Shown here: positions 1-64,000 of the stretch, piece after piece
How the letters are laid out: each line of letters begins with the position of its first letter
Position numbering within the stretch: position 1 is the first letter of the stretch
Source: Escherichia phage vB_EcoM_ESCO50
Direction: 5' to 3' (one strand)
Sequence record: OM386664.1
Length of the DNA stretch: 64,000 nucleotides
Notes under the pieces: generated by a model
The model's database searches: none
The model's input: the letters and a program-made list of their open reading frames with translations, nothing else
What the model was told of the DNA's origin: nothing
Program-made: the position numbers and the translations under genes

Positions 1-1923
1 CCCTCTGGTAATACAACTTTTAAGTGCTGATAAGTTTTCTGGATTAGCTACCCTTACATACTGGATTCTGCCGCCTCTACAGATATGGAAGAATGGCTCT
101 TCTAAGTCCTGCTTCTCAAATGGTGTAATATCTGCTGCAACATTCATATGAAAACTATTTGTAAAGTATTCCTTATCAGAAACACCTTTGATAACGCCAA
201 ACATATCTCTGAACTGTTTTAGCTGAGTTCCACAAAGTGATTCTGCTGGAGTGCCATATACCGCATACAAGAAGCCATCTTCGTTCTTAAACTCTTCAGT
301 TTTCATGTTAATGTATGCCAGAACATCATATGCAAAACTACAGCTTCCAACTTCATGGAGTCGTTTACCCTCAGCAAGAACAGATAGCTCATCAAGCGCA
401 GTAACCCCAAAAGAGGCTGTGAAAGATTTCATGATATCCCAACCAACCTTATCAGTAGGCTTCTTAGTCCCTTTGTACAGACCACCTTGTGTAAATGCAA
501 GAGGGTTAGAACTTGCTGGCATATTAGCAATCATTTCGTAACGTTTCTTGTGGAAGCTGCGAATCATCTCTAGGTACTTATCAAGCTCTTTCCAGAAATC
601 TAAACCATTCTCTTTAGAATACTGGTAAATCATTGGTAAGTTCAAAGATACAGCACCAATGTTAGCACGACCAACGTAGAACTCTTCCCCATTCTCGTTA
701 AAATATGGAGATAAGAAGGCTCTGCAACCCATCGGGGAAATTACCTTGCCAGAACGCTCAAAAGCCTCTGCTACAGCACCATGACCAGATACACTTAAGA
801 AATCTGGATACATTGCTTTAGAGCAACACTCGATGGCTTTACTGTACAGGTGTCCTTGACAGATATTCTCATCGTGTCTCTTCTGGTCATAAATATAAAC
901 CAGTTTAGGAAATACAACAGGCTTCTTACTCTTACCTTGTCCATTCATACGAACATCTAGGAGGGTACTTGCAATCATGTATTGCAGTCGGTTATCTTCA
1001 TTAGACATATCTGAGTCAAGTAACCCGAATGTCAAAGTTGTGAATGCAAAATCCCCACGGCTACAAGGTACAGTGTTTAGTTTCATTTCAAGTGACTGGA
1101 AACCTTGAGTCAGTTCAATCTGTAGCTGCTCCATGACATAATTGTGGTAATGTTCTTTAGGAATACCATAAGATGCTGCTTTCTCAGCATGATAGCGTAG
1201 AGACTTCTTAGCATACGGCACAAGTACCTTATCAATCTCTGCTAAAGTAAAACCACCAAATTGCTGTGCAGTTGCTGAAAGAACTACATCACCAATAACC
1301 TGTAAGGCTGACAGTACAGACTTCGGTTCACAGTATTCAATGCCAGACATTTCAAAGCCACCTTTCAGGACTTTACCAATGTCAAACAGACAACAGTTGA
1401 TACCACCAAAAATTAGGTCTCTTAAATCATGGATATAGATAAACCCTTTTTCAATGGCTTCAAGTTCCTCTGGTGTTAAATGGTACTGTTTAAAGATTTC
1501 TTTAGTCAGATAACCACGAATAATTGAGCCTTTTGTAGAAATTAAACTGCTGTCAAAGTTAGCATTCTCTCTGTCACCTAAGAAGAGTGTATCTTTGGTC
1601 TTCTGGTAAAGTTCATCCCAATTTTGAGCAACTTCTTTACGGTAATTTCTATATGTTGAGTAAGACTCATAAATCTCGTGGTTGACTTCTGCCAAAGCAC
1701 CCTCAACAATACTGTGAATATCATTTACTGAAATGAGTAAATTATTCTGCTTAGTGGATTTTACCAGAACCCTCATAAATGCTGACTCAAGAGCTTGGGT
1801 AACATCTGGTGGAAGCTCTTTATAACCAACTCTGTTAGCTGACTTTGTGACTGCTGTTAAAACTTTTTTGATATCAGGTTCTTCGAGTGAGCCATTCTTT
1901 TTAATAATCTGTACTTTGTTCAT
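1..1923 (-). CDS. nrdD: Anaerobic ribonucleoside-triphosphate reductase (class III RNR), N-terminal ~640 aa; gene runs off the window start
   Basis: Reverse-strand translation from ATG at 1923 (RBS aaagggg upstream) gives MNKVQIIKKNGSLEEPD... (ATP-cone-like N-terminus) then GFIYIHDL...INCCLFD...EPKSV...QQFGGFTLAEIDKVLVPYAKKS, which matches the T4 NrdD core as I recall it. No stop before position 1. Confidence 0.85.
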   Translation of the reverse strand, partial: MNKVQIIKKNGSLEEPDIKKVLTAVTKSANRVGYKELPPDVTQALESAFMRVLVKSTKQNNLLISVNDIHSIVEGALAEVNHEIYESYSTYRNYRKEVAQNWDELYQKTKDTLFLGDRENANFDSSLISTKGSIIRGYLTKEIFKQYHLTPEELEAIEKGFIYIHDLRDLIFGGINCCLFDIGKVLKGGFEMSGIEYCEPKSVLSALQVIGDVVLSATAQQFGGFTLAEIDKVLVPYAKKSLRYHAEKAASYGIPKEHYHNYVMEQLQIELTQGFQSLEMKLNTVPCSRGDFAFTTLTFGLLDSDMSNEDNRLQYMIASTLLDVRMNGQGKSKKPVVFPKLVYIYDQKRHDENICQGHLYSKAIECCSKAMYPDFLSVSGHGAVAEAFERSGKVISPMGCRAFLSPYFNENGEEFYVGRANIGAVSLNLPMIYQYSKENGLDFWKELDKYLEMIRSFHKKRYEMIANMPASSNPLAFTQGGLYKGTKKPTDKVGWDIMKSFTASFGVTALDELSVLAEGKRLHEVGSCSFAYDVLAYINMKTEEFKNEDGFLYAVYGTPAESLCGTQLKQFRDMFGVIKGVSDKEYFTNSFHMNVAADITPFEKQDLEEPFFHICRGGRIQYVRVANPENLSALKSCITRG

Positions 1924-1947
1924 TATTGCCCCTTTACATTCTAAAAA

Positions 1948-1963
1948 GGTCTCCGAAGAGACC
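1948..1963. terminator. GC hairpin (ggtctc-cgaa-gagacc) with flanking A/T runs, between nrdD start and upstream small ORF
   Basis: Inverted repeat read directly; T-tract on the minus-strand reading. Confidence 0.4.
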
Positions 1964-1971
1964 CTTTCATT

Positions 1972-2178
1972 TTAAATCTTTTTAGAAAACTTCGCAAAGA
2001 GTTCTCTTAGTTTTTCAGTGATACCTAACTGTATCTCTAATATTTCAAAGATAACCCATAGTAACATGGCTCCAAACAACGAACCTTGTTCAAAGTCAGT
2101 AAATAGGTTAACAATAAGCATACCAATCACAATAGCTGGTGCATCAACAACCAAACCTTCCCAAATGCGTTTAAGCAT
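1972..2178 (-). CDS. Small hydrophobic protein (68 aa), hypothetical
   Basis: ORF track; hydrophobic core; 8-nt overlap with glutaredoxin stop. Confidence 0.35.
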   Translation of the reverse strand: MLKRIWEGLVVDAPAIVIGMLIVNLFTDFEQGSLFGAMLLWVIFEILEIQLGITEKLRELFAKFSKKI

Positions 2179-2413
2179 TATTCACCTCTGCCATAAAATT
2201 CTGTAGCGTCCCAACAGGTTTTAGGTTTTGTCCATCAGTTTTCATGATGAATGGCATCTGACGAACTGGCATCTGTGCAATATCCATTAGTTCTGATAGC
2301 TCATAATCCTGTCCTAACATTCTCACAACATGGTCAATACCACGAGCTTTTGCAAAATTCTTTGCAGTCTCACACTGAGGGCATCCAGTTTTGGAGTAAA
2401 TTACATAAGTCAT
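2171..2413 (-). CDS. Glutaredoxin-like redoxin (NrdH/Grx type)
   Basis: 80 aa with N-terminal CPQC active-site motif (MTYVIYSKTGCPQCETAK); sits directly downstream of nrdB. Confidence 0.75.
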   Translation of the reverse strand: MTYVIYSKTGCPQCETAKNFAKARGIDHVVRMLGQDYELSELMDIAQMPVRQMPFIMKTDGQNLKPVGTLQNFMAEVNNA

Positions 2414-3546
2414 TAAGGAACCTCTAAAAATCCACTATTCAAATCGTCTACAACAGTATTCAATAGGTACGCACCGTTCTGTTGCTCCTGATTAGCATTC
2501 TGCTCTTTATCAATTTCCATCTTCTTAATCATGTACTTCAAAGGTGGTTCTTTAGGAGCTACAAAATCTCTTTGAATACCAAACATATCATATAGCGGGG
2601 CAGCATTATAGTAAACCCACTCATGAAGAAGCTTTGTATTTAAGCCAACTACAGCACGTCCTTCGGAGAAGATATAATACGACCATTTCTCTTCACTTTC
2701 AACTACTTCATCTAAGATTACTTTAATCTCTGGAAGAATTTGTTGAAAAGCTTTCTGCCACTCATCGTCTCTTAAAGTTTCTTTTAAAACTTCAATATCA
2801 ATTTTAGTGTGAAGGATTTCGTCAAGCATAATTTTCTGGACAGCTTGAGCAATACCCTGAAATTTATCTTGAGCATCAAGTGCAAAGGTACATGCAAAGG
2901 ATGCCATAAAAGATATACCTTCCAGTGCAGTCACTGCAAATAGACCTTTCAGAATCACTTTATGGAAGTGTAAAGGGTCTTTGTCCAGAAGTGAGTCGCG
3001 CACATAACTCAGACGATAGTTTATACCTTCATCCAGTAATTCTTCAAGAACACGATTCACAGTTTTTAATCGGTCTTGCACAGCAACATTCTGGTTAATT
3101 TCGTCTAAGATTGTTTCAGGGTTTTTAATACATTGTCTTACAATCTCTGAGTAAGTAAGAGCATGTAGGTTTTCAATCTCAGACTGCTTCATAATTGCAG
3201 TTGCATAGATGTCATCAGAGATAAATGGTGCAAAGGCAAATGCCAAGCTCTTAGCAACTTGAGTGTCTGCTTCCCATTGCCACTTAAGAATCTCAAGCAT
3301 TACACCTGACATTGATGCTGGGACACTCTCAAAATCAAGACGTGATTGTTCAAAAGGAAACTCATCTTCTGACCAGTCTTGTGCTTTTTGTTGTTTATAA
3401 AGTTCAAAGATTTTTGGGTAGTGCTTGTTAAGTGAGTCAAAAGTTTTTCTCTCACCACCTAAAAAGATTGGGTGCTGGTTAATCATAGTGTGATTTCTCC
3501 TTTCTTTATCATTTCTGAGGCTTGTTTTCTGTCTAAAACTTCCCAA
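2413..3546 (-). CDS. nrdB: Ribonucleotide reductase class I small (beta) subunit
   Basis: 377 aa, helical, acidic C-terminus, immediately downstream of nrdA. True start may be the internal Met (MINQHPIF...). Confidence 0.8.
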   Translation of the reverse strand: MGSFRQKTSLRNDKERRNHTMINQHPIFLGGERKTFDSLNKHYPKIFELYKQQKAQDWSEDEFPFEQSRLDFESVPASMSGVMLEILKWQWEADTQVAKSLAFAFAPFISDDIYATAIMKQSEIENLHALTYSEIVRQCIKNPETILDEINQNVAVQDRLKTVNRVLEELLDEGINYRLSYVRDSLLDKDPLHFHKVILKGLFAVTALEGISFMASFACTFALDAQDKFQGIAQAVQKIMLDEILHTKIDIEVLKETLRDDEWQKAFQQILPEIKVILDEVVESEEKWSYYIFSEGRAVVGLNTKLLHEWVYYNAAPLYDMFGIQRDFVAPKEPPLKYMIKKMEIDKEQNANQEQQNGAYLLNTVVDDLNSGFLEVP

Positions 3547-3743
3547 TTTTCTTTGTTAAACATCTCATAAGGTCTTGCGTAGATTTTACCATCTGCTGTA
3601 GAGATGTAAGAGATACCAGCAACCCATGAGTCATCTTTTTGTTTTATCATCATATCTGTGCTACTCACATAGTACATCGTTTTCCGAGGCTTATGGAGCA
3701 AGTATATAGGCCGCTCATGTTTTTCTATTAAATCTTTCATGGT
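3483..3743 (-). CDS. Hypothetical protein (start trimmed to Met MKDLIEKH with GGAGAG RBS)
   Basis: ORF track 3483..3824; upstream part overlaps nrdA 3' end, so internal start at 3743 preferred. Confidence 0.4.
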   Translation of the reverse strand, partial: TMKDLIEKHERPIYLLHKPRKTMYYVSSTDMMIKQKDDSWVAGISYISTADGKIYARPYEMFNKENWEVLDRKQASEMIKKGEITL

Positions 3744-3762
3744 CTCTCCAAAGTTATTTTTA

Positions 3763-3782
3763 GAGGGTCTTTTACGACCCTC
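3763..3782. terminator. Hairpin gagggtc-ttttac-gaccctc just downstream of nrdA stop
   Basis: Perfect 7-bp inverted repeat read directly. Confidence 0.45.
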
Positions 3783-3795
3783 ATAGTTGTTAAAA

Positions 3796-6030
3796 CTAAA
3801 CACCACAACCCTCGCAATAAGCATCTTGCAGTGCAGATTTACCTACACCAATGCGACTGTTAAGGTAGTACATGGTTTTCATACCTACCGAGTTGGCATA
3901 AATCATGTACTTCAGAGCTTGAGCCAATGATACCTTTTTAGACTTTGCATAGTCAACATAGAAGTCTGAAGAAATAGCTTGACCAGTGAACTTTTGAACA
4001 ATTGCATAACAATCAATCATATCAAAGGTGTCAATATCCCAAGCAATTTCATAGACATACTTCAACTCTTCATAATCTGGAACAATAAACAGCACGTTAC
4101 CAGTTGCAGACTTTTTAGTTAAAATAAAGTCACGAATTGGGTACAAGCCATTTGTCGTATTAGTTGCTAGTGAAGAACTCTCATTAGGCATGTAAGCTTC
4201 TAATACAGAGTTTCGGATTCCACCATTTTCTTTGATACGTTGTGCTAAGTCATCCCAATCATATCGTAGTTTTGCATCATGCTTTTCATCAATCTTCTTG
4301 TTAGCTGTTTTTGGAGGAACCCAGCCTTCAGGATACTTAGTGAACTTCATGTACTCTGGAACGCCACGCTCTTTAGCAAGTCTCAGAGAGGCTTCATGCA
4401 GATAGTAAGAGTGCATCTCTGCCAGTTCATGAAGTTTCGTTTTACCTGCTCGTGAAGAGTAGTTCACGTAGTTCTTCGCAAGGTAATGAGCCACATTTGT
4501 AAGGCCAATCCCAACAGAACGACGCTTCTGTACATGGTTACGCATCGACGGATACGGATAATCCATAAGGTCAATAACGGAGTCAACCATTGCAAGAGCA
4601 TAATAAGCAACGTCAGCGTATTCATCTTCTGAAATTCTCCCTGCAACCAAACTAGCTAGGAAGCAAAGAGCTACCTCACCATCCTCTTTCACAGCATCGT
4701 CTCTGTAAAGGTCTGTCTCTTTCTCAAAACCATACACTGGCAACACAATTTCCATACAAAGATTTGACATCTTCAATGGTTCTTTAAATGGTGTATGTGT
4801 GTTCGCATTGTTAGTGAAGAATGGATACACACGACCTGTAGCATAACGCTGTTGAATAAACAGTTTAGCAATTTCACGAGCCTTTACTCGTCTGTGCTTA
4901 ACTCCTGAATGTACTGCGTGACCAACTGCCATAGCAAACTCATCAGCAGATGCTGTGTAGAACATGTCATAGAGTTTTGGTGCATCTTTGTAAGAGAATA
5001 GCAACCAATCTGTATCATACTGAACACACTGCCAGAAGTAATCGTTTGTGCCGAATGAGTAGTCCATCTCATTAATACGTTTAGAAGGAACCGTTGTAGG
5101 GTGCTTCAAACGCAGTAAATCTTCAATCTGCGGGTCTAGAGCAGTGTAGAAGTTATTAGCTGAACCACCACGACTCTTCTGTTTGTTTGCCTCTACAGAT
5201 GAACGTACAAGCTTGTAATAAGGTAGTTTACCCATGTGCTCAATCGTATTTTGACGGATACCATCACCGATGGTACGTGTCTCCATCAGCATACCAATAC
5301 CAGCTTGCTTTGTGGTCATATCATAAGCAACCTTTGCAGCAATACCAAGTGATTCAGCAGTATCATTTGCCTTAATCAAACAGCATGACGCATAGCCTGA
5401 CTTGGTGGCTCTTAAACCGTTTAAATAAGGCGTAGGAGCGTTAATCTTCAGGTCAGATAGGTAAGTGTACAGCTTGATAACATCTTGTAACCTACGGTGC
5501 TTTGGTTGCTTCTCAAAGGCTTTCATAGCCATACCCATAAACATAAACTGTGGTGACTCAAAAAGTCTTCCAGTTTTAATATCACGGATACCATACTTGT
5601 CTCTGAACTGTTTCAAGACTGCATAACCGTAAGAGATATCTTTTGAGTGTACGATGTAACCTTGCAGGTATTCAAGCTCTTCCTGTGAATAATCCATCTT
5701 CTCCCAAAGTCCTGCTCTCTCCATATTTTTAACGAAGGTAATCAGCGTAGGAACCTTAGTAAAGCCTCCAAAGGCTTCTTTGTAGATAATACCCAAAAGT
5801 AGCCGTCCAGCCATATCTGAGTATTCTTGAGTTTGTTTATCAACACAAACATCAATCATGGCTTGGTGCATCTCTTTTGTAGTGCAACCTTCATAGATAC
5901 GTTTCATAGCTTCCATAGTGACTTCTGACCAGATAATTCCACGTTTATCTGCCCATGATGCCCACTTATTCAGTCTTTCTGGGTCAAAGCTTACTACTGT
6001 ACCGTTTGATTTTTTAATTGTCTTAATCAT
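3796..6030 (-). CDS. nrdA: Ribonucleotide reductase class I large (alpha) subunit
   Basis: 744 aa; contains SNLCMEI active-site-type motif and C-terminal CEGCG tail cysteines typical of class I alpha subunits. Confidence 0.9.
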   Translation of the reverse strand: MIKTIKKSNGTVVSFDPERLNKWASWADKRGIIWSEVTMEAMKRIYEGCTTKEMHQAMIDVCVDKQTQEYSDMAGRLLLGIIYKEAFGGFTKVPTLITFVKNMERAGLWEKMDYSQEELEYLQGYIVHSKDISYGYAVLKQFRDKYGIRDIKTGRLFESPQFMFMGMAMKAFEKQPKHRRLQDVIKLYTYLSDLKINAPTPYLNGLRATKSGYASCCLIKANDTAESLGIAAKVAYDMTTKQAGIGMLMETRTIGDGIRQNTIEHMGKLPYYKLVRSSVEANKQKSRGGSANNFYTALDPQIEDLLRLKHPTTVPSKRINEMDYSFGTNDYFWQCVQYDTDWLLFSYKDAPKLYDMFYTASADEFAMAVGHAVHSGVKHRRVKAREIAKLFIQQRYATGRVYPFFTNNANTHTPFKEPLKMSNLCMEIVLPVYGFEKETDLYRDDAVKEDGEVALCFLASLVAGRISEDEYADVAYYALAMVDSVIDLMDYPYPSMRNHVQKRRSVGIGLTNVAHYLAKNYVNYSSRAGKTKLHELAEMHSYYLHEASLRLAKERGVPEYMKFTKYPEGWVPPKTANKKIDEKHDAKLRYDWDDLAQRIKENGGIRNSVLEAYMPNESSSLATNTTNGLYPIRDFILTKKSATGNVLFIVPDYEELKYVYEIAWDIDTFDMIDCYAIVQKFTGQAISSDFYVDYAKSKKVSLAQALKYMIYANSVGMKTMYYLNSRIGVGKSALQDAYCEGCGV

Positions 6031-6052
6031 TTTCGAATCCTACAGATGAAAA

Positions 6053-6070
6053 GAGCCTCCGAAGAGGCTC
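6053..6070. terminator. Hairpin gagcctc-cgaa-gaggctc upstream of nrdA
   Basis: Perfect inverted repeat read directly. Confidence 0.45.
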
Positions 6071-6076
6071 CCTAGT

Positions 6077-6415
6077 TTAAATCTTGAAAATTTGCTCATT
6101 CTGCCACATATCGTAAAACTTATCGCTTACTTTTGTGACTGAAGAGGTGTGCATACAATTCAGGGAGAACCATGATGATGTATTATCATTCATAAGTGTT
6201 TCAAGTTTTTGTGTAGCGTTCACATCCATGTCTGCAACAACGTAATTACCTCGCATCTTGCAAACAATTCTTCCAAACAAGATTGCACTTCTGCCTCTTC
6301 GGTCATCACAGTACATAACTGTGTCCCCGTGCTTAACATCTTGTCCGATACTATCAACACCTAACTTAGCACCTGAGATGATGTCATCATAAGATAGCTT
6401 TTTTGTTTTAGACAC
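6077..6415 (-). CDS. Hypothetical protein (112 aa)
   Basis: ORF track; ATGA-type overlap chain with neighbours. Confidence 0.5.
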   Translation of the reverse strand: MSKTKKLSYDDIISGAKLGVDSIGQDVKHGDTVMYCDDRRGRSAILFGRIVCKMRGNYVVADMDVNATQKLETLMNDNTSSWFSLNCMHTSSVTKVSDKFYDMWQNEQIFKI

Positions 6416-6740
6416 GGTATTTCTCCAAGTTTCTTTTCAGATACAGCCAACCATAGTCAGTCCTTTCTACACCCATAAAGAGCGGAGCCATCACAACTTT
6501 ACCAAAAGTGTTCCTGTGTTGGCAGATTTCAAAAGAATACTCTTTCTCAATGTCAATCCCGTATTTGTACAGGACTGCTTTTAAAACTTGTTCATTATCC
6601 AGAAGTGTATCTGGAGTCTCACCATACTTTTCAAGTAACGGGTCATTCATAAACACCGTCATAGAAATATTGTAGTTTGAGAAGTGGCTCTTCTGAGCCA
6701 CACCCTCTTTATTAATGTTCTGTGAATCCATTATAACCAA
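6408..6740 (-). CDS. Hypothetical protein (110 aa)
   Basis: ORF track; co-directional overlap. Confidence 0.5.
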   Translation of the reverse strand: MVIMDSQNINKEGVAQKSHFSNYNISMTVFMNDPLLEKYGETPDTLLDNEQVLKAVLYKYGIDIEKEYSFEICQHRNTFGKVVMAPLFMGVERTDYGWLYLKRNLEKYRV

Positions 6741-7467
6741 CCCCTTTTAACCAGCACTTCAGGTTATTAGCATCATAATTAAGTTTCGGGTATGAGGTTA
6801 CATGGAACTGTTCACCATCATAGTAGACAATATCTGCAATCCATAGTCCATTCTCTTTACAGAAGTCTTTATCTGCTTTAGAGGTAATTGGATTAACTTC
6901 TACAAAACCATCTACACCCAAATCCTTTAAGCTACCTACAAGACCTTTGCAGATAACGCATGTCTCAGATACTACCACAAAAAGTTCTTGGCTTTCAAGT
7001 TCTACAATGTATTCACCAAGCTGTACTTTAGGGAGATTCGATTGCTTCATAATCTTCCCATCTGCTGCACGAACAATCGCATACCACTCTTTACTATCAA
7101 CTACTGACATTCTGATAGTACACTCTTGACCAGTACGCTTTTCAATGTCTGCAAGACGTTTTAAAGCTTCTTCATAGTCATCTGTGTACTTCAGGTCGTT
7201 ATTATGGCAAACAGCTTCCATAGCACCATTATGGTCATGTTGTGACAGGTAAATCAAACCGTCAAGAACATATTGCAAATCTGCCTGAGCATCCAGTGTC
7301 TCAATGGGGTCTTTCTCTTCAATTGCTTTTACAAGCTCTTTTGCTTCTTCAAGCATACACAGAGATTGAGATTTTAAAGATTCCCAATACTCATCACTAT
7401 AAGGTTGCTTTTGAGTGTTCCCACAACGAAGGTTCCAGTTTTTTACTGATTCTCTTGAGTTAAACAT
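6712..7467 (-). CDS. Hypothetical protein (251 aa)
   Basis: ORF track; no motif recognised. Confidence 0.5.
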   Translation of the reverse strand: MFNSRESVKNWNLRCGNTQKQPYSDEYWESLKSQSLCMLEEAKELVKAIEEKDPIETLDAQADLQYVLDGLIYLSQHDHNGAMEAVCHNNDLKYTDDYEEALKRLADIEKRTGQECTIRMSVVDSKEWYAIVRAADGKIMKQSNLPKVQLGEYIVELESQELFVVVSETCVICKGLVGSLKDLGVDGFVEVNPITSKADKDFCKENGLWIADIVYYDGEQFHVTSYPKLNYDANNLKCWLKGVGYNGFTEH

Positions 7468-7706
7468 TCGGACTCCTTAAAATATTTGTTAACCTTTAGC
7501 TCTCGTGTTTCAATATATTCTAGATGCTCACGTAGCTCTTGACGTTTAAGCATTAGGTGCTGTATTTGAGATTCAACAGCTTCAACTTCTTTAATTATTG
7601 ACTCTCTAGCATTTGCAAGGATGCGCTCAAGTTCTTCAATCTTGCTGTCAACTTTCGCTACATGACTCGCAGCTTTGCTTTTGTTAAACATTTTATTCTC
7701 TCTCAA
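7443..7706 (-). CDS. Hypothetical coiled-coil protein (87 aa)
   Basis: ORF track; charged heptad-like sequence. Confidence 0.4.
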   Translation of the reverse strand: MRENKMFNKSKAASHVAKVDSKIEELERILANARESIIKEVEAVESQIQHLMLKRQELREHLEYIETRELKVNKYFKESECLTQENQ

Positions 7707-7712
7707 TAGTTA

Positions 7713-8210
7713 TCAAGCACAATTTGCTTTCATTACCTTGTGGATTCTTTTTTCAGCATCTTCATAAGTTTCTTTAGTAATAAACTTAATTGCTGCAATG
7801 TTGGCATTGTAGAAGAGTCTGAGCTTAGAGTCAATCCTTTTTGTCATTACATCGAATTTATGTTGAAGGTTTGCTTCACCATAGACTAGACCGCCTTTTG
7901 TGTAGTAGGTCTGAATAATGTAAAAGTCAAAAAATTCTTTCCCAAAGCTCTCAATATCTTTTTTAATATACTCAGAAGAAGTCTCGTAAGTCAGCCAATC
8001 ACTTTCCTTAGTGACTACCTTCTTCCGAGTCTTCCCAGCAACTTTTCTTTTGGTCACACTGTTAAGCTGTTTCTTTCCTATATAATATTGTCCAGTCTTC
8101 TTACAGTGTACTAAATAGACAAAGCCAAAATGTTTAGTGGGGTCAACTTCCCCACATAAAGATACCCAATGACCATAGGTGGGGCAATTGCCAAATCCTT
8201 TAATCTTCAT
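7713..8210 (-). CDS. Hypothetical protein; weak GIY-YIG-like motif, possible homing endonuclease
   Basis: Segment GFVYLVHCKKTGQYYIGKK resembles the GIY...YIG signature, but it starts ~35 residues into the ORF; weak. Confidence 0.35.
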   Translation of the reverse strand: MKIKGFGNCPTYGHWVSLCGEVDPTKHFGFVYLVHCKKTGQYYIGKKQLNSVTKRKVAGKTRKKVVTKESDWLTYETSSEYIKKDIESFGKEFFDFYIIQTYYTKGGLVYGEANLQHKFDVMTKRIDSKLRLFYNANIAAIKFITKETYEDAEKRIHKVMKANCA

Positions 8211-9240
8211 TCATACACGGCTCCCAATTATATTTCTTGAAAGAGAAATCGTCTTTCTTATTTCTTTCCTGATAAGCTAAGAAAAAGTGTTGCTGCATTA
8301 ACTCTAAGGGTGTTCTGGTAATTGTTTGACCATCCCACGAGACATAAGTGTACGACTCTTTCTTAGCATAAAGCTCATAAATTGCATCAAGACACTCTTT
8401 GTAAGTGGTTTTACCTTCAAGGGCTTTCATTACAGTAGCCTTACCAACGCCCTTTAAACCAAAATAATTATCCGCGTTATCACCAGCCACAGCTTGATAA
8501 CAAAGGAATTTGAAACCTACACCAACTGTCTTCTTAGCTTTTGGTGTTGATTTTATTGGGCAATCCCAAATTTCACCAACGTTGTTATCAGCAATGAAAA
8601 TCAAAGGTGACTTTTCATAGGTCATATCAATGCAGTAAGTCCCTTCAGCTTGGCGAAGGTCTTTATCAATACTCATTAAGGCAGCCTTTTTACCCATCTT
8701 TTCAGCTTTAGCAATAACGATAGAGTCAGCTTCAAATCCATCAAGAATTAGTTTGAACTCTGGTCTTGACAGAAGATATTCACGACAAGCAACTAAGTGT
8801 GTTGGTGTGACAGCATTTTTGCGGTTACCTTGATATTGGTGCTCAAGACCTTTAATGTCTTTATGCTTATGCACACCTTTCTCTGTTAAATAGCCTACCC
8901 AAGTTCTCTCTTTACCAACAACCTTAAGCCATTCCTGAAGCACCTGTTGAGTAGCCATGATAGCTTCTTTTTCACTCTTAGCTTCTTTCCAAGTCTGTCT
9001 TTCCCATTCATCTTCATCAAATGTCAGGCCAAGCTCTTCCACAAGGATTCTCTGGTCTGCTAACCATCTTGCAGCATCTTTCGCATTATCAAATGGCTCA
9101 GACTCTTCTGCTGTGAGTTTATTGACGTATTTATATTTTGCTTTCTCAACTACACAAGCACCTTTATAGGCAATACTGTCAGAGTCAATAAAGACGTGTG
9201 TAACTGAATCGGGAAGTTTTGTTAATGTGTACTTCTCCAT
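8200..9240 (-). CDS. 5'-3' exonuclease / flap endonuclease (RNase H-like, FEN family)
   Basis: Motifs FIDSDSIAY, GFEADSIVIA, SIDKDLRQ and helix-hairpin-helix-like AVAGDNADNYFGLKGVGKATV match the acidic-residue clusters and H3TH region of phage/PolA 5' nucleases. Confidence 0.8.
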   Translation of the reverse strand: MEKYTLTKLPDSVTHVFIDSDSIAYKGACVVEKAKYKYVNKLTAEESEPFDNAKDAARWLADQRILVEELGLTFDEDEWERQTWKEAKSEKEAIMATQQVLQEWLKVVGKERTWVGYLTEKGVHKHKDIKGLEHQYQGNRKNAVTPTHLVACREYLLSRPEFKLILDGFEADSIVIAKAEKMGKKAALMSIDKDLRQAEGTYCIDMTYEKSPLIFIADNNVGEIWDCPIKSTPKAKKTVGVGFKFLCYQAVAGDNADNYFGLKGVGKATVMKALEGKTTYKECLDAIYELYAKKESYTYVSWDGQTITRTPLELMQQHFFLAYQERNKKDDFSFKKYNWEPCMNED

Positions 9241-9258
9241 TATGGCTCTCCATATGAA

Positions 9259-9286
9259 AAAGCCCCATACTGAGTACAGGGCTTTA
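9259..9286. terminator. Hairpin (agccc...gggct) between exonuclease and SSB genes
   Basis: Inverted repeat read directly. Confidence 0.4.
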
Positions 9287-9302
9287 AAGTAACTTTTAGA
9301 GA

Positions 9303-10157
9303 TTAGTCTTCTGTATCGAAGTCTTCATCTTCTTCGTCATCTGGGTCTGGCAAATCTTCTTCATCATCATCAGAATCATTCGAAGGTTTGTGGTCTGTTG
9401 CGTCTTCTTCAGTGATTTCACCGTTATCTTCAACACCATCAAGACCAAGCATAGCCAGTTCATCTTCATCCAGTTCAGGTTCACCATTAGCACCGTTACC
9501 ACCAGCGTAAGGTACAAGAGTATCAATGATAAACTGTTCCTGAATAGGTTTTGTCAGAACATTGTTCTCAAAAGTGTAGAAGTGAGTAGAAAGAATCACA
9601 CTACCAAAAGAACCGTTACCAACTGCAATATCTGGATGAATTACATCATAGTTCTTGTCATCTTCATGTTTATCAGATGCTTGAGCTTTGATTTTCTTCA
9701 TCGGCTGTTTAACAGCTACACGCTTACCATTTACTTCTTCAATCAGCATTACAGGGAATGACTGTTTAGCTGTCCATACAGCACCATCTTTATAAGCTGC
9801 TGCACGACTTACTTTCAAGATGTGGTAAGTGTCTGCTTCAAAAGGTGGTTTACAACCAAACTTCTCTTCGAAGTCATCTGCATCAACTGCTTCAGTAGTG
9901 ACTTTATCCCAACCTTCTGGGTTCTTCTTAGACTTAGTAAACTCTTTAAATAGTTTGTTACCGTCTTCTGCCAGAATTGATACGCTGTAGTTACAGTCTT
10001 TGCCTGGGAATTTCTTATCAATAGACTTACCTTTCCCCGGACGTGGTGAAGTGTTCAGGTAATAAAACCAGACATCTTTCAGCAGGTAACGCAGAGTTTG
10101 ACGTTCAGTACCATTGTACTTCTCTACCGGAGCTTTCATTTTAACAACTTTAGACAT
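9303..10157 (-). CDS. Single-stranded DNA-binding protein (T7 gp2.5-like architecture)
   Basis: 284 aa with strongly acidic C-terminal tail (…DDDEEDLPDPDDEEDEDFDTED); located among replication genes. Confidence 0.55.
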   Translation of the reverse strand: MSKVVKMKAPVEKYNGTERQTLRYLLKDVWFYYLNTSPRPGKGKSIDKKFPGKDCNYSVSILAEDGNKLFKEFTKSKKNPEGWDKVTTEAVDADDFEEKFGCKPPFEADTYHILKVSRAAAYKDGAVWTAKQSFPVMLIEEVNGKRVAVKQPMKKIKAQASDKHEDDKNYDVIHPDIAVGNGSFGSVILSTHFYTFENNVLTKPIQEQFIIDTLVPYAGGNGANGEPELDEDELAMLGLDGVEDNGEITEEDATDHKPSNDSDDDEEDLPDPDDEEDEDFDTED

Positions 10158-10194
10158 TATTTTAAACCTCTATCTCAATTTATGAAGAGTACCA

Positions 10195-10223
10195 ATTCTA
10201 ATTTGTTGACACTCTATTGTCAA
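10195..10223 (-). promoter_or_regulatory. Putative sigma70-type promoter for the SSB operon (minus strand: TTGACA-N17-TAGAAT)
   Basis: Reverse complement of 10195-10223 reads TTGACA, 17-nt spacer, TAGAAT; about 40 nt upstream of SSB start. Confidence 0.45.
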
Positions 10224-10632
10224 ATACTAATTACTGGAAGTTGTGCTTATCTTTAGAAGCTGCTTTACGTGCAGTTTTTCCAGTTCTTACACGTTTTTCT
10301 TCATAGTATTTTGCTGGTTTTCCAGCAGTGGCTTTTAAGGAATCCCCAAAAACTTTTTCAAATGCTTTAGAGTGTTTCATGATATTCTCCGATATACTTG
10401 ATATTCAAACACGTTTTCTTTCATTATAAACAGCCAACTAATATTATGCTGAGGCAGCGAAATAATGACTGTAATCATGCTTTGGTGGAAATCCTCTTTT
10501 GCCTCAACTTCCCCATCGCATTTCATGAGGAGCATTCTATAGAACCTATCAAGCTTTGTCAAACACTCTTCCTGAAATTTATTTAAACTTTTTTCTTCAA
10601 AGAAGGGTGTGAACCCCTCTCTTTTATAACTA

Positions 10633-12624
10633 TCACTCAGTTTCGAACGGGCAGTCATCTGCATCCTCACTTAATACAGGTGGAATCGTTGAGCTTTGAC
10701 GCTGCTCTTCAGTATAGACTTCACCAGTATCACGGTCAAACACTTCATCCTCATAATGTGGCAAAGAGTCATCGTAATGGTCTTCAGCTTCACCAATGCC
10801 AAACTGTTGGCGAATATTTTCTGCTGCACCATCAATGTCAACTCCGCAACCAGATGCTTTGATAAGACGCCCTGTATCTGGATTGTACCAAGTATGACCA
10901 GCAATACCCGTTGACTTACCATGACGACGACATTTAGTTAACTTGATTTTTGTCAAGTTTTTCTTAACAGGGTCTGGGTCAACCTTGTTACGCATTAACA
11001 GAATGTTGTTCATAGAAATCTGGAAATACGCACCAGAACCTTTAATATCCTCTTCAGAGATATCCCCACCTTCAGAGTTAGCCTTCTGACCACCTGCACT
11101 CTTACGAACGTGACAGACGTTTACCTGTGCATACTGGTAGCGTTTGCAACGGCGCAATAGCTCAGACAAAACTTCCTCTTCATCCGTATCTGAACGTGAT
11201 AGAGCCAACGTAATAGGGTCAAGAATAATAATCTTACAATCTAAACTATTAACAAGATAGTCAACAAACTCCAGCAAGTTATCTTGGTCAATTGCCCCTT
11301 GATGGTCTACGATGTGGATACGACGACCTTTAGATAGTTCTGCGTGTGCTTCCTTCAATTCATCCCAATCACGTTCGTCATAAGGAATCTCAGAAATCTG
11401 CTTGCTCAGGTGGATTGCACAGAGCATCTCCATCAACTCTTCATAGGTATCTTCTACAGGAATTACACCAATGTTGTAATCGGTATCTTTCCAAGCAGTA
11501 TAAATCATTTCACGAGTGTATGCAGATTTACCCACTGAAGATGGTGCTGCCAGAGTTGTAATCTCACCTAAACCATAACCACCATAAGTCAGCCTGTTCA
11601 AATCTCCGAAAGACTCTGGGAAAGGAATCAATGGAATCTGACCACGATTCTTCATTGCCTCAAAACCATCTGCGAAGTTCTTGATACCAGCAGGACAGTA
11701 ACGAGGTGCATTGTAGATACGCTGCTTAAACCCTTCCAGAACTGTATCTTTCTCTTTATAGAACTTTGTCCACCACTCGTTAAGGTCTTTTACACCCTCT
11801 GGATACTGGAATAAACGAACCTTCTCAATAGGTAGGATACCAGCAGCCTCTTTAGTGGCTTTAGCACCTGCTTCATCGTTATCAAAGCACAGGTAAATTT
11901 CATCAAATGATGTAATGTACTGATAGTTATCTTTGATAGACTTAATGTTTGCACCTGATGGAACAGATACGTGACAGTAATTCTTACGACGAGACTTATC
12001 CTTAATCGCCAAAGAAGTCATATAGATTGCTGTCGCACATTCCATCTCACCTTCCCAGATGAATAGACGGTTACCACCTTCTGGAGCAATCCATGAACCG
12101 AACATTGCCAGTTCACCTTTAATGTCTCCAACGCCACCAGAAAAGTCTTTTAACTTACCACGTAGGTGCTCTTTTGGATGGTCTTCTGGGTAACGGTGAC
12201 GAACACGGTAGCCAACATGCTCTAGCTTGCCATCTTCATTACGTTTGTAAGTTGGATAGAAGTGCGCATCAATTTCACCGTCACTGTCAATGTCAACCTT
12301 GATACCTAAGCGTTCAAGGACTTTTGCAGGAATCTTCCTGTCCTTTAAGTCCATTGCTTCTAGGTTTTCTTTCACATCGTCTAAATCCATCCCACGGAAA
12401 GTACGGTTTTTATTGTCTGAACCAGTAGAATAAGTGCTCACGATTTGTCCTTTATCAAAATCCCACTCTGGGAAACCTTTGTTACAACTAAAGCAAGTCA
12501 TCGAATAAGAATCATCGTCATGATGATAGATTGAACCAGCATCTGATGAACCACAACGTGGACATGCACAATGACCAATAAACTGACCAGCCTCTTTCAA
12601 TTTACGACCTTTAGACATTAGCAC
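10633..12624 (-). CDS. Bifunctional DNA primase-helicase (T7 gp4-like)
   Basis: N-terminal zinc ribbon (CPRCGSSD ... CFSCNKG), central primase-type region, C-terminal helicase with Walker A APSSVGKS. Confidence 0.9.
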   Translation of the reverse strand: MLMSKGRKLKEAGQFIGHCACPRCGSSDAGSIYHHDDDSYSMTCFSCNKGFPEWDFDKGQIVSTYSTGSDNKNRTFRGMDLDDVKENLEAMDLKDRKIPAKVLERLGIKVDIDSDGEIDAHFYPTYKRNEDGKLEHVGYRVRHRYPEDHPKEHLRGKLKDFSGGVGDIKGELAMFGSWIAPEGGNRLFIWEGEMECATAIYMTSLAIKDKSRRKNYCHVSVPSGANIKSIKDNYQYITSFDEIYLCFDNDEAGAKATKEAAGILPIEKVRLFQYPEGVKDLNEWWTKFYKEKDTVLEGFKQRIYNAPRYCPAGIKNFADGFEAMKNRGQIPLIPFPESFGDLNRLTYGGYGLGEITTLAAPSSVGKSAYTREMIYTAWKDTDYNIGVIPVEDTYEELMEMLCAIHLSKQISEIPYDERDWDELKEAHAELSKGRRIHIVDHQGAIDQDNLLEFVDYLVNSLDCKIIILDPITLALSRSDTDEEEVLSELLRRCKRYQYAQVNVCHVRKSAGGQKANSEGGDISEEDIKGSGAYFQISMNNILLMRNKVDPDPVKKNLTKIKLTKCRRHGKSTGIAGHTWYNPDTGRLIKASGCGVDIDGAAENIRQQFGIGEAEDHYDDSLPHYEDEVFDRDTGEVYTEEQRQSSTIPPVLSEDADDCPFETE

Positions 12625-12811
12625 CTCTTCGTTGTAGTTCTGCTTTTAAGCCATTTTCAATCTTGTTCAGTTCATGAATTTCATCTGCAATCTCTTTCCT
12701 TCGTGATTCAACTCTCTTAAGACGTTCAATCATTACCTCATTGGAAAGAGATGAGAGTTCCACTAAACGGTGGTCAATAACTTTAAAATTGTCTTTCACT
12801 CCCATCTTCAT
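12611..12811 (-). CDS. Hypothetical small coiled-coil protein (66 aa)
   Basis: ORF track only. Confidence 0.35.
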   Translation of the reverse strand: MKMGVKDNFKVIDHRLVELSSLSNEVMIERLKRVESRRKEIADEIHELNKIENGLKAELQRRGANV

Positions 12812-12819
12812 TCTCTCTT

Positions 12820-13563
12820 TTAAATCTTCAGGATAGCTCTTAGCTTGCCCTCAAGGTCTTCAATAGTACCATTATTATGAATAATGTCACGCTCATATTT
12901 TGTAGAAATGCCATTTTCTGAAACATGTGATGAAACTTTGTCCACATTGTCTCTTTTTACTTCAATAGTTTGGTGTGCAAATCTGCTCAACCACTCAGCT
13001 TCAGAGTCAAATCTTAAATCACTGATTAAAACAACGCCTTCTTGATTTCTAAGTGAGCAAACGTCAAAGAAATTTACCATTCGTTTTTCAAGGTCTTTAG
13101 CCCAGAACTTGTCACCCATAACTTTACGGATAACTTCAGTGCCCCAAATCTGTTGAATTTGTCTTGATGAGAATTTATACTTTTTACTAAATCCCAGACG
13201 TGTTAATAGAGTCGGTTTAGCAACCTTCTTAAGCTCCATGATTAAGCGTCCTGTCAATTCCGACACAAGTTTAAAGTCCGTGTGATAACGTTCACCTTTG
13301 AAGGTGAACTCCGTAGCTTCGGTAACTTTTAACATTAGTTCAGGATATGATAAGTCAAAAACCTGTGGAGTCTCTTTAGTTTCACCATACAGGTCATTCC
13401 AAGTCAAGTCAAATATCTTTGATGCAGATAGTTTAAGGTTGTCTGCAAAGGCCATTACTTCAACATTGTAGCCATACTCATCCTCTAAGATGTTCTTCAC
13501 AATAGAACATGAGGTGTCTTTTCCAGAACGTGCCTTTCCAGTAAATGCAATGATTTTACTCAT
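12820..13563 (-). CDS. Deoxynucleoside monophosphate kinase
   Basis: N-terminus MSKIIAFTGKARSGKDT is a P-loop closely resembling T4 gp1 dNMP kinase (MKLIFLSGVKRSGKDT, from memory). Confidence 0.75.
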   Translation of the reverse strand: MSKIIAFTGKARSGKDTSCSIVKNILEDEYGYNVEVMAFADNLKLSASKIFDLTWNDLYGETKETPQVFDLSYPELMLKVTEATEFTFKGERYHTDFKLVSELTGRLIMELKKVAKPTLLTRLGFSKKYKFSSRQIQQIWGTEVIRKVMGDKFWAKDLEKRMVNFFDVCSLRNQEGVVLISDLRFDSEAEWLSRFAHQTIEVKRDNVDKVSSHVSENGISTKYERDIIHNNGTIEDLEGKLRAILKI

Positions 13564-13624
13564 TTTATCTCCCTTAATTACTAAAAAGCCCCCAACTAAG
13601 GAGGCTTGTAAAATTTATAAAGAC

Positions 13625-14425
13625 TTAGTGCAGTTGCTCAGCAGACTCTTTTTCAGCCATAGCTGAGAGTTGCTTCACAAAATCATCACCGAAGTTAATG
13701 CGAAGTTTCTCTTCAATGATTGAAGCACCAATGTTCACCAAAACATCATTGATTGCTTGCATACTAACACCACCAGTCATCTCCTCAATGAACTCCATAC
13801 TCACACCCATCACCTGTGAAAGTTGGATTAGTGCAACGATATTCATCATTGTAGAGATAGCTGGAATCATCAGTGCAACTTTCACCTGAAGTGGCTCTAT
13901 ATCAGCTACAGAGTCATTCTCAACAGCTTCTTCCAAAGACTCTTTGGTTTGCTGGATAATCTCTTTGATTCGTGGGTTTAATTCCTCTACGCCCCAATCA
14001 AGCTTTTCATATCGTGACAGCTTTTCTTCCATACGCTTCTCAAGAACAGCCATAACAGCACTCGTTGATGAGATAAGCGTATCAATAATGAAATCAGTGT
14101 CCTTAGTCAGCAGTAGTTCCTTATCTTCGTCTGACATCCTGATATAGTCATTCTTTTGCATTTCATAAAAAATGAACTCAGCAAGTGCATCAACACCAAC
14201 CGCAATAGATGCCAGAGCAAGTGTAGTGTCTGTCAACATCATGTTAACCTGTTCTGCAAAAGCACCGTTATCAGACTTGTCTTTAGGCAGATTGTAGCTT
14301 GCAGGCATAAACTGTTCTGTGTAGTTGTTACCACGAAGAATCATAGCCATGCTTTCTACGGCATTGATTAAGAACGCTTCGTCAATACCCTTTTCTTCAA
14401 GCATCTTTTCTACATCGATATTCAT
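13625..14425 (-). CDS. Hypothetical acidic protein (266 aa)
   Basis: ORF track. Confidence 0.5.
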   Translation of the reverse strand: MNIDVEKMLEEKGIDEAFLINAVESMAMILRGNNYTEQFMPASYNLPKDKSDNGAFAEQVNMMLTDTTLALASIAVGVDALAEFIFYEMQKNDYIRMSDEDKELLLTKDTDFIIDTLISSTSAVMAVLEKRMEEKLSRYEKLDWGVEELNPRIKEIIQQTKESLEEAVENDSVADIEPLQVKVALMIPAISTMMNIVALIQLSQVMGVSMEFIEEMTGGVSMQAINDVLVNIGASIIEEKLRINFGDDFVKQLSAMAEKESAEQLH

Positions 14426-14426
14426 A

Positions 14427-14849
14427 TTATTTCTCTCTCAGTTGGTTAAGTTTCTTTCTAGAACATTTTAAGTTTTCTGATGAAGAAAAGTCAAGTGTCT
14501 TTTCAGAACGTGGATAATAGTGCCTATCCCAAGAAGTTTCAACATCATTAATCAGTGACGCTAGATTACACAGGTCTGTACCACTTTGCAACCTCTTTTT
14601 AAGAGAATCTAGTAAAGCAACTGTGTCTTTAGCTTTACGTCTCGCTGTAGCAACATCTTTCATATGCTCAAATACAGAGCATTTTAAGTCATCTTCATAG
14701 TTTTCAGATAACTCTATTTCATGTTGTATATCAACCATTCTCCTGTGATGGTGAGCATATTCCCGTTGAGCAGCAATGTCAAGTTCTTCCAACTTCTGCA
14801 AAGCTCTAACAAAGTCAGCTATGTCTGGGTGAACAAACATTTTCTGCAT
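14427..14849 (-). CDS. Hypothetical protein (140 aa)
   Basis: ORF track; first gene of the minus-strand operon leaving the divergent region. Confidence 0.5.
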   Translation of the reverse strand: MQKMFVHPDIADFVRALQKLEELDIAAQREYAHHHRRMVDIQHEIELSENYEDDLKCSVFEHMKDVATARRKAKDTVALLDSLKKRLQSGTDLCNLASLINDVETSWDRHYYPRSEKTLDFSSSENLKCSRKKLNQLREK

Positions 14850-15106
14850 GTAAGCCTCTTTTAAGTAACTATTAAGTTTTAATCTTTTATCTTAACGTAT
14901 TCTATACGTTATACTTTAAAGCTTTTTAAAAACTATTAAATAGTCTTTTAAGAGTTTTAAAGTATCTGTATAGTTAAACTGTTAAGTAACCTTTTAAGTA
15001 AAAACCCACTTCGCAAAGATTAACACCTTGTCAAGTACATTGTCAACTTGCTTTTTATAATTTTTTACAGTAATGTATGAGATTAATGATTTAAGAGGGA
15101 GTAAAA

Positions 15107-17806
15107 ATGGAAAACGTAGATTTTAAAAACTTACATTTAGTTGGCGATACAGAAACTGATGGTTTGCTCCTTGAGTTCACTAAAGTGCACGTAATGGCTT
15201 TCGCAGACTATAAATCTGACGATGAAGAGCCACCTGTATGGGTCTTTACAGATGAGCCTATCCTCGGTCACAAGTACACTAAGTACCTTAAGGGTGGTTT
15301 ACGTGAAGGTGTTGAGTTTGCGTTAAAGGCAAAACGTCTTTGCATCCATAATGGTCTCGGTTATGACTGGTGGGTTTTCAATCACATTGCACCGGATTTA
15401 TGGAACTTTGATAATCCAAAGTGTAAGCCGTGGAGTAATTTCTTTCAGGATTCTCTTATCCAGTCTCGTGTTCAGTGGATGGATAGGCCAACTCCAAAGG
15501 GTTATAAAGGTGCTCATGGTTTGGCTGCATGGGGTGCTCGTGTTGGTGTTCGTAAGCCAGAGATTGAGCATTGGGGTGTGTGGAATGCAGAAATCTTCAC
15601 TCGTGTTGTAGATGATATCCGTATTAACGCCAAAACTAAACGGGCACTTGATAACGAGTATCTCAAGCTTAAGAAGTGTGGCATAGACACTTATGAAACC
15701 TACATGCGAGCTAAAGAAACATCTTTCTGGATGAGTCAACAAGCTATCAATGGTTGGAAAGCTGATAAAGAGCTTATGGAGTTCCATGTGAAGGAACTTG
15801 ACAAGTTGACTAATGAGCTTGCTTCAGAGGTTGAACCACATCTTCCTCCAACTATTAAGACCAAAGGTAAAGTCACTGGAGAAGAGTTTGCAAAAGCTTG
15901 GAATGAGTATGTTGAAACATTTGGTCATGCAGATGGACTGAAAAGAATTACCAAGTACCCTAAGACAAAGTATCGTCAGCAGGTACGTAATGGTGAGATG
16001 CAGACATACGAAATCAAACCATTTGGTAAGCCAACTACAAAGATTTTTAACATTGAAAAGAGAAATTGCTATACACCAACCAACTCTGTAACTGGTGAAG
16101 AGTACAAGGAAGGTTTTGTAGCAATGAAGGATGCTCGTGCAATTTGCAATGAGTTGAATGCAAAGATTGGTAAGAAGTGCAAAGACTGGAAGCCAGTAAA
16201 AACAGTCAAAACTGTGAAGTATTATAACAGCCACGTTGTTAACCACTTTGAACTTGAGTCAAGTCGCTACACAGGTTTGATTGATGCACCATATACACCA
16301 ATTGAGTTTGAAGTTTCTCGTATGACTCAGGTAGCAGTTGTTAAAGACTACTTGAAATCAGTTGGTTGGATTCCAGATGACTGGAACTACAAGAAAGACT
16401 CAGACGGTCGCCCTGTCAAAGTTTGTCGTTTCAAAGACAATAAAAAGATGATTACAAAACATCCTAAGTGGCAGGAGATGGTTGAACGGTGTGGTTTGAG
16501 TTATGTTGAACATGAAGGTGTACAGTACATTGAGCATAACTGGTCTGTGAAGAAATACACAGATTTGCTTGAACCTTGCTTAATCCGTACTTCACCAAAA
16601 CTTACTGAATCATCTTATGACACGATTGAAGGTGAGCTTGGACAGAAGATTGCGAAATACTACACTTTGATGCACAGACGCAGAACTATTGAGAACTCAA
16701 AGGATGATGAAAAAGGTTGGTTAAACCAGATTCGTCCCGATGGTCGCCTTAGTGCTGGTGCAATGGTGTTTGGTACTTCAACTGGACGTATGACACAATA
16801 TGGTATTGTAAACGTACCATCTGGTGCTGCTGTCTATGGAGCACCTATGAGGGAGGTTTGGACTTGTGAAGATGGTACAGATATCATTTCCGTAGACCAA
16901 AACTCAGCCCAGCTAGTTCTCCTTTGTAACTTTATGGGTGATGAAGACTTCACTAAAGCGGTAACTGAGGGTAAAGAGTCAGTAGAGTTCACTAAGCAAG
17001 ATGATGGTAGATACTACTGTAAGCATCTTGACAAGTATCTTAACCCAGAAACTGACAAGTATCTGCGTTATGATGCTGAAAATGACCTCTATGAAGTCTA
17101 CACAGGGACTGATGCGCATACACTGAACAGTATTTACTTTGGTCTGAACAAAGAAGAAGATATTGTTCGTTGTAGGGAGACACAGGATGAGGAGCTTCTT
17201 CACGAGATTACAAAAGGTCGTAAGAAGAGCAAAAATGGCATCTACGCCCTGTTATTTGGAGCCGGAGACGAGAAGTTTGCAAAAACTATCAAGGCATCAT
17301 CTACGGAAGAAGGTGCATTGACTAAACAAACTTACTTTGTGCGTCTACCTAAGATTAAAAAGCTGCTTGATAGACTAGAGGAAGACTTCAAAGCAACTAA
17401 GAAAGCACTTGAAGAGGTTTTTGGAAAAACTTCTGCAATTGCGAAAGGTGGGTACATCAAAGTTGCTGGAGCGTGGTTATGGTGTAAATCTCCACATAAG
17501 TTATTGAATTACACACTTATGGGCAGTGAGGCGCAGGTGCAGAATGAGGGTATTAACTTGGCTAACAGAGAGTTAACAGAGCGTAAGCTTACAGTCCTAA
17601 ATGGTAGGAAACCAGCTATTGGTGCTAGATGGGTCTGTAGTTACCACGACGAAGTTTCTTTAGAGGTTCCAACAAAAGATGTACCAGATGTTAAGGAGAT
17701 TATTGATAGGATGTATGGTCAAGCATCAAAAAATCTTGGATTAAAAAGTAAGACGCTTGTTACAGGCACTGGTAAGGTAGGTAAGACATGGTACGCCGTA
17801 CACTAA
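15107..17806 (+). CDS. DNA polymerase, family A (T7 gp5-like) with 3'-5' exonuclease domain
   Basis: Exo I motif VGDTETDGL, Exo II-like CIHNGLGYDW, polymerase-region motifs (…DQNSAQLVLL…, …SYHDEVSLEV…); 899 aa. Confidence 0.9.
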   Translation: MENVDFKNLHLVGDTETDGLLLEFTKVHVMAFADYKSDDEEPPVWVFTDEPILGHKYTKYLKGGLREGVEFALKAKRLCIHNGLGYDWWVFNHIAPDLWNFDNPKCKPWSNFFQDSLIQSRVQWMDRPTPKGYKGAHGLAAWGARVGVRKPEIEHWGVWNAEIFTRVVDDIRINAKTKRALDNEYLKLKKCGIDTYETYMRAKETSFWMSQQAINGWKADKELMEFHVKELDKLTNELASEVEPHLPPTIKTKGKVTGEEFAKAWNEYVETFGHADGLKRITKYPKTKYRQQVRNGEMQTYEIKPFGKPTTKIFNIEKRNCYTPTNSVTGEEYKEGFVAMKDARAICNELNAKIGKKCKDWKPVKTVKTVKYYNSHVVNHFELESSRYTGLIDAPYTPIEFEVSRMTQVAVVKDYLKSVGWIPDDWNYKKDSDGRPVKVCRFKDNKKMITKHPKWQEMVERCGLSYVEHEGVQYIEHNWSVKKYTDLLEPCLIRTSPKLTESSYDTIEGELGQKIAKYYTLMHRRRTIENSKDDEKGWLNQIRPDGRLSAGAMVFGTSTGRMTQYGIVNVPSGAAVYGAPMREVWTCEDGTDIISVDQNSAQLVLLCNFMGDEDFTKAVTEGKESVEFTKQDDGRYYCKHLDKYLNPETDKYLRYDAENDLYEVYTGTDAHTLNSIYFGLNKEEDIVRCRETQDEELLHEITKGRKKSKNGIYALLFGAGDEKFAKTIKASSTEEGALTKQTYFVRLPKIKKLLDRLEEDFKATKKALEEVFGKTSAIAKGGYIKVAGAWLWCKSPHKLLNYTLMGSEAQVQNEGINLANRELTERKLTVLNGRKPAIGARWVCSYHDEVSLEVPTKDVPDVKEIIDRMYGQASKNLGLKSKTLVTGTGKVGKTWYAVH

Positions 17807-18291
17807 CACTTCAAGATTACAAGGACAATTTTATTTACGACCCCGACAAAGGGGTCTTCTACAACAAGTATGACAGGAATAGGCAAGCTAAAGCTGGTCA
17901 GGTTGCCGGAGGAAGTGATGCTTATGGTTACAGGGTACTTAAATTCAAAGGTGTTGTAATAAAAGTACATCACCTTGTTTGGTGGTTTGAGCATGGTTAC
18001 AAACCTACTAAGATGATAGACCACATTGATGGTAATAGGAGCAATAACCACATTTCTAATCTTAGAGAGGCCGATAAATATGGAAACGCTCAAAACAGAG
18101 TAAAGCAGACAACTAACAAATCAGGTTACAAGGGTGTATATTACTTTAAAGACTGCAATAAGTGGAGGGCAGCTATAACATGCAGAGGTAAAAGGACATC
18201 ACTTGGTTTATTTGACACACCTGAAGAAGCCCATAAAGCTTACTGTGAAGCTGCTATAAAACTCCACGGAGAGTTTGCAAAACTAAGTTGA
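17788..18291 (+). CDS. HNH homing endonuclease with AP2-like DNA-binding domain
   Basis: HHLVWWFEHGYKP...IDHIDGNRSNNHISNLR is a classic HNH signature; start overlaps polymerase stop by 19 nt. Confidence 0.85.
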   Translation: MVRRTLTLQDYKDNFIYDPDKGVFYNKYDRNRQAKAGQVAGGSDAYGYRVLKFKGVVIKVHHLVWWFEHGYKPTKMIDHIDGNRSNNHISNLREADKYGNAQNRVKQTTNKSGYKGVYYFKDCNKWRAAITCRGKRTSLGLFDTPEEAHKAYCEAAIKLHGEFAKLS

Positions 18292-18321
18292 CAAGGTGCT
18301 CAGGGAAGAGTACCTTATACT
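18288..18321 (+). promoter_or_regulatory. Putative sigma70-type promoter (TTGACA-N17-TACCTT / TATACT)
   Basis: TTGACA at 18288-18293, 17-nt spacer, TAnnnT hexamers; about 25 nt upstream of the next ORF. Confidence 0.35.
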
Positions 18322-18342
18322 ATATCTTGTATAGGAGGGCTT

Positions 18343-18561
18343 ATGACACTTTCAGAGATTGAAGTTCAGTTGCAATGTGCTGGTTATTCTCAAAAAGAGA
18401 TTGAAGGGATGTTTATTGTTCTTTGCAGTGGTTCTAGAAATTTGAAGGTAAGTCCTGAATTTCTTCGTAGAGTAGATATCTTTATTGCTGGAGGCAAAAT
18501 TGCAAAAGACAAGACAGGGTACTTAAAAGGTGAACGTATTGATATTCTGGAGTTGATATGA
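18343..18561 (+). CDS. Hypothetical protein (72 aa)
   Basis: ORF track. Confidence 0.45.
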   Translation: MTLSEIEVQLQCAGYSQKEIEGMFIVLCSGSRNLKVSPEFLRRVDIFIAGGKIAKDKTGYLKGERIDILELI

Positions 18562-18827
18562 ATAGTTTGTATAGTCTCTGGAGAAGGGTTATGTGGAAAG
18601 CAGTAATTGCACTTGGTGTTATTTTTCTATCTGGCTGCAATCCTTCTTATGAAGATAAAAATGCTTCTTACAGTCTCCCACCAGAGATGCAAGATTGCAT
18701 AGTCTATGAGTTATATGGTGATACTACAAGTAGAGATATTGTTGTTGTAAGATGTCCAAACTCTCAAACAACAACATCTTATAGCTATGGCAAAAATGGC
18801 CAATCACATACTACGGTTATTGAGTGA
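18558..18827 (+). CDS. Small predicted outer-membrane lipoprotein (lipobox LSGC)
   Basis: Signal peptide MNSLYSLWRRVMWKAVIALGVIFLSGC with lipobox; ~65-aa mature part with two further Cys. Confidence 0.55.
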   Translation: MNSLYSLWRRVMWKAVIALGVIFLSGCNPSYEDKNASYSLPPEMQDCIVYELYGDTTSRDIVVVRCPNSQTTTSYSYGKNGQSHTTVIE

Positions 18828-19044
18828 GGTTTTCACGATGGAAGTCCTAGTAAACTATATCTATCGTTATGATGTTGTTCACTCCACTACAACCATAGCT
18901 CAACGTAATCCAATCGTCCCACGAGAAGGTGAGTTTGTTCGCATTGAGGGTTGGACTTACACTGTGGAAAGCATCATTCATAAGTTTGATGTTGCTGGCG
19001 ATGTTCAAGTTATCGACGTAGAAATTGGTAGTAAGAGAAAATGA
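18787..19044 (+). CDS. Hypothetical protein (85 aa)
   Basis: ORF track. Confidence 0.4.
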   Translation: MAKMANHILRLLSEVFTMEVLVNYIYRYDVVHSTTTIAQRNPIVPREGEFVRIEGWTYTVESIIHKFDVAGDVQVIDVEIGSKRK

Positions 19045-20141
19045 CAACACTGTACAAACAAAATAAAGATGGCTCTTTCAACGTCTGGTCATGTACTGCT
19101 GTAGGTGATAAAGTTATTACAACCTACGGTAAAGAAAATGGCAAGATGATGTTTGAAGAGTATACAGCAGAACCTAAAAACATCGGTAAAAAGAATGAGC
19201 GTAATGCTGAACAGCAAGCCCTCTTTGAAGTTGCTGCTAAGTATAAAAAGCAAGTTGACCGTAAAGGGTATGCTTACACAAAAGAGTCTGCACAGAATAC
19301 TGAGAAGGTAGGTGTACAGCTTGCTCATGATGCTGCAAAGGTTAGCCATGCAAAGTATCTGAAGTTCCCTGCTGATGCTCAACCAAAGCTTGATGGTGTC
19401 CGTTGTAGAATTTCAAGAGATGCTGATTCAGTTAGTTTCACAGCTTATTCTCGTGAGAATACTGTTTACAACGTTCCAGCAGAACTAATCCCAGATTTGC
19501 TTTTGTTGCTTAAATTACATCCACAAGTTGAAGACTTTGACGGAGAGATTTATGCTCATGGTTGGGACTTAGAAGATATTGTGTCTATGATTAAGAATGC
19601 TGACAATCCAGACCGTCACCTTCTTAAATTCTACTGGTATGATACCTGTGACAATTCAAAATCTTGGCCTGAGCGTCGTGAAGTTATTGATAACTCACCC
19701 ATTGTTGAACTTGGGGATACCTGTAGAGTGGTTCCTGTACAGACTATCCGTGTAAATTCTTGGGAAGAGTTTGACGAAGCTCATGATAAGTGGGTTGAAG
19801 CTAAGTTTGAAGGTGCAATGTACCGTTCAATCTCTGAAGACTCCTTCTATGAGTGTTGTCACCGTTCATACTTCTTGATTAAGCACAAGAAGATGCACAC
19901 TGAAGAGTTTAAAGTGACTGGTGTCAAGACCGATAAGCGTGGTCATGGTAAGTTCGTTGTAGAGACTCTTCCTAACGTCTTTGTAGATGTCTCATGGAAG
20001 ACTACTCATGAGAAGAAACAGTATCTTGCTGAACATCCTGAAGAGTTTATCGGGAAACCTTTAACAGTTCAGTTCCAGAAGATGACTCGTAAGGGTTCTT
20101 TACAGTTCCCTGTTGGGCTAGTTATTCGAGATTACGAATAA
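19041..20141 (+). CDS. ATP-dependent DNA ligase-like nucleotidyltransferase
   Basis: Covalent nucleotidyltransferase motif I KLDGVRC (KxDG) at ~residue 116; 366 aa. Confidence 0.65.
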   Translation: MTTLYKQNKDGSFNVWSCTAVGDKVITTYGKENGKMMFEEYTAEPKNIGKKNERNAEQQALFEVAAKYKKQVDRKGYAYTKESAQNTEKVGVQLAHDAAKVSHAKYLKFPADAQPKLDGVRCRISRDADSVSFTAYSRENTVYNVPAELIPDLLLLLKLHPQVEDFDGEIYAHGWDLEDIVSMIKNADNPDRHLLKFYWYDTCDNSKSWPERREVIDNSPIVELGDTCRVVPVQTIRVNSWEEFDEAHDKWVEAKFEGAMYRSISEDSFYECCHRSYFLIKHKKMHTEEFKVTGVKTDKRGHGKFVVETLPNVFVDVSWKTTHEKKQYLAEHPEEFIGKPLTVQFQKMTRKGSLQFPVGLVIRDYE

Positions 20142-20221
20142 AAAGTTGTTGACATAGAAAATTTGGTGAGTATACTGAGCAGCATAAACCGACGGGTACT
20201 CACCAGCATCACTTAAGAGTC

Positions 20222-20347
20222 TTATAAGAGGGTTTTTAAGTGATGTAATGTAAGGCAAGGCAAGGCAAGGTGGGGTGTGGTCTGGCCAGGTTAGGTTCGG
20301 TGATGTCAGGTATGGGTAGTTAGTCTCAGCTACATTAAAATGAGACT
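20222..20347 (+). repeat. Composite intergenic element, copy A: aagagggttttt motif + GGT-rich tract + hairpin agtctca/tgagact
   Basis: Read directly; see findings. Confidence 0.6.
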
Positions 20348-20356
20348 TACCTTTTT

Positions 20357-20494
20357 AAAAGGTCTTTAAGAGGGTTTTTTAATGAGGTAGGGTAAAGTAA
20401 TGCTTGGTCTGGTTTGGTAAGGCGCGGTCTGGTTTGGTAAGGTAAGGTTCGGTATGGTGTGGGTGGATGGTAGTAGCCACATTAAAAATCTACC
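20357..20494 (+). repeat. Composite intergenic element, copy B: aaaaggtctttaagagggtttttt + GGT-rich tract (internal 17-nt direct repeat ggtctggtttggtaagg x2) + hairpin ggtag/ctacc
   Basis: Read directly. Confidence 0.6.
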
Positions 20495-20552
20495 AAGTTT
20501 CTAAAGAGTCTTCTGTTGAGGGTTCTTTACAAACAACTTAACAATAAACTAA

Positions 20553-21601
<1,049 letters not shown>

Positions 21602-21613
21602 GTTGACTAGGTA

Positions 21614-21627
21614 GCCTCTTCGGAGGC
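21614..21627 (+). terminator. Rho-independent terminator (gcctc-ttcg-gaggc followed by tcctttttaaaa)
   Basis: Perfect hairpin plus T-tract directly after stop of 21155..21601. Confidence 0.6.
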
Positions 21628-21631
21628 TCCT

Positions 21632-21759
21632 TTTTAAAAGGTCTTTAAACAGGGTCTTTTAGTAAGGCATGGCTAGGTGAGGTCTGGTAGGGTAGGGTGA
21701 GGTGGGGTTGGGTTGGGTTTGGTATGGAAGGATGGCAGTAGCCTTATAAAAAATCTGCC
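21632..21759 (+). repeat. Composite intergenic element, copy C: aaaaggtctttaaacagggtctttt + GGT-rich tract + hairpin ggcag/ctgcc
   Basis: Read directly. Confidence 0.6.
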
Positions 21760-21778
21760 AAATAAGCTATAAAATCTG

Positions 21779-21813
21779 TTGACAAGTCAGGTGTTATAGC
21801 TTATTTTTATACT
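21779..21813 (+). promoter_or_regulatory. Putative sigma70-type promoter (TTGACA-N17-TATTTT; TATACT further downstream)
   Basis: Immediately follows composite element C; ~40 nt upstream of 21852 ORF. Confidence 0.35.
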
Positions 21814-21851
21814 CAACGTAATACAAAATTTAATATAACTTTGAGGTCATT

Positions 21852-22235
21852 ATGAAAAAGATTTTATTAGCTACTGCAATGGTTATGGCAATGAATTTAC
21901 CAGTCAATGCAACAGAACTTCCAAATGTGAACTTATCAGGTGTTCCAGAAGACACTTGCCAGATTGTTAAAGGTGTTGCTCTATATAGAGGTGAGCTGCT
22001 TAAACCAATCTCTGAAGAGTCTTTAACAGAGATGACTGATAAGGTAACTGACTACCAGTATCGTGTTCTTGCAGAGTATTTCCTGCAATCTGCAAACATT
22101 AAAGAGAAACACCATGACGATATTGATGTACAGGCGATGCTCAATCACCGTATCCAGTTTAAAGAAGATTTGATGCAAAAAGCTATGTATGGTGTTGAGT
22201 ATTTCTTAGAAAACAGAAGCTGCACAGGTATTTGA
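21852..22235 (+). CDS. Secreted/periplasmic protein with cleavable signal peptide
   Basis: N-terminus MKKILLATAMVMAMNLPVNA is a typical Sec signal peptide; 127 aa. Confidence 0.55.
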   Translation: MKKILLATAMVMAMNLPVNATELPNVNLSGVPEDTCQIVKGVALYRGELLKPISEESLTEMTDKVTDYQYRVLAEYFLQSANIKEKHHDDIDVQAMLNHRIQFKEDLMQKAMYGVEYFLENRSCTGI

Positions 22236-22236
22236 T

Positions 22237-22449
22237 ATGGCTCTTAAAAAGTTACATCCCAGAAGCGGTTATGGTAAGATAATTGACGATACAGACGGCT
22301 TTACAGTCTTTACAGTCATCTGTCAAGATGATTCACAGATTGAAAAGGTTCTTGACGATTATCTTAATGATGAACGTGAAAAGGTTAGGGCTACAAACAT
22401 AGATTCATTAATTGACACTTCACGCAAACGGAAGAAGAAAGATGAATGA
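22237..22449 (+). CDS. Hypothetical protein (70 aa)
   Basis: ORF track. Confidence 0.4.
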   Translation: MALKKLHPRSGYGKIIDDTDGFTVFTVICQDDSQIEKVLDDYLNDEREKVRATNIDSLIDTSRKRKKKDE

Positions 22450-22741
22450 GGTTTTTGACCCTTATGCCCCACAAGATGATTGGGAGGCTGATAGAGAGGC
22501 TGAAATGGAGAGTTATATTTGTCCAATGGATGTAGACGAAATGAGAGACTTCGTTGCACATCGTTTTAAGAGAGAGATTAAATCCAGAGGTCTTTCTCAA
22601 GAGCAAGTTGCTAAAATTTGTGGTATCTCTCAGGCTCGTGTGTCCAACATAATCCATCTCACTGGTAACGTCTCCCTTGAGTATATGTTGGAAGTATGTG
22701 AAAAATTTGGTGTTAATTTTAATTTAAGGTTGGCAGATTAA
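22412..22741 (+). CDS. Helix-turn-helix DNA-binding protein
   Basis: RGLSQEQVAKICGISQARVSNIIH resembles an XRE-type HTH. Confidence 0.5.
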   Translation: MTLHANGRRKMNEVFDPYAPQDDWEADREAEMESYICPMDVDEMRDFVAHRFKREIKSRGLSQEQVAKICGISQARVSNIIHLTGNVSLEYMLEVCEKFGVNFNLRLAD

Positions 22742-22742
22742 T

Positions 22743-23102
22743 ATGAAACGTGAAAACATTATCTACTCTGAAAACTTCGCATTAGGCTTTTACGGTGTAC
22801 CTACTCACCTTGAAAAGTATTATGGTGTAAAGATTCTTTCCAATCTTATTATGGCTTACAAAGATGGTAAGATTAAGCATACTGAGAAGAAACGTGTCAT
22901 GGGTTATATGGCTGTAGGTTCAGCAATCTCGAACATTAAGTTGGAAACAACTAGCAGTCAGATTGTGAAAGACCACTTCATCAAAGAGCTTTACCAGAAT
23001 CTTGATGGTGTAGATGTTCAGGCTGTTTGGCTGGATGTTGATGGTCACAACTACACAAGTTTTGTTTTCAAAAACGATGACATTAAGTGCTTGTTCCCAT
23101 AA
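22743..23102 (+). CDS. Hypothetical protein (119 aa)
   Basis: ORF track. Confidence 0.45.
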   Translation: MKRENIIYSENFALGFYGVPTHLEKYYGVKILSNLIMAYKDGKIKHTEKKRVMGYMAVGSAISNIKLETTSSQIVKDHFIKELYQNLDGVDVQAVWLDVDGHNYTSFVFKNDDIKCLFP

Positions 23103-23115
23103 TAGGTGATTAACT

Positions 23116-23631
23116 ATGATTGATATCTTCTTACAAGATGCTCATGCAGATTTCCTTAAAGAGATGCTTAAAAAGTTTATGGCTTCACAGTATGAGAATG
23201 AAGCATCTTTTAAAATAGTTACATGTGGCGATGAAGCTGGTTTTGTTGAGATTGAACATGAAGGTACTGGAAAGACTGTTTGTAAACTACCTGATAGTAT
23301 GTTCTCTAACACATTCTTAACAAAGACTAGTATAAATGTTAAGCTTGTACCGCAGATTGAAACATACTCTGGTACAGATTACCCTAAAGGTTTCAAGTCA
23401 CTGATGAAGTATTTCTTAGATGACTTTGTGGGTAATCTTCTGAGGGAGGTAAAAGAAAGTCGTACAGTGTTAACTGTAGAGAATATAGGAGACACTATAA
23501 GGGTCACTTCTGACTGTTTTGTTATGAGCCTCTTCGACTTCGTTCCTAAGAACTTTGATGGTATTCTGGATGAAGAAGATGACTGTGTAGACTTTATATT
23601 GGTTCTTGAACCAGTTTTTGAGGTTAAATAG
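23116..23631 (+). CDS. Hypothetical protein (171 aa)
   Basis: ORF track. Confidence 0.5.
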   Translation: MIDIFLQDAHADFLKEMLKKFMASQYENEASFKIVTCGDEAGFVEIEHEGTGKTVCKLPDSMFSNTFLTKTSINVKLVPQIETYSGTDYPKGFKSLMKYFLDDFVGNLLREVKESRTVLTVENIGDTIRVTSDCFVMSLFDFVPKNFDGILDEEDDCVDFILVLEPVFEVK

Positions 23632-23892
23632 ATGAAAATTGAACACTGCTATGGGTCTGACGGAACACCTATCCGATGTCCACATTGTGGGTGTACAGAC
23701 TTACAAGGTGAGGTAAGTGAAATAGTCAACGGTCATATTGCTGAAGAGAGTACAAGGTGTACAGGATGTAATGAAATCATTGCTTTCTGGGCTTATGGTT
23801 CATACCAACCTACACCACACTTAATCTACCATAGCAATAAAGCTGTGAAGAATGTTATCAACTGGTTTATTAAGAAAGGATTTACAAAATGA
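23632..23892 (+). CDS. Small zinc-ribbon-like protein (CPHCGC ... CTGCNE)
   Basis: Two CxxC pairs. Confidence 0.45.
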   Translation: MKIEHCYGSDGTPIRCPHCGCTDLQGEVSEIVNGHIAEESTRCTGCNEIIAFWAYGSYQPTPHLIYHSNKAVKNVINWFIKKGFTK

Positions 23893-24434
23893 TTAAATTA
23901 ATCTTTGCAAGTGGTGAAAATGGAGAGTTTGGTACTCCAACTGGTATGCCGTGGCCTCGACATAAGCAAGATATGCAAGAGTTTAAGAGACTCACTAAAG
24001 ACAACTTAGTAGTTATGGGTAATGAGACTTTTAAGACTCTAGGTAGTAAGCCTTTACCAGAACGTGAAAATCTTATCTTAACAAACTCTGTTCCATATTT
24101 GGGTATAGACTTTGACAAAGACGATGTAATGTATGCTAAGGCTAGTAAAGAGTCCTTTGGAGCATTTTTGAAGTATCTTGATAGCTCTATTGATGAAGAT
24201 GTCTTTGTAATTGGTGGTGCAGGTGTTCTTGTCGATGCTTTGCCGTATGCTGGTGTAGTTTTCCATACAGTTTTCCATAAAGTTACTGAAGAGGCCACTG
24301 TGTATTTACCTTTTGAAAACTTCTTCGATAAACTGTATGATAGCCGTGTATTTGCAAAGGTGCAGTCAAGACCTTCAGATGATGGTAAAGCAACCTTTGA
24401 GATTTATGTTCCACAAGTAAAAGGACACTTTTGA
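23889..24434 (+). CDS. frd: Dihydrofolate reductase
   Basis: MIKLIFASGENGEFGTPTGMPWPRHKQDMQEFKRLT matches the DHFR N-terminal signature (G-x-PW, NADPH-binding region); directly upstream of thymidylate synthase, as in T4. Confidence 0.85.
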   Translation: MIKLIFASGENGEFGTPTGMPWPRHKQDMQEFKRLTKDNLVVMGNETFKTLGSKPLPERENLILTNSVPYLGIDFDKDDVMYAKASKESFGAFLKYLDSSIDEDVFVIGGAGVLVDALPYAGVVFHTVFHKVTEEATVYLPFENFFDKLYDSRVFAKVQSRPSDDGKATFEIYVPQVKGHF

Positions 24435-24435
24435 T

Positions 24436-25335
24436 ATGTCACAAGCTGATTTGAGTTACAAAAATATCCTGAACCATGTTTTATCCGTTGGCGAACTGCG
24501 TACTACACGAACTGGAGATGTTATCTCTGCATTTGCTCCACCACAATTTCGTTTTGATATGAGAACTGGTTTCCCACTCTTAACATCTAAACAGGTTTTT
24601 ACACGGCAAGTTATTGGGGAAGCTTTATGGTTCCTGAATGGTGAGAATAAACTTGGTGAACTCCGTTATCGTACTTGGGGTGAAAATGATGGGGAACGCT
24701 GGACTATCTGGTCAGATGATTTTAAACGCTGGTTAAGTTCTAATTATTCTTCTGAACAAGATTGGTTAGAAGATGCAGGTGGGAGAATCTATGGGGTCCA
24801 GTGGAGAAACTTTGAAGGTCATAATGGTTGTGTTGTAGACCAGTTAGAGACCTTAGTAACGAAGATGAAAGGTGATATCACAGACCGTTACATGCTTGTT
24901 AATGCTTGGAATGCAGCAGATATTGCAGCCAACTCGATGGCTTTAGCGCCTTGTCATGTTCTGTTTCAGATTTATATCACTAACGAAGGTGAAGTTGACT
25001 TACAATGGTATCAACGTTCTGTAGACACCTTTTTAGGACTTCCGTTTAACATTGCATCTTATGGTTTTATTCTGGAAGTTCTTTGCAAGATGACTGGATA
25101 CACTCCACGGTACTTGATAGGCGTCTTTGGAGATACTCAGATTTATCAGAACCATATGAAGCAGGTTTATGAACTGATGAACAATGAAGAGTTTCATGCA
25201 CCTACTTTTGAGATTGGTGTGCAGCTTAATACTCTAAGTGATTTAAAACATCTTACTGCAAGTGATTTTATTGGTGGCATTAACAACTACCAACATGCAG
25301 GGAAGATTGAAGCACCCCTGTCAGTAGGTAAGTAA
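24436..25335 (+). CDS. thyA: Thymidylate synthase
   Basis: Active-site region MALAPCHVLFQIY (PCH motif), LWFLNGEN; 299 aa. Confidence 0.9.
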   Translation: MSQADLSYKNILNHVLSVGELRTTRTGDVISAFAPPQFRFDMRTGFPLLTSKQVFTRQVIGEALWFLNGENKLGELRYRTWGENDGERWTIWSDDFKRWLSSNYSSEQDWLEDAGGRIYGVQWRNFEGHNGCVVDQLETLVTKMKGDITDRYMLVNAWNAADIAANSMALAPCHVLFQIYITNEGEVDLQWYQRSVDTFLGLPFNIASYGFILEVLCKMTGYTPRYLIGVFGDTQIYQNHMKQVYELMNNEEFHAPTFEIGVQLNTLSDLKHLTASDFIGGINNYQHAGKIEAPLSVGK

Positions 25336-25344
25336 AACAAAAAA

Positions 25345-25364
25345 GGCTCCCGTAAAAAGGAGCC
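25345..25364. terminator. Bidirectional terminator hairpin (ggctcc-cgtaaaaa-ggagcc) with A/T tracts on both sides
   Basis: Sits between convergent thyA (+) and minus-strand genes. Confidence 0.6.
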
Positions 25365-25378
25365 TTAAAATTTTATTT

Positions 25379-25744
25379 TCAGTGTTCTTCTGTATTCTTC
25401 TCAGTAATAGCTTGGAGGGCTGATACTGATTGAGCCAGATTATTCACACTGTCAGAGAATTTATCAAGAGTTTTGGTAAGTTTTGCGTTTTCACCCTTAA
25501 CATTCTCTAACTGAACTTTCTGGTTCTCCATCCCTAACTGAAGCAATCTCATGTCAGACTGTAAATCACGAATAGCTGAATAGTTACTACTTGTGTAATT
25601 ATCCAACTGTTGTAACTTTGTTTTGACAGACACCTCTTGTTTACCACTTGACACTTGCATGGTGGTATACATTCCGATAACACTAAAAATACCAACTACA
25701 ATTGCACCAATATTATTTTTAAAAGCTTCCTCTAGCCACTTCAT
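25379..25744 (-). CDS. Membrane-anchored coiled-coil protein (121 aa), function unknown (holin/spanin-like topology)
   Basis: One N-terminal TM segment (NIGAIVVGIFSVIGMYTTM) then coiled-coil. Confidence 0.45.
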   Translation of the reverse strand: MKWLEEAFKNNIGAIVVGIFSVIGMYTTMQVSSGKQEVSVKTKLQQLDNYTSSNYSAIRDLQSDMRLLQLGMENQKVQLENVKGENAKLTKTLDKFSDSVNNLAQSVSALQAITEKNTEEH

Positions 25745-25939
25745 TTATTTCTCCCCCTTAAAAGCTTTTTCTAAGTTATCTACGAACTCATCATCAATAG
25801 GTGTGTCTGTTTTACTCGCAAGATATCTTGCAAGCTTAAAGAACACTTTCTCAATCATGTATTCACTTAGAAGGGATAAAATGAGCTTCCAGAAGAAGCT
25901 ACCTAGATTTTTTAGAAGAATTGCTAGGATTGTAGGCAT
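25745..25939 (-). CDS. Small membrane protein (64 aa), possible holin-type
   Basis: Hydrophobic N-terminus, charged C-terminus; downstream of tail-fibre genes. Confidence 0.4.
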   Translation of the reverse strand: MPTILAILLKNLGSFFWKLILSLLSEYMIEKVFFKLARYLASKTDTPIDDEFVDNLEKAFKGEK

Positions 25940-26018
25940 TTAATCACCTCATCAGCCAAGATGGTGAGAATACCCATAAAGAATATTAACACCATCTTAA
26001 CAATCAGTCAACAAGGGA

Positions 26019-28364
26019 TTAAGCAGTTCTTACCCAAGCCATCAGCTTATAGAACTGGTTAGTAACACTAAATGCTGAACCAGAGCCTGTACCGCCAGTG
26101 TTACCGCTTACTGTATGGGTGTGAGCACCAATACCAACACTGTGAGCATGGTTACCATTTGATGCAGCAGTACCAGAGATTGTGTGGGTGTGAGCACCAG
26201 CAGAATCAGTGTAACCCGGTCCTGTACCGATTCTACCACCACCACCGCCAGAATAGTGTGTAGAGTTCTGACCAATCCATGAGATAGCGTGGTTGTGGTT
26301 ACCAGCAGATGAAGTAGAACCACTTACAGAGTGTGTGTGAGCACCAGTCGTGTTAGTGTTTTTTGTTCCGTAGTCAAACGATGAGGTAGTCGCAGAAAAA
26401 CTGTGCGTGTGTGAAGGTAAGTTTCCAACTGCTAACGTAACAGAATCTGAACCACCTGTTGTAGCAACATCTGAACCGTTTGCTGCTGCAATTCTGATAG
26501 TTCTACCAACACCATTGTTCAGATACGTCCAAGTTAGACCAGGCAGTGCTGTATTAGGGTCAACATTACTGTTAAACCACGTTACAATACCTACTGGATA
26601 GATTTTATTCAGGTCTGTAGAGTCACTTACTGCCTGCGCAATCTTCTGGTCAGTTTCTGCTTTAGTGTATGCGCCAATATCTGAAGGGGTTGGTTTAAAT
26701 GCCGTTGAATACAACTGTGCCTCTCCAACATATTCTCCATCTGACCCATAAGCATATGTGAAGACATCAAGACCTCTAGACCCATATGTAAAAGCAATGC
26801 CTCTGGCATGAGCAATACCAGCAGAGTGTGCTACATGGATGGCTAAATCTTTCAGACCCTGCTCAATATCGTTATTTCTTACAAACCCTGAATAATCTTT
26901 ATTGAATGACGCTGTGTCCTCCAACCTATTAGTTGTCCTTACCATTAAAGATTGGTTTAGCAGTTTTGTTTTTAAGAAATACCTAGCATCTAAGTTAGAC
27001 CAATCAGAAGGCTGTACTTGTCCAGTGATTTTGACAGTTTTATTCAACAAGAAATCATCTTGCATATAAATCGTAGTTAAAGTTCTGTCGTTGTGGATAA
27101 TAAGCCTTGTTGGGTTGTCTCTTTCCCCGCTACCAATGTACCATCTTCTCGCATTATCAGCATTATAACCACCAATATATAGCTCATTGTCTTGTGTGGT
27201 GTTCTTTAGCCGTAACAGTGAGCCATTCTGGTTGATAACTTGCGCAGACCTGAAAGTGTTTACATCACTTAGCTTAGCAAGATTACTCAAAGTCCCTGCC
27301 GGAATATATCTAGAGTCAATGTTAGTCCAGTCAGAAGGTTGTACTTGACCAGTTACAGTTAGTGTTTTATTGATATCAACACTTGTCCCTACAGTAATTT
27401 TGCCACTAGTTTTGTAGTTTTCTAGAGCTACGTTATCACCTCCATTATTATTACCAATGTACCATCTGTTGGCACCTGTGCTATCAATCGCTTTAATGTA
27501 CAATGGTTGTGCAGCATTGGCATTCTGTAGCCTAATTACTTCACCATCTTTTTTGAAAACATTTAGTTGGTTGAAAGTGTTAGAGCCACTAAAAGTATTA
27601 TCAGCAGTTAACTGTGCAAATCTCTGATTAGCTACTGTCTGAGTGAAGTATCTAGCATCTAAGTTAGAGAAGTCCGAAGGTTGAACTTGGCCAGTGATTT
27701 GAATTGATTTATTCACAGAGATTAGGTTAGCTAAAATCGCTACGTATGCACCAGATTTAACGTTTTTTAAAACAAGGTTGTCTGTGTTTCTATTATCATT
27801 ACCTAGATACCATCTGTTAGTGCCATCTGCATCTTGACCACGAATATAGAGTGGCATCCCTTGTGTGATATTCTTAAAAATAAGGGCTTCATTGTCAGAG
27901 AGAATATTTTGAGTCCCAGAGAATGTGTTTGTTACAGCAAGCCTTGCATATCTTGCATCATTTTCTTCATTAGTTCTCATCCCAAGTTCATTAGGACTTG
28001 GTTTATTCAAAGTATGATAAACAGTTGCCGACCTTGAAGCATCTGCAATAGTTAGTTTAAGACCATTTGCGTTAATTTTAAAAGTCTTTAAAACATCCCC
28101 AATAGTAATCTCAGAAGAGCCTGTTGGGTCAAATACTGCCTTACCACCATAAAGTAACTTAACAATCCCTAAGTCACCCGTCATAGTGCTACCAGCAATC
28201 TGAACAAATCTTTCAAGTTTAAAAGATGCTAAGAAGTCTTGATAGGTCATTCGACGGTCTTCATCACCCAGCATTTCAGGTCTCTTTTTAACTCTGACAT
28301 GAAGAAGGTCGTCTGAACGAATTGTATCAATTGAGTTTAATTCACTCAACTTGTAATCTGCCAT
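26019..28364 (-). CDS. Tail fibre protein (781 aa) with His-x-His repeat tip domain
   Basis: C-terminal region rich in HTHS/NHNH/AHTHT repeats and Gly/Ser/Thr; ends ...[22 protein letters not shown]. Confidence 0.75.
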
Positions 28365-28384
28365 TATAAATTTTCCTCTTAAAA

Positions 28385-28400
28385 GGGGCTATACAGCCCC
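28385..28400. terminator. Hairpin ggggct-atac-agcccc between the two tail-fibre genes
   Basis: Perfect inverted repeat; T-tract on minus-strand reading. Confidence 0.45.
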
Positions 28401-28410
28401 TGTAAAGAAA

Positions 28411-29559
28411 TTAAGCTGTTCTCTGCCATACATACAATACGAAGGATGGCTGTTCAACGCTAAATGCTTGACCAGAACCAGTTGTGCCAGTTGTGCCAGA
28501 GTGCGAATGCTCACCTGCTCCGGTTACTGTTACTGTTGCTGAGTGGTTGTGGGAGCCAATTGCAACAGAATGACTGTGAGCACCAATCTCAACTGTGTGA
28601 TTATGCGCACCAATTGCTACAGAGTGAGTGTGGTTGTTAGCTGTTGTCAGTGTAGCTCTCGGGTCATAGCTTGCCCCCTCAACTGATAAACCTCTCCAAC
28701 CACCATCAGCATAACCACGATTAATGAATGTTGTTTGTGTTAAACCAGCAGCACTGGTTGTTCTGTTACCATAGTCATAAGTAGATACAGTCTTTGTTCC
28801 ATAGTCAAACGTTGTAGTCCCTTTAGTACCGTAGTCAAAAGCACTGATAGAGGCCGTTGCACCGTGTGTGTGACCACCACCAGTGACGTATACTGAGTGA
28901 GTATGTGCAGGAATGTTGTTAACTGTCAGTGCAGTAGTCTGCGAACCAAACGTTGAACCAACTGGCCTAGAAGCACTATCATAACCTACAAGTGCTCTTC
29001 CTTTTGAAACTAACTCCCAAGTACCTCCACAAATTAAATATGTAGAAGGGTTTGCAGGATTCATAGAGAGATGGATAGTGCCTACTGGATAAGAAGCCTG
29101 AACAGCCTTGTACAAGTTATTTACTGCTCTTGCTGTAGCATACTTATCTGCATCCTCATTATAAAGGTTAGATGTCACCCAGTTCTGGACATTACTTAAC
29201 CCAACCTGTGCCTTAGTGGTGTTGTGTGGGTTACTCTTATCATCAATATGCTGTTGAATAAGATTATTAACCTCTTCTGAAGACATAATCTGTAGATTTG
29301 CTCTTGCCTCAGCTACATTAACAATGTCTGATAAGTTATTTTCAGCAACTAACTGGAGAGCATTAATAACGTTATCTAAACCAATTTGTGTCTTAGTAAC
29401 ACCATGAGGGTTATTTCTTAGGCTTGAGTGTGGAGCAAGTAATTGCTCAAGAGTACATCTCTTATCCTCGATACCCTGTTTAAGATGGAAGATATCACTA
29501 AGGTCAATTGGTAAGGCTGCTTGAGGCAAGGCACTAATTTGAATTTCACCTACTGCCAT
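28411..29559 (-). CDS. Tail fibre protein (382 aa), paralogous HxH tip domain
   Basis: C-terminus AHTHSV...HTHG...NHTHSVAIGAHNHTVEIGAHSHSVAIGSHNHS...GSGQAFSVEQPSFVLYVWQRTA, paralogous to 26019..28364 tip. Confidence 0.75.
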   Translation of the reverse strand: MAVGEIQISALPQAALPIDLSDIFHLKQGIEDKRCTLEQLLAPHSSLRNNPHGVTKTQIGLDNVINALQLVAENNLSDIVNVAEARANLQIMSSEEVNNLIQQHIDDKSNPHNTTKAQVGLSNVQNWVTSNLYNEDADKYATARAVNNLYKAVQASYPVGTIHLSMNPANPSTYLICGGTWELVSKGRALVGYDSASRPVGSTFGSQTTALTVNNIPAHTHSVYVTGGGHTHGATASISAFDYGTKGTTTFDYGTKTVSTYDYGNRTTSAAGLTQTTFINRGYADGGWRGLSVEGASYDPRATLTTANNHTHSVAIGAHNHTVEIGAHSHSVAIGSHNHSATVTVTGAGEHSHSGTTGTTGSGQAFSVEQPSFVLYVWQRTA

Positions 29560-29561
29560 TA

Positions 29562-37592
<8,031 letters not shown>

Positions 37593-37593
<1 letters not shown>

Positions 37594-37832
37594 TACATTT
37601 TTCCTGCTCTTCTAAGTTCGTTGTAAGCAATTTCCTCTTTATACGACCTCTGAATCTCAAGAAATTGTCTCAATGATAATAAATCAGAGAATGTCATAGC
37701 AAAGAGTTGGTCAAGTGTTTCTTTACACCCTTCCATACCATAAATAGCAAGCACAAATTTCATCTCGTCTGCTTCTTCATAGGTTGCCTCTACAGCAGCA
37801 TCAGTTAGTGGTGTCTGTAGAGTGTTACCCAT
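37593..37832 (-). CDS. Tail assembly chaperone, frameshift-extension part (T-like)
   Basis: In the -1 frame relative to the upstream chaperone ORF; open frame continues upstream to the slippery site. Confidence 0.55.
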
Positions 37833-37834
37833 GT

Positions 37835-38233
37835 TTACTGAGAAGTTAGGCTTTTGAAAATGCTTGCTTCGAAAAAACTTCCGAAGTTTGCCTCCAGCGC
37901 AAATGCTAAGTAATCAATAAATTCACCATAGTTTGCTTGGAAGTATGTATCAATATTAAGTGGGAAGTCATCAACAGTTGCCCCTTGAAATAACAGGGTA
38001 GCCATTTCTTCAAGGTTAATTTCTTCAATTCTGTCAAAACAAGCTTCAACAAGTTCTTTAAATGGAACCGTCGGAGCTTCTTTCTTACCCTTGTCAGTCA
38101 GACTTGATAGCATCTGTGCAAAGGTTGGAACAACAATTTTACCCAACTTCATAGACATCTTGATACCATCTCTTGCCCCAAGCAGAATGATATTTACTTT
38201 CTTACCATTAATTACTCTAGATTCTGTTTTCAT
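37835..38233 (-). CDS. Tail assembly chaperone (G-like)
   Basis: 132 aa between tail tube and tape measure genes. Confidence 0.55.
   Translation of the reverse strand: MKTESRVINGKKVNIILLGARDGIKMSMKLGKIVVPTFAQMLSSLTDKGKKEAPTVPFKELVEACFDRIEEINLEEMATLLFQGATVDDFPLNIDTYFQANYGEFIDYLAFALEANFGSFFEASIFKSLTSQ
37875..37881 (-). promoter_or_regulatory. Candidate -1 programmed ribosomal frameshift slippery heptamer T_TTT_TTC
   Basis: Minus-strand codons agt-ttt-ttc give X_XXY_YYZ heptamer ~12 codons before the stop; -1 frame is open from here into 37593..37832. Confidence 0.5.
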
Positions 38234-38266
38234 TGTGATTCCTTAATACTTTTAAAAGAAACAAAA

Positions 38267-38294
38267 AAGGGGAAGACCTTTTAAAGTCTCCCCC
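38267..38294 (-). terminator. Hairpin plus T-tract downstream of tail tube gene
   Basis: Minus-strand reading: gggggagac-loop-gtcttcccc then ttttttg. Confidence 0.45.
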
Positions 38295-38306
38295 TTATAG
38301 GATTTA

Positions 38307-38753
38307 TTAAACACTTGACGCTGGAATTGTAGAAGTGTAGTCTAGCTTCTCACAACCAAAAACCCAAGTTTTAGAGTTCTGGTCACGACCAAGTTCAATC
38401 TGTGGTAATTCCTGCAACCAAGCGTTAATACCAGTTGCCAGAACAGAGCCTGATGGGTCGTAGATTACGAAGTTAGAAGAGATATCTTCTTCAAGTTCCA
38501 TATTGTCTTGTTTAGCTTGAATTGCAGAAAGCATCTGGTTAGAGAGAGAAGTCTGCATTAACTCAATCTCAATAGTACCTGTCTTGTCTGCATTTCTTGT
38601 CAGAGCAACCTGACCACCTGCACCAACAACTGGTGTCACAAGTGGTGATGTTCTCTGTAGACGTAAGAATGAGTCTGGGGCAAAGCCTTCAATGGCAATA
38701 CCATTCCAGCTACATACAACGTCTTTAGGGGAATATTGCTGATACATAGCCAT
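38307..38753 (-). CDS. Tail tube protein
   Basis: 148 aa immediately downstream of sheath gene. Confidence 0.55.
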   Translation of the reverse strand: MAMYQQYSPKDVVCSWNGIAIEGFAPDSFLRLQRTSPLVTPVVGAGGQVALTRNADKTGTIEIELMQTSLSNQMLSAIQAKQDNMELEEDISSNFVIYDPSGSVLATGINAWLQELPQIELGRDQNSKTWVFGCEKLDYTSTIPASSV

Positions 38754-38768
38754 TCCAATTTACCTCTA

Positions 38769-40148
38769 TTATTCGTAAGCCACTGTACCTTTCAAGTCAA
38801 CATCCAAGATAGCCCCTGCTAAGATACCTGCGAAGGTAATGTCTTTCAGGATACGTGCTTTCTTGTCTGCTAAAGCAACTTGAGAGGCTTTAGGAACATT
38901 AACTGTGTAAGATGACAGGAAGTGTCTGTTGACTGCTCTTTGCAGAGAGGTTTCAATGACTTGACGAATGCGGGTAATACCAGTATCATCATAAGTAATC
39001 TTACCACCCTTCTGGTTAATTAGCAAGTCTCTCAGAGAAGTTTTCAGGTCTGATTCTAACCAGTCAACACCACGGATGATATCAATCCATTCCCCACCAG
39101 AAGTAATCCCTCTACGAACCACTGGAACACCACCATCAAGGTCAATAAAGTTACAGTGACGTGCATCTAAAGCAGACTTCTGAATACTTGTCAGAGGTCT
39201 CTGATTAGATGGTTGTAGAGAAGCTGCTACACCAGTTAACTGAGCATTACCCCAAGCAATTGACCCTGCGTCATATGGAGCACCATAAGCAATGTATGCC
39301 ATTTCTGGATAGTCTTCTGCCGCTGCGTGATGCCACAAGCAAACTGTACGAGTGTACATATTCTTAGCAAGCTGTGCTGGAACATCATTTGCACTGGCTA
39401 ATTCTGTCCCTTGCAGTGCTGCTACATCAGAGTTAGCTGTAAAGAAGATTTTCTTGCGAGCCTGAATCTCAGAAGCCATTGCTAAGACAAACTGTTGAGT
39501 TCTGTCTTCTGCTGCAATGAAATACCAGTCAGTAGAATAAGCTTCAATGGCTGCCAGAGCAGTTGATGCTGTATCAGCAGTTGTACTTGCAATATATACA
39601 GTCTGTGCTGTGGTTGTTACTTTCACAAAGTCATTATCACCAGCTTTGGTAATAATCATTGTGGCAGAAGCACCACTACCAGTTACGTTCACAGAAACCT
39701 TATCTTTGATTGTTGGGTCAGCTTCAATCTGTGTTTTAAACTGTTGCAACACTACTTCAGCAGTATCTTCATCAGTATCTTCATCAGTTTCTTCTGTAAT
39801 CTGTGAGGTGTACTGGAATGACTGAGAGATTCCACCGCTCACAGCTACAGTCAAAGAATAATCGGTGCCCTCAGTAACTTCATCAGGAATTGATACAGTG
39901 TACTGCATAGCACGTCTACCAATATAAAGCTGAGTTACTTTAGGAGTCTGACTCCAAAGTTGTTTAGCAGCCTTATATGCAGCAGACCTCTCATCGAAAT
40001 CTTCAGCAACTTCAGTTAAGGAAGTGTAGCCACGAACTCTTTCTTCAAAGTTATCTGTTGAAGCTAAGAATAGTGGCAAACCAAAACCTTCTCTTGTAGT
40101 TCCTGCGGTGTTCAATGTAATATCTACATTAACAATTGGATTCCACAT
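38769..40148 (-). CDS. Contractile tail sheath protein
   Basis: 459 aa, position upstream of tube gene; synteny-based. Confidence 0.6.
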   Translation of the reverse strand: MWNPIVNVDITLNTAGTTREGFGLPLFLASTDNFEERVRGYTSLTEVAEDFDERSAAYKAAKQLWSQTPKVTQLYIGRRAMQYTVSIPDEVTEGTDYSLTVAVSGGISQSFQYTSQITEETDEDTDEDTAEVVLQQFKTQIEADPTIKDKVSVNVTGSGASATMIITKAGDNDFVKVTTTAQTVYIASTTADTASTALAAIEAYSTDWYFIAAEDRTQQFVLAMASEIQARKKIFFTANSDVAALQGTELASANDVPAQLAKNMYTRTVCLWHHAAAEDYPEMAYIAYGAPYDAGSIAWGNAQLTGVAASLQPSNQRPLTSIQKSALDARHCNFIDLDGGVPVVRRGITSGGEWIDIIRGVDWLESDLKTSLRDLLINQKGGKITYDDTGITRIRQVIETSLQRAVNRHFLSSYTVNVPKASQVALADKKARILKDITFAGILAGAILDVDLKGTVAYE

Positions 40149-40748
40149 TTATTTTACCCCTTTGGAGTCTACATCTAGATGGATAGTATATTCTGGTGGC
40201 TCTTGTCCTTCTTCATAAACCAACTCACCATCAGCAATGACACGCTCAATAATACTTCCACGTTCATCTTTCAGGACTGAGTTTTTTACAAGAGTTACAA
40301 CAAGAGGTGCAGAATTTTCGAAATCTGTATTGAGATAAGTATAGTCATTCGGGATAGCTCCAGTGTCTAATACTGTAGCCCCTGTTTCTTCAAGGATTAA
40401 ATCTCTGACTGAACTCATCTCTAATCGTTGTTTAAGCTCAAGCATAATACTGTGAGCACCTTTACCATTCACCGTAATTAACACTGGAATCTGAAAAGCA
40501 ATTCTGTAGTAAACTACATCATCCTCAACAAACTTATCAAGAACCCAACCATAAGGTGTTGCAGCATCTTGACAATATACGGTAATAAATGGCTGGTCAG
40601 GTTTTAAACCTTTGTCATTTGAGTTATCAGAAGGGTAAGCTCTAATTACATTCGGTCTATTATTTTTATCACGAGCTAGTCTGTGACCAATAACATCCAC
40701 TAAGGTTCTAACTAGACCTTTTTCAAGTTCTGCTGTTTCTAACTGCAT
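40149..40748 (-). CDS. Tail completion/neck protein (199 aa)
   Basis: Synteny. Confidence 0.45.
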   Translation of the reverse strand: MQLETAELEKGLVRTLVDVIGHRLARDKNNRPNVIRAYPSDNSNDKGLKPDQPFITVYCQDAATPYGWVLDKFVEDDVVYYRIAFQIPVLITVNGKGAHSIMLELKQRLEMSSVRDLILEETGATVLDTGAIPNDYTYLNTDFENSAPLVVTLVKNSVLKDERGSIIERVIADGELVYEEGQEPPEYTIHLDVDSKGVK

Positions 40749-41124
40749 TCATTTTATCCCTTCTAATAATGATATATTCATAATGGGATGTATGGGCTAA
40801 TTGCTGTGACCAATCCATAATCATAAATACTTCATACTCATGACCATCAATCATAACAATGTCAGACTCGTTCCACTCTACATCATCTGAAGTTCTAAGT
40901 TTATATGTAGTATACAGGATTCTTGTATCGGTAAGCCTAATACCTTCCGGTAAAGCAATCTGTGTACCATTCTTTACAGAGCCTTTGATATATGGCTGGA
41001 TATTACCTTTACAGTTAACCTCTACAATATCTTGTGAAGCTACCCAATCACCATCATCATTGTAATAACCATCTTCAGAGACTTTACGCTTTACTACAAA
41101 GCTGTGTCTGTTTAAGAGTCTCAT
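40723..41124 (-). CDS. Head-tail joining protein (133 aa)
   Basis: Synteny. Confidence 0.45.
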   Translation of the reverse strand: MRLLNRHSFVVKRKVSEDGYYNDDGDWVASQDIVEVNCKGNIQPYIKGSVKNGTQIALPEGIRLTDTRILYTTYKLRTSDDVEWNESDIVMIDGHEYEVFMIMDWSQQLAHTSHYEYIIIRRDKMNAVRNSRT

Positions 41125-41603
41125 TTCTTAATACCCTTCTTAGTAGAAATTTTATAAGCAAGGTTATCTCTTAAGTCACCTGTCTCAACAAGAGGTGCGT
41201 TAAAGCCTTTTTTCTTGACTGTGGAAGGTGCGTTAGGAGGGAGGATAGCAGAATTACCAAAACCCCTTTTAATTGCCTTTTGAGCATTCTTTGCAAATGC
41301 TTCTAAGGTATTTGAAGGGTCTGTGTTGAGACTGCTAAGTTGCTTATATAGATTCTTCTTAGTCTGCTCTAACAAGGTCTGTTTGTTTAGCATCATAGTG
41401 ATTTCAAACAACCTACGATATACTTTACCAGAAGCTGAAGGAACCCCAATAACTTCTTGTAAATACATTAAAGCAGGATAAGAAAAACCAGAGCTATGTT
41501 GACCTTGTTCTTGAAAATACCCAACTTGAGCATTAGCCGTTTGCAAGTTCTTCATAGCCCCGACTAATTTTGCTCTAGCGGGGTGAATAACCCTTTTAAC
41601 CAT
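41121..41603 (-). CDS. Head-tail connector/completion protein (160 aa)
   Basis: Synteny. Confidence 0.45.
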   Translation of the reverse strand: MVKRVIHPARAKLVGAMKNLQTANAQVGYFQEQGQHSSGFSYPALMYLQEVIGVPSASGKVYRRLFEITMMLNKQTLLEQTKKNLYKQLSSLNTDPSNTLEAFAKNAQKAIKRGFGNSAILPPNAPSTVKKKGFNAPLVETGDLRDNLAYKISTKKGIKK

Positions 41604-42052
41604 TATTCATCTCGCTCGATAATAAATACGCCATTAACACGGTTGCAGTAATCTCTGCCTTCGTATCTGGCAGCATCACCATATTCTGTGTATTTCTTGA
41701 CAGAGCAAGGATTATGACGACGCATGTCAATATCACACTGATTAATACCACCTGCATAGGGTAGTCCTGAAACAGAGCTTTTAACAAGGTCGTCATAAAC
41801 AGCTTTCAGAGATTTGAATCTGGAAGAGTTACGTAAATAAACACCACCAACCTTCTCATCTCCCATCTTGGCTACTTGAAAGAGTAAGTATTTAAGAGCT
41901 TTGATGGCTGCTTTCTTTTCATCCTTTCCAGACTCTAGATAGAACCACTCTAGCACAGACTGCTCGATAAGAATTTCATCATTATTAGTGTCTGTGCAGA
42001 GGATTCTTACTCTATCAAGAGGGTTATTGGCTGGGTCGCCTGTATAACACAT
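41603..42052 (-). CDS. Head completion protein (149 aa)
   Basis: Synteny. Confidence 0.45.
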   Translation of the reverse strand: MCYTGDPANNPLDRVRILCTDTNNDEILIEQSVLEWFYLESGKDEKKAAIKALKYLLFQVAKMGDEKVGGVYLRNSSRFKSLKAVYDDLVKSSVSGLPYAGGINQCDIDMRRHNPCSVKKYTEYGDAARYEGRDYCNRVNGVFIIERDE

Positions 42053-42073
42053 TCATAACCCTCCTTAAGAATA

Positions 42074-43189
42074 TTATGCGTCTTCATCGTCTTCAGCATC
42101 AGCGCGAACATCAATCAGCAACTGAGGACGAGTACAGTATGGCAGCATGTAAGAGTGAGCTTCGAAGTCAATACCTTCGTCACGGTCTTTTTCGTATTCG
42201 AATACGTACAGTTCCTGACCAAGTGTATTTGCGTAACCCATCTTAGGACATGGACCATATGCAACTTCGAAGATGTTGTTAGCTTCACCAAGCATAGATA
42301 CGTTAGGGAAAGCATGACCAACACCAACAGTTGATGCTACACCATCAATGCTCACCAGAGTGTGAACATTACCACGCTTGTCTTTGAACTTACCGTTGTA
42401 CTGGACAAACTTAACACCACCGTAGTAGAAGGTGTTCATATGAGCCTGAACGCCGTCAGTACCACCAGTTCTCAGAGAACCAGTAATCTGTTGCCAAGCC
42501 AGTGGAGTCTGCTGTGCAAGATAAGCGTCACGAATCTTAGGATGCTTAGTCAGTTTGCTGAAGAATACACGGTCAACAACTACATGAATTTCTTCACCGT
42601 TGATTACAGTACCAGTCTTAGCTTCGTCTTCCATGTGCATACGCAGTTCTTCAATAGATGCGTCGATGTCAGCATTAGGGTTGTCAAGGTCGAAGTAAAT
42701 AGTCTTCTTCTGAACGTCGAACTGCTGGTACAGGTCAGCATACAGTGTACCACGAGCATCAACAACTTTACCCTTCAGAGCTTGCATAAACAGGAACTCA
42801 CGAGTAATATCGAACTTGGTACGAATCTTCATCAGCTTCTTAGCACGGACTACAGCTTCAGTAGTCAGTTCGTTTGCAGTGCCTGGCTGACGTACACCCT
42901 GAATCTCATCAGGAGTGATGCTTTCAACTTCTTTGAAGTACATCATTGGGAAGCTGATTTGACGAACACGCTCAGGTGCGCTAGTCTCTGCTTTACGACT
43001 ATCACGGTCTACCGCATCAAGCAAGCTAACATCCCAATCAGTCAAATCCATAAGGAAAGTAGTTTGGGTGATTGGTGCTGAACGGAACAGACCTAAGTTG
43101 GAAATATACCCATAAGTATTTGGGATAGACTGGACTTCACCAGTCAGGTCAGCAAGGAAAAATCTGCTTTTTTCAGAATTAGTCAACAT
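42074..43189 (-). CDS. Major capsid protein (HK97-fold type)
   Basis: 371 aa, position after protease/scaffold and decoration genes. Confidence 0.7.
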   Translation of the reverse strand: MLTNSEKSRFFLADLTGEVQSIPNTYGYISNLGLFRSAPITQTTFLMDLTDWDVSLLDAVDRDSRKAETSAPERVRQISFPMMYFKEVESITPDEIQGVRQPGTANELTTEAVVRAKKLMKIRTKFDITREFLFMQALKGKVVDARGTLYADLYQQFDVQKKTIYFDLDNPNADIDASIEELRMHMEDEAKTGTVINGEEIHVVVDRVFFSKLTKHPKIRDAYLAQQTPLAWQQITGSLRTGGTDGVQAHMNTFYYGGVKFVQYNGKFKDKRGNVHTLVSIDGVASTVGVGHAFPNVSMLGEANNIFEVAYGPCPKMGYANTLGQELYVFEYEKDRDEGIDFEAHSYMLPYCTRPQLLIDVRADAEDDEDA

Positions 43190-43222
43190 TGTAAAATTCT
43201 CCAGAATGTCTTATTATTGTTA

Positions 43223-43600
43223 TTACAGGCCAGTCGGTACGAAAGTAATACCTTTAGCAGCTAGAGCTGCCTTGACTGTGGCAGCGTTAACACCTGTTCC
43301 AAGAGTAAGCGTGTCTTTTAGTTCTGCATCACGGTAGATACCTACCACTTTCAACTGACCATGATAAGACAGTTGCAGGTCTGCATAAAAGTTAACGATA
43401 CATACTGAATCAGCCTGAGCTTCTTGCCCTGCTGCAACCTTAGTACCATCTGCTTTCAGAACTTCACCTACACGGTAATCTGTTGAAGCAACCGGAGTGT
43501 ACTCTTTACGAGAGTGTCCTGTTGGGGTAATCTGTTCCCAAAGAATGATATCATTCAGAGGTTCTCTGTTACCTAACTTAGTAAAACCTTGATATGCCAT
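43223..43600 (-). CDS. Putative head decoration protein (125 aa)
   Basis: Small Ala/Gly/Val-rich protein between protease-scaffold and capsid genes. Confidence 0.45.
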   Translation of the reverse strand: MAYQGFTKLGNREPLNDIILWEQITPTGHSRKEYTPVASTDYRVGEVLKADGTKVAAGQEAQADSVCIVNFYADLQLSYHGQLKVVGIYRDAELKDTLTLGTGVNAATVKAALAAKGITFVPTGL

Positions 43601-43611
43601 TATTGTGTTCC

Positions 43612-44958
43612 TTATTTGATAAGAGATTTTAGAGCATTCTGGAGAGCCAGTTTGCGTTGTTCAGCGGTGTCTTCGGAAGCATTCTTAGCTGGTTCTTTTT
43701 CTTCTTCAACCAAATCAGCTTCGCCGTCATTACCCACTTCTTCCATAGCATTGGAATGTTCAAGAACAGCACCAGCAGTTTCTTTCAGCTTGGTAATTTC
43801 TGATTCTTTTTCTTCCATTGCAGAAGCATGGGACGCGATAGTTTCATTAAGTTTCTGGTTAGCACCTTCCATAGCATTCATAAACAGAACACTCAGAGGG
43901 TTGTCAAGACCAGCACCTAAAATAGTCGTTGCAGCTTCTTTTGCATCAAATCCAAAAGCTTCAGCAGAAGCAGAAATCTTATTAGTCAAATCTGACAAAG
44001 CAGCTTCCTGTTCTTTAGCTTTCATTTGAGCAACCTGAAGACGCAAAGCTTCTAGTTCTTGCTTTTCTTGTTCAGTCATTTCTTCACCTGAATTGTTAAC
44101 GTTTAAACTTACAGGAGCCTCTTCAGAACCTTGTAAGTAATTTAAGAAATCATCTTGAGACATGATTGAGTTAATTAAACCAAGTTCAAGAGCTTCCTGA
44201 GCAGAATAAACATTCGCCTCAGTATTCTTTACAGCTTCTTCAGAGAGATTACGAGATTCGGCTACAAAGCCTGTAAAGGTTGCGTAGGTATCATTAATTC
44301 TCTTTTGAAGTCTTTCTTTGCTTTCTTCTGAGAGTGCTTGGAATGGTGAACCCATACCTTTAAACTCACCAGCTTTGATGACGTTAATTGTTACGCCATT
44401 CTTTTCAAATGCCTTAGTTAATTCCTGATGAACCATAATTACACCAATAGAACCAACATCTGCATCTGGTGATGCAATAATTTCTTCAGCAGAAGATGCA
44501 AGAGCATATGCAGCGGAACAAGCGAACTCATCTACATAAGCAATAATTTTCTTTTGGCCTCTTGAAGCCATAATGTGACGTGCTAATTCAAAGCAACCTG
44601 AAGCTTCACCACCACCAGAATCGATGTGCAGAACAATAGTCTTGATTGACTCATCTGCTAAAGCTTCGTCAAAGCCTCTACGCAAACCTTCATAAGAGCT
44701 TAACCCACCTGTACACATTGCATCAATGAATGTCATACGATGGGTTAAACCACCCATAATAGGGATAATAGCAATGTCATCTTTTACTTTTAAAAGACTT
44801 CTTGCTTCACCTTTTGGTTTATCAAAGTTTACTGCTGCTTGGACATCACCCAGCAATCTGTTATTCACATAAGTTGCTGCTGAGTGAGCTAATGATTCAG
44901 TGGCTAGTAAAGGTTGGTTGAATAATCTATCAGCAAGTCTGAAGATATTCGAACTCAT
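43612..44958 (-). CDS. Prohead protease (S49/ClpP-like) fused to C-terminal scaffold-like coiled-coil domain
   Basis: N-terminal region IVLHIDSGGGEASGCFELARHIM...FACSAAYALASSAE...GSIGV fits the SppA/S49 serine peptidase pattern; C-terminal ~180 aa charged coiled-coil. Confidence 0.7.
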   Translation of the reverse strand: MSSNIFRLADRLFNQPLLATESLAHSAATYVNNRLLGDVQAAVNFDKPKGEARSLLKVKDDIAIIPIMGGLTHRMTFIDAMCTGGLSSYEGLRRGFDEALADESIKTIVLHIDSGGGEASGCFELARHIMASRGQKKIIAYVDEFACSAAYALASSAEEIIASPDADVGSIGVIMVHQELTKAFEKNGVTINVIKAGEFKGMGSPFQALSEESKERLQKRINDTYATFTGFVAESRNLSEEAVKNTEANVYSAQEALELGLINSIMSQDDFLNYLQGSEEAPVSLNVNNSGEEMTEQEKQELEALRLQVAQMKAKEQEAALSDLTNKISASAEAFGFDAKEAATTILGAGLDNPLSVLFMNAMEGANQKLNETIASHASAMEEKESEITKLKETAGAVLEHSNAMEEVGNDGEADLVEEEKEPAKNASEDTAEQRKLALQNALKSLIK

Positions 44959-44969
44959 TTTTACTCACC

Positions 44970-45302
44970 CTATTTGTTTAAATCTACAGAGACTGAAGAG
45001 ATAACATAGATACCTTCTTCAGCAAAGAATTGAGGTTCGCTAAGAGCACCAGTTGCCACGCATTTATCGTTAGCATCCCACAAGCTATAGTGTGAGACCG
45101 TTGCAGAAGCTGGAACAGTAATATTAACTGTGTCTTCTGAGGCAATTAAGCCATTATCCGGTTCAGAAAAATAAATAGCCACTGGCTGAGTAACCTTATT
45201 TGCTGTAGGGTCTGCCGTTGGGTCTACATTGTGTAAAATAATAGTCGTTGGGGTTAGCGTGGCGAGGATTTTATTCTTACCATCAATAGTTAATGTTCCC
45301 AT
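44970..45302 (-). CDS. Hypothetical head protein (110 aa)
   Basis: ORF track. Confidence 0.45.
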   Translation of the reverse strand: MGTLTIDGKNKILATLTPTTIILHNVDPTADPTANKVTQPVAIYFSEPDNGLIASEDTVNITVPASATVSHYSLWDANDKCVATGALSEPQFFAEEGIYVISSVSVDLNK

Positions 45303-45802
45303 TAATTAAACCTTACTTTTTGTTTAAGGACTGTTGAATGGTTACCAGATTCATCTACCACATTTACAATCATATCATATACTTTACCTTTGACAAGCAC
45401 TTTGTAATCATTTTGTGAAAAAATGTATTCAAGTCTGTTTGTTTCTTTATTAACTGTCATTGGAGATTGAAATGCAGTGTCGAGGGTAATGAAAGCTGCT
45501 TCAATGCTATTAACATTGGTACGTTTATTCTCACAGTTATATAACTTTACACCCAAAAGGCATGAACTGTCAAATGGAATTTTAACAATTTCACTACAAT
45601 TTCCTGAAATAAACGGTTTTCCACTCATTGGAGCATCAAGTAACCTGCAAATAGTGAAAACGTCAGAGGTTCCACCATTACTTACATAACCTGAAAGGCT
45701 GACTCTTGAGCCAGCCTCTACAGATAACTCGTCAGTAATGATAAGAATACCTCTATACGAATGCACTCGTGTAGCATTTGAAATAGAGATAACTTCAGCC
45801 AT
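45302..45802 (-). CDS. Hypothetical head protein (166 aa)
   Basis: ORF track. Confidence 0.45.
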   Translation of the reverse strand: MAEVISISNATRVHSYRGILIITDELSVEAGSRVSLSGYVSNGGTSDVFTICRLLDAPMSGKPFISGNCSEIVKIPFDSSCLLGVKLYNCENKRTNVNSIEAAFITLDTAFQSPMTVNKETNRLEYIFSQNDYKVLVKGKVYDMIVNVVDESGNHSTVLKQKVRFN

Positions 45803-47277
45803 TATTTATTTGCCTTATTTGCTGTGCTTGGGTCTTTCGCTGAAGGTGTCTTTGCAGTACCTTCTCCAGCGGTCTTATAACCATCTCCTGAACGGCTTTG
45901 GGTATTTGGAGAAAGCTTTTCAGATACTGGCTGAGACTCATCAGCAGGAGGAAGACCAATATGCTCTCTAAGCTTGTTAGATAGCTCTTTGTCAACTTCC
46001 AAAGCACCTACTGCAACAGTCTTCTGGATATAAGAACCAATTGTTTCAAGGTCTGGAGTTTCGATATCATCATATGTGATTTGTACATGTTCTTCATCGT
46101 CCCACATATTAAGAGCATAAGTCTGTGCAACTAAATCACGGTTAATTACGTTCTTAATTTGCTTCAGCAGAATATCTACTGACATTGCTAGTAAGCTTGT
46201 CTTAGAATCTGCAAGAGAGAATGAACCATATTTTGACTGACCCATCGCAAGAACATCTGACATAAATGCCATCATAATCTGCTTGGAATATCTGTCAATA
46301 ATAGAACCTGTATCGTATGCTTTAGCACCCTGTCTAGAAACTAATGAGAACTCGAAAATATCCTCTTTAGTATCTGGGTCGATATATCTAGGCCAGATTA
46401 AACCTGCTCTATCATTAGCAATCATATCGTTAACAACAGTTTTGCAGTATTGTACGAAAGCTTTCTTTTCAGGTTCTGCATTTTCATCCAGATAATCTGG
46501 TGGTAAACCAATCTTTGGCATACCTACCAAGTCTCTTGAAACACCAACAGCTTCGTACTCTTCAATCTGGACTTTATACTTCCACGGTACATAGGCATTA
46601 AGTAATGGTGAACGACCTTCTGGGTTTCCATATTCATCATCATACTTAAACAGCATGAATTTAGCTCGTGGAAGTTTTCTTGTTAGTGTTCTTTCTCCGA
46701 GATTAATTGCTCCAGCAATATGTGAAACATTTCTCAGATTCTGTCTAACACCAGTAACTTTTCTAAAGTCTTCGTCAAAATACCACTTATCAAGTGTTGA
46801 TTGGTTTCTGATTGGTAATTTAGCCCATCCAATTAGACCATCATCAAATTTAGACTGGTACTTTCCTTTTTTACCCTGTCGCTTCTTATAAACTTTCTCG
46901 TTAACACAGAACCCATAAGTGCAGAATGACATTACAGAATTAATAAAATCTGCCCAATCATGCTCCATGTCATCCATTAAAGAATTAAAGAAGTCTGCTC
47001 TTTCAAGCATTTTAGGGTCTTGCTCTTTTCCCTTTGGAGGTACGAATCTCCAGTTGACTTTTCTGACAAACATCTTAATAATATTTACAGATGCTGCTAC
47101 AGCAGGGTCACGCATCATTAATTGGAAAGTTTTAATACTTTCAGGGAACCTTAGTGCCTGACGAGGTTCTTCATAGATTCTTCCATTCTTAACCTTCAGA
47201 CCCAAAGAACCTACTTCACCCATCCTAAATGGTGGTAAGCTTTCTTGTGTTTCTGTAATATCTGCCATTCTTCTCAC
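45802..47277 (-). CDS. Portal protein
   Basis: 491 aa directly downstream of large terminase. Confidence 0.7.
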   Translation of the reverse strand: MRRMADITETQESLPPFRMGEVGSLGLKVKNGRIYEEPRQALRFPESIKTFQLMMRDPAVAASVNIIKMFVRKVNWRFVPPKGKEQDPKMLERADFFNSLMDDMEHDWADFINSVMSFCTYGFCVNEKVYKKRQGKKGKYQSKFDDGLIGWAKLPIRNQSTLDKWYFDEDFRKVTGVRQNLRNVSHIAGAINLGERTLTRKLPRAKFMLFKYDDEYGNPEGRSPLLNAYVPWKYKVQIEEYEAVGVSRDLVGMPKIGLPPDYLDENAEPEKKAFVQYCKTVVNDMIANDRAGLIWPRYIDPDTKEDIFEFSLVSRQGAKAYDTGSIIDRYSKQIMMAFMSDVLAMGQSKYGSFSLADSKTSLLAMSVDILLKQIKNVINRDLVAQTYALNMWDDEEHVQITYDDIETPDLETIGSYIQKTVAVGALEVDKELSNKLREHIGLPPADESQPVSEKLSPNTQSRSGDGYKTAGEGTAKTPSAKDPSTANKANK

Positions 47278-47284
47278 CTAGCTA

Positions 47285-48901
47285 TCAACGTCTAAGCCCC
47301 TCATATGGGTTTCCTCTCACTAAGTCTGTGTGAACACCCATTGATGGTGGCTTGAATAATTTAACTTCATTAAGACTGTTGAAAGCATCACTGGTAGCAT
47401 CCACTTGGTCATCTTTAGTTTTGCCATCACCACAAAAGCCTTCAAGCTCTTGAAAATAAGCTTCGTTCCAACTACCTCTCAAGACTTTTACAAGTCCAGC
47501 TTCAGAAGCAGCAGAAAACCCCGCAAATCGGGTAACTTTATCTTTATTTGTTGGTTTAGCTCTTGCACGATAGCCTTTCTCGGCAAGTTTCCTGATGAGG
47601 GATGTTGCGTAGGATTTACCAGCAGCGCCTGGGTCTTGAGGGATAAAAATACCAGTTCGCTTACCGTCACTTTCAGCAGTCAAATTAATTTGTGTTTCGA
47701 CTCCAGAGGGTCTATCTCTAAATCTTACTACATCAATGATATAATAGCAACCGTCTTTTTTAGATTTACCCATCTTAACACCTGCTGTCCAGTCTGGATT
47801 AGGGTTAACCTCAGATGGTAAAGTTGCTGCTAAGTCCCATGCTCTAACATCAAATACATCTTCTGGGAGTGAATCAACAATCTCACACCATTGTCTTTGC
47901 CAGTAGTTTGAACCTTCTGCACGAGCCTTCCAGTTACCAAAACGAAGTCTTGCAACGTTTACAGGAGTGTTGTTTTCCAACTTACCACGATACTTAGGTT
48001 CTAAGAAGTCAAGAATTGGGTTATCATCAATCGTACCAGAGATGAATGTGTATGTTTGAGGAATCTCAAGAGGGAACATTTCAAGAATCTTATCCCTTTC
48101 CCAATCAGAAACCATCACACCATCATTCATTACATACCAACGAATACGACCACACTTTTCAGGGTCTGGATAACCTTCTTCATCTAAGAATGGTTCTACC
48201 CAATCGTAAATAAAGTGGTCTCTATCTGGGTTCATGGAAATCTTCATGTATGAATCACCTTCAGCACCAGAACGTAGACGGGTTTGTAGGTATGAAATCT
48301 GTGAAGCAGAGAAGTGTGTACCTTCGTCAAAGTAAATAGCTGAGTATTCAATACCCTGATGACCTTCAGCGTGCTTTTCAAGTTCTAGGTAGGTAAACTT
48401 GATAGTTGCCCCAGAAGGGAATGTGATAGTCATTTTCTGCTCGTGAGGAATCCCGCCAAACTTACCAAATAGTTTCTTTGCAGCAGGCCATAAACCACCT
48501 TGTAACTGTGTTGTGTTTCGACGGAAATACACAGCATTATAGTTAGGGTCTTCAATAAATCTTAAAGAGTCCATTAACAATGCGGCAGTCTTACCAGCAC
48601 CAGCAGCACCACCATAAAGAACCAAGTCAGCATTAGTGTTTAAAAAGACCTCTTGAGAACCCGGCTGAGGGGCTACATAGTTCTTATCAGTCATCAATTT
48701 AAAGATGAGGCGAACTTGGTCTGGTGTGTATCTTAATAAAGTCAGAATTTGAGTTGGAAGGAATTTAGAGGGGTCTTTACCGAATGATTTAATAATTTCT
48801 TTTACTTCATCAGAAAGCCCCAACTCTCCAGCTAGGACTTTCCTAACATCTTCCACTCGCTTCTGCTTAACAGTATTTAAGTCCATTAAGCGCCTCCGCA
48901 A
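47285..48901 (-). CDS. Terminase large subunit
   Basis: Walker A VLYGGAAGAGKTAALL in N-terminal ATPase; 538 aa. Confidence 0.85.
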   Translation of the reverse strand: MRRRLMDLNTVKQKRVEDVRKVLAGELGLSDEVKEIIKSFGKDPSKFLPTQILTLLRYTPDQVRLIFKLMTDKNYVAPQPGSQEVFLNTNADLVLYGGAAGAGKTAALLMDSLRFIEDPNYNAVYFRRNTTQLQGGLWPAAKKLFGKFGGIPHEQKMTITFPSGATIKFTYLELEKHAEGHQGIEYSAIYFDEGTHFSASQISYLQTRLRSGAEGDSYMKISMNPDRDHFIYDWVEPFLDEEGYPDPEKCGRIRWYVMNDGVMVSDWERDKILEMFPLEIPQTYTFISGTIDDNPILDFLEPKYRGKLENNTPVNVARLRFGNWKARAEGSNYWQRQWCEIVDSLPEDVFDVRAWDLAATLPSEVNPNPDWTAGVKMGKSKKDGCYYIIDVVRFRDRPSGVETQINLTAESDGKRTGIFIPQDPGAAGKSYATSLIRKLAEKGYRARAKPTNKDKVTRFAGFSAASEAGLVKVLRGSWNEAYFQELEGFCGDGKTKDDQVDATSDAFNSLNEVKLFKPPSMGVHTDLVRGNPYEGLRR

Positions 48902-48907
48902 ATAGAA

Positions 48908-49183
48908 TTATTCAGAGTCTGTAGCAGTCTCTTCTTTCTTAACTTCGAACTTTTCATCAACAGCATCAAGAAGTGCATCCATAGATGCTTCTTTAATATC
49001 AATACCTGTTGCTACAGATAATCTATCTGCAATTGCCATGATAGTATTCTGCATAAACTCTAACTTCTTGTTAGCTTCATAAAGTTCTTTATAAACGTTC
49101 TCGCTCATTATGTTTTCTCCAAATAATAAATCTTGTTTCCCCTTAAAAAAGACGGCACGGAGACCGTCAAGGAGAAACCACAA
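48908..49183 (-). CDS. Hypothetical small protein upstream of terminase
   Basis: ORF track; true start may be internal Met (MSENVYK...). Confidence 0.4.
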   Translation of the reverse strand: MWFLLDGLRAVFFKGKQDLLFGENIMSENVYKELYEANKKLEFMQNTIMAIADRLSVATGIDIKEASMDALLDAVDEKFEVKKEETATDSE

Positions 49184-49330
49184 TGTACGTCAGAGACATA
49201 CTGTATAAGTCTTCCTATAAAGTATAACTCTGTAAAAAAGCCCTGTCTAAAAATACTCTTCGGTAGCGAAAGGAAGAATACTTATAGCAGGGCATTATTA
49301 TTATTTTAATTGAGAGAGAGTAAAATAACT

Positions 49331-49406
49331 TGGAGAATCCGAAGGGACTTGAACCCTTATAAACCTGTTTTGCAGACAGGAACATATCCATTTCTGTCAC
49401 GGATTC
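49331..49406 (-). tRNA. tRNA-Cys (anticodon GCA), CCA encoded
   Basis: Manual fold: perfect 7-bp acceptor, T-loop ttcaagt, anticodon loop cu-GCA-aa. Confidence 0.7.
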
Positions 49407-49411
49407 AAAAT

Positions 49412-49504
49412 TGGAGGAAGATACCAGACTTGAACTGGTACACCGATTTCTCAGCTACTGGCAGTTTAGCAAACTGCTCCCTTACCTTTTAGGGTTAATC
49501 TTCC
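49412..49504 (-). tRNA. tRNA-Ser (anticodon GCU), long variable arm
   Basis: Manual fold: perfect acceptor (ggaagat/atcttcc), anticodon stem gcagt/actgc, loop uu-GCU-aa, ~20-nt variable arm. Confidence 0.7.
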
Positions 49505-49505
49505 A

Positions 49506-50240
49506 TTATCTCTGTAATGCGCTCTTCATTTCTGGTGTTGCAATAGTATCAATCACACCAGTTTTACAAGCATCATCAAACCAGTCTGGTAAGATACCTG
49601 CTAAGAACCCATTGATATTCGTTTTAAGGTACTCTGCAATAAGGGCAGCTTCTTCTTCAATCATCTGCACAACTTCATCTGCATAAGCTGTAATCTTTGA
49701 AATACCTTCATTAATCTTACTAACAGCCTGATTAGCTAAATCAGAAATAGTCTCAAGACCCTCATCAATAGCGTCTTGTAAGTCACTTAACACACCGTTA
49801 ACACTGTCTAGTGTGCTGTTAATCATGTCAATAGCTTGCTGACCATACTCTGTAGCAACACCCATAATACCACTAAATGGTGTACAACCAACTTGTTCTC
49901 CTGCTGCACCCATAACATTGGAATACCCCTTTGCTACCTGCATACGTGATGAAAACTCATCAATAGACTTTTGACCATAGTCTGTTAGGGTCTTAGTAGT
50001 TGCTGTAGTGCTTGTAAGGCTTGTTGTAAAGCTGTTTAGAAGGACTGTTGTAAGTCCAGCAGCAACAAGCTTCTCCTGCATTGTAGGGTCTGTTACAGAG
50101 CTAATAGAGCTTACAAGTGATGTAGAGGCAGCTACGGTTCCACCGAGAACTGCTGCACCAGTAATAAGTGGGTTAGAAAACCCTCTACCGGTTTTTAAGA
50201 GATTAAAAATCTCCTTACCTTGTTCTGTCATCTCTTTCAT
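49506..50240 (-). CDS. Hypothetical Ser/Thr/Ala-rich protein embedded in the tRNA array (start trimmed to MKEMTEQ with AAAGG RBS)
   Basis: ORF track 49506..50288 would overlap the UAA tRNA; internal start at 50240 avoids this. Confidence 0.5.
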   Translation of the reverse strand: MKEMTEQGKEIFNLLKTGRGFSNPLITGAAVLGGTVAASTSLVSSISSVTDPTMQEKLVAAGLTTVLLNSFTTSLTSTTATTKTLTDYGQKSIDEFSSRMQVAKGYSNVMGAAGEQVGCTPFSGIMGVATEYGQQAIDMINSTLDSVNGVLSDLQDAIDEGLETISDLANQAVSKINEGISKITAYADEVVQMIEEEAALIAEYLKTNINGFLAGILPDWFDDACKTGVIDTIATPEMKSALQR

Positions 50241-50256
50241 TAAGCACCTTTGAAAT

Positions 50257-50335
50257 TGGTACTCCATATCGGATTCGAACCGATACATAACACAGATTTT
50301 AAGTCTGGCCTCTCTGCCAATTGGAGTAATGGAGC
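50257..50335 (-). tRNA. tRNA with anticodon UAA (leucine anticodon) but short variable region
   Basis: Manual fold: acceptor 7 bp (one G-U), T-arm atcgg-ttcgaat-ccgat, anticodon loop cu-UAA-aa, discriminator A73. Confidence 0.55.
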
Positions 50336-50337
50336 AT

Positions 50338-50413
50338 TGGCGGGGGATGTTGGAATTGAACCAACTTCTTCGATTTCAAAGACCGAGGTTTTAACCTTGT
50401 AAACTAATCCCCT
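50338..50413 (-). tRNA. tRNA-Gln (anticodon UUG)
   Basis: Manual fold: T-arm gttgg-ttcaatt-ccaac, anticodon loop cu-UUG-aa, U8 present; A1-C72 mismatch. Confidence 0.6.
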
Positions 50414-50421
50414 TTAAATCT

Positions 50422-50979
50422 TTACTTTCTCAGTGGATGAATAAAGAATGCCAACATAACTCTTCCCCTTGAGAATGCTCTTTCTTCTGGGACAACACTT
50501 TTTAGTTTCCATCCAATATAAATTCTCCAGTAAAACTGTTTACCAAAGATTTTAATTGATGGGATAAAAGCGAATAATCCCCAAGCATTGCTATTCCACA
50601 TTAGGAGATAACCAGTCTGATTATCTTCAGGGTCAGAACTTACGTTGATATTACCTTTCCACTTAGTAACATCTTTTACATCTCTTCCTAATACATGGTA
50701 AGAGAAGTTATAAGCTTTGTTTCTCCAGAGCCATCCAACTCTCTGCATGTAGACACCCAGCTTACCAATCTTTCTAATCTTAGCCCATCTTTTAACGTGG
50801 CCTTCATCACCATCAATCGGGTTGTCATAGGTCTCCATCCATCTGAATCCAAAAGGTAGATGCCCTTTCTTCTCACTGTAGAATGGAACCACGAAAGGTG
50901 CTAAGATGACTGCTAAGGTTGCTGCAAATGGTTCTAGTAAAGCTAGGAAAATCCATGAAGCATACTTCAAATATCTCAT
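50422..50979 (-). CDS. Membrane protein (185 aa) embedded in the tRNA array
   Basis: N-terminal hydrophobic segment IFLALLEPFAATLAVILAPFVVPF; Trp/Arg-rich remainder. Confidence 0.5.
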   Translation of the reverse strand: MRYLKYASWIFLALLEPFAATLAVILAPFVVPFYSEKKGHLPFGFRWMETYDNPIDGDEGHVKRWAKIRKIGKLGVYMQRVGWLWRNKAYNFSYHVLGRDVKDVTKWKGNINVSSDPEDNQTGYLLMWNSNAWGLFAFIPSIKIFGKQFYWRIYIGWKLKSVVPEERAFSRGRVMLAFFIHPLRK

Positions 50980-50998
50980 CTAAATAGCCTCTTAAAAT

Positions 50999-51076
50999 TG
51001 GTGTTCCAAGACGGATTCGAACCGTCACTAATACAAGGTTTGAGCTTGCATCCTCTGCCAATTGGGATACTGGAAC
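50999..51076 (-). tRNA. tRNA with anticodon CAA (leucine anticodon), short variable region
   Basis: Manual fold: T-arm gacgg-ttcgaat-ccgtc, anticodon loop cu-CAA-ac, D-loop similar to the UAA tRNA, A73. Confidence 0.55.
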
Positions 51077-51077
51077 A

Positions 51078-51152
51078 TGGTACTCACTAAAGGACTTGAA
51101 CCTTTTTCTTCATCTTGTAAGGGTGATGTTTTACCATATAAACTAAGCGAGT
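51078..51152 (-). tRNA. tRNA-Val (anticodon UAC)
   Basis: Manual fold: acceptor 7 bp (one G-U), anticodon loop cu-UAC-aa, U8. Confidence 0.65.
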
Positions 51153-51247
51153 GTGAAAGAGGTCTGAAGTTGTGCCGCTAACTCAACTCCGTGGAATTTG
51201 TTACGGTCTTCAGTTGACACCAGCGGTCTTTCACTTGACCTCTGAAT

Positions 51248-51324
51248 TGGTGCTGCTCACAGGACTCGAACCTGCATTTCCATCCTTACAAGGGATGTGT
51301 AATAGCCAATTATACGAAAGCAGC
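51248..51324 (-). tRNA. tRNA-Thr (anticodon UGU)
   Basis: Manual fold: perfect anticodon stem catcc/ggatg, loop cu-UGU-aa. Confidence 0.65.
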
Positions 51325-51331
51325 ATTAATT

Positions 51332-51406
51332 TGGAGCATCCAGAGGGAATCGAACCCTCAACCTCAGTTTGGAAGACTGTAATTTTCCCGTTTAAACTAT
51401 GGATGC
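51332..51406 (-). tRNA. tRNA-Gly (anticodon UCC)
   Basis: Manual fold: perfect acceptor, T-arm gaggg-ttcgatt-ccctc, loop cu-UCC-aa. Confidence 0.65.
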
Positions 51407-51412
51407 ACTAAT

Positions 51413-51488
51413 TGGTGGAGAAGCAGGGAATTGAACCCTGTACTTAAGTTTGCAAAACTTATGTTTTAACCATGTAAACTACATCCCC
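51413..51488 (-). tRNA. tRNA-Ala (anticodon UGC)
   Basis: Manual fold: perfect anticodon stem, loop uu-UGC-aa, and a G3-U70 wobble pair (the classic alanine identity element). Confidence 0.7.
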
Positions 51489-51494
51489 AATGTT

Positions 51495-51571
51495 TGGTAC
51501 ACCTAGAGAGATTCGAACTCACACTAAGCAGATTCTAAGTCTGCTGCCTCTACCAGTTGGGCTATAGGTGC
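51495..51571 (-). tRNA. tRNA with anticodon UAG (leucine anticodon), canonical 77-nt short-variable-arm geometry
   Basis: Manual fold: perfect 5-bp anticodon stem gcaga/tctgc, loop cu-UAG-aa, 5-nt variable loop, A73. Confidence 0.6.
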
Positions 51572-51828
51572 ATTAAATCTTTTTAGAGAACTTCTAAGAA
51601 CCTAAGCAACAAGGTTCCACAACAAGCTGTAATAACCTTAGAAGCCCTCTAAAAAGACCTAAAAAGGTCTTTGCATAGTCTTGTTTAATCCGGTGACTAG
51701 AACCTTTGGAGAGCTTGATATTATCTCTTCTCCGTGACACCTACTAGGTGCTCTATGAGTGTGTACGACAATACACGCGGGATACCAAAGCAACACCCTA
51801 ATGAAGCTTGGCTTTAAATCTTATTAGG

Positions 51829-51916
51829 CGGTAAGTAAAGGAGTCGAACCCTCACCGTATCTCTACAGTGGCAACTGTTTTCAAGACAGTTTGGCTACCA
51901 TTAGCCGCTACCTACC
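51829..51916 (-). tRNA. tRNA-Ser (anticodon UGA), long variable arm, CCA not encoded
   Basis: Manual fold: anticodon stem aactg/cagtt, loop cu-UGA-aa, ~18-nt variable region; T-stem has two G-U pairs. Confidence 0.5.
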
Positions 51917-51929
51917 CCTAATAAGACTT

Positions 51930-52012
51930 TGGCATGGGACGGAGGAGTTGAACCCCTTTGAAACGGTGTTGGAAGCCGTTGCTCATGCCTTAGAGTCTTA
52001 ACATCGTCCCAT
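51930..52012 (-). tRNA. tRNA-like gene, tentative Trp (anticodon CCA); D-region unusually long
   Basis: Perfect 7-bp acceptor and good T-arm; hairpin with loop uu-CCA-ac; but ~26 nt between anticodon arm and acceptor. Confidence 0.4.
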
Positions 52013-52155
52013 ACTATAATTCGAAGCTTACCGTATTATCTCAACACTGTAAAGCCCCTTCTCAGATTATTTACATGTTCTGGAAAACATGAGATACAGA
52101 CCACCTCCCTACAGGAAGACCCGCTTAGGTCGTCTAAGTAATCTGCTAACTAAAT

Positions 52156-52237
52156 TGGTCGAGGCGGCAGGACTCGAACCCGCATACTCCACTTACTCGG
52201 TTAACGTCTGTTTAGAAGACAGATGAGATACGCCCCG
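52156..52237 (-). tRNA. tRNA-like gene, tentative Arg (anticodon UCU); non-canonical arm spacing
   Basis: Acceptor (one G-U) and T-arm are clear; perfect hairpin tctgt-cttctaa-acaga; spacing leaves no room for a normal D-arm. Confidence 0.35.
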
Positions 52238-52485
52238 TAATTATCTTTAAAGACTCTCTTAGAAAGCCCTTAAAGATGCCCACCTTATTAATCATACCGT
52301 GGGCTAGTACGCCAAATTCTTTGATGAGGGATTGGAAGACCTCACTGGTGTTTAGCCTATCAAGCTACTGCCAGAAAAACATTGTCGTTTGCATTTATTT
52401 TAAATTTGCAAAATAGACGCTACGCAACGAAAACTAAGGGTACTATAAAGTGGTCACATCATTATTCTGCTACACTTCCATTAAA

Positions 52486-52625
52486 TTATCTTTGTAGATA
52501 AGCTACCCAGACTTGCTTAAGGTCTGTAGCGATGTGACTTTTTGGGTTTAAATCTAGAATTTACCCTTTCACCCTTTGTGGTCGCATACTCACAGGTAAG
52601 CTTAATAACTTATCTACAAAGATAA
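52486..52625. ncRNA. Candidate structured ncRNA: perfect 17-bp terminal inverted repeat enclosing ~106 nt with internal hairpins
   Basis: 52486-52502 ttatctttgtagataag is the exact reverse complement of 52609-52625; interior has hairpin cagac/gtctg and others; no T-loop. Confidence 0.3.
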
Positions 52626-52673
52626 TTACCAGACCGTTGTTTATCATCTTAACTAGATATCTCATAAAGTGTT

Positions 52674-52761
52674 TGGTGTGCCGTGTAGGAGTCGAACCTA
52701 CCGAGTCTCAATGACAAGGGATTTACAGTCCCCACCGCTACCATCTACGGGATAACGACAC
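52674..52761 (-). tRNA. tRNA-Tyr (anticodon GUA), long variable arm
   Basis: Manual fold: perfect T-arm gtagg-ttcgact-cctac, anticodon loop cu-GUA-aa, 16-nt variable region, acceptor with one G-U, U8. Confidence 0.6.
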
Positions 52762-52830
52762 ATTTAATTTCTATTCAGGCTAAGGACTTGCACCTTACAA
52801 ATCGGTGAGCAATCGCTTCTCTCCTGAATT

Positions 52831-52907
52831 TGGCGGTTAGTCAGGGATTCGAACCCTGTGCCATTCGCTTAACAGGCGACCGCACATACCTTATGTGCTT
52901 CCTAACC
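52831..52907 (-). tRNA. tRNA-Asn (anticodon GUU)
   Basis: Manual fold: perfect T-arm caggg-ttcgaat-ccctg, loop cu-GUU-aa. Confidence 0.6.
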
Positions 52908-52992
52908 ATGTTTAGTATTACCAGACCGTATCTTTCAATTTTTTCTGCTAAAAATTTAATAAATATTGCTGTAAACGGTCTTCTGTAAAATT

Positions 52993-53069
52993 TGGAGGCG
53001 GGTGCAGGAGTCGAACCTGCCGATACCATGCTAATGAGACATGTGAGACGCCCTTTCTCTATACCCGCA
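52993..53069 (-). tRNA. tRNA with anticodon CAU (Met, or Ile if C34 is modified)
   Basis: Manual fold: perfect T-arm gcagg-ttcgact-cctgc, loop cu-CAU-ua; acceptor register ambiguous at the 1-72 pair. Confidence 0.5.
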
Positions 53070-53199
53070 ATTCTTAATGACCAGACCAAATCTCTTCTTT
53101 GTCCGATTTACCTTCAGGTGAATAAGATTAAGTTTGCTGTAATTGGTCTTCTGTCAAAACTGGCGTTCCAGAAGGGATTTGTCTACTGGAACATTAATT

Positions 53200-53276
53200 T
53201 GGTCTCTGTTGGAGGACTTGAACCTCCGGCCTTACCGCCCCAAACGGAACGCTCTACCAAGCTGAGCTAAACAGAG
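53200..53276 (-). tRNA. tRNA-Pro (anticodon UGG)
   Basis: Manual fold: perfect acceptor (ctctgtt/aacagag), perfect T-arm, loop uu-UGG-gg with G37. Confidence 0.65.
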
Positions 53277-53400
53277 ATAAACTTTTTAAACTCTATGTAA
53301 CCACTTTAACACTATTTTTTAGTGATTGTCAAGAACTTTTTTAAAATATTTTCAGTATCTTAGAAAAGCTCTCGTTTCGTTTCTATGTAGAACATATTAA

Positions 53401-53432
53401 AGGGTATTAAACACATTGTCAATACCCTTTTT
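53401..53432 (-). terminator. Hairpin (agggtatt...aataccct) with T-tract just downstream of the vWA gene stop
   Basis: 8-bp inverted repeat read directly. Confidence 0.5.
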
Positions 53433-53440
53433 AAAACTTT

Positions 53441-54856
53441 TTACCAGATATAACGGTCAAGCATTACTGCTTTGAGCATTACGCTGATTGGGTCAAACTT
53501 CTCACCACCAAGTAGAGCTTTTAAAGTGGCTGGAGAGAAACCAGATACCATTGCTACACCGTTATCCTTAACAGATACTTCGCAAGTACCATTACGGTTT
53601 GCTAAGTACCAGAATACCAGTTGTGGCATCCCATATCCAGCTTTTTTGTACTTACTCTGAATTGCTTCAAAGTTTGTACGACCGTTAGCTCCATCAACCT
53701 GATTGAACTCCATATCTGAGAAGATGATAAGCTTACTTGGCATATCTTTCTGAGTCAAGTTATTTCTTTTACCTGTCTCAAGAATGCGGTCAAAAGCTGC
53801 TTGTAAGTTAGTGGAGCCATATTCAACGTGTCGCATCACCTGACGATGACGGTTTCGTAAATCACCACTCAGTTCGATGAAGTGAGGGTTTGTTGAATAA
53901 ACCATTAACTCATTCTTAAAGCAACCTGTATTGCGTTCTGCTACATACAATGCAAGTGATACACCAATATCAAGAGCAGTAATTGAACCAAAATTCACCC
54001 AAGACATTGAGCATGAAACATCAGACATACATAGGATGTTTTCACCTTCTGCCATCCAGTTTGGTAGTGCTTTCCACTGCTCATTAGCAACATCTGCATT
54101 ACCATACTTAACAGATTTAATCACATCGTATGGGTAAACAGCACCAGCATTAATCTTAGCCTTACCATTTGATAAGGACTCGATGTAAGCTTTGTAGCGT
54201 TCTCCATCTTTACGGTTAAACAGCTTTTGGTAACGTGCAGCAGCAAGTGAAGGAACCTTACTGTAGTCAATCTTACCAAACTCATTAGCAGAGATTTTTT
54301 GCTCAACTGTATCAGATAGTGCAGACAACAGTGTGCGGTACTCTTTCTCACTCAAGTTGGCAAACTTGCAGAAACGTTTTACAAACTGCTTATGACGTGG
54401 TTTGACTCGTGGTAACCACTTGGCTGCCAAACCTGCTGTTGCAGGGTCTAGTAATGCTGCTTCTAAATGCTTGAAGGCATCTGTCTCAAAACGAGTACCT
54501 ACGAAGATTTTGAAGTCATCAAAACGACCAAGTTCTGCAACCTTATCCATAATGCGAAGAACCTGTGTAGGCTCTAAAACTTTATCTTCAATCGCTTGAA
54601 GCAAAACAGTTCTGAAGGCTTTACGCTCACCCATACCTTCTCGTACATCTCGCATATGAAGCAAAATACGAACTGCAACATCAACATCCTCACGCAAAGC
54701 TTTGTAGAACAGGTCTGGTAAGATTTCTACATTGCTACGGCTTGAACCAGCAGCTTTGTAAAAGTCTACAAGAGCAGACATTGATGAAGTATGGTTTACA
54801 GCACCATTTTCAGTTCTACCTGCATGAAGGTGCGCATGTTTAAATAACTCGCTCAT
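53441..54856 (-). CDS. von Willebrand factor A (vWA/MIDAS) domain protein with ~260-aa helical N-terminal module; possible Ro60/TROVE-like protein
   Basis: MIDAS signature DVSCSMS (DxSxS) after a hydrophobic beta strand (ENILCMSDVSCSMS), later SKLIIFSDMEF; 471 aa. vWA assignment moderately confident; Ro60-like idea is inference. Confidence 0.6.
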   Translation of the reverse strand: MSELFKHAHLHAGRTENGAVNHTSSMSALVDFYKAAGSSRSNVEILPDLFYKALREDVDVAVRILLHMRDVREGMGERKAFRTVLLQAIEDKVLEPTQVLRIMDKVAELGRFDDFKIFVGTRFETDAFKHLEAALLDPATAGLAAKWLPRVKPRHKQFVKRFCKFANLSEKEYRTLLSALSDTVEQKISANEFGKIDYSKVPSLAAARYQKLFNRKDGERYKAYIESLSNGKAKINAGAVYPYDVIKSVKYGNADVANEQWKALPNWMAEGENILCMSDVSCSMSWVNFGSITALDIGVSLALYVAERNTGCFKNELMVYSTNPHFIELSGDLRNRHRQVMRHVEYGSTNLQAAFDRILETGKRNNLTQKDMPSKLIIFSDMEFNQVDGANGRTNFEAIQSKYKKAGYGMPQLVFWYLANRNGTCEVSVKDNGVAMVSGFSPATLKALLGGEKFDPISVMLKAVMLDRYIW

Positions 54857-54937
54857 ATTTTACTCTCTTCTCTCATTTGTTGTTTGATGTGACAGACTTT
54901 AGAGTAACTTTGTAGAGTCTGTCAACATCTTTTAAAA

Positions 54938-55309
54938 TTATTTTTTGAGAGTTGCAACAGCAGAGAACGTTGGTTTGTTATCTGTCTGAGACTGACCACC
55001 GTTATCAGGAGCCTTCTTAGTGTCTGCTGCGATTGCTTTCATCTCACCTGCTGAGTGGGTCATGATAGTTTTACCAGCTTCCATCATCGACTTCAGGTTT
55101 ACATCGTCAGTCGTCAAACCGAACTCTGCAAGCTTAGCAGCATCCCTTGTAACAATCGCTTCAAACAACTTTGCAGCAAACTCAGCAGAATTATCAATGG
55201 TCAGTTGAGCTTTTACGAGAGAGCTTTTGTTACGGGAGCCTTTTGGTCTTCCAGATGGGTTTCCAGACTGGCCTTTTTTAAACTGGCCTTTGTTTGTTCT
55301 GTTTTTCAT
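54938..55309 (-). CDS. Hypothetical protein with N-terminal KGQSGNPSGRPKG motif (possible DNA-binding / small-terminase-like)
   Basis: Motif recalled from phage DNA-binding or small-terminase-annotated proteins; low-complexity tail. Confidence 0.45.
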   Translation of the reverse strand: MKNRTNKGQFKKGQSGNPSGRPKGSRNKSSLVKAQLTIDNSAEFAAKLFEAIVTRDAAKLAEFGLTTDDVNLKSMMEAGKTIMTHSAGEMKAIAADTKKAPDNGGQSQTDNKPTFSAVATLKK

Positions 55310-55484
55310 TGGTATGCCTCTTATAAGACCTCTTAAAAGGCTTTTAAGATAAAAGATAGATATCCAGAAAGATATCTGTTTAAATAGCCTTTTTAGAGGA
55401 ACCTTTTAAGTTATCTTCTAAGTATTTATAAGCCTATACCTTGTCAAGTGCTTTGTCAACAACTTTTTTAACTTGCAATAGTTC

Positions 55485-55514
55485 TTGACTTGTTGTATGG
55501 ATTACTGTACCATC
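55485..55514 (+). promoter_or_regulatory. Putative sigma70-type promoter (TTGACT-N18-TACCAT), preceded by duplicated TTGTCAA element
   Basis: Read directly; ~25 nt upstream of first plus-strand ORF; upstream element ccttgtcaagtgctttgtcaac matches the one at 15033-15055. Confidence 0.35.
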
Positions 55515-55537
55515 TTACTTAAAGCTGTAGGTCTGCC

Positions 55538-55720
55538 TTGTTCTACAAAGGAGACTTAATGAGAAAATCAAATAAACCGAAGAAAGGTAAGAATACCAAT
55601 CACTGTAAGGAATCAAAAAGGGTAGAATTAATCTACTATTCATCCTCTGAAATTGGTCTGTACCTGTTCTTTCAAAATTACAGAAGACAAGAGGATTATC
55701 TATGTGTAGTTCCCAATTAG
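55538..55720 (+). CDS. Hypothetical small basic protein (60 aa)
   Basis: ORF track. Confidence 0.3.
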   Translation: MFYKGDLMRKSNKPKKGKNTNHCKESKRVELIYYSSSEIGLYLFFQNYRRQEDYLCVVPN

Positions 55721-55935
55721 AAATCGCAGATATTATAGACTTATATCAAACTGCAAAGAGTCATGGCTATATAACCTCAATTGGAAAGAATAGTCACTAT
55801 GATGCTTTGACTGGAATGTATTTCAGGGCAATGGCTCAATCTAGTGAACAACACTTAATGGTTTCTTCCAGTGAGTTTACTTCGTTTCTCTATTGCAGCA
55901 AAATTATAAACCGCAGGAGAACTGAAAAATGTTAA
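55702..55935 (+). CDS. Hypothetical small protein (77 aa)
   Basis: ORF track. Confidence 0.3.
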   Translation: MCSSQLEIADIIDLYQTAKSHGYITSIGKNSHYDALTGMYFRAMAQSSEQHLMVSSSEFTSFLYCSKIINRRRTEKC

Positions 55936-56519
55936 CAGTAAGTTTTAATTACAATAGTGATGGCTCTGTATCAATTAATTCACCGTATGCAAATGACCTA
56001 TTGAAAGAGTTAGTTAATCAGTGCTGTAGAGGTCTTCACTATGTTCCAACTTCTTTTAAACAGAAGACTATTGCTAATAACTTGATGCGTATAACAGTGA
56101 CGACATCGAATCCAAATTATAACTTTGATAGTGAAAGTCCGTACTCATTAGTTGCGCTTGGAGAGAGCAGCCAATTCAAACTTGTTTGCCACGACTCAGA
56201 AACATTTCTTAAGGTATTTTCCAGCCTTATCCATAATAATAAGTACAGCTACGTTGATGGTAGTGTAAACTTCTATCCAGCAAACTATACATGTTTGTTG
56301 GTTGATAATATGCGAAAAAGTAAGCAAGAACCTACAAGAATTTCATTTGATGTGAACTCTAGTCCAGACGCAGAAACAAGTAAGAACTTTGATATGAGTT
56401 ACGCATTGTCACTCAGTAAGAAATCCGAGTTCATTGATTATGTCAATGGATTTGGTTTTAAGTTTGATGAGAGTATGAATCTTAAAAAACTTAAGAACCT
56501 ACTTAAGACCAAAACTTAA
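55929..56519 (+). CDS. Hypothetical protein (196 aa)
   Basis: ORF track. Confidence 0.5.
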   Translation: MLTVSFNYNSDGSVSINSPYANDLLKELVNQCCRGLHYVPTSFKQKTIANNLMRITVTTSNPNYNFDSESPYSLVALGESSQFKLVCHDSETFLKVFSSLIHNNKYSYVDGSVNFYPANYTCLLVDNMRKSKQEPTRISFDVNSSPDAETSKNFDMSYALSLSKKSEFIDYVNGFGFKFDESMNLKKLKNLLKTKT

Positions 56520-56566
56520 GTGTGAATAGGGGCTAATGCCCCTTTAACTATTTATAAGGGTATTTA

Positions 56567-56941
56567 ATGCAAGCTAAGAGTGCAAAAGACTTTTATTGCT
56601 TCCTACAAACCTATATCAATTCCGTGCAAAATGGTGAAAGGTACAACCTTAATGATGTTATCCCAACACCTTTGACATGGAGGCTCGATAAATGGCCTGA
56701 AGAAGATATTACACCAACAAGCGAACAGTGTACCTACAATCCTGAAATCAACCTTCCAGACTCTGAGAATCTATTATATCCAATGTTCCATATTGTTGGT
56801 CTTGGAAGATTTCTTATGGATATCCAGTATGTAATTGGTAAAGATTATAAGGTTAAAGGTATTGTTGTTGGTGATGTATCTCCGCATCACAAAGGTTATT
56901 TTAGACTAAACGCACATTTAGAGGCTAAAAGAAATGATTAA
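56567..56941 (+). CDS. Hypothetical protein (124 aa), paralog of the N-terminal domain of the next gene
   Basis: MQAKSAKDFYCFLQTYINSVQNGERYNLNDVIPTPL... aligns with MIKAKTYPDFKEFVNGFVANVKAGKRYDFRTYQEAILPL... and both share ...FxMDxQYxI... Confidence 0.5.
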   Translation: MQAKSAKDFYCFLQTYINSVQNGERYNLNDVIPTPLTWRLDKWPEEDITPTSEQCTYNPEINLPDSENLLYPMFHIVGLGRFLMDIQYVIGKDYKVKGIVVGDVSPHHKGYFRLNAHLEAKRND

Positions 56942-58067
56942 AGCAAAGACTTACCCAGACTTCAAAGAGTTTGTGAATGGCTTCGTTGCAAATGTAAAGG
57001 CTGGTAAGAGATATGATTTTAGAACATATCAGGAGGCTATTTTACCGCTTACCTATAGTTCATATTGGCCTGAAGCTGATATTGCAGAAGTTGAGGAATT
57101 TGACTACGAGCCAGACTACAAAGTTCCATTTAGTGATGAGTTGCTTTACAGCATCGGTGCTCAAATGAGGACTTCTGACTTCTTCATGGACTTACAATAT
57201 GCAATTATCAATGATAAAGATGTTGATACGGTTTATTGTGAATGGTTGGCAAGAGTTAAACCATTCTCAATGCTGAATGCTAAGTTGAAGGATGCTATCA
57301 AGCCACCAGTAATCACTCAGCAGCCAACCAATCAAACAGTAAATGAAGGTGCTACACTTACCCTAAGTGTTGTTGCAACGAATGCTACTGGATATCAATG
57401 GAAAAAGGATGGTGAGGATATCACTAGTGCCACATCTGCAACCTACACCAAAGAAAGTGCAACCACTGCTGATGCTGGTTCTTATACTTGTGTTGTGTCT
57501 GGAGAGGCTGGTACAAGTGTTACCTCAGATGCGGCAACAGTTACTGTCAACGCACTGCCTGTGATTACACAGCAACCTTCTAGCCAGACCATCAATGAGG
57601 GTGGAAACATCAGCTTGGAAGTGACTGCAACAGGTGCAACAGGCTATCAGTGGAAGAAAGATGGTTCTGACATTCCTTCGGCTACAGAGGCTACCTATAG
57701 CAAGTCTGGTGCGCTTCCAGCAGATGCAGGTTCATATACTTGCGTTGTAACAGGTGCAGGTGGTTCTGTGGAATCTGATGCTGCAACAGTTACTGTGAAC
57801 GCACTTCCAGTAATCACTCAACAGCCAACCAATCAAGAAATCACTGAAGGTGATACCTTAACGCTGAATGTTGTGGCAACTGGTGCAACAGGCTACCAGT
57901 GGAAGAAAGGTGAGGAAGACATCCTCGATGCAACTGCTGCAACTTACACCAAAGAAGGTGCAACCGCTGCTGATGCAGGAAGCTACACTTGTGTAGTTAC
58001 TGGTGCAGGTGGCTCTGTAACATCTAATGCAGCAACAGTTACAGTTAACCCAGCAGGGGAGGCATAA
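56934..58067 (+). CDS. Protein with N-terminal paralogous domain plus three tandem Ig-like domains
   Basis: Three ~83-aa repeats each containing PVITQQP...GYQWKK(D)G...AGSYTCVV...ATVTVN, an Ig-like (I-set-type) pattern. Confidence 0.65.
   Translation: MIKAKTYPDFKEFVNGFVANVKAGKRYDFRTYQEAILPLTYSSYWPEADIAEVEEFDYEPDYKVPFSDELLYSIGAQMRTSDFFMDLQYAIINDKDVDTVYCEWLARVKPFSMLNAKLKDAIKPPVITQQPTNQTVNEGATLTLSVVATNATGYQWKKDGEDITSATSATYTKESATTADAGSYTCVVSGEAGTSVTSDAATVTVNALPVITQQPSSQTINEGGNISLEVTATGATGYQWKKDGSDIPSATEATYSKSGALPADAGSYTCVVTGAGGSVESDAATVTVNALPVITQQPTNQEITEGDTLTLNVVATGATGYQWKKGEEDILDATAATYTKEGATAADAGSYTCVVTGAGGSVTSNAATVTVNPAGEA
57304..58053 (+). repeat. Three tandem ~250-bp near-identical coding repeats (Ig-like domain units)
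   Basis: Repeat starts near 57304, 57553 and 57805. Confidence 0.7.
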
Positions 58068-58531
58068 TGCAACTCTCAAGAAAAGGTTTAGAAGCTATTA
58101 AGTTCTTTGAAGGTCTTAAGCTAGAGGCTTACGAAGATTCTGCTGGAATCCCCACAATTGGGTACGGAACAATTCGTATTTCTGACAAACCTGTTAAGAT
58201 GGGTATGAAGATTACCGCTGAACAAGCTGAACAGTATCTTCTCGCAGATGTTGAAAAGTTCGTTGCAGCAGTGAACAAATCCATCAAGGTTCCAACTTCT
58301 CAGAATGAGTTTGATGCACTTGTAAGTGAAACATACAACATTGGCATCACAGCCATGCAGGACTCTACGTTTATCAAGCGCCACAATGCTGGTAATAAGG
58401 TCGGTTGTGCAGAAGCTATGCAGTGGTGGAACAAGGTTACAGTCAAAGGTAAGAAGGTCACTTCAAACGGTCTTAAAAACAGACGTAGAATGGAAGCTGA
58501 CATTTATCTTGACAGTGTATACCCAAAGTAA
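58067..58531 (+). CDS. Endolysin, GH24 (T4 e-type) lysozyme
   Basis: FEGLKLEAYEDSAGIPTIGYGT catalytic-region signature (Glu, Asp, TIGxG); 154 aa. Confidence 0.85.
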   Translation: MQLSRKGLEAIKFFEGLKLEAYEDSAGIPTIGYGTIRISDKPVKMGMKITAEQAEQYLLADVEKFVAAVNKSIKVPTSQNEFDALVSETYNIGITAMQDSTFIKRHNAGNKVGCAEAMQWWNKVTVKGKKVTSNGLKNRRRMEADIYLDSVYPK

Positions 58532-58542
58532 TATCTTCATAG

Positions 58543-58558
58543 GCTCCTTCGGGAGCCT
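58543..58558 (+). terminator. Rho-independent terminator (ggctcc-ttcg-ggagcc + tttttatttt)
   Basis: Directly after lysozyme stop. Confidence 0.6.
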
Positions 58559-58581
58559 TTTTATTTTCTAAGGAGAAAACT

Positions 58582-58980
58582 ATGAAACTTTGGGCTAGTG
58601 ACTTTGGAACTTTTAAGTACACTCGTGATGGTTCAATGGTGAGGATTATTGGCAGCCAGATTGTAGTAAGTGGTGATGAGGTTTGTACAAAGTTCACTGT
58701 AGAGTTAGCTGAACTATCACCTATTACCCGTGCTAAGAATGGGTTTTTCAGGTTCGAGATTTACAAAGTAGATGAGTACGGTCGGTTCAACCCTCTTGGA
58801 GAGAGTGGATTAGATATTATTTCTGAACACCCATTGACAGCAGAGCAATTGTCAGGTTATTATAAAACCCTACTTGAAAGAGAGTTAGCAACACACGAGT
58901 GTGAAGCAAAATATCACATAGAGCGTTGTGAAACACTCAAAGAAAAGATAAAACTAGCAGAGAGAGGTTTTTATGAATAA
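58582..58980 (+). CDS. Hypothetical protein (132 aa)
   Basis: ORF track. Confidence 0.45.
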   Translation: MKLWASDFGTFKYTRDGSMVRIIGSQIVVSGDEVCTKFTVELAELSPITRAKNGFFRFEIYKVDEYGRFNPLGESGLDIISEHPLTAEQLSGYYKTLLERELATHECEAKYHIERCETLKEKIKLAERGFYE

Positions 58981-59368
58981 TAACAGTCATATTCACGTTA
59001 AAGTTGATGTCAGCCGTTACAGCGAAAATGAGGAACTAGACCTGCAAGATGCTATTCTATTTGAGAAGAATGGTAATCTCCATCTGCACTTCGAAGGTAC
59101 AAACACATATCTCCACAGATGTCGAGATGATGCAGATGGTTGCCCTGTTTTTGCTTGGTATAATTTAGAGTTCCCTCTTTACGCAATCCACTACCCAGAT
59201 GGTGGAGAAGACTGGACAACTCAGTCAATTTTTGATGAGCTTAACGGTGTTCCGGTTGAGCAAGAAGAGCAAGAGCCTGTTGAACTGACCTTCACCTTCG
59301 TCAAAGAAGAAACGGTTGGTGATTTGTCAGTAACTGAAGCTATTCAGGTAACACAGGTTATTCGTTAA
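58973..59368 (+). CDS. Hypothetical protein (131 aa)
   Basis: ORF track. Confidence 0.45.
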   Translation: MNNNSHIHVKVDVSRYSENEELDLQDAILFEKNGNLHLHFEGTNTYLHRCRDDADGCPVFAWYNLEFPLYAIHYPDGGEDWTTQSIFDELNGVPVEQEEQEPVELTFTFVKEETVGDLSVTEAIQVTQVIR

Positions 59369-59661
59369 TGAGTAAAGTACAGGTTGTTTTCCCTATTTGT
59401 GACTTCTCACTAGAGCGTGAACTTGACCTGTACGAAGAAATTACTGACGAAATTATCTGGTCTGTTGTAGAAGAGGCTATCAAGAAGCTGTATGGTGGCC
59501 TCTTAAACCCATCAAGTAAGAAGTTAAGCACTAAGCAAGTAGCTGACCCATATGTTTCATACGATGCCTACAACAAACCTTTTGAGAATACCTGCTTTGA
59601 CCTTATGGTAGGCAATAACAAAGTCAACTATTTCTTCGTCAGAGAGTTTAACGATGAGTAA
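59368..59661 (+). CDS. Hypothetical protein (97 aa)
   Basis: ORF track. Confidence 0.45.
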   Translation: MSKVQVVFPICDFSLERELDLYEEITDEIIWSVVEEAIKKLYGGLLNPSSKKLSTKQVADPYVSYDAYNKPFENTCFDLMVGNNKVNYFFVREFNDE

Positions 59662-59998
59662 GCTCCATGTCACAGTGTACAAAAACTTCTCAGATATTAA
59701 AGAGTCTTTAACAAATAAGCTTGACTTACAACGTAAAAGGCTCTTTTTAATGTACGATATCGACAACTACGACCATCCTAAAGAGTTTAACTACAAAGGT
59801 GGTACAAAGGTTGTTGAATTTGAAGACTCTGTGACGGTGTATGTCAAGCATGACTTACCAGCAAAGGACATAGGGATGTTAGAGTATTACATATTCAAAC
59901 ATACTGGTATGCGTGGTGAATCTGTTAAGATATCTTCTATAGAAGTTTTTGAGAAACCTAACACACAACTTAAAAAGTATTTAATGAGGAAACTGTAA
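59654..59998 (+). CDS. Hypothetical protein (114 aa)
   Basis: ORF track. Confidence 0.45.
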   Translation: MSKLHVTVYKNFSDIKESLTNKLDLQRKRLFLMYDIDNYDHPKEFNYKGGTKVVEFEDSVTVYVKHDLPAKDIGMLEYYIFKHTGMRGESVKISSIEVFEKPNTQLKKYLMRKL

Positions 59999-60579
59999 TG
60001 TCCGAAGAGCAACAGGATATCATTCCACAAGTAACACTGGTACAACATTTTGGAAATATTGAAGGGTGTATTGCACTTTTTCAACCAAGTATCAACTCTC
60101 CTGCAAAAGTTTGCAAGTTGACTATGAATGTTAACAATATCAGTGTTTGCCTTGTGGAAGAAGTTCAATATTTCAAGTTTAACGACAGAGAGGTTGACGC
60201 TGCACTATTGAAGTATCGAGCAAACCTCGAAAAAGATATTGACCACAAAGAACTTGTAACACTATTTGGTGACCTTCACAAGCTTCTTGAAAAGGTTATG
60301 AAACGCACATACTACATGAACAACGGTTCAATCATCACCACTTTGATTTCACCATGTATTTCAGAGCCAATTTTAACTGATGACGGTGGATACTACGTGG
60401 TAGCATCAGCAGATTCTGATTGGTGGATGAAGAACACAGCACTTAAAACAGTGATTGATGCTATCAGAGAACACATCCCTACATTTAGTCCGTGGAAGGG
60501 TAAAAGTGACGATTTCATTGCACTGTTGAGTGAAGAGAGTAACAAGCGCAGTGCATTGCTGCCTAAAAAATACTCTTGA
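59998..60579 (+). CDS. Hypothetical protein (193 aa)
   Basis: ORF track. Confidence 0.45.
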   Translation: MSEEQQDIIPQVTLVQHFGNIEGCIALFQPSINSPAKVCKLTMNVNNISVCLVEEVQYFKFNDREVDAALLKYRANLEKDIDHKELVTLFGDLHKLLEKVMKRTYYMNNGSIITTLISPCISEPILTDDGGYYVVASADSDWWMKNTALKTVIDAIREHIPTFSPWKGKSDDFIALLSEESNKRSALLPKKYS

Positions 60580-60612
60580 CCGAGTATACAATATTGACTA
60601 TGATGGGAGCTA

Positions 60613-61197
60613 TTGAGAGATAGTTCCCTTTTTAGTTTCTGGAGAATAGATATGGCTAAAGTGAAAGAACACGATAAAATTATTTTGTATGTTAAACAGA
60701 GTCCTTCAAAGAGTGTTGAGGCTGTTGTAACACACATCTCACACAATGGAACAGTTTATTTTCGACCACTGAAGAACTTAGACTTTGACACAACACCAAA
60801 CCACACATTCAGTTCTCCTGCAAGACTGTGTGCAGGGATTGTATACTCAACCGCTGAGATTGAGTCCTTATCTTTCACAGGTGCTTACAAAAACTTTATA
60901 GGGATTGCTTTAAAGGACTCTGAGGAATCTTTTAAATTCTTCATAGAGACCAATAAAGGTTGTTACGCACATGTTATGCCAGTCTATAAGAAAGTTGACA
61001 CAGAACTTACAAGCAAGTGCGAAGAGCTTAGTAGTGACCTGAAGGAGCGTAAAACAGCTATTCAGAATGCCATTTACATCATTGAGAGGAACCACTTAGA
61101 AGTTCTTTTCAGAGATATGCTAAAAGCAGGGTTTACCCCAAACGAAATTACAAGAGAAACACAACGCCAGTTCAGAAATGCTATGGTGAAAGAATGA
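60613..61197 (+). CDS. Hypothetical protein (194 aa)
   Basis: ORF track. Confidence 0.45.
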   Translation: MRDSSLFSFWRIDMAKVKEHDKIILYVKQSPSKSVEAVVTHISHNGTVYFRPLKNLDFDTTPNHTFSSPARLCAGIVYSTAEIESLSFTGAYKNFIGIALKDSEESFKFFIETNKGCYAHVMPVYKKVDTELTSKCEELSSDLKERKTAIQNAIYIIERNHLEVLFRDMLKAGFTPNEITRETQRQFRNAMVKE

Positions 61198-61412
61198 AAA
61201 AATTAACTACAGTTGAAGATTACTACAAAATGTCCTTGTTAGAACAGTATCGCAGAAGCCAGAATATCAGAAAATGCTATGGTAGACACACTGAATGTGA
61301 CTTTTACCATTGCTATGATGCAGATTTAAAAGGTGTAACACCTAGAGGTAAAGTCCTACATAGGCTTGTTGACCTTGAATGGGACAAACGATTGAGAGGG
61401 GTTGGGGAATGA
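61194..61412 (+). CDS. Small Cys/His-rich protein (72 aa)
   Basis: CYGRHTECDFYHCYD cluster, possible metal-binding. Confidence 0.4.
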   Translation: MKKLTTVEDYYKMSLLEQYRRSQNIRKCYGRHTECDFYHCYDADLKGVTPRGKVLHRLVDLEWDKRLRGVGE

Positions 61413-61912
61413 TTTACGAAGAAAGATACAAGATAGATTACCAGAAGACTGGTCATCATGTCTCCCTAAGAGTAACAAAACCGAATGGAGATACCGGTAT
61501 CATAGCACATTTTGGTGGTGATTATTGGTACGGTACAGGTTGCTTTGAAGGCTACAGTCAAGAATACTTGAAAGCTTTCTACAGAGACTTTACAAACGAC
61601 TACAACAGGGTTGTTGACGAAAAGAACAAGTGTATCAAGCATGAACACCGTGCCAGAGGCTGCCTAAGTATTGCTATGGTACTGGCGTTCTTCTTAGCAA
61701 TGTTACTGACAGTATCAGTAATCAGTTGTATAGCTCAAGACTTGACCATTACACAGATTACTGCAAAGCTACATGATATCTGGTACTTGTATGTTGTTCC
61801 TTTAGCTGGTATCATCATCTCACTAATGAGGTTCAGAGTTCATAAGAAACGACTTAAGGACTCTGAAGTTAAACTTGAAGAGGTAAGTAAAGAATGCAAC
61901 CTACAATTATAG
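61379..61912 (+). CDS. Membrane protein (177 aa) with two hydrophobic segments
   Basis: LSIAMVLAFFLAMLLTVSVISCIA and YLYVVPLAGIIISL. Confidence 0.45.
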   Translation: MGQTIERGWGMIYEERYKIDYQKTGHHVSLRVTKPNGDTGIIAHFGGDYWYGTGCFEGYSQEYLKAFYRDFTNDYNRVVDEKNKCIKHEHRARGCLSIAMVLAFFLAMLLTVSVISCIAQDLTITQITAKLHDIWYLYVVPLAGIIISLMRFRVHKKRLKDSEVKLEEVSKECNLQL

Positions 61913-61988
61913 CTTTATATGTTCGTTTTGCAATCGCTGAAATGATTAACAAGGCAATCTTAAAAGACGCCTATGGAGAGACTAAGTA

Positions 61989-62213
61989 ATGATTAAGACA
62001 CCTGTACCAATTTTTGGATTTCCTTCTATAGAAGAATTTAAAGTTTATCTTGACAAAAACTTCTACAATGAGCAGCCTGTAACGCTTCTGAAGAGTGACT
62101 TATCAGAGCTTCTTGATATGATTATCAAGGTAACTCCTGAGAAGGAACCTGAACAGAAAGCTGAGAAGAAGACTAGTAAGAAATCCGATAAGAAGACTGA
62201 AAAGTCTGAGTAA
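61989..62213 (+). CDS. Hypothetical protein (74 aa), lysine-rich C-terminus
   Basis: ORF track. Confidence 0.4.
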   Translation: MIKTPVPIFGFPSIEEFKVYLDKNFYNEQPVTLLKSDLSELLDMIIKVTPEKEPEQKAEKKTSKKSDKKTEKSE

Positions 62214-62265
62214 TAACTTAGGGGTTACTTGATAGCCCCTTTGTAGAAACTTAGAAGGTAGCGAA

Positions 62266-62676
62266 ATGAAAATTAAAGAAGTCGTTCAAAAAGCAATGCT
62301 TGACAACTCAACTAAAGATGAAATGTACAACGATATTTGTGATAAGTTGAATTGCTCAAGACATGCTGCTAAGGTTCTTGTACATTGTTTTATCTGGGAA
62401 TGCTCAGAAGCTGGTGAGAAGCTAGAAGAACCTGAAGTGAAAACAGTCCCTAAAGTTGGTAATGTATACCGTCTTAAAGACTTCAAGACTGGAAAGATTG
62501 TTGCAAAAGGTGTAGTAGAATCTGTTTATCATGATGGTAAATACTTACTTAAAATATTTGAGTATGATAGTCGCTATACACACTTGTGTGGTCTTACATT
62601 CTTAGTAACAGAAGAAGACCTCATTAAAAACAATGACAACAAGTTTGCAGTACCAGACTTCCAAGTTTTACGATAA
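62266..62676 (+). CDS. Hypothetical protein (136 aa)
   Basis: ORF track. Confidence 0.45.
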   Translation: MKIKEVVQKAMLDNSTKDEMYNDICDKLNCSRHAAKVLVHCFIWECSEAGEKLEEPEVKTVPKVGNVYRLKDFKTGKIVAKGVVESVYHDGKYLLKIFEYDSRYTHLCGLTFLVTEEDLIKNNDNKFAVPDFQVLR

Positions 62677-63238
62677 TGGTGTGATAGCTATGGAAAAAGA
62701 TAACTTAAAAGAAGTTGAAGGTAACTACCTAGTCCTTGACTGGAGTGATATTCGAGAAGCATTATCTAAAGAAAGCCTTGACATACTGGAGCAGCTTGTC
62801 TTCTCAGTACGACATATCAGAGAAGTTGAAAATGGTAAAGAGCCACTTGAAGGAATCTTTGTAGAGAAGTCTTATCCGTTCTATGAAGATACTTTACAGA
62901 AAGTTAAAATGTACTTTAAACAGAAGAACCGTAAAGTGGTCACTATGGTATCTCTTGGTGGACAGAGTATGTCTGTGATGGAAGATATCAATCCTAAGAG
63001 ACCAAGTAAGGGTGTCTGTATAAAAATCACAGGGCATGAAGAGTATATCTCAATTGATGATTTTAGTGCACTCTGTAATGGTTCTGCTGTCTTTAATGGG
63101 TTTCACTATGATATCCGAGTGTATCCAATCAAGGGAGATGCTGTTATGATGCAGATATTCGATATCAATGGTGGATTTACTCATTTTTATCAGACAACCA
63201 AGTCATCATTGAAGACAGTTTTAGAAAGTCTGATTTAA
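62633..63238 (+). CDS. Hypothetical protein (201 aa)
   Basis: ORF track. Confidence 0.45.
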   Translation: MTTSLQYQTSKFYDNGVIAMEKDNLKEVEGNYLVLDWSDIREALSKESLDILEQLVFSVRHIREVENGKEPLEGIFVEKSYPFYEDTLQKVKMYFKQKNRKVVTMVSLGGQSMSVMEDINPKRPSKGVCIKITGHEEYISIDDFSALCNGSAVFNGFHYDIRVYPIKGDAVMMQIFDINGGFTHFYQTTKSSLKTVLESLI

Positions 63239-63250
63239 AATATCTTAAGA

Positions 63251-63275
63251 GCCTCCTTAATTGGGGGCTTTTTAT
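63251..63275 (+). terminator. Terminator-like hairpin (gcctcc...gggggc with one G-U) followed by ttttttatt
   Basis: Directly after last plus-strand gene. Confidence 0.45.
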
Positions 63276-63299
63276 TGAGTAAAATTTACGAAATTTATA

Positions 63300-64000
63300 A
63301 TTTTTATAAAATTTTATCGGTTGTCCCAACCTCTGGGTCACCATCATATGTGAATAAAATATCTATCCTTCTTAACAACCTTCTTAATCTTACTCTCTAT
63401 ATATAGTTATATAGTATTATATAGTATCTTAGTAACTATCTAGTGGTCTTAATAGCCTCTCTGTATAACCCTTCTAACAAGCCCTCTAACAAGCCTTCTT
63501 AACAGCCTATACAATCACCTTAACCATCCCTCTACACCCTCTTAGAAGCTCCTATACACCTCTTAATCTCTAGGTAAGCTATGACACTCTCTATAGGTGT
63601 TCACTAGGCACTACTAAGCCTCTATATAGACTGTTTTAACAAACTTAACAGGAATATCTTTACAGACCTTATCTCACAAGGTCTAACACGGTACTAACAA
63701 GGTATCTTATAAGCCTGTTTCTACCTGTATTTTAGAAAGACTGTATAGGTAATTATTCAGAATCTAAAAATTTTTATAAAATAGGACTATCAAGTCATTT
63801 TTTAGGGTCTTTGAAGGAACTGAAAAATATCTGATTAGGATGTATATCTGCTTGGTAGCCCTTAACAGCCCTGTAACATCCCCTTTGCAAAATTTTAAAA
63901 TATCATTAACAAACTCTTAACAGTTCTCACATCTTTTTAACATCTCTTCAGAGGTCTTAACAGATTCTTAACAGTTTTAACAAGAGGGTAACAGTTTCTT
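63300..64000. repeat. Non-coding, G-poor region with multiple short direct repeats (atatagt x3, ctctaacaagcc x3, many TTAACAG copies)
   Basis: No ORF of 60 aa or more on either strand; strong plus-strand G depletion; repeats read directly. Confidence 0.6.

Follow-up and report, generated by a model that had tools for sequence, protein, structure and literature searches.

A lipoprotein gene between DNA polymerase and DNA ligase

The DNA analysed here, a stretch of 64,000 nucleotides from Escherichia phage vB_EcoM_ESCO50 (OM386664.1; hereafter the window), belongs to a Felix O1-like myovirus (Ounavirinae, Felixounavirus). Between its genes for DNA polymerase (15107-17806, plus strand) and DNA ligase (19041-20141, plus strand) lies an open reading frame (ORF) of at most 89 aa at 18558-18827 on the same strand, which is the subject of this report; the 4-kb stretch around it is 87-96% identical to that of many Felix-like phages of Escherichia, Salmonella and Shigella. 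The polymerase gene opens and the ligase gene closes an unbroken same-strand run, in which several stop and start codons overlap and in which a search for terminator-like sites found none; a promoter-like site that matches 11 of 12 consensus positions follows 3' of the ligase gene (20149-20176). Within the run, and all on the plus strand, the polymerase gene is followed by a gene for an HNH-AP2 homing endonuclease (17788-18291), by an ORF of 72 aa directly upstream of the one described here (18343-18561; PHROG 4230) and, downstream of it, by an ORF of 68 aa (18838-19044; PHROG 4427), the stop codon of which overlaps the start of the ligase gene. Both flanking ORFs are of unknown function and lack a membrane segment. 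A genome comparison of the genus names the genes of the replication block as early genes (PMC8300805), and the location among early replication genes given in an earlier note on this DNA is supported by the position between polymerase and ligase.

The maximal ORF has the boundaries given in that note. Its ATG at 18558 overlaps the stop codon of the upstream 72-aa ORF (ATGA) and is preceded by a GGAG at 18549-18552. The conserved start, however, is not this codon but the ATG at 18591, so that the most likely coding sequence runs from 18591 to 18827 on the plus strand and encodes a prolipoprotein of 78 aa that begins with MWKAVIAL. Relatives keep both this start codon and the Shine-Dalgarno sequence that precedes it, here GGAG (18580-18583), seven bases 5' of the ATG: a start codon is found at or beside the position of 18591 in all 21 Felix-like loci taken from IMG/VR, and the relatives have AGGAG or GGAG about 7 nt ahead of the MWK methionine. 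The ATG at 18558 has a counterpart in just three of the 21, and the frame 5' of the MWK methionine is mostly closed by stop codons or lacks an ATG at these loci. The curated annotations of two homologs, Mordin_43 and bas63_0042, likewise begin at the counterpart of ATG 18591. To judge from these signals, ATG 18591 is most likely the start of the lipoprotein gene, and ATG 18558, with a GGAG of its own, may be used as well; the mature lipoprotein is identical whichever of the two is chosen.

From the short start, the N-terminus reads MWK-AVIALGVIF-LSGC, and from the longer start it reads MNSLYSLWRRVMWK. A charged beginning is thus followed by the hydrophobic core AVIALGVIF and then by L-S-G-C, in agreement with the features by which bacterial-type lipoproteins were recognized, namely a positively charged N-region, then a hydrophobic stretch, and a lipobox of the form [LVI][ASTVI][GAS]C among roughly the first 35 residues. 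The lipobox (L24-S25-G26-C27 in the numbering of the 89-aa form) is encoded at 18627-18638 on the plus strand, and the cysteine codon TGC at 18636-18638 specifies the predicted site of lipid attachment and residue 1 of the mature protein. The mature domain (18636-18824, plus strand) is predicted to consist mainly of β-strands and contains two conserved cysteines (18696-18698 and 18753-18755), which, judging from the structural model described below, probably form a disulfide in the periplasm. An 89-aa ORF with the lipobox LSGC and two further cysteines, as described in the earlier note, can thus be read directly from the sequence; its estimate of about 65 aa for the mature part was right as to the small size, the exact length being 63 aa. 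With asparagine at position +2 after the lipobox cysteine, the Lol pathway is predicted to deliver the protein to the outer membrane. When the whole window was scanned in six frames, no other credible lipoprotein ORF emerged, the remaining lipoprotein-type matches being short ORFs that lie antisense to or within larger genes.

This ORF is a genuine, well-conserved gene under strong purifying selection. Calculated over 22 Felix-like copies, dN/dS amounts to 0.145 for the whole gene, and to 0.09 in the mature part and 0.44 in the signal peptide when these are taken separately; a relaxed signal peptide as against a constrained mature part is the pattern expected of a cleaved leader. The mature sequence is 80-95% identical among phages of Escherichia, Salmonella, Shigella and Citrobacter, and the homolog in phage Bas63, gene 42, is about 88% identical by a direct count on the two sequences. 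The gene is missing from about 20% of Felix-like genomes and is thus accessory and dispensable for basic growth. One of those without it is ESCO56, the closest relative over the region, in which other small ORFs fill the slot; the slot is variable and adjoins the homing endonuclease gene.

One might still suspect a spurious ORF or a decaying, functionless remnant, given that the gene is annotated as 'hypothetical protein' everywhere, is missing from some close relatives and occurs in two frameshifted copies in metagenomes (P0012, P0013). We give this suspicion next to no credence: a spurious ORF was rejected on the dN/dS of the mature part, and the conserved Shine-Dalgarno sequence speaks against it as well, as do the cysteines and motifs common to the 635 clusters of relatives that are described in the following.

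The DUF4884 / PHROG 902 family

The gene belongs, as an ordinary member, to DUF4884 / PHROG 902, a family that is catalogued but uncharacterized. Its product matches PHROG 902 (unknown function) with E=2.3e-16 over residues 10-87, and 11 of 13 close homologs carry the precomputed label PF16225, which is named DUF4884 on one of them (P0017). A Pfam scan of the protein itself returned no match, even at E<=10, so the Pfam assignment rests on the precomputed labels of its homologs; scans against NCBIfam and PADLOC gave no meaningful match. A profile search run against 1.84 billion representative proteins gave 635 clusters at E<=1e-3, almost all of them 75-120 aa in length, and a scan of genome contigs with the alignment of close homologs yielded no confirmed relative. 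In the literature on DUF4884/PF16225 we found annotation tables only and no functional study.

The most conserved stretch of the family, V-V-R-C-P-N-S-Q-T-T-T, is encoded at 18744-18776 on the plus strand. Its core CPNS is present in 100 of the 161 family proteins in hand, VVRCPNS.T.T is invariant in one of the alignments (A4), and the common family signature can be written as Y.LP.EL.DCK.Y...VVRCPNS.T[ST]T...GK. A lipobox-like motif is found in 153 of the 161 proteins (~95%), and in an alignment of 150 sequences the lipid-attachment cysteine and the first internal cysteine are invariant and the second internal cysteine nearly so. The present protein fits the architecture that emerges from these alignments, which we derived ourselves and did not take from a published definition of the family: a lipoprotein some 75-120 aa long, with a pair of conserved cysteines that flank a hairpin and the motif VVRCPNSxT[ST]T...GK.

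Structure prediction with AlphaFold2 reached a mean pLDDT of 73 with the 150 sequences and of 55 with 10 close sequences. The model comprises a signal helix, a short strand and then a β-hairpin (37-42/50-54 in the 78-aa form), with Cys36 and Cys55 flanking the base of the hairpin as would suit a disulfide staple; in the conserved C-terminal third, pLDDT stays below 50. Foldseek searches against viral models matched members of DUF4884 only. Sequence and profile searches of the PDB returned nothing beyond signal-peptide matches, those to the N-terminus of the family profile being exclusively lipoprotein signal peptides.

The family is spread over a wide range of phages. Members are found in the early regions of Erwinia and Yersinia jumbo phages (Eneladusvirus), Acinetobacter Obolenskvirus and T5-like vibriophages (Demerecviridae), and further in the T4-like Acinetobacter phage Acj61, in CR3- and phiTE-like phages, in jumbo coliphages including PBECO4, 121Q and fEgEco12, in ICP1-like phages, in the T4-like Aeromonas phage Aeh1, in Aeromonas phage vB_AceP_PAc and in T1-like coliphages; one cluster resides on Acinetobacter baumannii contigs of ~112 kb, some of which are labelled as plasmids. 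Every DUF4884 gene that we inspected forms part of a series of small early genes. An all-against-all search for a conserved neighbour at 19 non-Felix loci (phages and viral contigs) found none that is common, the only shared neighbours being those among three closely related Eneladusvirus genomes. As a stand-alone accessory gene, DUF4884 has spread to the early regions of many unrelated phages of Gram-negative bacteria.

Not all of its members have the same residue after the lipid-attachment cysteine. Some of those from phages of Enterobacterales, namely an Erwinia phage and the coliphage fEgEco12, have aspartate at position +2 and would be retained in the inner membrane by the E. coli sorting rule. 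In view of these members, location in the outer membrane is perhaps not essential to the function of the family, and they hint at a target that may be reachable from either membrane.

Comparison with exclusion lipoproteins and spanins

Among the known systems closest to this gene are the lipoproteins by which some phages exclude superinfecting ones. Llp of T5 (PDB 8A60, 7QJF) binds the periplasmic face of the TonB-dependent transporter FhuA (PMC9586334), and Rtp45 of phage Rtp (PDB 9RPS) binds that of the LPS translocon LptDE (PMC12685063), on which it docks via β-strand pairing; in either case the target is the protein receptor of the phage itself. Both are of ~6 kDa, face the periplasm and contain a disulfide, which is the same format as that predicted for the present protein. 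The likeness to Llp extends to a mature part of ~61-63 aa with one disulfide (predicted here), to a periplasm-facing position at the outer membrane (likewise predicted here) and to early expression by a virulent phage; the likeness to Rtp45 lies in the predicted β-rich structure, the C-terminal strand of which is conserved and may be flexible.

The earlier note had proposed, with Llp as the precedent, that the protein blocks the phage's own receptor. Such a lipoprotein would alter an outer-membrane protein receptor from its periplasmic face and thereby prevent adsorption of the same phage, and in favour of this idea one may cite the common format (a small, periplasm-facing early lipoprotein with one internal disulfide, predicted in our case) as well as the fact that one annotation team named a homolog 'lytic conversion lipoprotein'. 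Among the features of the Llp/Cor group that could be checked, however, the protein shares just the small mature size and the predicted intramolecular disulfide. A profile-profile alignment with Llp aligns the signal peptide alone, BLASTP of the mature part against mature Llp gives no alignment, the PDB profile search returned neither Llp nor Rtp45, and a search for a fold match to Llp or Cor found none. The genomic context differs, too: exclusion lipoprotein genes adjoin the receptor-binding gene in T5 and in BASEL phages (PMC9586334; PMC8594841), llp lying directly 3' of the receptor-binding gene pb5 and Rtp45-type genes 3' of a J-like tail tip gene at the receptor-binding locus (PMC9586334, PMC8594841), whereas the present gene lies between polymerase and ligase and not beside tail fibre or receptor-binding genes; the positional counterparts of the tail fibre genes of Mordin and Bas63 are large ORFs on the minus strand at ~26-29 kb.

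The biology of the receptor points in the same direction. Felixounaviruses depend on an intact LPS core, LPS is their reported receptor and no protein receptor is known for the genus (PMC8594841; PMC8300805), although it may conceivably have a secondary protein receptor as well. The mature part is 80-95% identical across host genera, despite tail fibres that are reported to vary within the genus (PMC8300805), and DUF4884 as a whole spans phages with unrelated receptors. Finally, a DUF4884 gene and a separate cor occur together in the T1-like phage Henu8, the former in the early region and the latter next to the tail fibre gene, which sets the family apart from the Cor lipoproteins of T1 and phi80. 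We rejected membership in the Llp, Cor and Rtp45 families on the missing similarity and the differing genomic context, and we regard an Llp-like block of the phage's own receptor as highly improbable. It may still act in a broadly similar physical mode, in which a small, disulfide-bonded periplasmic lipoprotein binds an envelope protein.

A lysis-related role, be it as an o-spanin or in modulating when lysis occurs or how the outer membrane is disrupted, also has to be considered. O-spanins are small outer-membrane lipoproteins with periplasmic cysteines (PMC6139136), and the present protein resembles o-spanins of the lambda Rz1 type in these respects; the negative score of Bas63 gene 42 in the PhageMaP screen discussed below could be read in the same sense. 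In contrast to Rz1, however, the gene has no embedded, overlapping or adjacent gene for an i-spanin, that is, for a type II membrane protein with a coiled coil, and it does not lie in a lysis cassette. The earlier note had named pairing with an inner-membrane spanin as an outcome that would speak against its own proposal. With no membrane segment in either flanking ORF, there is no i-spanin candidate beside the gene, the upstream ORF included, and no i-spanin/o-spanin pair was found within the window.

In relatives, moreover, the spanin pair is located elsewhere. Mordin has overlapping i-spanin and o-spanin genes (134 and 133) beside rIIB, ~57 kb from the lipoprotein homolog, and in Bas63 the pair consists of genes 89 and 90; in both phages these pairs are annotated near rIIA/rIIB, far from the homolog. 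Since the relatives have a separate spanin pair, and no partner gene is present here, we rejected an identity as o-spanin. The gene shares its orientation with the replication genes and not with the endolysin or holin genes, and no lysis gene recurs beside DUF4884 members in other phages (19 loci), so that we consider a role in lysis of any kind quite improbable. The earlier note had described the gene as far from any lysis or spanin context. This holds for spanins and for the endolysin gene (58067-58531), which is 40 kb away, but the nearest lysis-type gene, the positional counterpart of a Mordin gene annotated as 'holin' (25379-25744, minus strand), is ~6.5 kb off.

A possible early role at the host envelope

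We favour, albeit tentatively, a reading in which the protein is a periplasm-facing early effector that acts on a conserved component of the host envelope and possibly gives generic exclusion. The prolipoprotein would be translated alongside the replication genes of this virulent Felix O1-like phage, and its sequence suggests that it would then be exported, lipidated at the lipobox cysteine and cleaved by signal peptidase II. The product would be a disulfide-stapled β-sheet domain of roughly 7 kDa that faces the periplasm. As the distribution of the family suggests, this domain may bind a component of the host envelope that is conserved and accessible from the periplasm: because the domain is conserved despite differing receptors, hosts and gene neighbours, the target is most likely such a host component and not the phage's own receptor or a phage protein. 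Such binding might then change the cell's envelope at an early stage of infection. The likeliest outcome, if we may speculate, would be either a receptor-independent exclusion of later phages or a protection of the envelope until lysis, and a general role in exclusion at the level of the envelope is possible.

Two weak leads fit a periplasmic early role. One is found in Acj61, a single genome, in which the DUF4884 homolog lies directly upstream of a gene annotated as spackle. T4 Spackle (Sp, gene 61.3), an exclusion protein of the periplasm, inhibits the tail lysozyme of incoming phage, and it resembles the role proposed here in being early, exported, receptor-independent and active in the periplasm; it is a soluble periplasmic protein and not a lipoprotein. 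The other lead comes from the PhageMaP screen of Bas63, in which disruption of gene 42 resulted in fitness scores of -0.59, -0.79 and -0.78, that is, in the range of structural genes, clearly dispensable genes scoring +0.7 to +1.5 (bioRxiv 10.1101/2024.10.10.617714). The scores step down from gene 45 (+0.7) through genes 44, 43, 42 and 41 to the ligase gene (-1.4 to -2.7); given this stepwise fall toward the ligase gene, the score of gene 42 perhaps reflects polarity or broken translational coupling.

The envelope might also be the site of a different activity. Many early accessory phage genes serve counter-defence, and the protein could act in host takeover by neutralizing an envelope-associated defence of the host or a prophage, or a stress sensor, instead of excluding other phages. 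Such a role would suit an accessory gene of patchy presence that occupies a variable slot by a homing endonuclease gene, and it would suit the breadth and horizontal mobility of DUF4884. On the other side, no PADLOC model matched the protein, and no known envelope defence appears to be suitably conserved across Vibrio, Acinetobacter and Enterobacterales; nor is gene 42 among the genes that the main text of the PhageMaP report names as shifting in screens against defence systems. On balance, we consider counter-defence unlikely.

The effector reading, which we prefer, can be taken further. The C-terminal strand of the family has the consensus ...GK-x4-5-T-V-V-I-D, often extended to ...VVIDGVEY, which may resemble TonB-box sequences. 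Conceivably, DUF4884 could be a pan-phage, receptor-independent effector in the periplasm, the probably flexible C-terminal strand of which is added by β-augmentation to some universally conserved machine that spans the envelope, for instance TonB, Tol-Pal, Lpt or Bam, and jams it early in infection. We think it decidedly doubtful that matters are as specific as this; if they were, the family would provide broad exclusion of heterologous phages and colicins, in phages that range from Felix O1 to the jumbo phages.

As the family was already catalogued, the gain from this analysis is not a discovery, but a correct gene call and a well-framed, cheap experiment; its significance rests on the breadth of the family and on the low cost of following it up. 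DUF4884 is present in therapeutic and typing phages, among them Felix O1 relatives, Acinetobacter and Vibrio phages and jumbo phages. If it has a defined host target, few early functions directed at the envelope would be more widespread among phages of Gram-negative bacteria, and it could explain cross-exclusion between unrelated phages in a cocktail.

A variable slot beside a homing endonuclease gene

The lipoprotein gene (18558-18827, plus strand) lies in a same-strand run that leads from the DNA polymerase gene to the DNA ligase gene and also includes an HNH-AP2 homing endonuclease gene (17788-18291, plus strand), which shares 19 bases with the 3' end of the polymerase gene. Among relatives, the arrangement of this HNH-AP2 and polymerase 3' region differs or is split, and the ligase genes are annotated as split in several of them. 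Escherichia phage ESCO56, the closest relative across the polymerase-to-ligase region, lacks the lipoprotein gene: the corresponding segment of its locus (L001, 3059-3483) instead carries an unrelated 69-aa ORF and a diverged second copy of the upstream 72-aa ORF. In roughly 20% of Felix-like records, the downstream 68-aa ORF is the only part matched; the lipoprotein slot is therefore a variable hotspot beside the homing endonuclease gene. Two records that include sequence with 85-93% identity to this Felix-like region, GU169904.1 (Staphylococcus phage SA1) and MG065668.1 (Campylobacter phage A126), bear names that point to Gram-positive and Campylobacter hosts; these look like contaminated or chimeric entries.

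DUF4884 homologs in other phages

Homologs of the lipoprotein are also found in phages of other types. In the T4-like Acinetobacter phage Acj61 (NC_014661.1; locus L046, 3501-4091), the homolog Acj61p058 is directly followed by a gene annotated as 'spackle periplasmic', after which come 61.1 and gene 61, for the primase; this adjacency of DUF4884 and spackle genes was seen in one genome only. The Escherichia jumbo phage fEgEco12 (locus L045, 2501-3389) encodes the homolog g526, with Asp at position +2, and, one gene beyond it, a second, unrelated small lipoprotein of 91 aa with several Cys (g528); its authors labeled both as 'lytic conversion lipoprotein'.

Fitness scores and transcription signals around the ligase gene

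In the Felix-like phage Bas63, whose gene 42 is the lipoprotein homolog, fitness scores drop step by step along genes 45 (+0.7), 44, 43, 42 and 41 and are lowest, down to -2.7, in the two ligase genes, 40 and 39 (bioRxiv 10.1101/2024.10.10.617714, Supplementary file 3). This gradient suggests either that insertions are polar in this run of translationally coupled genes or that the small genes themselves make a real contribution. Directly after the ligase gene of the window, a near-consensus sigma-70-type promoter (TTGACA-16-TATACT; 20149-20176, plus strand) precedes two ORFs of unknown function (200 and 148 aa) and a terminator-like hairpin (21613-21628, plus strand); together, the two elements bound a predicted small, separate transcription unit.

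Further proteins of the window

Just 5' of the endolysin gene, a 377-aa protein (56934-58067, plus strand) contains three tandem repeats of ~80 aa each (VITQQP.NQ...GATGYQWKK...AGSYTCVV), which look like Ig-like domains; the annotation of the Felix-like phage Mordin lists its counterpart as a tail protein that has immunoglobulin-like domains.

A 127-aa ORF (21852-22235, plus strand), some 3 kb away from the lipoprotein gene and preceded by a promoter-like site (21779-21807), encodes a second exported protein. It carries a Sec-type signal peptide (MKKILLATAMVMAMNLPVNA, before TE) and two Cys in its mature part. The product belongs with PHROG 4332, of unknown function, by its match, and nothing in the PDB matched its sequence. 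It is probably periplasmic and is a candidate for acting on the envelope in its own right.

Follow-up and report, generated by a model that had tools for sequence, protein, structure and literature searches.

Short-arm leucine tRNA genes in a Felixounavirus tRNA array and in unrelated phages

Three genes in the tRNA array of Escherichia phage vB_EcoM_ESCO50 combine leucine anticodons with variable regions of only a few nucleotides, and the question they raise is whether they encode genuine leucine tRNAs without the long arm, or tRNAs that carry another amino acid and recode UUA, UUG, and CUA. A preliminary description of the window (the whole 64,000-nucleotide stretch of record OM386664.1 analyzed here) had offered both readings; of these, the class-I leucine tRNAs found support, while codon-column and codon-pairing analyses spoke against recoding. 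The window is from a Felixounavirus, a Felix O1-like phage of E. coli and Salmonella, and is 99% identical to Escherichia phage ESCO49. The array, which is annotated likewise in ESCO49 and Felix O1, has spacings of 1–2 nt between some neighbors (Gln/Leu-UAA and Val/Leu-CAA), implying co-transcription and processing. Its relevant features are as follows.

49331..53276, minus strand: tRNA array holding the three tRNA-Leu genes; 15 tRNAs, with an encoded CCA in nearly all
49412..49504, minus strand: tRNA-Ser(GCU), 93 nt, stem-loop variable arm (ARAGORN); internal type II control
50257..50335, minus strand: tRNA-Leu(UAA), type I, 79 nt including the encoded CCA (ARAGORN, domain parse, Rfam)
50999..51076, minus strand: tRNA-Leu(CAA), type I, 78 nt including the encoded CCA (ARAGORN, domain parse, Rfam)
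51495..51571, minus strand: tRNA-Leu(UAG), type I, 77 nt including the encoded CCA (ARAGORN, domain parse, Rfam)
51827..51916, minus strand: tRNA-Ser(UGA), 90 nt, stem-loop variable arm (ARAGORN); internal type II control
51930-52010 and 52156-52237: degenerate tRNA-like remnants within the array
52674..52761, minus strand: tRNA-Tyr(GUA), 88 nt, stem-loop variable arm (ARAGORN); internal type II control

ARAGORN recovered the three tRNA-Leu genes at the positions first described, with 7-nt anticodon loops, U33, and the anticodons UAA, CAA, and UAG, and Rfam supported these assignments (RF00005 scores of 47.5, 44.0, and 59.2 bits for UAA, CAA, and UAG, respectively, against a gathering score of 29). 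All three form a canonical cloverleaf, with a 7-bp acceptor stem and D, anticodon, and T arms (ARAGORN, Rfam), and all three retain the universal tertiary nucleotides U8, A14, G18G19, G53, U54, U55, C56, A58, and C61 as well as an encoded 3′ CCA. tRNA-Leu(UAA) has a 3-bp D stem (CUC/GAG), an 11-nt D loop (CAAUUGGCAGA), and the anticodon loop CUUAAAA; the corresponding parts are UCC/GGA, CAAUUGGCAGA, and CUCAAAC in tRNA-Leu(CAA), and GCC/GGC, CAACUGGUAGA, and CUUAGAA (with A37) in tRNA-Leu(UAG), the last of which also has a single U-U mismatch in its T stem.

The short variable regions (5–7 nt) and total lengths (77–79 nt) reported at the outset were likewise borne out by the ARAGORN structures and the domain parse: the regions read GUUAUGU (7 nt) in tRNA-Leu(UAA), AUUAGU (6 nt) in tRNA-Leu(CAA), and UUAGU (5 nt) in tRNA-Leu(UAG), with an extra stem in none of them. 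Because these regions are 7, 6, and 5 nt long and stemless, the phage tRNAs are not canonical type II tRNA-Leu, in which the variable arm has at least 10 nt and a stem; each instead joins a leucine anticodon to the short, unpaired variable loop (~5 nt) of type I tRNA-Leu. Both Ser tRNAs and the Tyr tRNA of the array do have long variable arms, as had been noted. Neither a long-arm fold nor a different anticodon register, two of the outcomes against which the preliminary description had set its reading, was produced by ARAGORN, the Rfam model, or a purpose-built covariance model. Minimum-free-energy folding was discarded as a test of the cloverleaf, being uninformative here (z-scores of −0.4 to −1.8, with the UAA tRNA misfolded), as thermodynamic folding of bare sequences usually is for tRNAs.

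A blastn search for the nearest host tRNA across 5,426 E. coli genomes returned no match at E ≤ 1, and host tRNA-Leu genes were therefore fetched by coordinate. The E. coli K-12 cognates leuZ (UAA), leuW (UAG), and leuX (CAA) are 85–87 nt long with variable arms of 13–15 nt, the range that had been given as normal for bacterial tRNA-Leu. Like these genes and the type II tRNA-Leu(UAA) of T4 and tRNA-Leu(UAG) of T5, the three phage genes have leucine anticodons, A73, U8/A14, and A15 with U48, and they share with type II tRNA-Leu the 3-bp D stem, the 11-nt D loop (N)AAYYGGYAGA, the placement of G18G19, and the T-loop core. They differ in the variable region, which is 5–7 nt without a stem rather than 13–15 nt with one (the T4 and T5 tRNA-Leu are also long-armed), and in the core, where A9, C12-G23, and C13/A22 stand in place of the type II G9, G12-C23, and G13/A22. 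Over the core, no more than 42–62% of positions agree with the host cognates. At position 37, the phage tRNA-Leu(UAG) further carries A in place of the host G.

The elements described for E. coli LeuRS comprise A73, A15-U48, G18G19, A20a, U8:A14, and D/T-loop contacts, with neither the long arm nor the anticodon required (Giege and Eriani 2023, PMC9976931). At the sequence level, all three phage tRNAs have U8/A14, both A15 and U48, and a Leu-type D arm bearing G18G19, together with U54, U55, C56, and A58 in the T loop and the A73 discriminator (3/3 by domain parse, as originally noted). The D arm has the spacing found in leuZ, leuW, and leuX (3-bp stem, 11-nt loop) and, judged from sequence alone, matching nucleotides, with 9–10 of 11 D-loop positions identical to the best-matching host D loop. 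The published LeuRS sequence elements are thus kept in all three genes, and only the long arm, reported to be dispensable, is missing. In addition, the orthologues in Shigella phage Sf14 received their top tRNAscan-SE isotype scores for Leu (67.4, 49.1, and 60.2; PMC12482277), and the Sf14 orthologue of Leu-UAG is 97.4% identical to the window gene (blastn).

Since the enzyme is reported to do without the long arm, we infer that host LeuRS would charge the three phage tRNAs with leucine. Fan et al. (2019, PMC6614811) reported that the S. coelicolor type I tRNA-Leu(CAA) could not be charged by E. coli LeuRS, which "only charges type II", that the leucine-specific domain of this enzyme prefers tRNAs whose variable region is large, and that the residue 47n position, which is absent from any type I tRNA, is one of the E. 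coli elements. No report of aminoacylation of these three phage tRNAs was found in the literature searched, and no synthetase was identified among the 20 window ORFs scanned against Pfam, the window representing ~64 of roughly 85 kb.

The S. coelicolor tRNA resembles the phage tRNAs in being a bacterial-system tRNA-Leu that coexists with type II in one cytoplasm, and it has a 5-nt variable loop, the minimal functional length, and an important U8:A14 (PMC6614811). It differs in having C48 rather than the U48 of the phage tRNAs, in being charged by a LeuRS for which A73, present in the phage tRNAs, is not an identity element, and in relying on a particular leucine-specific domain of that LeuRS (PMC6614811), whereas the phage tRNAs are virus-encoded, come as isoacceptor sets, and must work with an enterobacterial LeuRS. 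Animal mitochondrial type I tRNA-Leu, e.g., human mt-tRNA-Leu(UUR), are likewise short in the variable loop, and their identity elements include A73 and A14 (PMC9976931), but they have a mitochondrial LeuRS of their own and a relaxed, AT-rich structure, unlike the fully canonical elbow and stems of the phage tRNAs.

The three genes therefore probably encode functional leucine isoacceptors (UAA, CAA, and UAG) that place a Leu-specific core on a type I scaffold and are charged by the host LeuRS. This corresponds to the "non-canonical class-I leucine tRNAs" suggested at first, a proposal supported by the LeuRS identity elements, the isotype scores of the Sf14 orthologues, and the purifying selection considered below. 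Under this scheme, the Leu-specific core (A73, U8/A14, A15 with U48, G18G19, T loop) would be read by an E. coli-type LeuRS, the host enzyme would add leucine to the type I tRNAs, and the charged tRNAs would decode UUA/UUG, CUA, and perhaps further CUN codons of a phage genome that is AT-rich. Window-wide codon use shows in part the enrichment of the three codons that had been suggested as a check: relative synonymous codon usage (RSCU) is higher than in the Sf14 host for TTA (1.58 vs. 1.06) and CTA (0.70 vs. 0.43; host values from PMC12482277), but the phage shows no excess of TTG, and codon compensation consequently fails to explain the CAA isoacceptor.

The short form had initially been treated as peculiar to one phage, whereas unrelated phages and IMG/VR data reveal a widespread one. 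Short-arm (type I) tRNA-Leu were found in phages of Mycobacterium, Streptomyces, Gordonia, Enterococcus, Pseudomonas, Cronobacter, and Erwinia, with three type I Leu in the distant Erwinia phage Prophecy, and tRNA-Leu(UAG) has ungapped 68-nt blastn matches with tRNA-Leu genes of unrelated phages. In an IMG/VR scan anchored on tRNA-Arg(UCU), a small sample chosen independently of Leu, 11 of the 50 tRNA-Leu genes were type I. An earlier IMG/VR scan was rejected as a frequency estimate because it had been ascertained on a type I-like motif, and no bacterial frequency is claimed because the D-loop/T-loop pattern tried for this purpose mostly matched tRNA-Trp (56 of the matching tRNAs).

A model (R1) with a seed of 61 type I Leu tRNAs from IMG/VR, each <80% identical to the window genes, scored tRNA-Leu(UAG) at 84.2, tRNA-Leu(UAA) at 71.8, and tRNA-Leu(CAA) at 70.1 bits, against 54.4 for the best non-Leu tRNA of the window, with its D-loop and T-loop columns somewhat inflated because the seed was partly found by a D-loop/T-loop pattern. 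Pairing in the seed alignment stands at 98.4%, and 19 of its 20 base pairs show double changes. In a set of 130 distinct type I Leu tRNAs from viruses, all 130 carry A73 and 128 carry U48, and the core A9, C12-G23, C13, A22, and U48 is found in all three window genes. The variable loop of the group reads NNAGU; the CAA and UAG genes end in AGU, and the UAA gene has a 7-nt loop ending in UGU. The three genes are thus members of a widespread type I group, found in tRNA arrays of unrelated phages and on some bacterial contigs. No earlier description of short-arm tRNA-Leu in phages was found in the literature searched, where a single paper, that on S. coelicolor, deals with type I tRNA-Leu of a bacterial system; the variable arm goes unmentioned in the study of the Sf14 tRNAs (PMC12482277).

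Why such a form would be maintained invites a further proposal, which we regard as speculative and rather unlikely: a distinct type I tRNA-Leu lineage of viruses and mobile elements, in which loss of the arm, the remodeled core (A9, C12-G23, C13/A22), and altered anticodon loops would evade an agent acting on host type II tRNA-Leu, either a defense nuclease or a phage-induced attack, so that leucine codons stay translated. The T5 tRNA-Tyr with its altered variable loop and the T5 anticodon-loop variants are similarly phage copies of host isoacceptors, bearing systematic changes at positions where defense nucleases cut (PMC13096335, PMC10264068). The T5 cases have a known nuclease and a known phenotype of resistance, whereas for the window tRNAs the parallel can only be proposed, because no bacterial nuclease for tRNA-Leu or its type II arm was found in the literature searched. 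The bacterial Schlafen RorSlfn5 cleaves type I tRNAs. If evasion were the explanation, enterobacterial LeuRS would have to be efficient in charging type I tRNA-Leu, at odds with the published statement that it "only charges type II" (PMC6614811).

The same absence of a Leu-specific or Leu long-arm nuclease weighs against a purely non-decoding role, in which the tRNAs would act as decoys or inhibitors against host tRNA-targeting defense, or as regulators, with charging irrelevant. Phage tRNAs do neutralize PARIS, retron-Eco7, and Septu, the last two of which both cut the variable arm of type II tRNA-Tyr (PMC13096335). We nonetheless consider such a role improbable here, as three distinct leucine anticodons are kept, together with full LeuRS identity elements for which a pure decoy would have no need.

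Could the genes instead be decaying relics, no longer used, from which the variable arm has been deleted? The array does contain degenerate tRNA-like remnants, and tRNA content varies among close relatives (15 in the window vs. 25 in Felix O1). Against this, 215 phage records contain Leu-UAA and 159 contain Leu-CAA at ≥99% identity, whereas the whole array is <95% identical in 175 of the 310 matched records. The genes stay at 99–100% identity over hundreds of genomes in which the array diverges by as much as 10–20%, and they carry a tRNA-Leu annotation in hundreds of phage records. This pattern indicates that the tRNA-Leu genes are under strong purifying selection. Since, moreover, the universal tertiary nucleotides and CCA are all intact, the short form is common to the distant Erwinia phage and to unrelated phages, and compensatory changes keep every helix across the type I group, decay seems very improbable.

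Reassignment of the codons can be set aside more firmly still. Leu-anticodon tRNAs that carry Thr, Ser, or Ala are known from yeast mitochondria and CTG-clade yeasts, and nematode nev-tRNAs provide a further precedent (PMC3333845). Under reassignment, the codons would fall at non-leucine residues of conserved proteins, which is not what we observed. Among 29 non-redundant NrdA homologues, leucine occupied 77%, 52%, and 84% of the cells in TTA, TTG, and CTA columns, as often as in CTT, CTC, and CTG columns (53%, 90%, and 66%), compared with 3.7% for non-Leu codons. Likewise, over 9,309 codons aligned with Erwinia phage Prophecy, TTA, TTG, and CTA stood opposite leucine codons in 55%, 50%, and 65% of cases, and CTT, CTC, and CTG in 62%, 51%, and 60%; all six leucine codons interchange freely, and where the partner is not leucine it is Ile, Met, or Val. 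With only the unusual scaffold in its favor, and with A73 and a Leu-type D arm kept, Leu ranked first by isotype models for the Sf14 orthologues, and host type II tRNA-Leu that would decode the same codons anyway, the suggestion that the tRNAs are charged with another amino acid, which would give UUA, UUG, and CUA a wholly or partly new meaning in phage proteins, is scarcely credible.

The short tRNA-Leu form is common in phages and has gone unremarked in the literature searched, with the window genes as further instances. Textbooks and recent primary literature describe bacterial-system tRNA-Leu as type II, and S. coelicolor was presented as the first case of both tRNA-Leu types in one bacterial cytoplasm (PMC6614811). 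Should E. coli and Salmonella charge the phage tRNAs, this type-II-only picture would be too narrow, and both types would meet one LeuRS in a single cell at every infection by these common phages. They would then also offer a natural, E. coli-compatible minimal scaffold for work on LeuRS recognition, editing, and tRNA engineering. The wide but patchy distribution of the form poses an evolutionary question, namely why the arm has been dropped from Leu in many phages and almost never from Ser or Tyr, for which the increasing number of known tRNA-targeting defense systems provides a test.

Between positions 49331 and 53276 of the window, ARAGORN predicted a minus-strand array of 15 tRNA genes, three of them with leucine anticodons. 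Their scores with the Rfam general tRNA model (gathering score, 29 bits) are listed with the coordinates.

Leucine tRNA genes of the array.
50257-50335, minus strand: tRNA-Leu(UAA), 79 nt, 47.5 bits
50999-51076, minus strand: tRNA-Leu(CAA), 78 nt, 44.0 bits
51495-51571, minus strand: tRNA-Leu(UAG), 77 nt, 59.2 bits

ARAGORN structure strings and a domain-by-domain parse revealed the same organization in all three: a 7-bp acceptor stem, U8 and A9, a 3-bp D stem with an 11-nt loop (CAAUUGGCAGA for UAA, CAAUUGGCAGA for CAA and CAACUGGUAGA for UAG), a 5-bp anticodon stem with a 7-nt loop including U33, the T loop UUCGAAU, and A73 followed by an encoded CCA. The variable region is short and unpaired, i.e. 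of type I (GUUAUGU, 7 nt, for UAA; AUUAGU, 6 nt, for CAA; UUAGU, 5 nt, for UAG), while both Ser tRNAs (93 and 90 nt) and the single Tyr tRNA (88 nt) in the array retain variable arms with a stem-loop. These folds, the domain parse, and the Ser and Tyr arms therefore bear out the structural features noted in the preliminary description (short variable region, U33 loops, A73, long Ser and Tyr arms) throughout. Folding energy, which by itself usually says little for tRNAs, was uninformative for these sequences. Leu(UAG) has CUUAGAA as its anticodon loop (C32, A37), vs. UUUAGGU (U32, G37) in Escherichia coli leuW, G37 being the usual m1G37 site of CUN-reading tRNAs. The same 32/37 difference from the host has been tabulated for phage Sf14 (PMC12482277).

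The E. coli K-12 cognates leuZ (UAA), leuW (UAG), and leuX (CAA) are 85–87 nt long with variable arms of 13–15 nt, and have the same D arm as the phage tRNAs (3-bp stem, 11-nt loop). Host D loops read GAAUCGGUAGA or AAAUYGGUAGA, and each phage loop equals its best-matching host loop at 9–10 of 11 positions, so that A14, A15, G18G19, and the 3′ half of the loop share the host register. Leucine identity in E. coli relies on A73, the A15-U48 tertiary pair, U8:A14, G18G19 and A20a in the D loop, and D-loop/T-loop contacts; it needs neither the anticodon nor the long arm, and truncated tRNAs without both arms are still charged (Giege and Eriani, PMC9976931). All of these published identity nucleotides were found in the three phage tRNAs, where U48 ends the variable region. 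Shigella phage Sf14 has near-identical orthologues, and Leu is the top tRNAscan-SE isotype for all three (67.4, 49.1, and 60.2), in a paper that nowhere mentions the variable arm (PMC12482277). The main counter-evidence to charging by the host leucyl-tRNA synthetase (LeuRS) is that E. coli LeuRS leaves the type I tRNA-Leu(CAA) of S. coelicolor uncharged, that its leucine-specific domain is said to favor large variable regions, and that the residue 47n position is listed among E. coli elements (Fan et al. 2019, PMC6614811). However, this S. coelicolor tRNA carries C48 where phage tRNAs have U48 almost without exception, so the A15-U48 element is probably absent there. We consider it likely that host LeuRS leucylates the three phage tRNAs.

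The preliminary description had also offered a recoding of UUA, UUG, and CUA, which we evaluated from codon meaning. For NrdA (3796-6030, minus strand), the alignment comprised 29 non-redundant homologues at 48–65% identity.

Share of leucine among homologue residues, by NrdA codon.
TTA: 7 columns, 77%
TTG: 11 columns, 52%
CTA: 8 columns, 84%
CTT: 16 columns, 53%
CTC: 1 column, 90%
CTG: 14 columns, 66%
All non-Leu codons: 3.7%

Of the 76 non-overlapping window ORFs, those matching 50 kb of Erwinia phage Prophecy at E < 1e-10 were paired with it codon by codon, yielding 35 aligned segments covering 9,309 codons at 53% amino-acid identity. A Prophecy Leu codon stood opposite 55% of TTA, 50% of TTG, and 65% of CTA codons, and opposite 62%, 51%, and 60% of CTT, CTC, and CTG, respectively. 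All six Leu codons interchange between the two phages (e.g., window TTA opposite CTT 38 times and CTG 31 times), and their non-Leu partners are Ile, Met, and Val. UUA, UUG, and CUA thus act as ordinary leucine codons in both comparisons, and recoding is rejected.

Short-arm tRNA-Leu genes are widespread in phages. The 77-nt Leu-UAG gene matched annotated tRNA-Leu genes over ~68 nt by blastn, ungapped straight through the variable region, in phages of Mycobacterium (78 records), Streptomyces (45), Enterococcus, Pseudomonas, Gordonia, Cronobacter, and Klebsiella. Among representative phages typed with ARAGORN, the short-arm form highlighted in the preliminary description is common to many, but not to T4 and T5, whose tRNA-Leu is long-armed; every phage typed has long-armed Ser tRNAs and, where one was called, a long-armed Tyr tRNA.

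tRNA-Leu genes of representative phages.
Mycobacterium phage Cali: three, 74-76 nt
Cronobacter phage CR3: two, 77-78 nt
Pseudomonas phage PPSC2: two, 77-78 nt
Gordonia phage BlueNGold: three, 75-76 nt; a further 89-nt call overlaps tRNA-Gln and has C73
Streptomyces phage StarPlatinum: one of 76 nt, one of 82 nt
Enterococcus phage EFDG1: one of 76 nt, one of 86 nt
Erwinia phage Prophecy: three, 77-78 nt
T4: one, 87 nt, type II
T5: one, 85 nt, type II

An IMG/VR scan with a pattern built from the Leu-type D loop and T loop returned at least 120 loci; among the loci listed, 137 tRNA-Leu were short-armed (70 of them lacking the search pattern) and 38 long-armed, with long arms in 89/89 Ser and 32/34 Tyr tRNAs. 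Leu type had no influence on a second scan, which was anchored on tRNA-Arg(UCU): among the matches listed, 11 of 50 tRNA-Leu were type I (22%, a rough fraction given the small sample and possible host tRNAs beside proviruses), and long arms were seen in 22/22 Ser and 11/12 Tyr tRNAs. In GTDB genomes, the D-loop/T-loop pattern mostly matched tRNA-Trp, and also type I tRNA-Leu on contigs of Planctomycetota, Acidobacteriota, and Actinomycetes, often as runs of three or four Leu isoacceptors. Such consecutive isoacceptors occur on Planctomycetota, Acidobacteriota, and Xanthobacteraceae MAG contigs (L254, L256, L274, L277, L305), and isolate genomes of Asanoa, Pseudonocardia, and Nocardia (L259, L268, L269) carry one or two type I tRNA-Leu each.

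Across 130 distinct viral type I Leu tRNAs, A73 was universal (130/130), U48 nearly so (128/130), and the variable loop typically 5 nt (112/130). The 71 without the search pattern gave similar counts (A73, 71/71; U48, 69/71), with A14, A15, and G18 invariant in the 41 that have the modal 17-nt D arm. Two subclasses differ in their tertiary core. One resembles a type II tRNA-Leu from which nothing but the arm has been removed: it has G9 with G12-C23 and G13/A22, the type II core (37/39 in the viral type II set). The other, to which the three window tRNAs belong, combines A9 with C12-G23 and C13/A22, and its variable loop ends in AGU. Since position 9 usually joins the 12-23 pair in a base triple, this difference looks like tertiary-core co-variation. 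When 61 IMG/VR type I Leu tRNAs, each <80% identical to those of the window, were aligned without gaps, the alignment was 98.4% paired on the cloverleaf, with both sides changed in 19 of 20 pairs; since ARAGORN-selected sequences favor pairing, this mainly shows helices maintained through many changes. A covariance model from these 61 tRNAs scored the window Leu tRNAs at 84.2 (UAG), 71.8 (UAA), and 70.1 bits (CAA), followed by Thr (54.4) and Cys (47.5). Over 66 core positions (variable region and anticodon left out), the UAA and UAG tRNAs are 73–79% identical to BlueNGold type I Leu(UAG), the UAG tRNA is 76% identical to type I Leu of PPSC2 and CR3, and the CAA tRNA reaches at most 62% with other phages' type I tRNAs; all three are 42–62% identical to the E. 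coli cognates, T4, and T5.

The array is 99.2% identical to that of Escherichia phage vB_EcoM_ESCO49 and has matches in 310 phage records, most of them from Felixounavirus or other Ounavirinae, infecting Escherichia, Salmonella, Shigella, Citrobacter, and Erwinia. The three tRNA-Leu are annotated at corresponding positions in Felix O1 (AF320576) and ESCO49; as annotations, the genes have thus been on record for a long time. Other window genes encode, as expected, ribonucleotide reductase, DNA polymerase A, terminase, portal, and tail proteins, and no synthetase was found among 20 window ORFs scanned. tRNA content changes fast among very close relatives, with 15 genes in this array, 25 in Felix O1 (ARAGORN), and 20 annotated in ESCO49, and several relatives carry HNH homing endonuclease genes within the array. 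The slot of 51495-51571 is occupied in Felix O1 (4660-4737) by another type I tRNA-Leu(UAG), GGGAGAUUG... vs. GCACCUAUAGCC... in the window, whose allele resembles those of CR3 and BlueNGold; this looks like a cassette replacement inside the array. Two protein genes lie within it (49506-50240 and 50422-50979, both minus strand), one encoding a DUF7217 and the other a DUF7338 protein, the latter annotated as holin in ESCO49. Because the mechanical ORF 49506-50288 runs into tRNA-Leu(UAA) at its 3′ end, the ATG at 50240 is probably the true start. The element at 52156-52237 (minus strand), uncalled by ARAGORN (33.4 bits with the Rfam tRNA model, 25 with the type I Leu model), has a good 7-bp acceptor stem, A73, CCA, and a T arm, with a hairpin bearing an Arg(UCU)-like loop, CUUCUAA, in the expected place of the D arm, and may be a rearranged or decayed tRNA-Arg(UCU). 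A second degenerate element, at 51930-52010 (minus strand), has a cloverleaf-like fold, a 9-nt "anticodon" loop, and an AUGCCA end, and scores only 11 bits with the type I Leu model. In Prophecy, itself a Felix O1-like phage, most tRNA genes encode CCA despite an annotated tRNA nucleotidyltransferase (CCA-adding enzyme; 40928-42196 of that genome).

Evasion of host defenses, as a possible reason for arm loss, has precedents. The tRNA-Tyr variable arm is the cut site of Septu and retron-Eco7, which T5 tRNA-Tyr escapes through a different arm (PMC13096335), and anticodon loops are reported to differ between phage and host tRNAs (PMC10264068). The window Leu(UAG) differs from leuW at positions 32 and 37. 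Human SLFN11 reportedly cuts type II tRNAs specifically, but the one bacterial Schlafen studied cuts type I tRNAs, and the searchable literature yielded no bacterial nuclease directed against tRNA-Leu or its variable arm. It is equally possible that the arm, being dispensable, was lost neutrally, perhaps favored by compactness or by avoidance of SerRS and TyrRS.

These phage tRNA-Leu genes are already annotated in hundreds of records, and type I tRNA-Leu is already known from mitochondria and S. coelicolor. The searchable literature gave no account of these phage tRNAs as type I, of their spread over unrelated phages, or of the implied compatibility with enterobacterial LeuRS; most subscription journals fall outside this search, so an older description is possible.

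Identity reaches ≥99% in 215 phage records for Leu-UAA and in 159 for Leu-CAA, while the whole array is <95% identical in 175 of the 310 matching records. The window has a G+C content of 39%, and leucine is encoded by TTA (26%), TTG (13%), CTT (29%), CTC (6%), CTA (12%), and CTG (14%). Its RSCU values (TTA 1.58, CTA 0.70, TTG 0.79) agree with those published for Sf14, in which TTA and CTA, but not TTG, are used significantly more than in the host (PMC12482277). Codon supply thus accounts for two of the three Leu isoacceptors. Some neighboring genes of the array are separated by only 1–2 nt. In the most probable mechanism, the array, including its tRNA-Leu genes, would be transcribed as a unit and then processed; host LeuRS would charge these tRNAs with leucine through the retained A73 and elbow/core determinants, and the charged tRNAs would then read UUA/UUG and CUA.

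What the first reader, a model, noticed from the sequence alone, without database searches (positions are those of the whole stretch)
51930..52237. Two tRNA-like genes with clear acceptor and T-arms but aberrant internal spacing
Both 51930-52012 and 52156-52237 have 7-bp acceptor helices and good T-arms. The first carries a hairpin with loop uu-CCA-ac but ~26 nt where a 16-19-nt D-arm is expected. The second has a perfect hairpin with loop cu-UCU-aa but only 7 nt between it and the acceptor, and 23 nt between it and the T-arm. These could be degenerate tRNAs, tRNA-like decoys, or unusual functional tRNAs.
Basis: seen in the sequence. Interest (0 to 1): 0.45.

Follow-up and report, generated by a model that had tools for sequence, protein, structure and literature searches.

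The report
Two conserved, misshapen phage tRNA genes
Both flagged elements are real, evolutionarily conserved but structurally abnormal tRNA genes in a Felix O1-like phage; one, which looks like an arginine tRNA, has no D-arm in the normal position and is found in many unrelated phages.

Summary
The window is the tRNA island of a Felix O1-like coliphage, and every tRNA there is on the minus strand.

**E2 (52237..52156, minus strand)**
- It belongs to a phage-restricted family: 45 distinct sequences from at least six phage groups.
- Acceptor, anticodon and T stems covary strongly. The anticodon loop is invariant CUUCUAA (UCU; CCU in one member).
- A 7-nt connector replaces the D-arm. A conserved 20–28-nt segment follows the anticodon arm.
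- Sister phages carry an ordinary tRNA-Arg(UCU) in the same genomic slot.
- AGA is this phage's commonest Arg codon, and no canonical tRNA-Arg is present.

**E1 (52012..51930, minus strand)**
- It is confined to Ounavirinae and also covaries.
- Its anticodon is CCA with G73. It has a 10-nt connector before a 3-bp D stem, and its anticodon loop is closed by a mismatch.
- It is the only Trp tRNA candidate in the set.

**Interpretation.** They are most likely working AGA/AGG and UGG decoders. Charging and expression are untested. Pseudogene and tmRNA-domain readings are rejected.

**Side finding.** Just upstream of E2 lies a widespread tmRNA-like tag module encoding AN[D/E]xx[Y/F/L]LAVA, followed by two pseudoknots, with no recognisable tRNA-like domain.

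The parts
52156..52237 (-). E2: a non-canonical tRNA-Arg(UCU)-like gene. It has a 7-bp acceptor stem, a 7-nt connector UAUCUCA in place of the D-arm, a 5-bp anticodon stem with loop CUUCUAA, a 23-nt post-anticodon segment, a canonical T arm, discriminator A and an encoded CCA.
   Evidence: Sequence. Rfam tRNA hit of 33.4 bits with the D-arm deleted and a 20-nt insert. Family alignment A1 and covariation. Annotated 'tRNA-OTHER Nd_NNN' or 'tRNA' in phages REP8 and VpaE1_ev035.
52214..52216 (-). E2 anticodon UCU (RNA positions 22–24), which reads AGA/AGG.
   Evidence: The loop is CUUCUAA in 41 of 42 aligned family members and CUCCUAA (CCU, also Arg) in one. All 5 pairs of the stem covary.
52184..52206 (-). 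E2 post-anticodon segment CGUUAACCGAGUAAGUGGAGUAU. It contains a D-loop-like AGUAA-N-UGGA, and GAGUA and GGA are invariant. It may form a small hairpin, YCG/YGG.
   Evidence: Near-invariant across the family, in three length classes of 20, 23 and 28 nt. The hairpin shows only one-sided changes. Its role as a relocated D-loop is inference.
51930..52012 (-). E1: a non-canonical tRNA-Trp(CCA)-like gene. It has a 7-bp acceptor stem (A1-U72), a 10-nt connector GAUGUUAAGA, a 3-bp D stem with the 8-nt loop UAAGGCAU, a 5-bp anticodon stem with a 9-nt loop (equivalent to a 7-nt loop closed by C31.A39), a 4-bp T stem plus an A.C mismatch, G73 and an encoded CCA.
   Evidence: Sequence. Alignment A2 and covariation. 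Not called by ARAGORN or the Rfam tRNA model.
51970..51972 (-). E1 anticodon CCA (RNA positions 41–43), which reads UGG.
   Evidence: UCCAA is invariant in all 18 distinct copies with flanks. 4 of the 5 stem pairs covary.

Best explanation
E1 and E2 are two genuine, selectively maintained tRNA genes with non-canonical bodies. They are probably co-transcribed with the 15 ordinary tRNAs of the phage's minus-strand tRNA island and matured like them, by RNase P at the 5' end, with the CCA already encoded.

E2 belongs to a phage-specific family that keeps the parts used by EF-Tu and the ribosome: a 7/5 acceptor–T helix, a normal T loop, and a 5-bp anticodon stem with C32-U33-UCU-A37-A38. It has no D-arm after U8-A9. 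Instead, a conserved segment containing GAGUA...GGA lies 3' of the anticodon arm. I infer that this segment supplies the elbow contacts (G18/G19-like) and the A20-like ArgRS determinant. E2 most likely reads AGA/AGG as arginine. AGA is the phage's commonest Arg codon and a rare codon in the host.

E1 is the island's tryptophan tRNA (CCA, G73, A1-U72). It has 8 extra nucleotides between the acceptor and a 3-bp D stem.

Shown: conservation, covariation, anticodon invariance, genomic slot equivalence and codon demand. Inferred: transcription, processing, the amino acid charged, use on the ribosome, and why the odd bodies are kept. Escape from host enzymes that recognise the tRNA body is a possible reason.
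For: Context and structure
- The window is a Felixounavirus tRNA island. Every T-loop motif in it belongs to a called tRNA, E1 or E2, and each is followed by CCA.
- E2 has 45 distinct family members. On the 42 aligned, 6 of 7 acceptor pairs, 5 of 5 anticodon-stem pairs and 4 of 5 T-stem pairs change on both sides, with 98.4% of cells paired. RNAalifold gives the same fold.
- The E2 discriminator is a purine in 37 of 42 members, and CCA is encoded in 27 of 42.

Distribution of E2
- It occurs in unrelated phage groups: Felixounavirus, Sugarlandvirus, Justusliebigvirus phi92, Asteriusvirus PBECO4 and Mydovirus KB57, with partial BLAST matches in Streptomyces and Vibrio phages. In all, 262 GenBank phage records match.
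- A scan of 185,579 species genomes found it in only 3 contigs, all from metagenome-assembled genomes; two of these have other tRNA genes within 2 kb of E2, as in a phage tRNA island.
- A search that did not fix the anticodon recovered only UCU and CCU members.

Slot equivalence and codon demand
- In Ounavirinae, the slot about 206–241 nt after the neighbouring tag module holds either E2 or a canonical tRNA-Arg(UCU).
- About 117 records carry E2 and 145 carry the canonical allele, out of about 265 records matching this region.
- The window has no canonical tRNA-Arg or tRNA-Trp. AGA makes up 41.5% of Arg codons, at 17.2 per 1000 codons.
- The Felix O1 genome paper noted that a tRNA for AGA 'might have been expected' but was missing (PMC3185647). 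Felix O1 does carry unannotated E2 and E1.

E1
- 8 of 19 pairs change on both sides, including D stem CUC/GAG <-> CAC/GUG and anticodon stem AACGG/CCGUU <-> GUAAG/CUUAC <-> GUAGG/CCUAC.
- A full 25-tRNA Felixounavirus island lacks only Asp and Trp, and E1 sits inside that island.
Against: - There are no expression, end-mapping, modification or aminoacylation data.
- No D-arm-less tRNA is known to work with bacterial ArgRS, EF-Tu and ribosomes (established knowledge). The library search found such tRNAs described only in metazoan mitochondria.
- The main E. coli ArgRS determinant, A20, normally sits in the D loop, which E2 lacks. Its proposed substitute, the GGA motif, never varies and so cannot be tested by covariation.
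- The window's E2 carries G3:U70 with A73, G2:C71 and G4:C69. This is the AlaRS identity set (established knowledge), so some alanine charging cannot be excluded.
- E1 fails both tRNA detectors. Its anticodon stem is closed by a mismatch, giving an effective 9-nt loop.
- Part of the apparent invariance of the E2 connector and loop was imposed by the search patterns. The BLAST hits and the pattern were not so constrained.
Confidence: 0.65

Rival explanations
1. Non-translational tRNA mimics. E2, and perhaps E1, present an authentic anticodon arm and acceptor/T helix as a decoy or inhibitor. The target would be a host factor that acts on tRNA-Arg(UCU) or tRNA-Trp, such as an anticodon nuclease, a modification enzyme or a defence sensor. 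They would not deliver amino acids.
For: The anticodon loop is identical to that of a normal tRNA-Arg(UCU), and the body is abnormal. Phage tRNA islands are known to counter tRNA-targeting defences (PMC10264068 and PMC11464382, listed). The family is restricted to phages.
Against: Closely related phages carry a fully canonical tRNA-Arg(UCU) in the same slot, which argues for functional equivalence. The phage uses AGA heavily and has no other AGA decoder. Acceptor sequences drift freely but always stay paired, with a purine discriminator and CCA, as expected for a charged tRNA.
Confidence: 0.18
2. Recoding or mischarged tRNAs. E2 would be charged with a non-cognate amino acid: alanine through G3:U70 in the Felix O1 lineage, or serine through the extra arm. 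E1, with its altered D region, would read UGA as Trp in the manner of a Hirsh-type suppressor.
For: The window's E2 has G2:C71, G3:U70, G4:C69 and A73. The A20-bearing D loop is missing. E1's changes lie in the D region, the same region where the classical Hirsh mutation of E. coli tRNA-Trp lies (established knowledge). 10 of 43 long ORFs in the window end in TGA.
Against: G3:U70 occurs in only 8 of 42 family members, so it is not a conserved feature. AGA is the phage's main Arg codon, so systematic AGA-to-Ala or AGA-to-Ser decoding would damage its own proteome. The extra arm is only 3 bp, including G.U pairs, unlike Ser variable arms. There is no evidence for readthrough genes.
Confidence: 0.08
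3. E2 is the alanine-accepting tRNA-like domain of a phage tmRNA, whose tag-coding part is the module lying immediately upstream (52436..52278).
For: A tmRNA-like tag frame and two pseudoknots end about 40 nt upstream of E2. E2 in this lineage has G3:U70, A73 and CCA and lacks a D stem, as tmRNA tRNA-like domains do.
Against: E2 has a full, covarying anticodon arm, which tmRNA domains lack. G3:U70 is not conserved (8 of 42). E2 occurs in five other phage groups without the module. The module occurs in hundreds of phages and prophages without E2. In sister Ounavirinae the same position holds an ordinary tRNA-Arg(UCU). RNase P would be expected to separate the two.
Confidence: 0.04
4. Decaying tRNA pseudogenes with no function.
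For: Standard tRNA finders miss them. The Felix O1 literature lists other 'pseudo-tRNAs' in the island.
Against: There are dozens of compensatory double substitutions, together with invariant loops, across phage families that share little else. Conservation is 84–88% between unrelated phage groups.
Confidence: 0.03

Closest known systems
Canonical phage tRNA-Arg(UCU), for example the allele in Shigella phage Sf13, Felixounavirus HY02-like contigs and lambdoid prophages
   Same: Same anticodon loop CUUCUAA, same T-loop type, purine discriminator and encoded CCA. It sits in the same genomic slot in sister phages and presumably does the same job of reading AGA.
   Different: E2 has no D stem-loop between position 9 and the anticodon stem. 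It carries a conserved 20–28-nt segment after the anticodon arm instead of a 5-nt variable loop. Apart from the anticodon loop and the T loop, the MAFFT alignment shows hardly any shared positions.
Metazoan mitochondrial D-arm-lacking tRNA-Ser(AGY/AGN)
   Same: The D-arm is replaced by a short connector, and the anticodon (GCU or UCU) reads AGN codons. These are the only well-known natural tRNAs without a D-arm (PMC4013460 and PMC4394434, listed).
   Different: The mitochondrial tRNAs have a short variable region, relaxed T loops, and dedicated mitochondrial synthetase and EF-Tu partners. E2 has a perfect bacterial-type T arm and an extra conserved segment, and it must work with the E. coli machinery. 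There is no evolutionary relationship.
Class II (long variable arm) tRNAs and allo-tRNAs (Mukai et al. 2017, PMC5389517)
   Same: There is an extra stem-loop between the anticodon and T arms. Allo-tRNAs are also non-canonical tRNAs found partly in phages and metagenomes.
   Different: Class II tRNAs keep the D-arm. Allo-tRNAs are defined by 8/4 or 9/3 acceptor/T helices, whereas E2 is 7/5. The extra hairpin of E2 is only 3 bp.
E. coli tRNA-Trp(CCA), compared with E1
   Same: Anticodon loop of the CUCCAAA type, G73 and A1-U72, which are TrpRS identity elements (established knowledge), plus a normal T loop.
   Different: E1 has a 10-nt connector instead of the usual 2 nt before the D stem, a 3-bp D stem, a C31.A39 (or C.C) mismatch and an A.C mismatch at the base of the T stem.
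tmRNA (ssrA), compared with the neighbouring tag module, not with E1 or E2
   Same: A start-less Ala-initiated 10-codon frame (AN[D/E]xx[Y/F/L]LAVA, against E. coli ANDENYALAA). The stop codon sits in a hairpin loop, and H-type pseudoknots follow.
   Different: No tRNA-like domain with G3:U70 and CCA is found. The module is not recognised by ARAGORN or by the Rfam tmRNA models (best 15–22 bits).

Membership tests
tRNA (Rfam RF00005 / canonical cloverleaf) | 7-bp acceptor stem stacked on a 5-bp T stem, with a GTTCRANYC-type T loop | tested here: met
   E2 has a 7/5 helix with T loop UUCGAGU, and all pairs covary or are kept. E1 has 7 bp plus 4 bp and an A.C mismatch, with T loop UUCAACU.
tRNA (Rfam RF00005 / canonical cloverleaf) | D stem-loop between positions 9 and 26 | tested here: not met
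   E2 has only the 7 nt UAUCUCA between the acceptor and anticodon stems, and the covariance model deletes the D-arm. E1 has a 3-bp D stem with a GG-containing loop, but it lies behind a 10-nt connector.
tRNA (Rfam RF00005 / canonical cloverleaf) | 5-bp anticodon stem and a 7-nt loop with U33 | tested here: met
   E2 meets it fully: 5 of 5 pairs covary and the loop is CUUCUAA. E1 has a 5-bp covarying stem, but its loop is effectively 9 nt, or 7 nt closed by C.A or C.C.
tRNA (Rfam RF00005 / canonical cloverleaf) | Score at or above the family threshold; detection by tRNA finders | tested here: inconclusive
   E2 scores 33.4 bits against a gathering score of 29, but only with permissive filters. 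It was missed in the gathering-mode run and by ARAGORN. E1 gets no tRNA hit at E<=10 and no ARAGORN call.
tRNA-Arg (E. coli ArgRS identity set) | C35, U36/G36 and a purine at position 73 | tested here: met
   The anticodon is UCU in 41 of 42 members and CCU in 1. The discriminator is G in 21, A in 16 and U in 5.
tRNA-Arg (E. coli ArgRS identity set) | A20 in the D loop | not testable with these tools
   There is no D loop. An invariant GGA, resembling G18-G19-A20, lies in the post-anticodon segment. Whether ArgRS reads it needs biochemistry.
tRNA-Trp (bacterial TrpRS identity set) | Anticodon CCA, G73 and A1-U72 | tested here: met
   CCA and G73 are present in all E1 copies. The 1:72 pair is A-U in 8, G.U in 2 and G-C in 1 of the 11 distinct sequences.
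tmRNA tRNA-like domain | Conserved G3:U70 alanine identity, no anticodon arm, and covalent or paired linkage to a tag-coding domain | tested here: not met
   G3:U70 is present in only 8 of 42 members. E2 has a covarying anticodon arm. E2 and the tag module occur independently of each other.
Allo-tRNA (8/4 or 9/3 tRNAs) | Acceptor stem of 8–9 bp with a T stem of 3–4 bp | tested here: not met
   E2 has 7 + 5 bp with covariation in both helices.
Y RNA / YrlA-type tRNA mimics; tymovirus-type tRNA-like structures | Match to the curated covariance models | tested here: not met
   There is no Y-RNA-type hit. Tymo_tRNA-like scores only 13.7 bits against a gathering score of 40 on E1, with E=4.5.

The most novel reading that the evidence does not exclude
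E2 is a working elongator tRNA that the unmodified E. coli machinery (ArgRS, EF-Tu, ribosome) accepts despite having no D-arm. The D-loop functions (elbow contacts and A20) would be supplied from a segment relocated to the 3' side of the anticodon arm. Phages would keep and exchange this body plan, partly through adjacent HNH homing endonuclease genes, because it escapes host nucleases or sensors that recognise the normal tRNA-Arg body. E1 would be a second case of the same strategy, for Trp.
Probability: 0.3. Interest if true: 0.8.

Novelty: new variant of a known kind. Interest (0 to 1): 0.6.

Why it matters
- If E2 decodes AGA, it would be the first natural tRNA outside animal mitochondria that works without a conventional D-arm. 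It does so in phages of E. coli and Salmonella, where every partner enzyme can be tested directly.
- It would show how much of the tRNA core bacterial ArgRS, EF-Tu, RNase P, modification enzymes and the ribosome actually need.
- It would offer a natural scaffold for orthogonal tRNA design.
- It would explain why Felix O1-like phages appeared to lack decoders for their commonest Arg codon and for Trp.
- These genes are unannotated in most of roughly 260 GenBank phage records, so tRNA repertoires and codon-compensation analyses for these phages are systematically incomplete.
- The neighbouring tag module suggests that many enterobacterial phages also carry a tmRNA-related RNA that has apparently not been described.

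Tried and rejected
1. **E2 as an Ala-accepting tmRNA domain linked to the upstream tag module.** This was suggested by G3:U70 with A73 and by weak Rfam tmRNA hits. I rejected it because G3:U70 is not conserved, E2 has a covarying anticodon arm, and the two elements occur independently.
2. **A shifted cloverleaf.** I tried reading the UCU hairpin as the D-arm and the small hairpin as the anticodon arm. I rejected this because the UCU hairpin has the 5-bp/7-nt geometry, U33 and full covariation, whereas the small hairpin has 3 bp and a 6-nt loop.
3. **A long-range D-like stem in E2.** I considered CUC (positions 11–13) pairing with either GAG of the post-anticodon segment. All of these bases are invariant, and one subfamily lacks the second GAG, so the idea can be neither supported nor excluded.
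4. **ARAGORN with lowered thresholds and intron mode.** It produced only noise: 75 'tRNAs' and 17 'tmRNAs'.
5. **Full-length RNAduplex of the tag module against E. coli ssrA.** It gave meaningless whole-molecule duplexes. I replaced it with an exact-complement scan.
6. **Literature searches.** I searched for phage D-arm-less or non-canonical tRNAs, for Felixounavirus tRNA-like elements, and for phage tmRNA-like RNAs. Nothing relevant was found in the searchable library. Absence there is not proof of novelty.
7. **Y RNA, tymovirus-like structures and tRNA-Sec.** There were no hits, or only sub-threshold ones.
8. **A tmRNA tRNA-like partner elsewhere.** A whole-window Rfam search in E-value mode found none.
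Full report
**What is there**

The window matches Felixounavirus (Felix O1-like) phages at up to 99.9% identity. Positions 49.3–53.3 kb form a tRNA island in which ARAGORN tRNAs, all on the minus strand. The two flagged elements must therefore be read on the minus strand.

- E1 (52012..51930): AUGGGAC GAUGUUAAGA CUC UAAGGCAU GAG C AACGG CUUCCAACA CCGUU UCAAA GGGG UUCAACU CCUC C GUCCCAU G CCA.
- E2 (52237..52156): CGGGGCG UAUCUCA UCUGU CUUCUAA ACAGA CGUUAA CCG AGUAAG UGG AGUAU GCGGG UUCGAGU CCUGC CGCCUCG A CCA.

Neither element is called by ARAGORN. The Rfam tRNA model reaches 33.4 bits on E2 (threshold 29), but only by deleting the D-arm and inserting 20 nt. That hit appears only with permissive filters. 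E1 gets no tRNA hit. Every T-loop motif in the island belongs to a called tRNA, E1 or E2, and each is followed by CCA. E1 and E2 are thus the 16th and 17th tRNA-like genes of the island.

**E2 is a member of a widespread, phage-restricted family**

BLAST finds E2 in 262 phage records. About 117 of these are Felix-like, at 90% identity or more. The rest match at 84–88% in unrelated groups: Sugarlandvirus, Justusliebigvirus phi92, Asteriusvirus jumbo phages and Mydovirus, with partial matches in Streptomyces and Vibrio phages. It is almost never annotated. The exceptions are 'tRNA-OTHER Nd_NNN' or 'tRNA' in a few records.

Pattern scans of IMG/VR raised the set to 45 distinct sequences. On 42 aligned members:
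- 98.4% of base-pair cells are paired, against 70.5% in shuffles and 34–51% when partners are slid.
- 15 of 20 pairs keep pairing through changes on both sides: 6 of 7 in the acceptor stem, 5 of 5 in the anticodon stem and 4 of 5 in the T stem.
- RNAalifold predicts the same structure independently.

The anticodon loop is CUUCUAA in 41 members and CUCCUAA in one, so the anticodon is UCU or CCU, both arginine AGR decoders. The connector is GUA(U/C)CUCA in every member. The post-anticodon segment comes in three length classes, and GAGUA and GGA within it are invariant. The discriminator is a purine in 37 of 42 members, and CCA is encoded in 27 of 42.

One caveat applies. Two of the scans required the connector and loop sequences, which inflates their apparent invariance. 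The BLAST hits and the scan did not fix them, and those searches found the C10 and CCU variants but no other anticodon.

A scan of one genome per species for 185,579 species returned only three true copies. All were on contigs from metagenome-assembled genomes; two of these have other tRNA genes within 2 kb of E2, as in a phage tRNA island. The family is effectively viral.

**E2 stands in for a canonical tRNA-Arg(UCU)**

In Ounavirinae, the slot roughly 206–241 nt downstream of the neighbouring tag module, between tRNA-Ile and E1/tRNA-Ser(UGA), holds one of two genes. It holds either E2 or an ordinary 77-nt tRNA-Arg(UCU). Apart from the anticodon loop and the T loop, the MAFFT alignment shows hardly any shared positions between the two. 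About 117 records carry E2 and 145 carry the canonical allele, out of about 265 records matching this region. This fits an either/or distribution, but I did not check it record by record.

The window's phage has no canonical tRNA-Arg. Yet AGA is its commonest Arg codon: 250 of 603 Arg codons, or 17.2 per 1000 codons, with AGG at 4.3 per 1000. AGA is a rare codon in E. coli (established knowledge). The Felix O1 genome paper lists Arg[AGA] among codons over-represented relative to the host and remarks that a tRNA for it 'might have been expected' (PMC3185647). Felix O1 itself carries unannotated E2 and E1 between its tRNA-Ile and tRNA-Leu genes.

**E1**

E1 is found in 235 records, all Ounavirinae: Felixouna-, Moogle- and Suspvirus, plus Pectobacterium phages at about 76% identity. 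Diversity is lower, with 11 distinct sequences, but the fold is supported:
- 99.5% of cells are paired, and 8 of 19 pairs change on both sides.
- D stem CUC/GAG <-> CAC/GUG.
- Anticodon stem AACGG/CCGUU <-> GUAAG/CUUAC <-> GUAGG/CCUAC.
- T stem G-C <-> U-A.
- Acceptor A-U <-> G.U <-> G-C.

The abnormality is an invariant 10–12-nt connector, GAUGUUAAGA(AU), before a 3-bp D stem whose loop carries GG. The anticodon loop is also closed by C.A or C.C. UCCAA, G73 and CCA are invariant.

A complete 25-tRNA Felixounavirus island lacks only Asp and Trp by ARAGORN, and other relatives carry Asp. E1 lies inside that island. E1 is therefore the only Trp tRNA candidate in an otherwise near-complete set.

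**Most likely mechanism**

Several things are shown: both RNAs are under selection for tRNA-like helices, both have fixed anticodons, E2 is interchangeable in evolution with a normal tRNA-Arg(UCU), and the codon demand exists.

The rest is inferred.
- They are probably co-transcribed with the island. No terminator-like site lies between them, and only one chance-level promoter match was found.
- They would be cut by RNase P, charged by host ArgRS and TrpRS, and used to read AGA/AGG and UGG.
- For E2, I infer that the invariant AGUAA-N-UGGA stretch after the anticodon arm replaces the D loop. GG would contact the T loop, and the following A would act as A20 for ArgRS. This cannot be tested by covariation because the bases never vary.
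- Why the odd body is kept is unknown. Evasion of host factors that recognise the tRNA body is plausible but untested.

In Felix O1 and in Sugarland, an HNH endonuclease gene starts 9–15 nt after E2. This may help explain how E2 spreads between phage families.

**Rivals**

- Pseudogenes are excluded by the covariation.
- A tmRNA tRNA-like domain is disfavoured. G3:U70 occurs in only 8 of 42 members, a full anticodon arm is present, and E2 and the tag module occur independently.
- A decoy or inhibitor role remains possible, at about 0.18, but it fits poorly with allelic replacement by a canonical tRNA.
- Mischarging remains a caveat for this lineage, because its acceptor stem carries the AlaRS identity set. 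It would harm a phage that uses AGA this heavily.

**Comparison with known systems**

E2 works like a tRNA-Arg(UCU), but it fails a defining cloverleaf feature, the D-arm. It is not an allo-tRNA, because its helices are 7/5. It is not a class II tRNA, because it has no D-arm and its extra hairpin is only 3 bp. It is unrelated to mitochondrial D-arm-less tRNA-Ser, the only well-known natural precedent.

E1 resembles E. coli tRNA-Trp in its identity elements, but not in its D region.

I found no description of either element in the searchable literature. Some annotation pipelines have flagged E2 as an undetermined tRNA. I therefore rate the finding as a new variant of a known kind.

**Seen in passing: a tmRNA-like tag module next to E2**

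Window 52436..52278 (minus strand), ending about 40 nt before E2, is a roughly 160-nt module.

*Distribution.* It is found at 72–82% identity in hundreds of unrelated phages: Kuttervirus, Klebsiella siphophages, and about 110-kb non-mobilisable IncFIB plasmids of Klebsiella and E. coli (my inference is that these are SSU5-like phage-plasmids). It also occurs in lambdoid prophages between Q and the lysis genes, and in 320 of 5,426 E. coli genomes.

*The coding frame.* It carries a 10-codon frame that starts at GCA, at window 52392..52360, encoding ANDNVFLAVA*.
- Across 25 distinct versions, the peptide is AN[D/E]xx[Y/F/L]LAVA. E. coli ssrA encodes ANDENYALAA.
- Among pairs differing by one nucleotide, 13 of 17 differences fall at third codon positions. 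The synonymous:non-synonymous ratio is 11:6 in this frame and 3:12 in each of the other two.
- In 58 of 72 contexts an in-frame stop lies 6–18 codons upstream with no start codon in between.
- One plasmid lineage has an in-frame UAG.

*Structure.* The stop codon sits in a hairpin loop, and two covarying H-type pseudoknots follow.

*What is missing.* No tRNA-like domain with G3:U70 and CCA was found beside the module in any context examined. Neither ARAGORN nor Rfam recognises a tmRNA.

*Neighbours.* In Ounavirinae it is bounded by tRNAs. In lambdoid prophages it is bounded by repeated long hairpins that may be processing sites. It often lies next to tRNA-Arg(UCU).

*A weak lead.* Its conserved 5' motif (U)AGUUUUCGU(C) is, in every lineage, the longest complement to host ssrA, always within the host tag codons. 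Statistically this is weak.

How a tag template could work without its own tRNA-like domain is unexplained. This module may deserve its own study.

Noticed in passing
window 52278-52436 (minus strand); tag frame 52392..52360: A tmRNA-like module sits just 5' of E2. It has a start-less 10-codon frame, GCA AAC GAC AAU GUU UUU CUG GCA GUA GCU UGA (ANDNVFLAVA*). Variation in the frame is codon-like across hundreds of unrelated phages, prophages and plasmids of about 110 kb (probably phage-plasmids), giving AN[D/E]xx[Y/F/L]LAVA. The stop codon lies in a hairpin loop and two covarying pseudoknots follow. No recognisable tRNA-like domain was found, and ARAGORN and Rfam do not call a tmRNA.
   Followed up: partly
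window 52427-52436 (minus strand), and the same motif in 26 related loci: The module's conserved 5' motif (U)AGUUUUCGU(C) is always the longest Watson-Crick complement to E. coli ssrA, matching ssrA 96–106 GACGAAAACUA inside the host tag codons. 10-mers of this kind are reached by only 1–6% of shuffles, but 7–8-mers are common. This is a weak lead for an RNA–RNA interaction.
   Followed up: partly
L004 4125-4215; also L192, L226, L228, L278 (contexts of the tag module in lambdoid prophages): Repeated long hairpins flank the tag module on both sides: CAGGUAAGRGCAUUG ... variable insert, sometimes with a GGUUCGA T-arm ... CAGUGCUCUUUCC. They may be tRNA-like or RNase III-type processing signals. 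Felix O1 has a related hairpin between the module and E2.
   Followed up: partly
L194, L197, L205, L211, L219, L224, L226, L278, L287, L293: In 10 of 20 non-Ounavirinae loci checked, the tag module lies within a few hundred nt of a canonical tRNA-Arg(UCU), alongside a tRNA with anticodon CAU. AGA-codon stalling is a classical trigger of ssrA tagging in E. coli (my own knowledge), so the co-location may be meaningful.
   Followed up: no
L321 649-996 (Felix O1) and L007 1598-2107 (Klebsiella phage Sugarland): An HNH endonuclease gene starts 9–15 nt downstream of E2 in two unrelated phages. The Pfam HNH hit is 16.7 bits, below the cut-off, and the HNH_3 hit is 24.8 bits, at the cut-off. Homing could explain why E2 is 84–88% identical across phage families and alternates with a canonical allele.
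   Followed up: partly
window 52484-52502 and 52609-52628: There is a 19-nt inverted repeat, AATTATCTTTGTAGATAAG. It lies where related phages (REP8, VpaE1, Felix O1) carry extra tRNA genes (Ile, Met/Thr, Lys, Asp), so the window's phage appears to have lost that block. The TTGACA -35 box, which in REP8 and Felix O1 precedes TATAGT upstream of the tag module, is also missing here.
   Followed up: no
window 52159-52237: The Rfam gathering-mode scan of the whole window missed E2, although E2 scores 33.4 bits against a threshold of 29. The hit appears only with the more permissive filters. Routine annotation would therefore miss this family for technical reasons.
   Followed up: yes
L006 2756-2822 and 5234-5322; L008 2136-2211; L010 1063-1137 and 2739-2808: Related phages hold other odd tRNA-like genes. 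Det7 has an acceptor/D/T element without an anticodon arm upstream of its tag module, and an annotated pseudo-tRNA with a '15 bp intron'. ARAGORN reports 'tRNA-???' with two-base anticodons in phi92 and KB57.
   Followed up: no

What the first reader, a model, noticed from the sequence alone, without database searches (positions are those of the whole stretch)
52486..54856. Possible Ro60-like vWA protein next to a Y-RNA-like inverted-repeat element in the tRNA array
The 471-aa minus-strand protein 53441..54856 has a C-terminal vWA signature with MIDAS motif D-V-S-C-S-M-S after a ~260-aa predicted helical module. That domain order is the architecture of Ro60/Rsr (TROVE) proteins, which bind Y RNAs; bacterial Y RNAs are tRNA-like and encoded next to rsr. 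About 800 bp away, inside the tRNA array, 52486-52502 is the exact reverse complement of 52609-52625 (17 bp), closing a ~106-nt segment with internal hairpins and no T-loop. A long terminal stem enclosing an internal module is the Y-RNA layout. If real, this would be a phage-encoded RNP module linked to its tRNA set.
Basis: partly seen in the sequence, partly recalled or inferred. Interest (0 to 1): 0.7.

Follow-up and report, generated by a model that had tools for sequence, protein, structure and literature searches.

The report
Phage Ro60-like protein and Y-like RNAs
This FelixO1-like phage encodes a protein with the Ro60 fold just upstream of its tRNA genes; the flagged inverted repeat is a real, conserved RNA hairpin, but the more likely Y-RNA-like partners are a different, previously undescribed stem motif next to it.

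Summary

The inverted repeat is real: 22 nt, 95% complementary, fold z-score -6.3. Five pairs show compensatory changes, and the pairing is specific to the tRNA-sense strand. It is not a YrlA-type Y RNA. It has no T or D arm and no bulged binding helix, and I found it only in FelixO1-like relatives. There it is the 5' leader hairpin of tRNA-Lys. I read it as a double-stranded processing or stability element (inferred).

The better Y-like candidates share a covarying helix followed by YUUR-CAGCAA. The window has two stem-only copies (53078-53156 and 52918-52988). In relatives a third copy encloses a permuted tRNA-like domain (T arm, closed acceptor stem, D arm), which is the YrlA layout. The window has lost that copy by deletion. 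The motif lies near the gene, on the same strand, in 42 of 65 unrelated DUF2828 phage loci. Binding of these RNAs by the protein is untested.

The parts
53441..54856 (-). Gene for a 471-aa Ro60-fold protein (Pfam DUF2828 N-terminal helical ring plus DUF7788 vWA/MIDAS). It is the ortholog of Bas63 gp130.
53394..53430 (-). Terminator-like hairpin just after the stop codon. It overlaps a sigma-70-like promoter site (53394-53422). A second promoter-like site lies at 53303-53332, upstream of tRNA-Pro.
   Evidence: Consensus scan only. The number of sites is no greater than in shuffles, so this is weak evidence.
53078..53156 (-). CAGCAA-stem module A (stem only) in the tRNA-Pro to tRNA-Met spacer. 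Layout: UGAC/GUCA helix, AGA x G internal loop, AGACCAA/UUGGUCU helix, then UUACAGCAA.
   Evidence: R1 covariance model 45.7 bits, E 3e-7. MFE reproduces both helices. Paralogous and orthologous copies covary.
52918..52988 (-). CAGCAA-stem module B (stem only) in the tRNA-Met to tRNA-Asn spacer. Layout: UUAC/GUAA helix, AGA x G loop, AGACCGU/ACGGUCU helix, then UUACAGCAA.
   Evidence: R1 54 bits, E 3e-9. MFE reproduces both helices. Other phages have UUGC/GCAA at the same place.
52626..52638 (-). Orphan 3' strand (AACGGUCUGGUAA) of module D, the YrlA-type tRNA-like RNA of relatives. Its 5' strand and T/AS/D domain are deleted in this phage.
   Evidence: Alignment with 8 relatives. Breakpoints against Bas63: L097 2748-3085 is missing. 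R1 gives only 16.6 bits at 52625-52755.
52484..52627 (-). The flagged element: a ~144-nt structured RNA closed by the inverted repeat (5' arm 52606-52627, 3' arm 52484-52505 in RNA sense).
   Evidence: Alignment of 17 variants: 99.8% of cells paired against 27-45% when slid, and 5 pairs with compensatory changes. Sense strand scores 138 bits, antisense 33 bits.
52509..52525 (-). Mini hairpin inside the element, next to the 3' arm: AGAC / CUUAAGCAA loop / GUCU.
   Evidence: The stem covaries (AGACC/GGUCU, AAACC/GGUUU, AGUC/GACU, GUUC/GAAC) while the loop C(U)UUA(A)GCAA is kept.
51573..51662 (-). Second long leader hairpin (26-nt arms), immediately 5' of tRNA-Leu(UAG). Its 3' arm is a paralogue of the flagged element's 3' arm (…CUAAAAAGAUUUAAU).
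   Evidence: z-score -5.76. Conserved in relatives.
49331..53276 (-). tRNA array (15 ARAGORN tRNAs plus one Rfam-only hit), same strand as the gene. It is shortened by five deletions relative to Bas63.

Best explanation
The gene encodes a divergent Ro60-type protein: a helical TROVE-like ring plus a vWA/MIDAS domain. It is the ortholog of Bas63 gp130, which counters the Ppl defence system. It heads a same-strand tRNA operon. The RNAs most likely to be its Y-RNA-like ligands are the 'CAGCAA-stem' modules. Each has a 7-bp covarying helix, often with a second short helix across a small asymmetric loop. The single-stranded sequence YUUR-CAGCAA follows the helix, and a variable apical part follows that. 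The window keeps two stem-only copies between tRNAs; tRNA processing would release them as ~85-130-nt RNAs whose ends pair. The third copy, which in relatives carries a permuted tRNA-like domain (T arm, closed 7-bp acceptor stem, D arm, i.e. the YrlA layout), has been lost here by a 338-nt deletion. The flagged inverted repeat is a separate, lineage-specific structured RNA. In relatives it is the 5' leader hairpin of tRNA-Lys(UUU). Its 24-bp duplex most likely acts as a double-strand processing or stability element of the polycistronic tRNA precursor, of the RNase III substrate type, like the long stems that enclose tRNA-Ser and precede tRNA-Leu in the same array. Shown here: the protein fold, the RNA structures and their conservation, and the gene-RNA linkage. 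Inferred: RNA binding by the protein, and cleavage or stabilisation at the hairpin.
For: Protein; function of the ortholog. CAGCAA stems in the FelixO1-like subfamily (Ounavirinae): four paralogues with covarying helices (UGAC/GUCA, UUAC/GUAA, UUGC/GCAA, GAGC/GCUC; CCAA/UUGG versus CCGU/ACGG). Module D: the MFE alone gives the V, T, 7-bp AS and D arms, and the AS helix has three fully compensated sequence types. Model R1 was trained only on Ounavirinae sequences. It finds same-strand hits next to DUF2828 genes whose proteins are only 39-47% identical: L079 59.8 bits, L027 56 bits plus three more copies, and L086, L051, L038, L034. 60 of 63 hits are on the gene's strand. On 26 hits, 27 of 27 pairs show double-sided changes and 96% of cells are paired, against 37-45% when slid. 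Rfam YrlA gives sub-threshold hits on exactly three of these RNAs: 38.2, 41.4 and 35.8 bits. A model-free descriptor finds same-strand gene-proximal hits in 42 of 65 loci (69 hits), against 9 gene-proximal hits on the opposite strand and 3-13 loci with same-strand gene-proximal hits for permuted hexamers. Hairpin. It is absent from the other DUF2828 loci. It is kept upstream of tRNA-Lys in L098 (57.9 bits), and in L100 a tRNA-Ala separates it from module D. Other long stems lie in the same array.
Against: No experiment links any of these RNAs to the protein. Bas63 gp130 alone, from a plasmid or inserted in T7, counters Ppl, so that activity needs no phage RNA. The window phage and its close relatives live without the tRNA-like RNA. 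The stem-only modules fold only modestly better than shuffles (z -1.0 and -1.9). Their 5' halves contain TTGACA/TTTACA, so a promoter role in FelixO1-like phages is not excluded. Alignment A4 was fitted to the model, which inflates pair counts. The mini hairpin in the flagged element (AGACC…AGCAA…GGUCUG) resembles the CAGCAA stem, so the element could also be a ligand. RNase III cleavage is not testable here.
Confidence: 0.5

Rival explanations
1. One reading: the flagged hairpin is itself a Y-RNA-like ligand of the Ro60-like protein, with a terminal stem plus an internal effector module.
For: It is on the same strand, 814 nt from the gene. It has a long terminal stem formed by its ends, and its structure is conserved and compensated. 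It is retained between two deletions that removed its neighbours. Its conserved inner mini hairpin AGAC(C)-CUUAAGCAA-(G)GUCU-G shares the words AGACC, AGCAA and GGUCUG with the CAGCAA stems.
Against: It has no T or D arm, no bulged helix or CGAA/CAGCAA site in the terminal stem, no Rfam YrlA hit and no R1 hit. Model R2 finds no counterpart in 65 other DUF2828 loci. In L100 it goes with tRNA-Lys, not with the Y-like RNA. Similar long stems elsewhere in the array enclose or precede ordinary tRNAs.
Confidence: 0.2
2. The CAGCAA stems are not protein ligands. They are cis-acting signals of the operon: promoters, processing sites, or 3'-end or stability elements of the DUF2828 mRNA.
For: In FelixO1-like phages the 5' half reads TTGACA or TTTACA, and one copy scored as promoter-like. 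In many other phages the stem starts 24-66 nt after the stop codon, where a 3'-end element would sit.
Against: Module C and most copies in other phages lack any -35-like hexamer. A promoter does not explain the complementary, covarying 3' strand 50-130 nt downstream. It also does not explain the embedded tRNA-like domain, which Rfam scores as YrlA-like. Some loci carry 3-5 tandem copies upstream of the gene (L027, L086).
Confidence: 0.2
3. The inverted repeat acts at the DNA level, as a cruciform, a recombination or homing-endonuclease target, or the ends of a small mobile insertion.
For: The array is a hotspot of insertions and deletions, and HNH endonuclease genes are inserted nearby in relatives. 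Two interior sequence types sit between the same ends.
Against: Several stem positions are G-U in the tRNA-sense strand only. These would be C-A mismatches on the other strand or in a cruciform. The sense strand scores 133-179 bits against 24-36 for the antisense. No relative shows an empty site.
Confidence: 0.05
4. The region encodes a small protein on the opposite strand, as annotated in Bas63 (bas63_0137 and bas63_0138).
For: Bas63 annotates 36-50-aa antisense CDSs over module D and the hairpin. The window has 27- and 39-aa plus-strand ORFs here.
Against: The two interior types differ by indels that are not multiples of three and share no reading frame. Conservation follows base pairing, not codons. 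The ORFs start with TTG and are not kept between relatives.
Confidence: 0.03

Closest known systems
Bas63 (Escherichia phage JohannRWettstein) gp130, PhageMaP preprint 10.1101/2024.10.10.617714
   Same: Ortholog: 96% identity over 471 aa, with the same position between the DUF5681 gene and the tRNA array. It is reported there as structurally similar to Ro60 and as a counter of the Ppl defence, and the authors speculate that some 'tRNA genes' are Y RNAs.
   Different: The preprint names no RNA. Here specific candidates are defined (CAGCAA stems A, B and D). In Bas63, module D and the hairpin are annotated as antisense CDSs 0137 and 0138. The window phage lacks the tRNA-like RNA that Bas63 has.
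Ro60/Rsr with YrlA/YrlB Y RNAs (Chen et al. 2014, PMC4201824; Rfam RF02553)
   Same: Ring plus vWA protein fold. The RNAs are encoded next to the gene on the same strand. Module D and its relatives share the closing stem and the V, T, AS, D order of a permuted tRNA-like domain. Stem-only copies parallel the smaller YrlB.
   Different: The protein is not detected by TROVE-type sequence searches. The conserved single-stranded word is CAGCAA rather than GNCGAAN0-1G. Rfam YrlA reaches only 36-41 bits (gathering score 69) on three copies and misses the FelixO1-like copy. The RNAs are embedded in a tRNA array.
Thermus phage phiLo Ro60 with Yrl1/Yrl2 (PMC12135203; PDB 9KOP, 9L5Y)
   Different: phiLo Ro60 is annotated as a TROVE protein and its Yrls carry a CGAA motif in a large internal bulge. 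Sequence identity to the window protein is about 15%.
Double-stranded processing stems of polycistronic stable-RNA precursors (RNase III sites flanking rRNAs; RNase III in T4 tRNA-cluster processing; from my own knowledge, not checked here)
   Same: An uninterrupted duplex of 22-24 bp formed by sequences flanking an internal module inside a stable-RNA operon. The same array has stems enclosing tRNA-Ser and preceding tRNA-Leu.
   Different: No cleavage data exist. The enclosed module is not a tRNA or rRNA, and it has its own conserved mini hairpin.

Membership tests
Ro60 / TROVE protein family | N-terminal alpha-helical (HEAT-repeat) ring of the TROVE type | tested here: met
Ro60 / TROVE protein family | C-terminal vWA domain with a MIDAS motif (DxSxS…T…D) | tested here: met
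   D279-V-S281-C-S283, T349 and D381 are invariant in 34 homologs. Pfam DUF7788 E 1e-42. vWA structural matches.
Ro60 / TROVE protein family | Recognised by sequence profiles of the family (Pfam TROVE, or Ro60 sequences in the PDB) | tested here: not met
   The Pfam scan at E <= 0.1 returns only DUF2828 and DUF7788. phmmer and a 34-sequence profile against PDB sequences find no Ro60. The relationship is visible only at the fold level.
Ro60 / TROVE protein family | Binds Y RNA or misfolded RNA | not testable with these tools
   Only indirect evidence: a conserved RNA motif co-located with the gene in 42 of 65 unrelated loci.
YrlA-type Y RNA (Rfam RF02553), applied to the flagged hairpin 52484-52627 | Encoded within about 4 kb of the Ro60 gene on the same strand | tested here: met
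   814 nt downstream of the stop codon, on the minus strand like the gene.
YrlA-type Y RNA (Rfam RF02553), applied to the flagged hairpin 52484-52627 | tRNA-like domain with T arm, closed acceptor-like stem and D arm | tested here: not met
   No tRNA or YrlA hit at E <= 1. No R1 hit on the element. No GUUCRANNC or D-loop GG motif in the sequence.
YrlA-type Y RNA (Rfam RF02553), applied to the flagged hairpin 52484-52627 | Stem formed by the 5' and 3' ends that carries the Ro-binding site (bulged helix, GGUCCGA / GNCGAAN0-1G) | tested here: not met
   A terminal stem exists, but it is a 24-bp uninterrupted duplex with no bulge and no such motif.
YrlA-type Y RNA, applied to module D of relatives (absent from the window) | Closing stem plus V, T, AS, D order of a permuted tRNA-like domain | tested here: met
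   (Bas63 L097 2968-3116). Related copies in L027, L038 and L034 get Rfam YrlA scores of 38.2, 41.4 and 35.8 bits, below the gathering score of 69. The FelixO1-like copy itself gets no Rfam hit.
CAGCAA-stem RNAs next to DUF2828 genes (family defined here) | 7-bp covarying helix, then 2-4 nt and CAGCAA, with the complementary strand 12-200 nt downstream, on the gene's strand near the gene | tested here: met
   Window modules A and B: R1 45.7 and 54 bits, both recovered by the descriptor. The flagged hairpin as a whole does not match; its inner mini hairpin (AGAC-CUUAAGCAA-GUCU) is only a partial resemblance.
RNase III-type processing stem | About 20 bp or more of uninterrupted double-stranded RNA in a precursor transcript | tested here: met
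   24 consecutive pairs in the MFE and the centroid. Kept by compensatory changes.
RNase III-type processing stem | Cleavage by RNase III in vivo or in vitro | not testable with these tools
   No transcript data were found in the paper library.

The most novel reading that the evidence does not exclude
DUF2828/DUF7788 proteins and CAGCAA-stem RNAs form a widespread, previously unrecognised phage branch of the Ro60-Y RNA ribonucleoprotein. It is often wired into phage tRNA arrays. Its tRNA-like and stem-only RNAs, and possibly the tRNA-Lys leader hairpin flagged here, tune or target the protein's activity in counter-defence or in tRNA/RNA quality control during infection.
Probability: 0.4. Interest if true: 0.75.

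Novelty: new variant of a known kind. Interest (0 to 1): 0.6.

Why it matters
Ro60-Y RNA particles are known in animals, about 5% of bacteria and a few phages, always found through TROVE-annotated proteins. This protein family escapes TROVE-type sequence detection, is common in phages (2350 significant hits among the candidates scored), and has one experimentally shown role, countering the Ppl defence (Bas63 gp130). Concrete RNA partner candidates with a clear conserved motif make two things directly testable. One is the preprint's open suggestion that some 'tRNA genes' are Y RNAs. The other is how a Ro60-type protein defeats a defence system. The analysis also flags probable mis-annotated antisense ORFs in FelixO1-like genomes, and it shows that natural variants such as this window have lost the tRNA-like RNA while keeping the protein.

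Tried and rejected
Sequence-level links to Ro60 gave nothing: phmmer and a 34-sequence profile against PDB sequences, and NCBIfam.

Rfam on the window (E <= 1) and on phage Mushroom (E <= 10) gave no Y RNA or YrlA hit. Rfam at gathering threshold on 13 tRNA-free DUF2828 loci gave nothing.

Searching with the hairpin model R2 in 65 other DUF2828 loci gave no credible hit, so I dropped the idea that the hairpin is the family-wide partner.

I considered a promoter reading of the repeated ACAGAAGACC…TACAGCAA sequence. I set it aside because module C and the copies in other phages have no -35-like hexamer, and because the distal complementary strand covaries.

I rejected the small-ORF reading and the DNA-cruciform reading on frame and G-U grounds.

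The descriptor scan on the whole window gives 18 hits, mostly in coding sequence, because CAGCAA is a frequent word. The descriptor alone is therefore not specific. The evidence lies in the strand and position contrast and in the covariance model.

Three review papers on Ro60 were not in the library, so details of the animal Ro-binding bulged helix rest and on my own knowledge.

The alignment that R2 produced mixed sense and antisense hits, so I did not use it for pair counts.
Full report
**What the window is.** Region 51500-55400 is 95-99% identical to many FelixO1-like phages (Felixounavirus, subfamily Ounavirinae). The best match is Escherichia phage vB_EcoM_ESCO45, at 98.6% over 100% of the query. 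On the minus strand the order is: a DUF5681 gene (54938-55309), the 471-aa gene (53441-54856), then a tRNA array from 53276 down to 49331.

**Checking the observation.** Both parts are correct. The ORF contains DVSCSMS at residues 279-285. Positions 52486-52502 are the exact reverse complement of 52609-52625. The repeat extends to 22-nt arms at 95% complementarity. As RNA in the tRNA sense it forms 24 uninterrupted pairs, with z-score -6.25 and 0 of 200 shuffles folding as well. Only eight close inverted repeats of 16 nt or more exist in the 64 kb, and this is the most perfect.

**The protein.**
- Pfam places it in DUF2828 (N-terminal) plus DUF7788 (C-terminal), not TROVE. PHROGs calls the family 'RNA-binding protein'.
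- Sequence and profile searches against PDB sequences do not reach Ro60.
- An AlphaFold2 model built on 34 diverse homologs is confident (pLDDT 87.3, pTM 0.88).
- The ten best Foldseek matches in the PDB are all full-length Ro60 proteins, E 3e-9 to 5e-7, including the Thermus phage phiLo Ro60.
- The MIDAS residues D279, S281, S283, T349 and D381 are invariant in the family alignment.

So the fold and domain order are those of Ro60, although sequence-profile membership in TROVE is not met.

**The flagged hairpin.**
- It is 95-98% conserved in most Felixounaviruses.
- It occurs in two interior sequence types that share the ends, a GAUUCUAGAUU block and a mini hairpin.
- Over 17 distinct variants, 99.8% of pair cells are standard pairs, against 27-45% when partners are slid. 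Five pairs carry compensatory changes that arose in at least two different lineage splits.
- Several pairs are G-U in the tRNA sense only, and the covariance model scores the sense strand at 133-179 bits against 24-36 for the antisense. It is therefore an RNA structure of the tRNA-sense transcript.
- It has no T or D arm and no bulge or CGAA-type word in its terminal stem. Neither Rfam YrlA nor model R1 hits it.
- Its own model (R2) finds nothing credible in 65 DUF2828 loci from other phage groups.
- In more distant FelixO1-like relatives it is still present directly upstream of tRNA-Lys(UUU). In L098 (protein 63% identical) it scores 57.9 bits with z -5.3. In L100 (56% identical) the hit is weak, and a tRNA-Ala separates it from the Y-like RNA.
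- Its inner mini hairpin keeps the loop C(U)UUA(A)GCAA while its stem covaries: AGAC/GUCU, AGACC/GGUCU, AAACC/GGUUU, AGUC/GACU, GUUC/GAAC.
- The array contains other long stems of the same style. A 26-nt-arm hairpin lies just 5' of tRNA-Leu (51573-51662, z -5.76), and its 3' arm is a paralogue of the flagged element's 3' arm. Stems also enclose tRNA-Ser, both here and in Yersinia phage P778.

I therefore read the element as a structured leader or processing hairpin of the tRNA precursor. RNase III cleavage or protection from exonucleases is inference only.

**What turned up next to it.** I aligned the tRNA-Asp to tRNA-Lys gap of other FelixO1-like phages. Immediately 5' of the hairpin they carry a T arm (GAAGG-UUCGAUU-CCUUC), a closed 7-bp acceptor-like stem, then U-G and a canonical D arm (GUGU-AAUGGUA-GCAC). 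All of this is enclosed by a stem, ACAGAAGACCGUU…AACGGUCUGGUAA. This T, AS, D order inside a closing stem is the YrlA layout described by Chen et al. 2014. Thermodynamic folding of the Bas63 copy alone reproduces every arm. The acceptor-like stem exists in three fully compensated sequence versions.

The same closing stem recurs as four paralogues in the array. Each has a 4-bp outer helix, an AGA x G internal loop, the helix AGACC+NN / NN+GGUCU, and then (U)UACAGCAA. Both helices covary between copies. The window keeps two stem-only copies, module A (53078-53156) and module B (52918-52988), and only the orphan 3' strand of the tRNA-like copy (52626-52638). Comparison with Bas63 shows five deletions in the window's array. 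One of them removes tRNA-Asp, module C and module D up to its D arm.

**Link to the protein family.**
- A covariance model built only from FelixO1-like copies (R1) finds strong hits beside DUF2828 genes in unrelated viral contigs whose proteins are 39-47% identical. Examples are L079 at 59.8 bits, 140 nt after the stop codon, and L027 at 56 bits plus several tandem copies upstream, with further hits in L086, L051, L038, L034 and L029.
- 60 of 63 hits outside the window are on the gene's strand, and most weak hits start within a few hundred nt of the stop codon.
- These hits keep YUUR-CAGCAA after the helix while the helix sequence changes freely.
- On 26 aligned hits, 27 of 27 pairs show double-sided changes and 96.3% of cells are paired, against 37-45% when slid. 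The alignment was fitted to the model, which favours the structure, but the margin is large.
- Rfam's YrlA model independently gives its only hits, all sub-threshold (38.2, 41.4 and 35.8 bits against a gathering score of 69), on three of these same RNAs.
- A model-free descriptor (perfect 7-bp helix, 2-4 nt, CAGCAA, complementary strand 12-200 nt on) gives 69 same-strand gene-proximal hits in 42 of 65 loci, against 9 gene-proximal hits on the opposite strand. With permuted hexamers, 3-13 loci have a same-strand gene-proximal hit.
- The descriptor is not specific on its own: it gives 18 hits across the window, mostly in coding sequence. The evidence is the strand and position contrast plus the covariance model.
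- I found no paper in the library that describes these RNAs.

**How it most likely works.**
- Shown: a Ro60-fold protein gene is followed by a same-strand tRNA operon that carries conserved structured RNAs. One RNA class, the CAGCAA stems, with or without a tRNA-like domain, accompanies this protein family across many phages.
- Inferred: tRNA processing frees the inter-tRNA modules as small RNAs whose ends pair. The protein binds the helix and the adjacent CAGCAA, as Ro60 binds the bulged stem of Y RNAs. The apical part, tRNA-like or not, would recruit or gate other factors.
- The flagged hairpin is a separate element of the precursor, probably for processing or stability. Its AGCAA-loop mini hairpin leaves open that it is also bound.
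- Two cautions apply. gp130 alone suffices against Ppl. This phage has lost the tRNA-like RNA. The RNAs are therefore dispensable for at least one function and in at least some hosts.

**Verdict.** The protein interpretation is correct but already published for the ortholog. The RNA interpretation points at the wrong element but to the right kind of system. I rate the find as a new variant of a known kind (a Ro60-Y RNA module), with interest 0.6.

Noticed in passing
L097 (Bas63 MZ501086.1) 2949-3101 and 3113-3223; corresponds to window ~52480-52650 and the deleted segment: Bas63 annotates two antisense 'hypothetical protein' CDSs (bas63_0137, bas63_0138) exactly over the YrlA-like RNA (R1 170 bits at L097 2973-3113) and the flagged hairpin. 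They are probably spurious ORFs over structured RNAs.
   Followed up: partly
window 49331-53276: Compared with Bas63, the window's tRNA array has five deletions: inside tRNA-Glu; tRNA-Asp plus modules C and D; tRNA-Lys/Met/Ile; one Leu/Lys unit; and Gln/His/Phe. That leaves 15-16 tRNAs instead of about 26. A tRNA-Glu remnant lies at ~53157-53199 and the first ~11-13 nt of tRNA-Lys lie just 3' of the hairpin, from ~52477 downward (GGAAGUGUAGC…).
   Followed up: partly
window 52159-52237 (-): Rfam tRNA hit at 33.4 bits (above the gathering score of 29) that ARAGORN does not call. Relatives have tRNA-Arg(UCU) at this position. Its 5' leader repeats the hairpin's 3'-arm sequence (UCUUUAAAGAUAAUUA, 52238-52253).
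   Followed up: no
window 51816-51828 / 51917-51929 around tRNA-Ser(UGA) 51827-51916; L099 10505-10621: A 13-nt stem (92% complementary) extends the acceptor stem of tRNA-Ser in the precursor. In Yersinia phage P778 the equivalent tRNA-Ser is enclosed by a stem of about 20 bp (z -3.6). This resembles the processing stems that flank rRNAs.
   Followed up: partly
window 51573-51662 (-): A second very stable hairpin (26-nt arms, z -5.76) lies immediately 5' of tRNA-Leu(UAG). It contains UUACAGC and is preceded by a small AAGACCU/AGGUCUU hairpin, so the words AGACC/GGUCU recur throughout the array.
   Followed up: partly
window ~51925-52015 (-): The sequence UGGGACG…GGGGUUCAACUCCUCCGUCCCA looks like a degenerate tRNA (acceptor and T arm recognisable, other arms aberrant). 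No tool calls it.
   Followed up: no
L023 7382-8130; L051 6895-7015 and 7025-7137; L060 9184-9302; L077 8787-8905; L053 8751-8868 and 9019-9136: ARAGORN calls a 'permuted tmRNA' over module D of a Mooglevirus, which is an artefact of the permuted tRNA-like order. Separately, Rfam tRNA hits of about 113-121 nt in several DUF2828 loci suggest tRNAs with insertions of about 45 nt, or tRNA-like chimeras.
   Followed up: no
window 50422-50979 (-) and 49506-50288 (-): Two protein genes (DUF7338, annotated as holin in phage Mushroom; and DUF7217) are embedded within the tRNA array on the same strand.
   Followed up: no
window 56934-58067 (+): A 377-aa protein with three tandem ~90-aa repeats (…ITQQP…GYQWKKDG…AGSYTCVV…). 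Its counterpart by position in Bas63, bas63_0124, is annotated as an immunoglobulin-like domain protein.
   Followed up: no
L026-L090: Every tRNA that ARAGORN finds within 5 kb of a DUF2828 gene in non-FelixO1-like phage contigs is on the gene's strand, and several arrays start about 500 nt after the gene. This suggests a recurrent link between this protein family and phage tRNA sets.
   Followed up: partly
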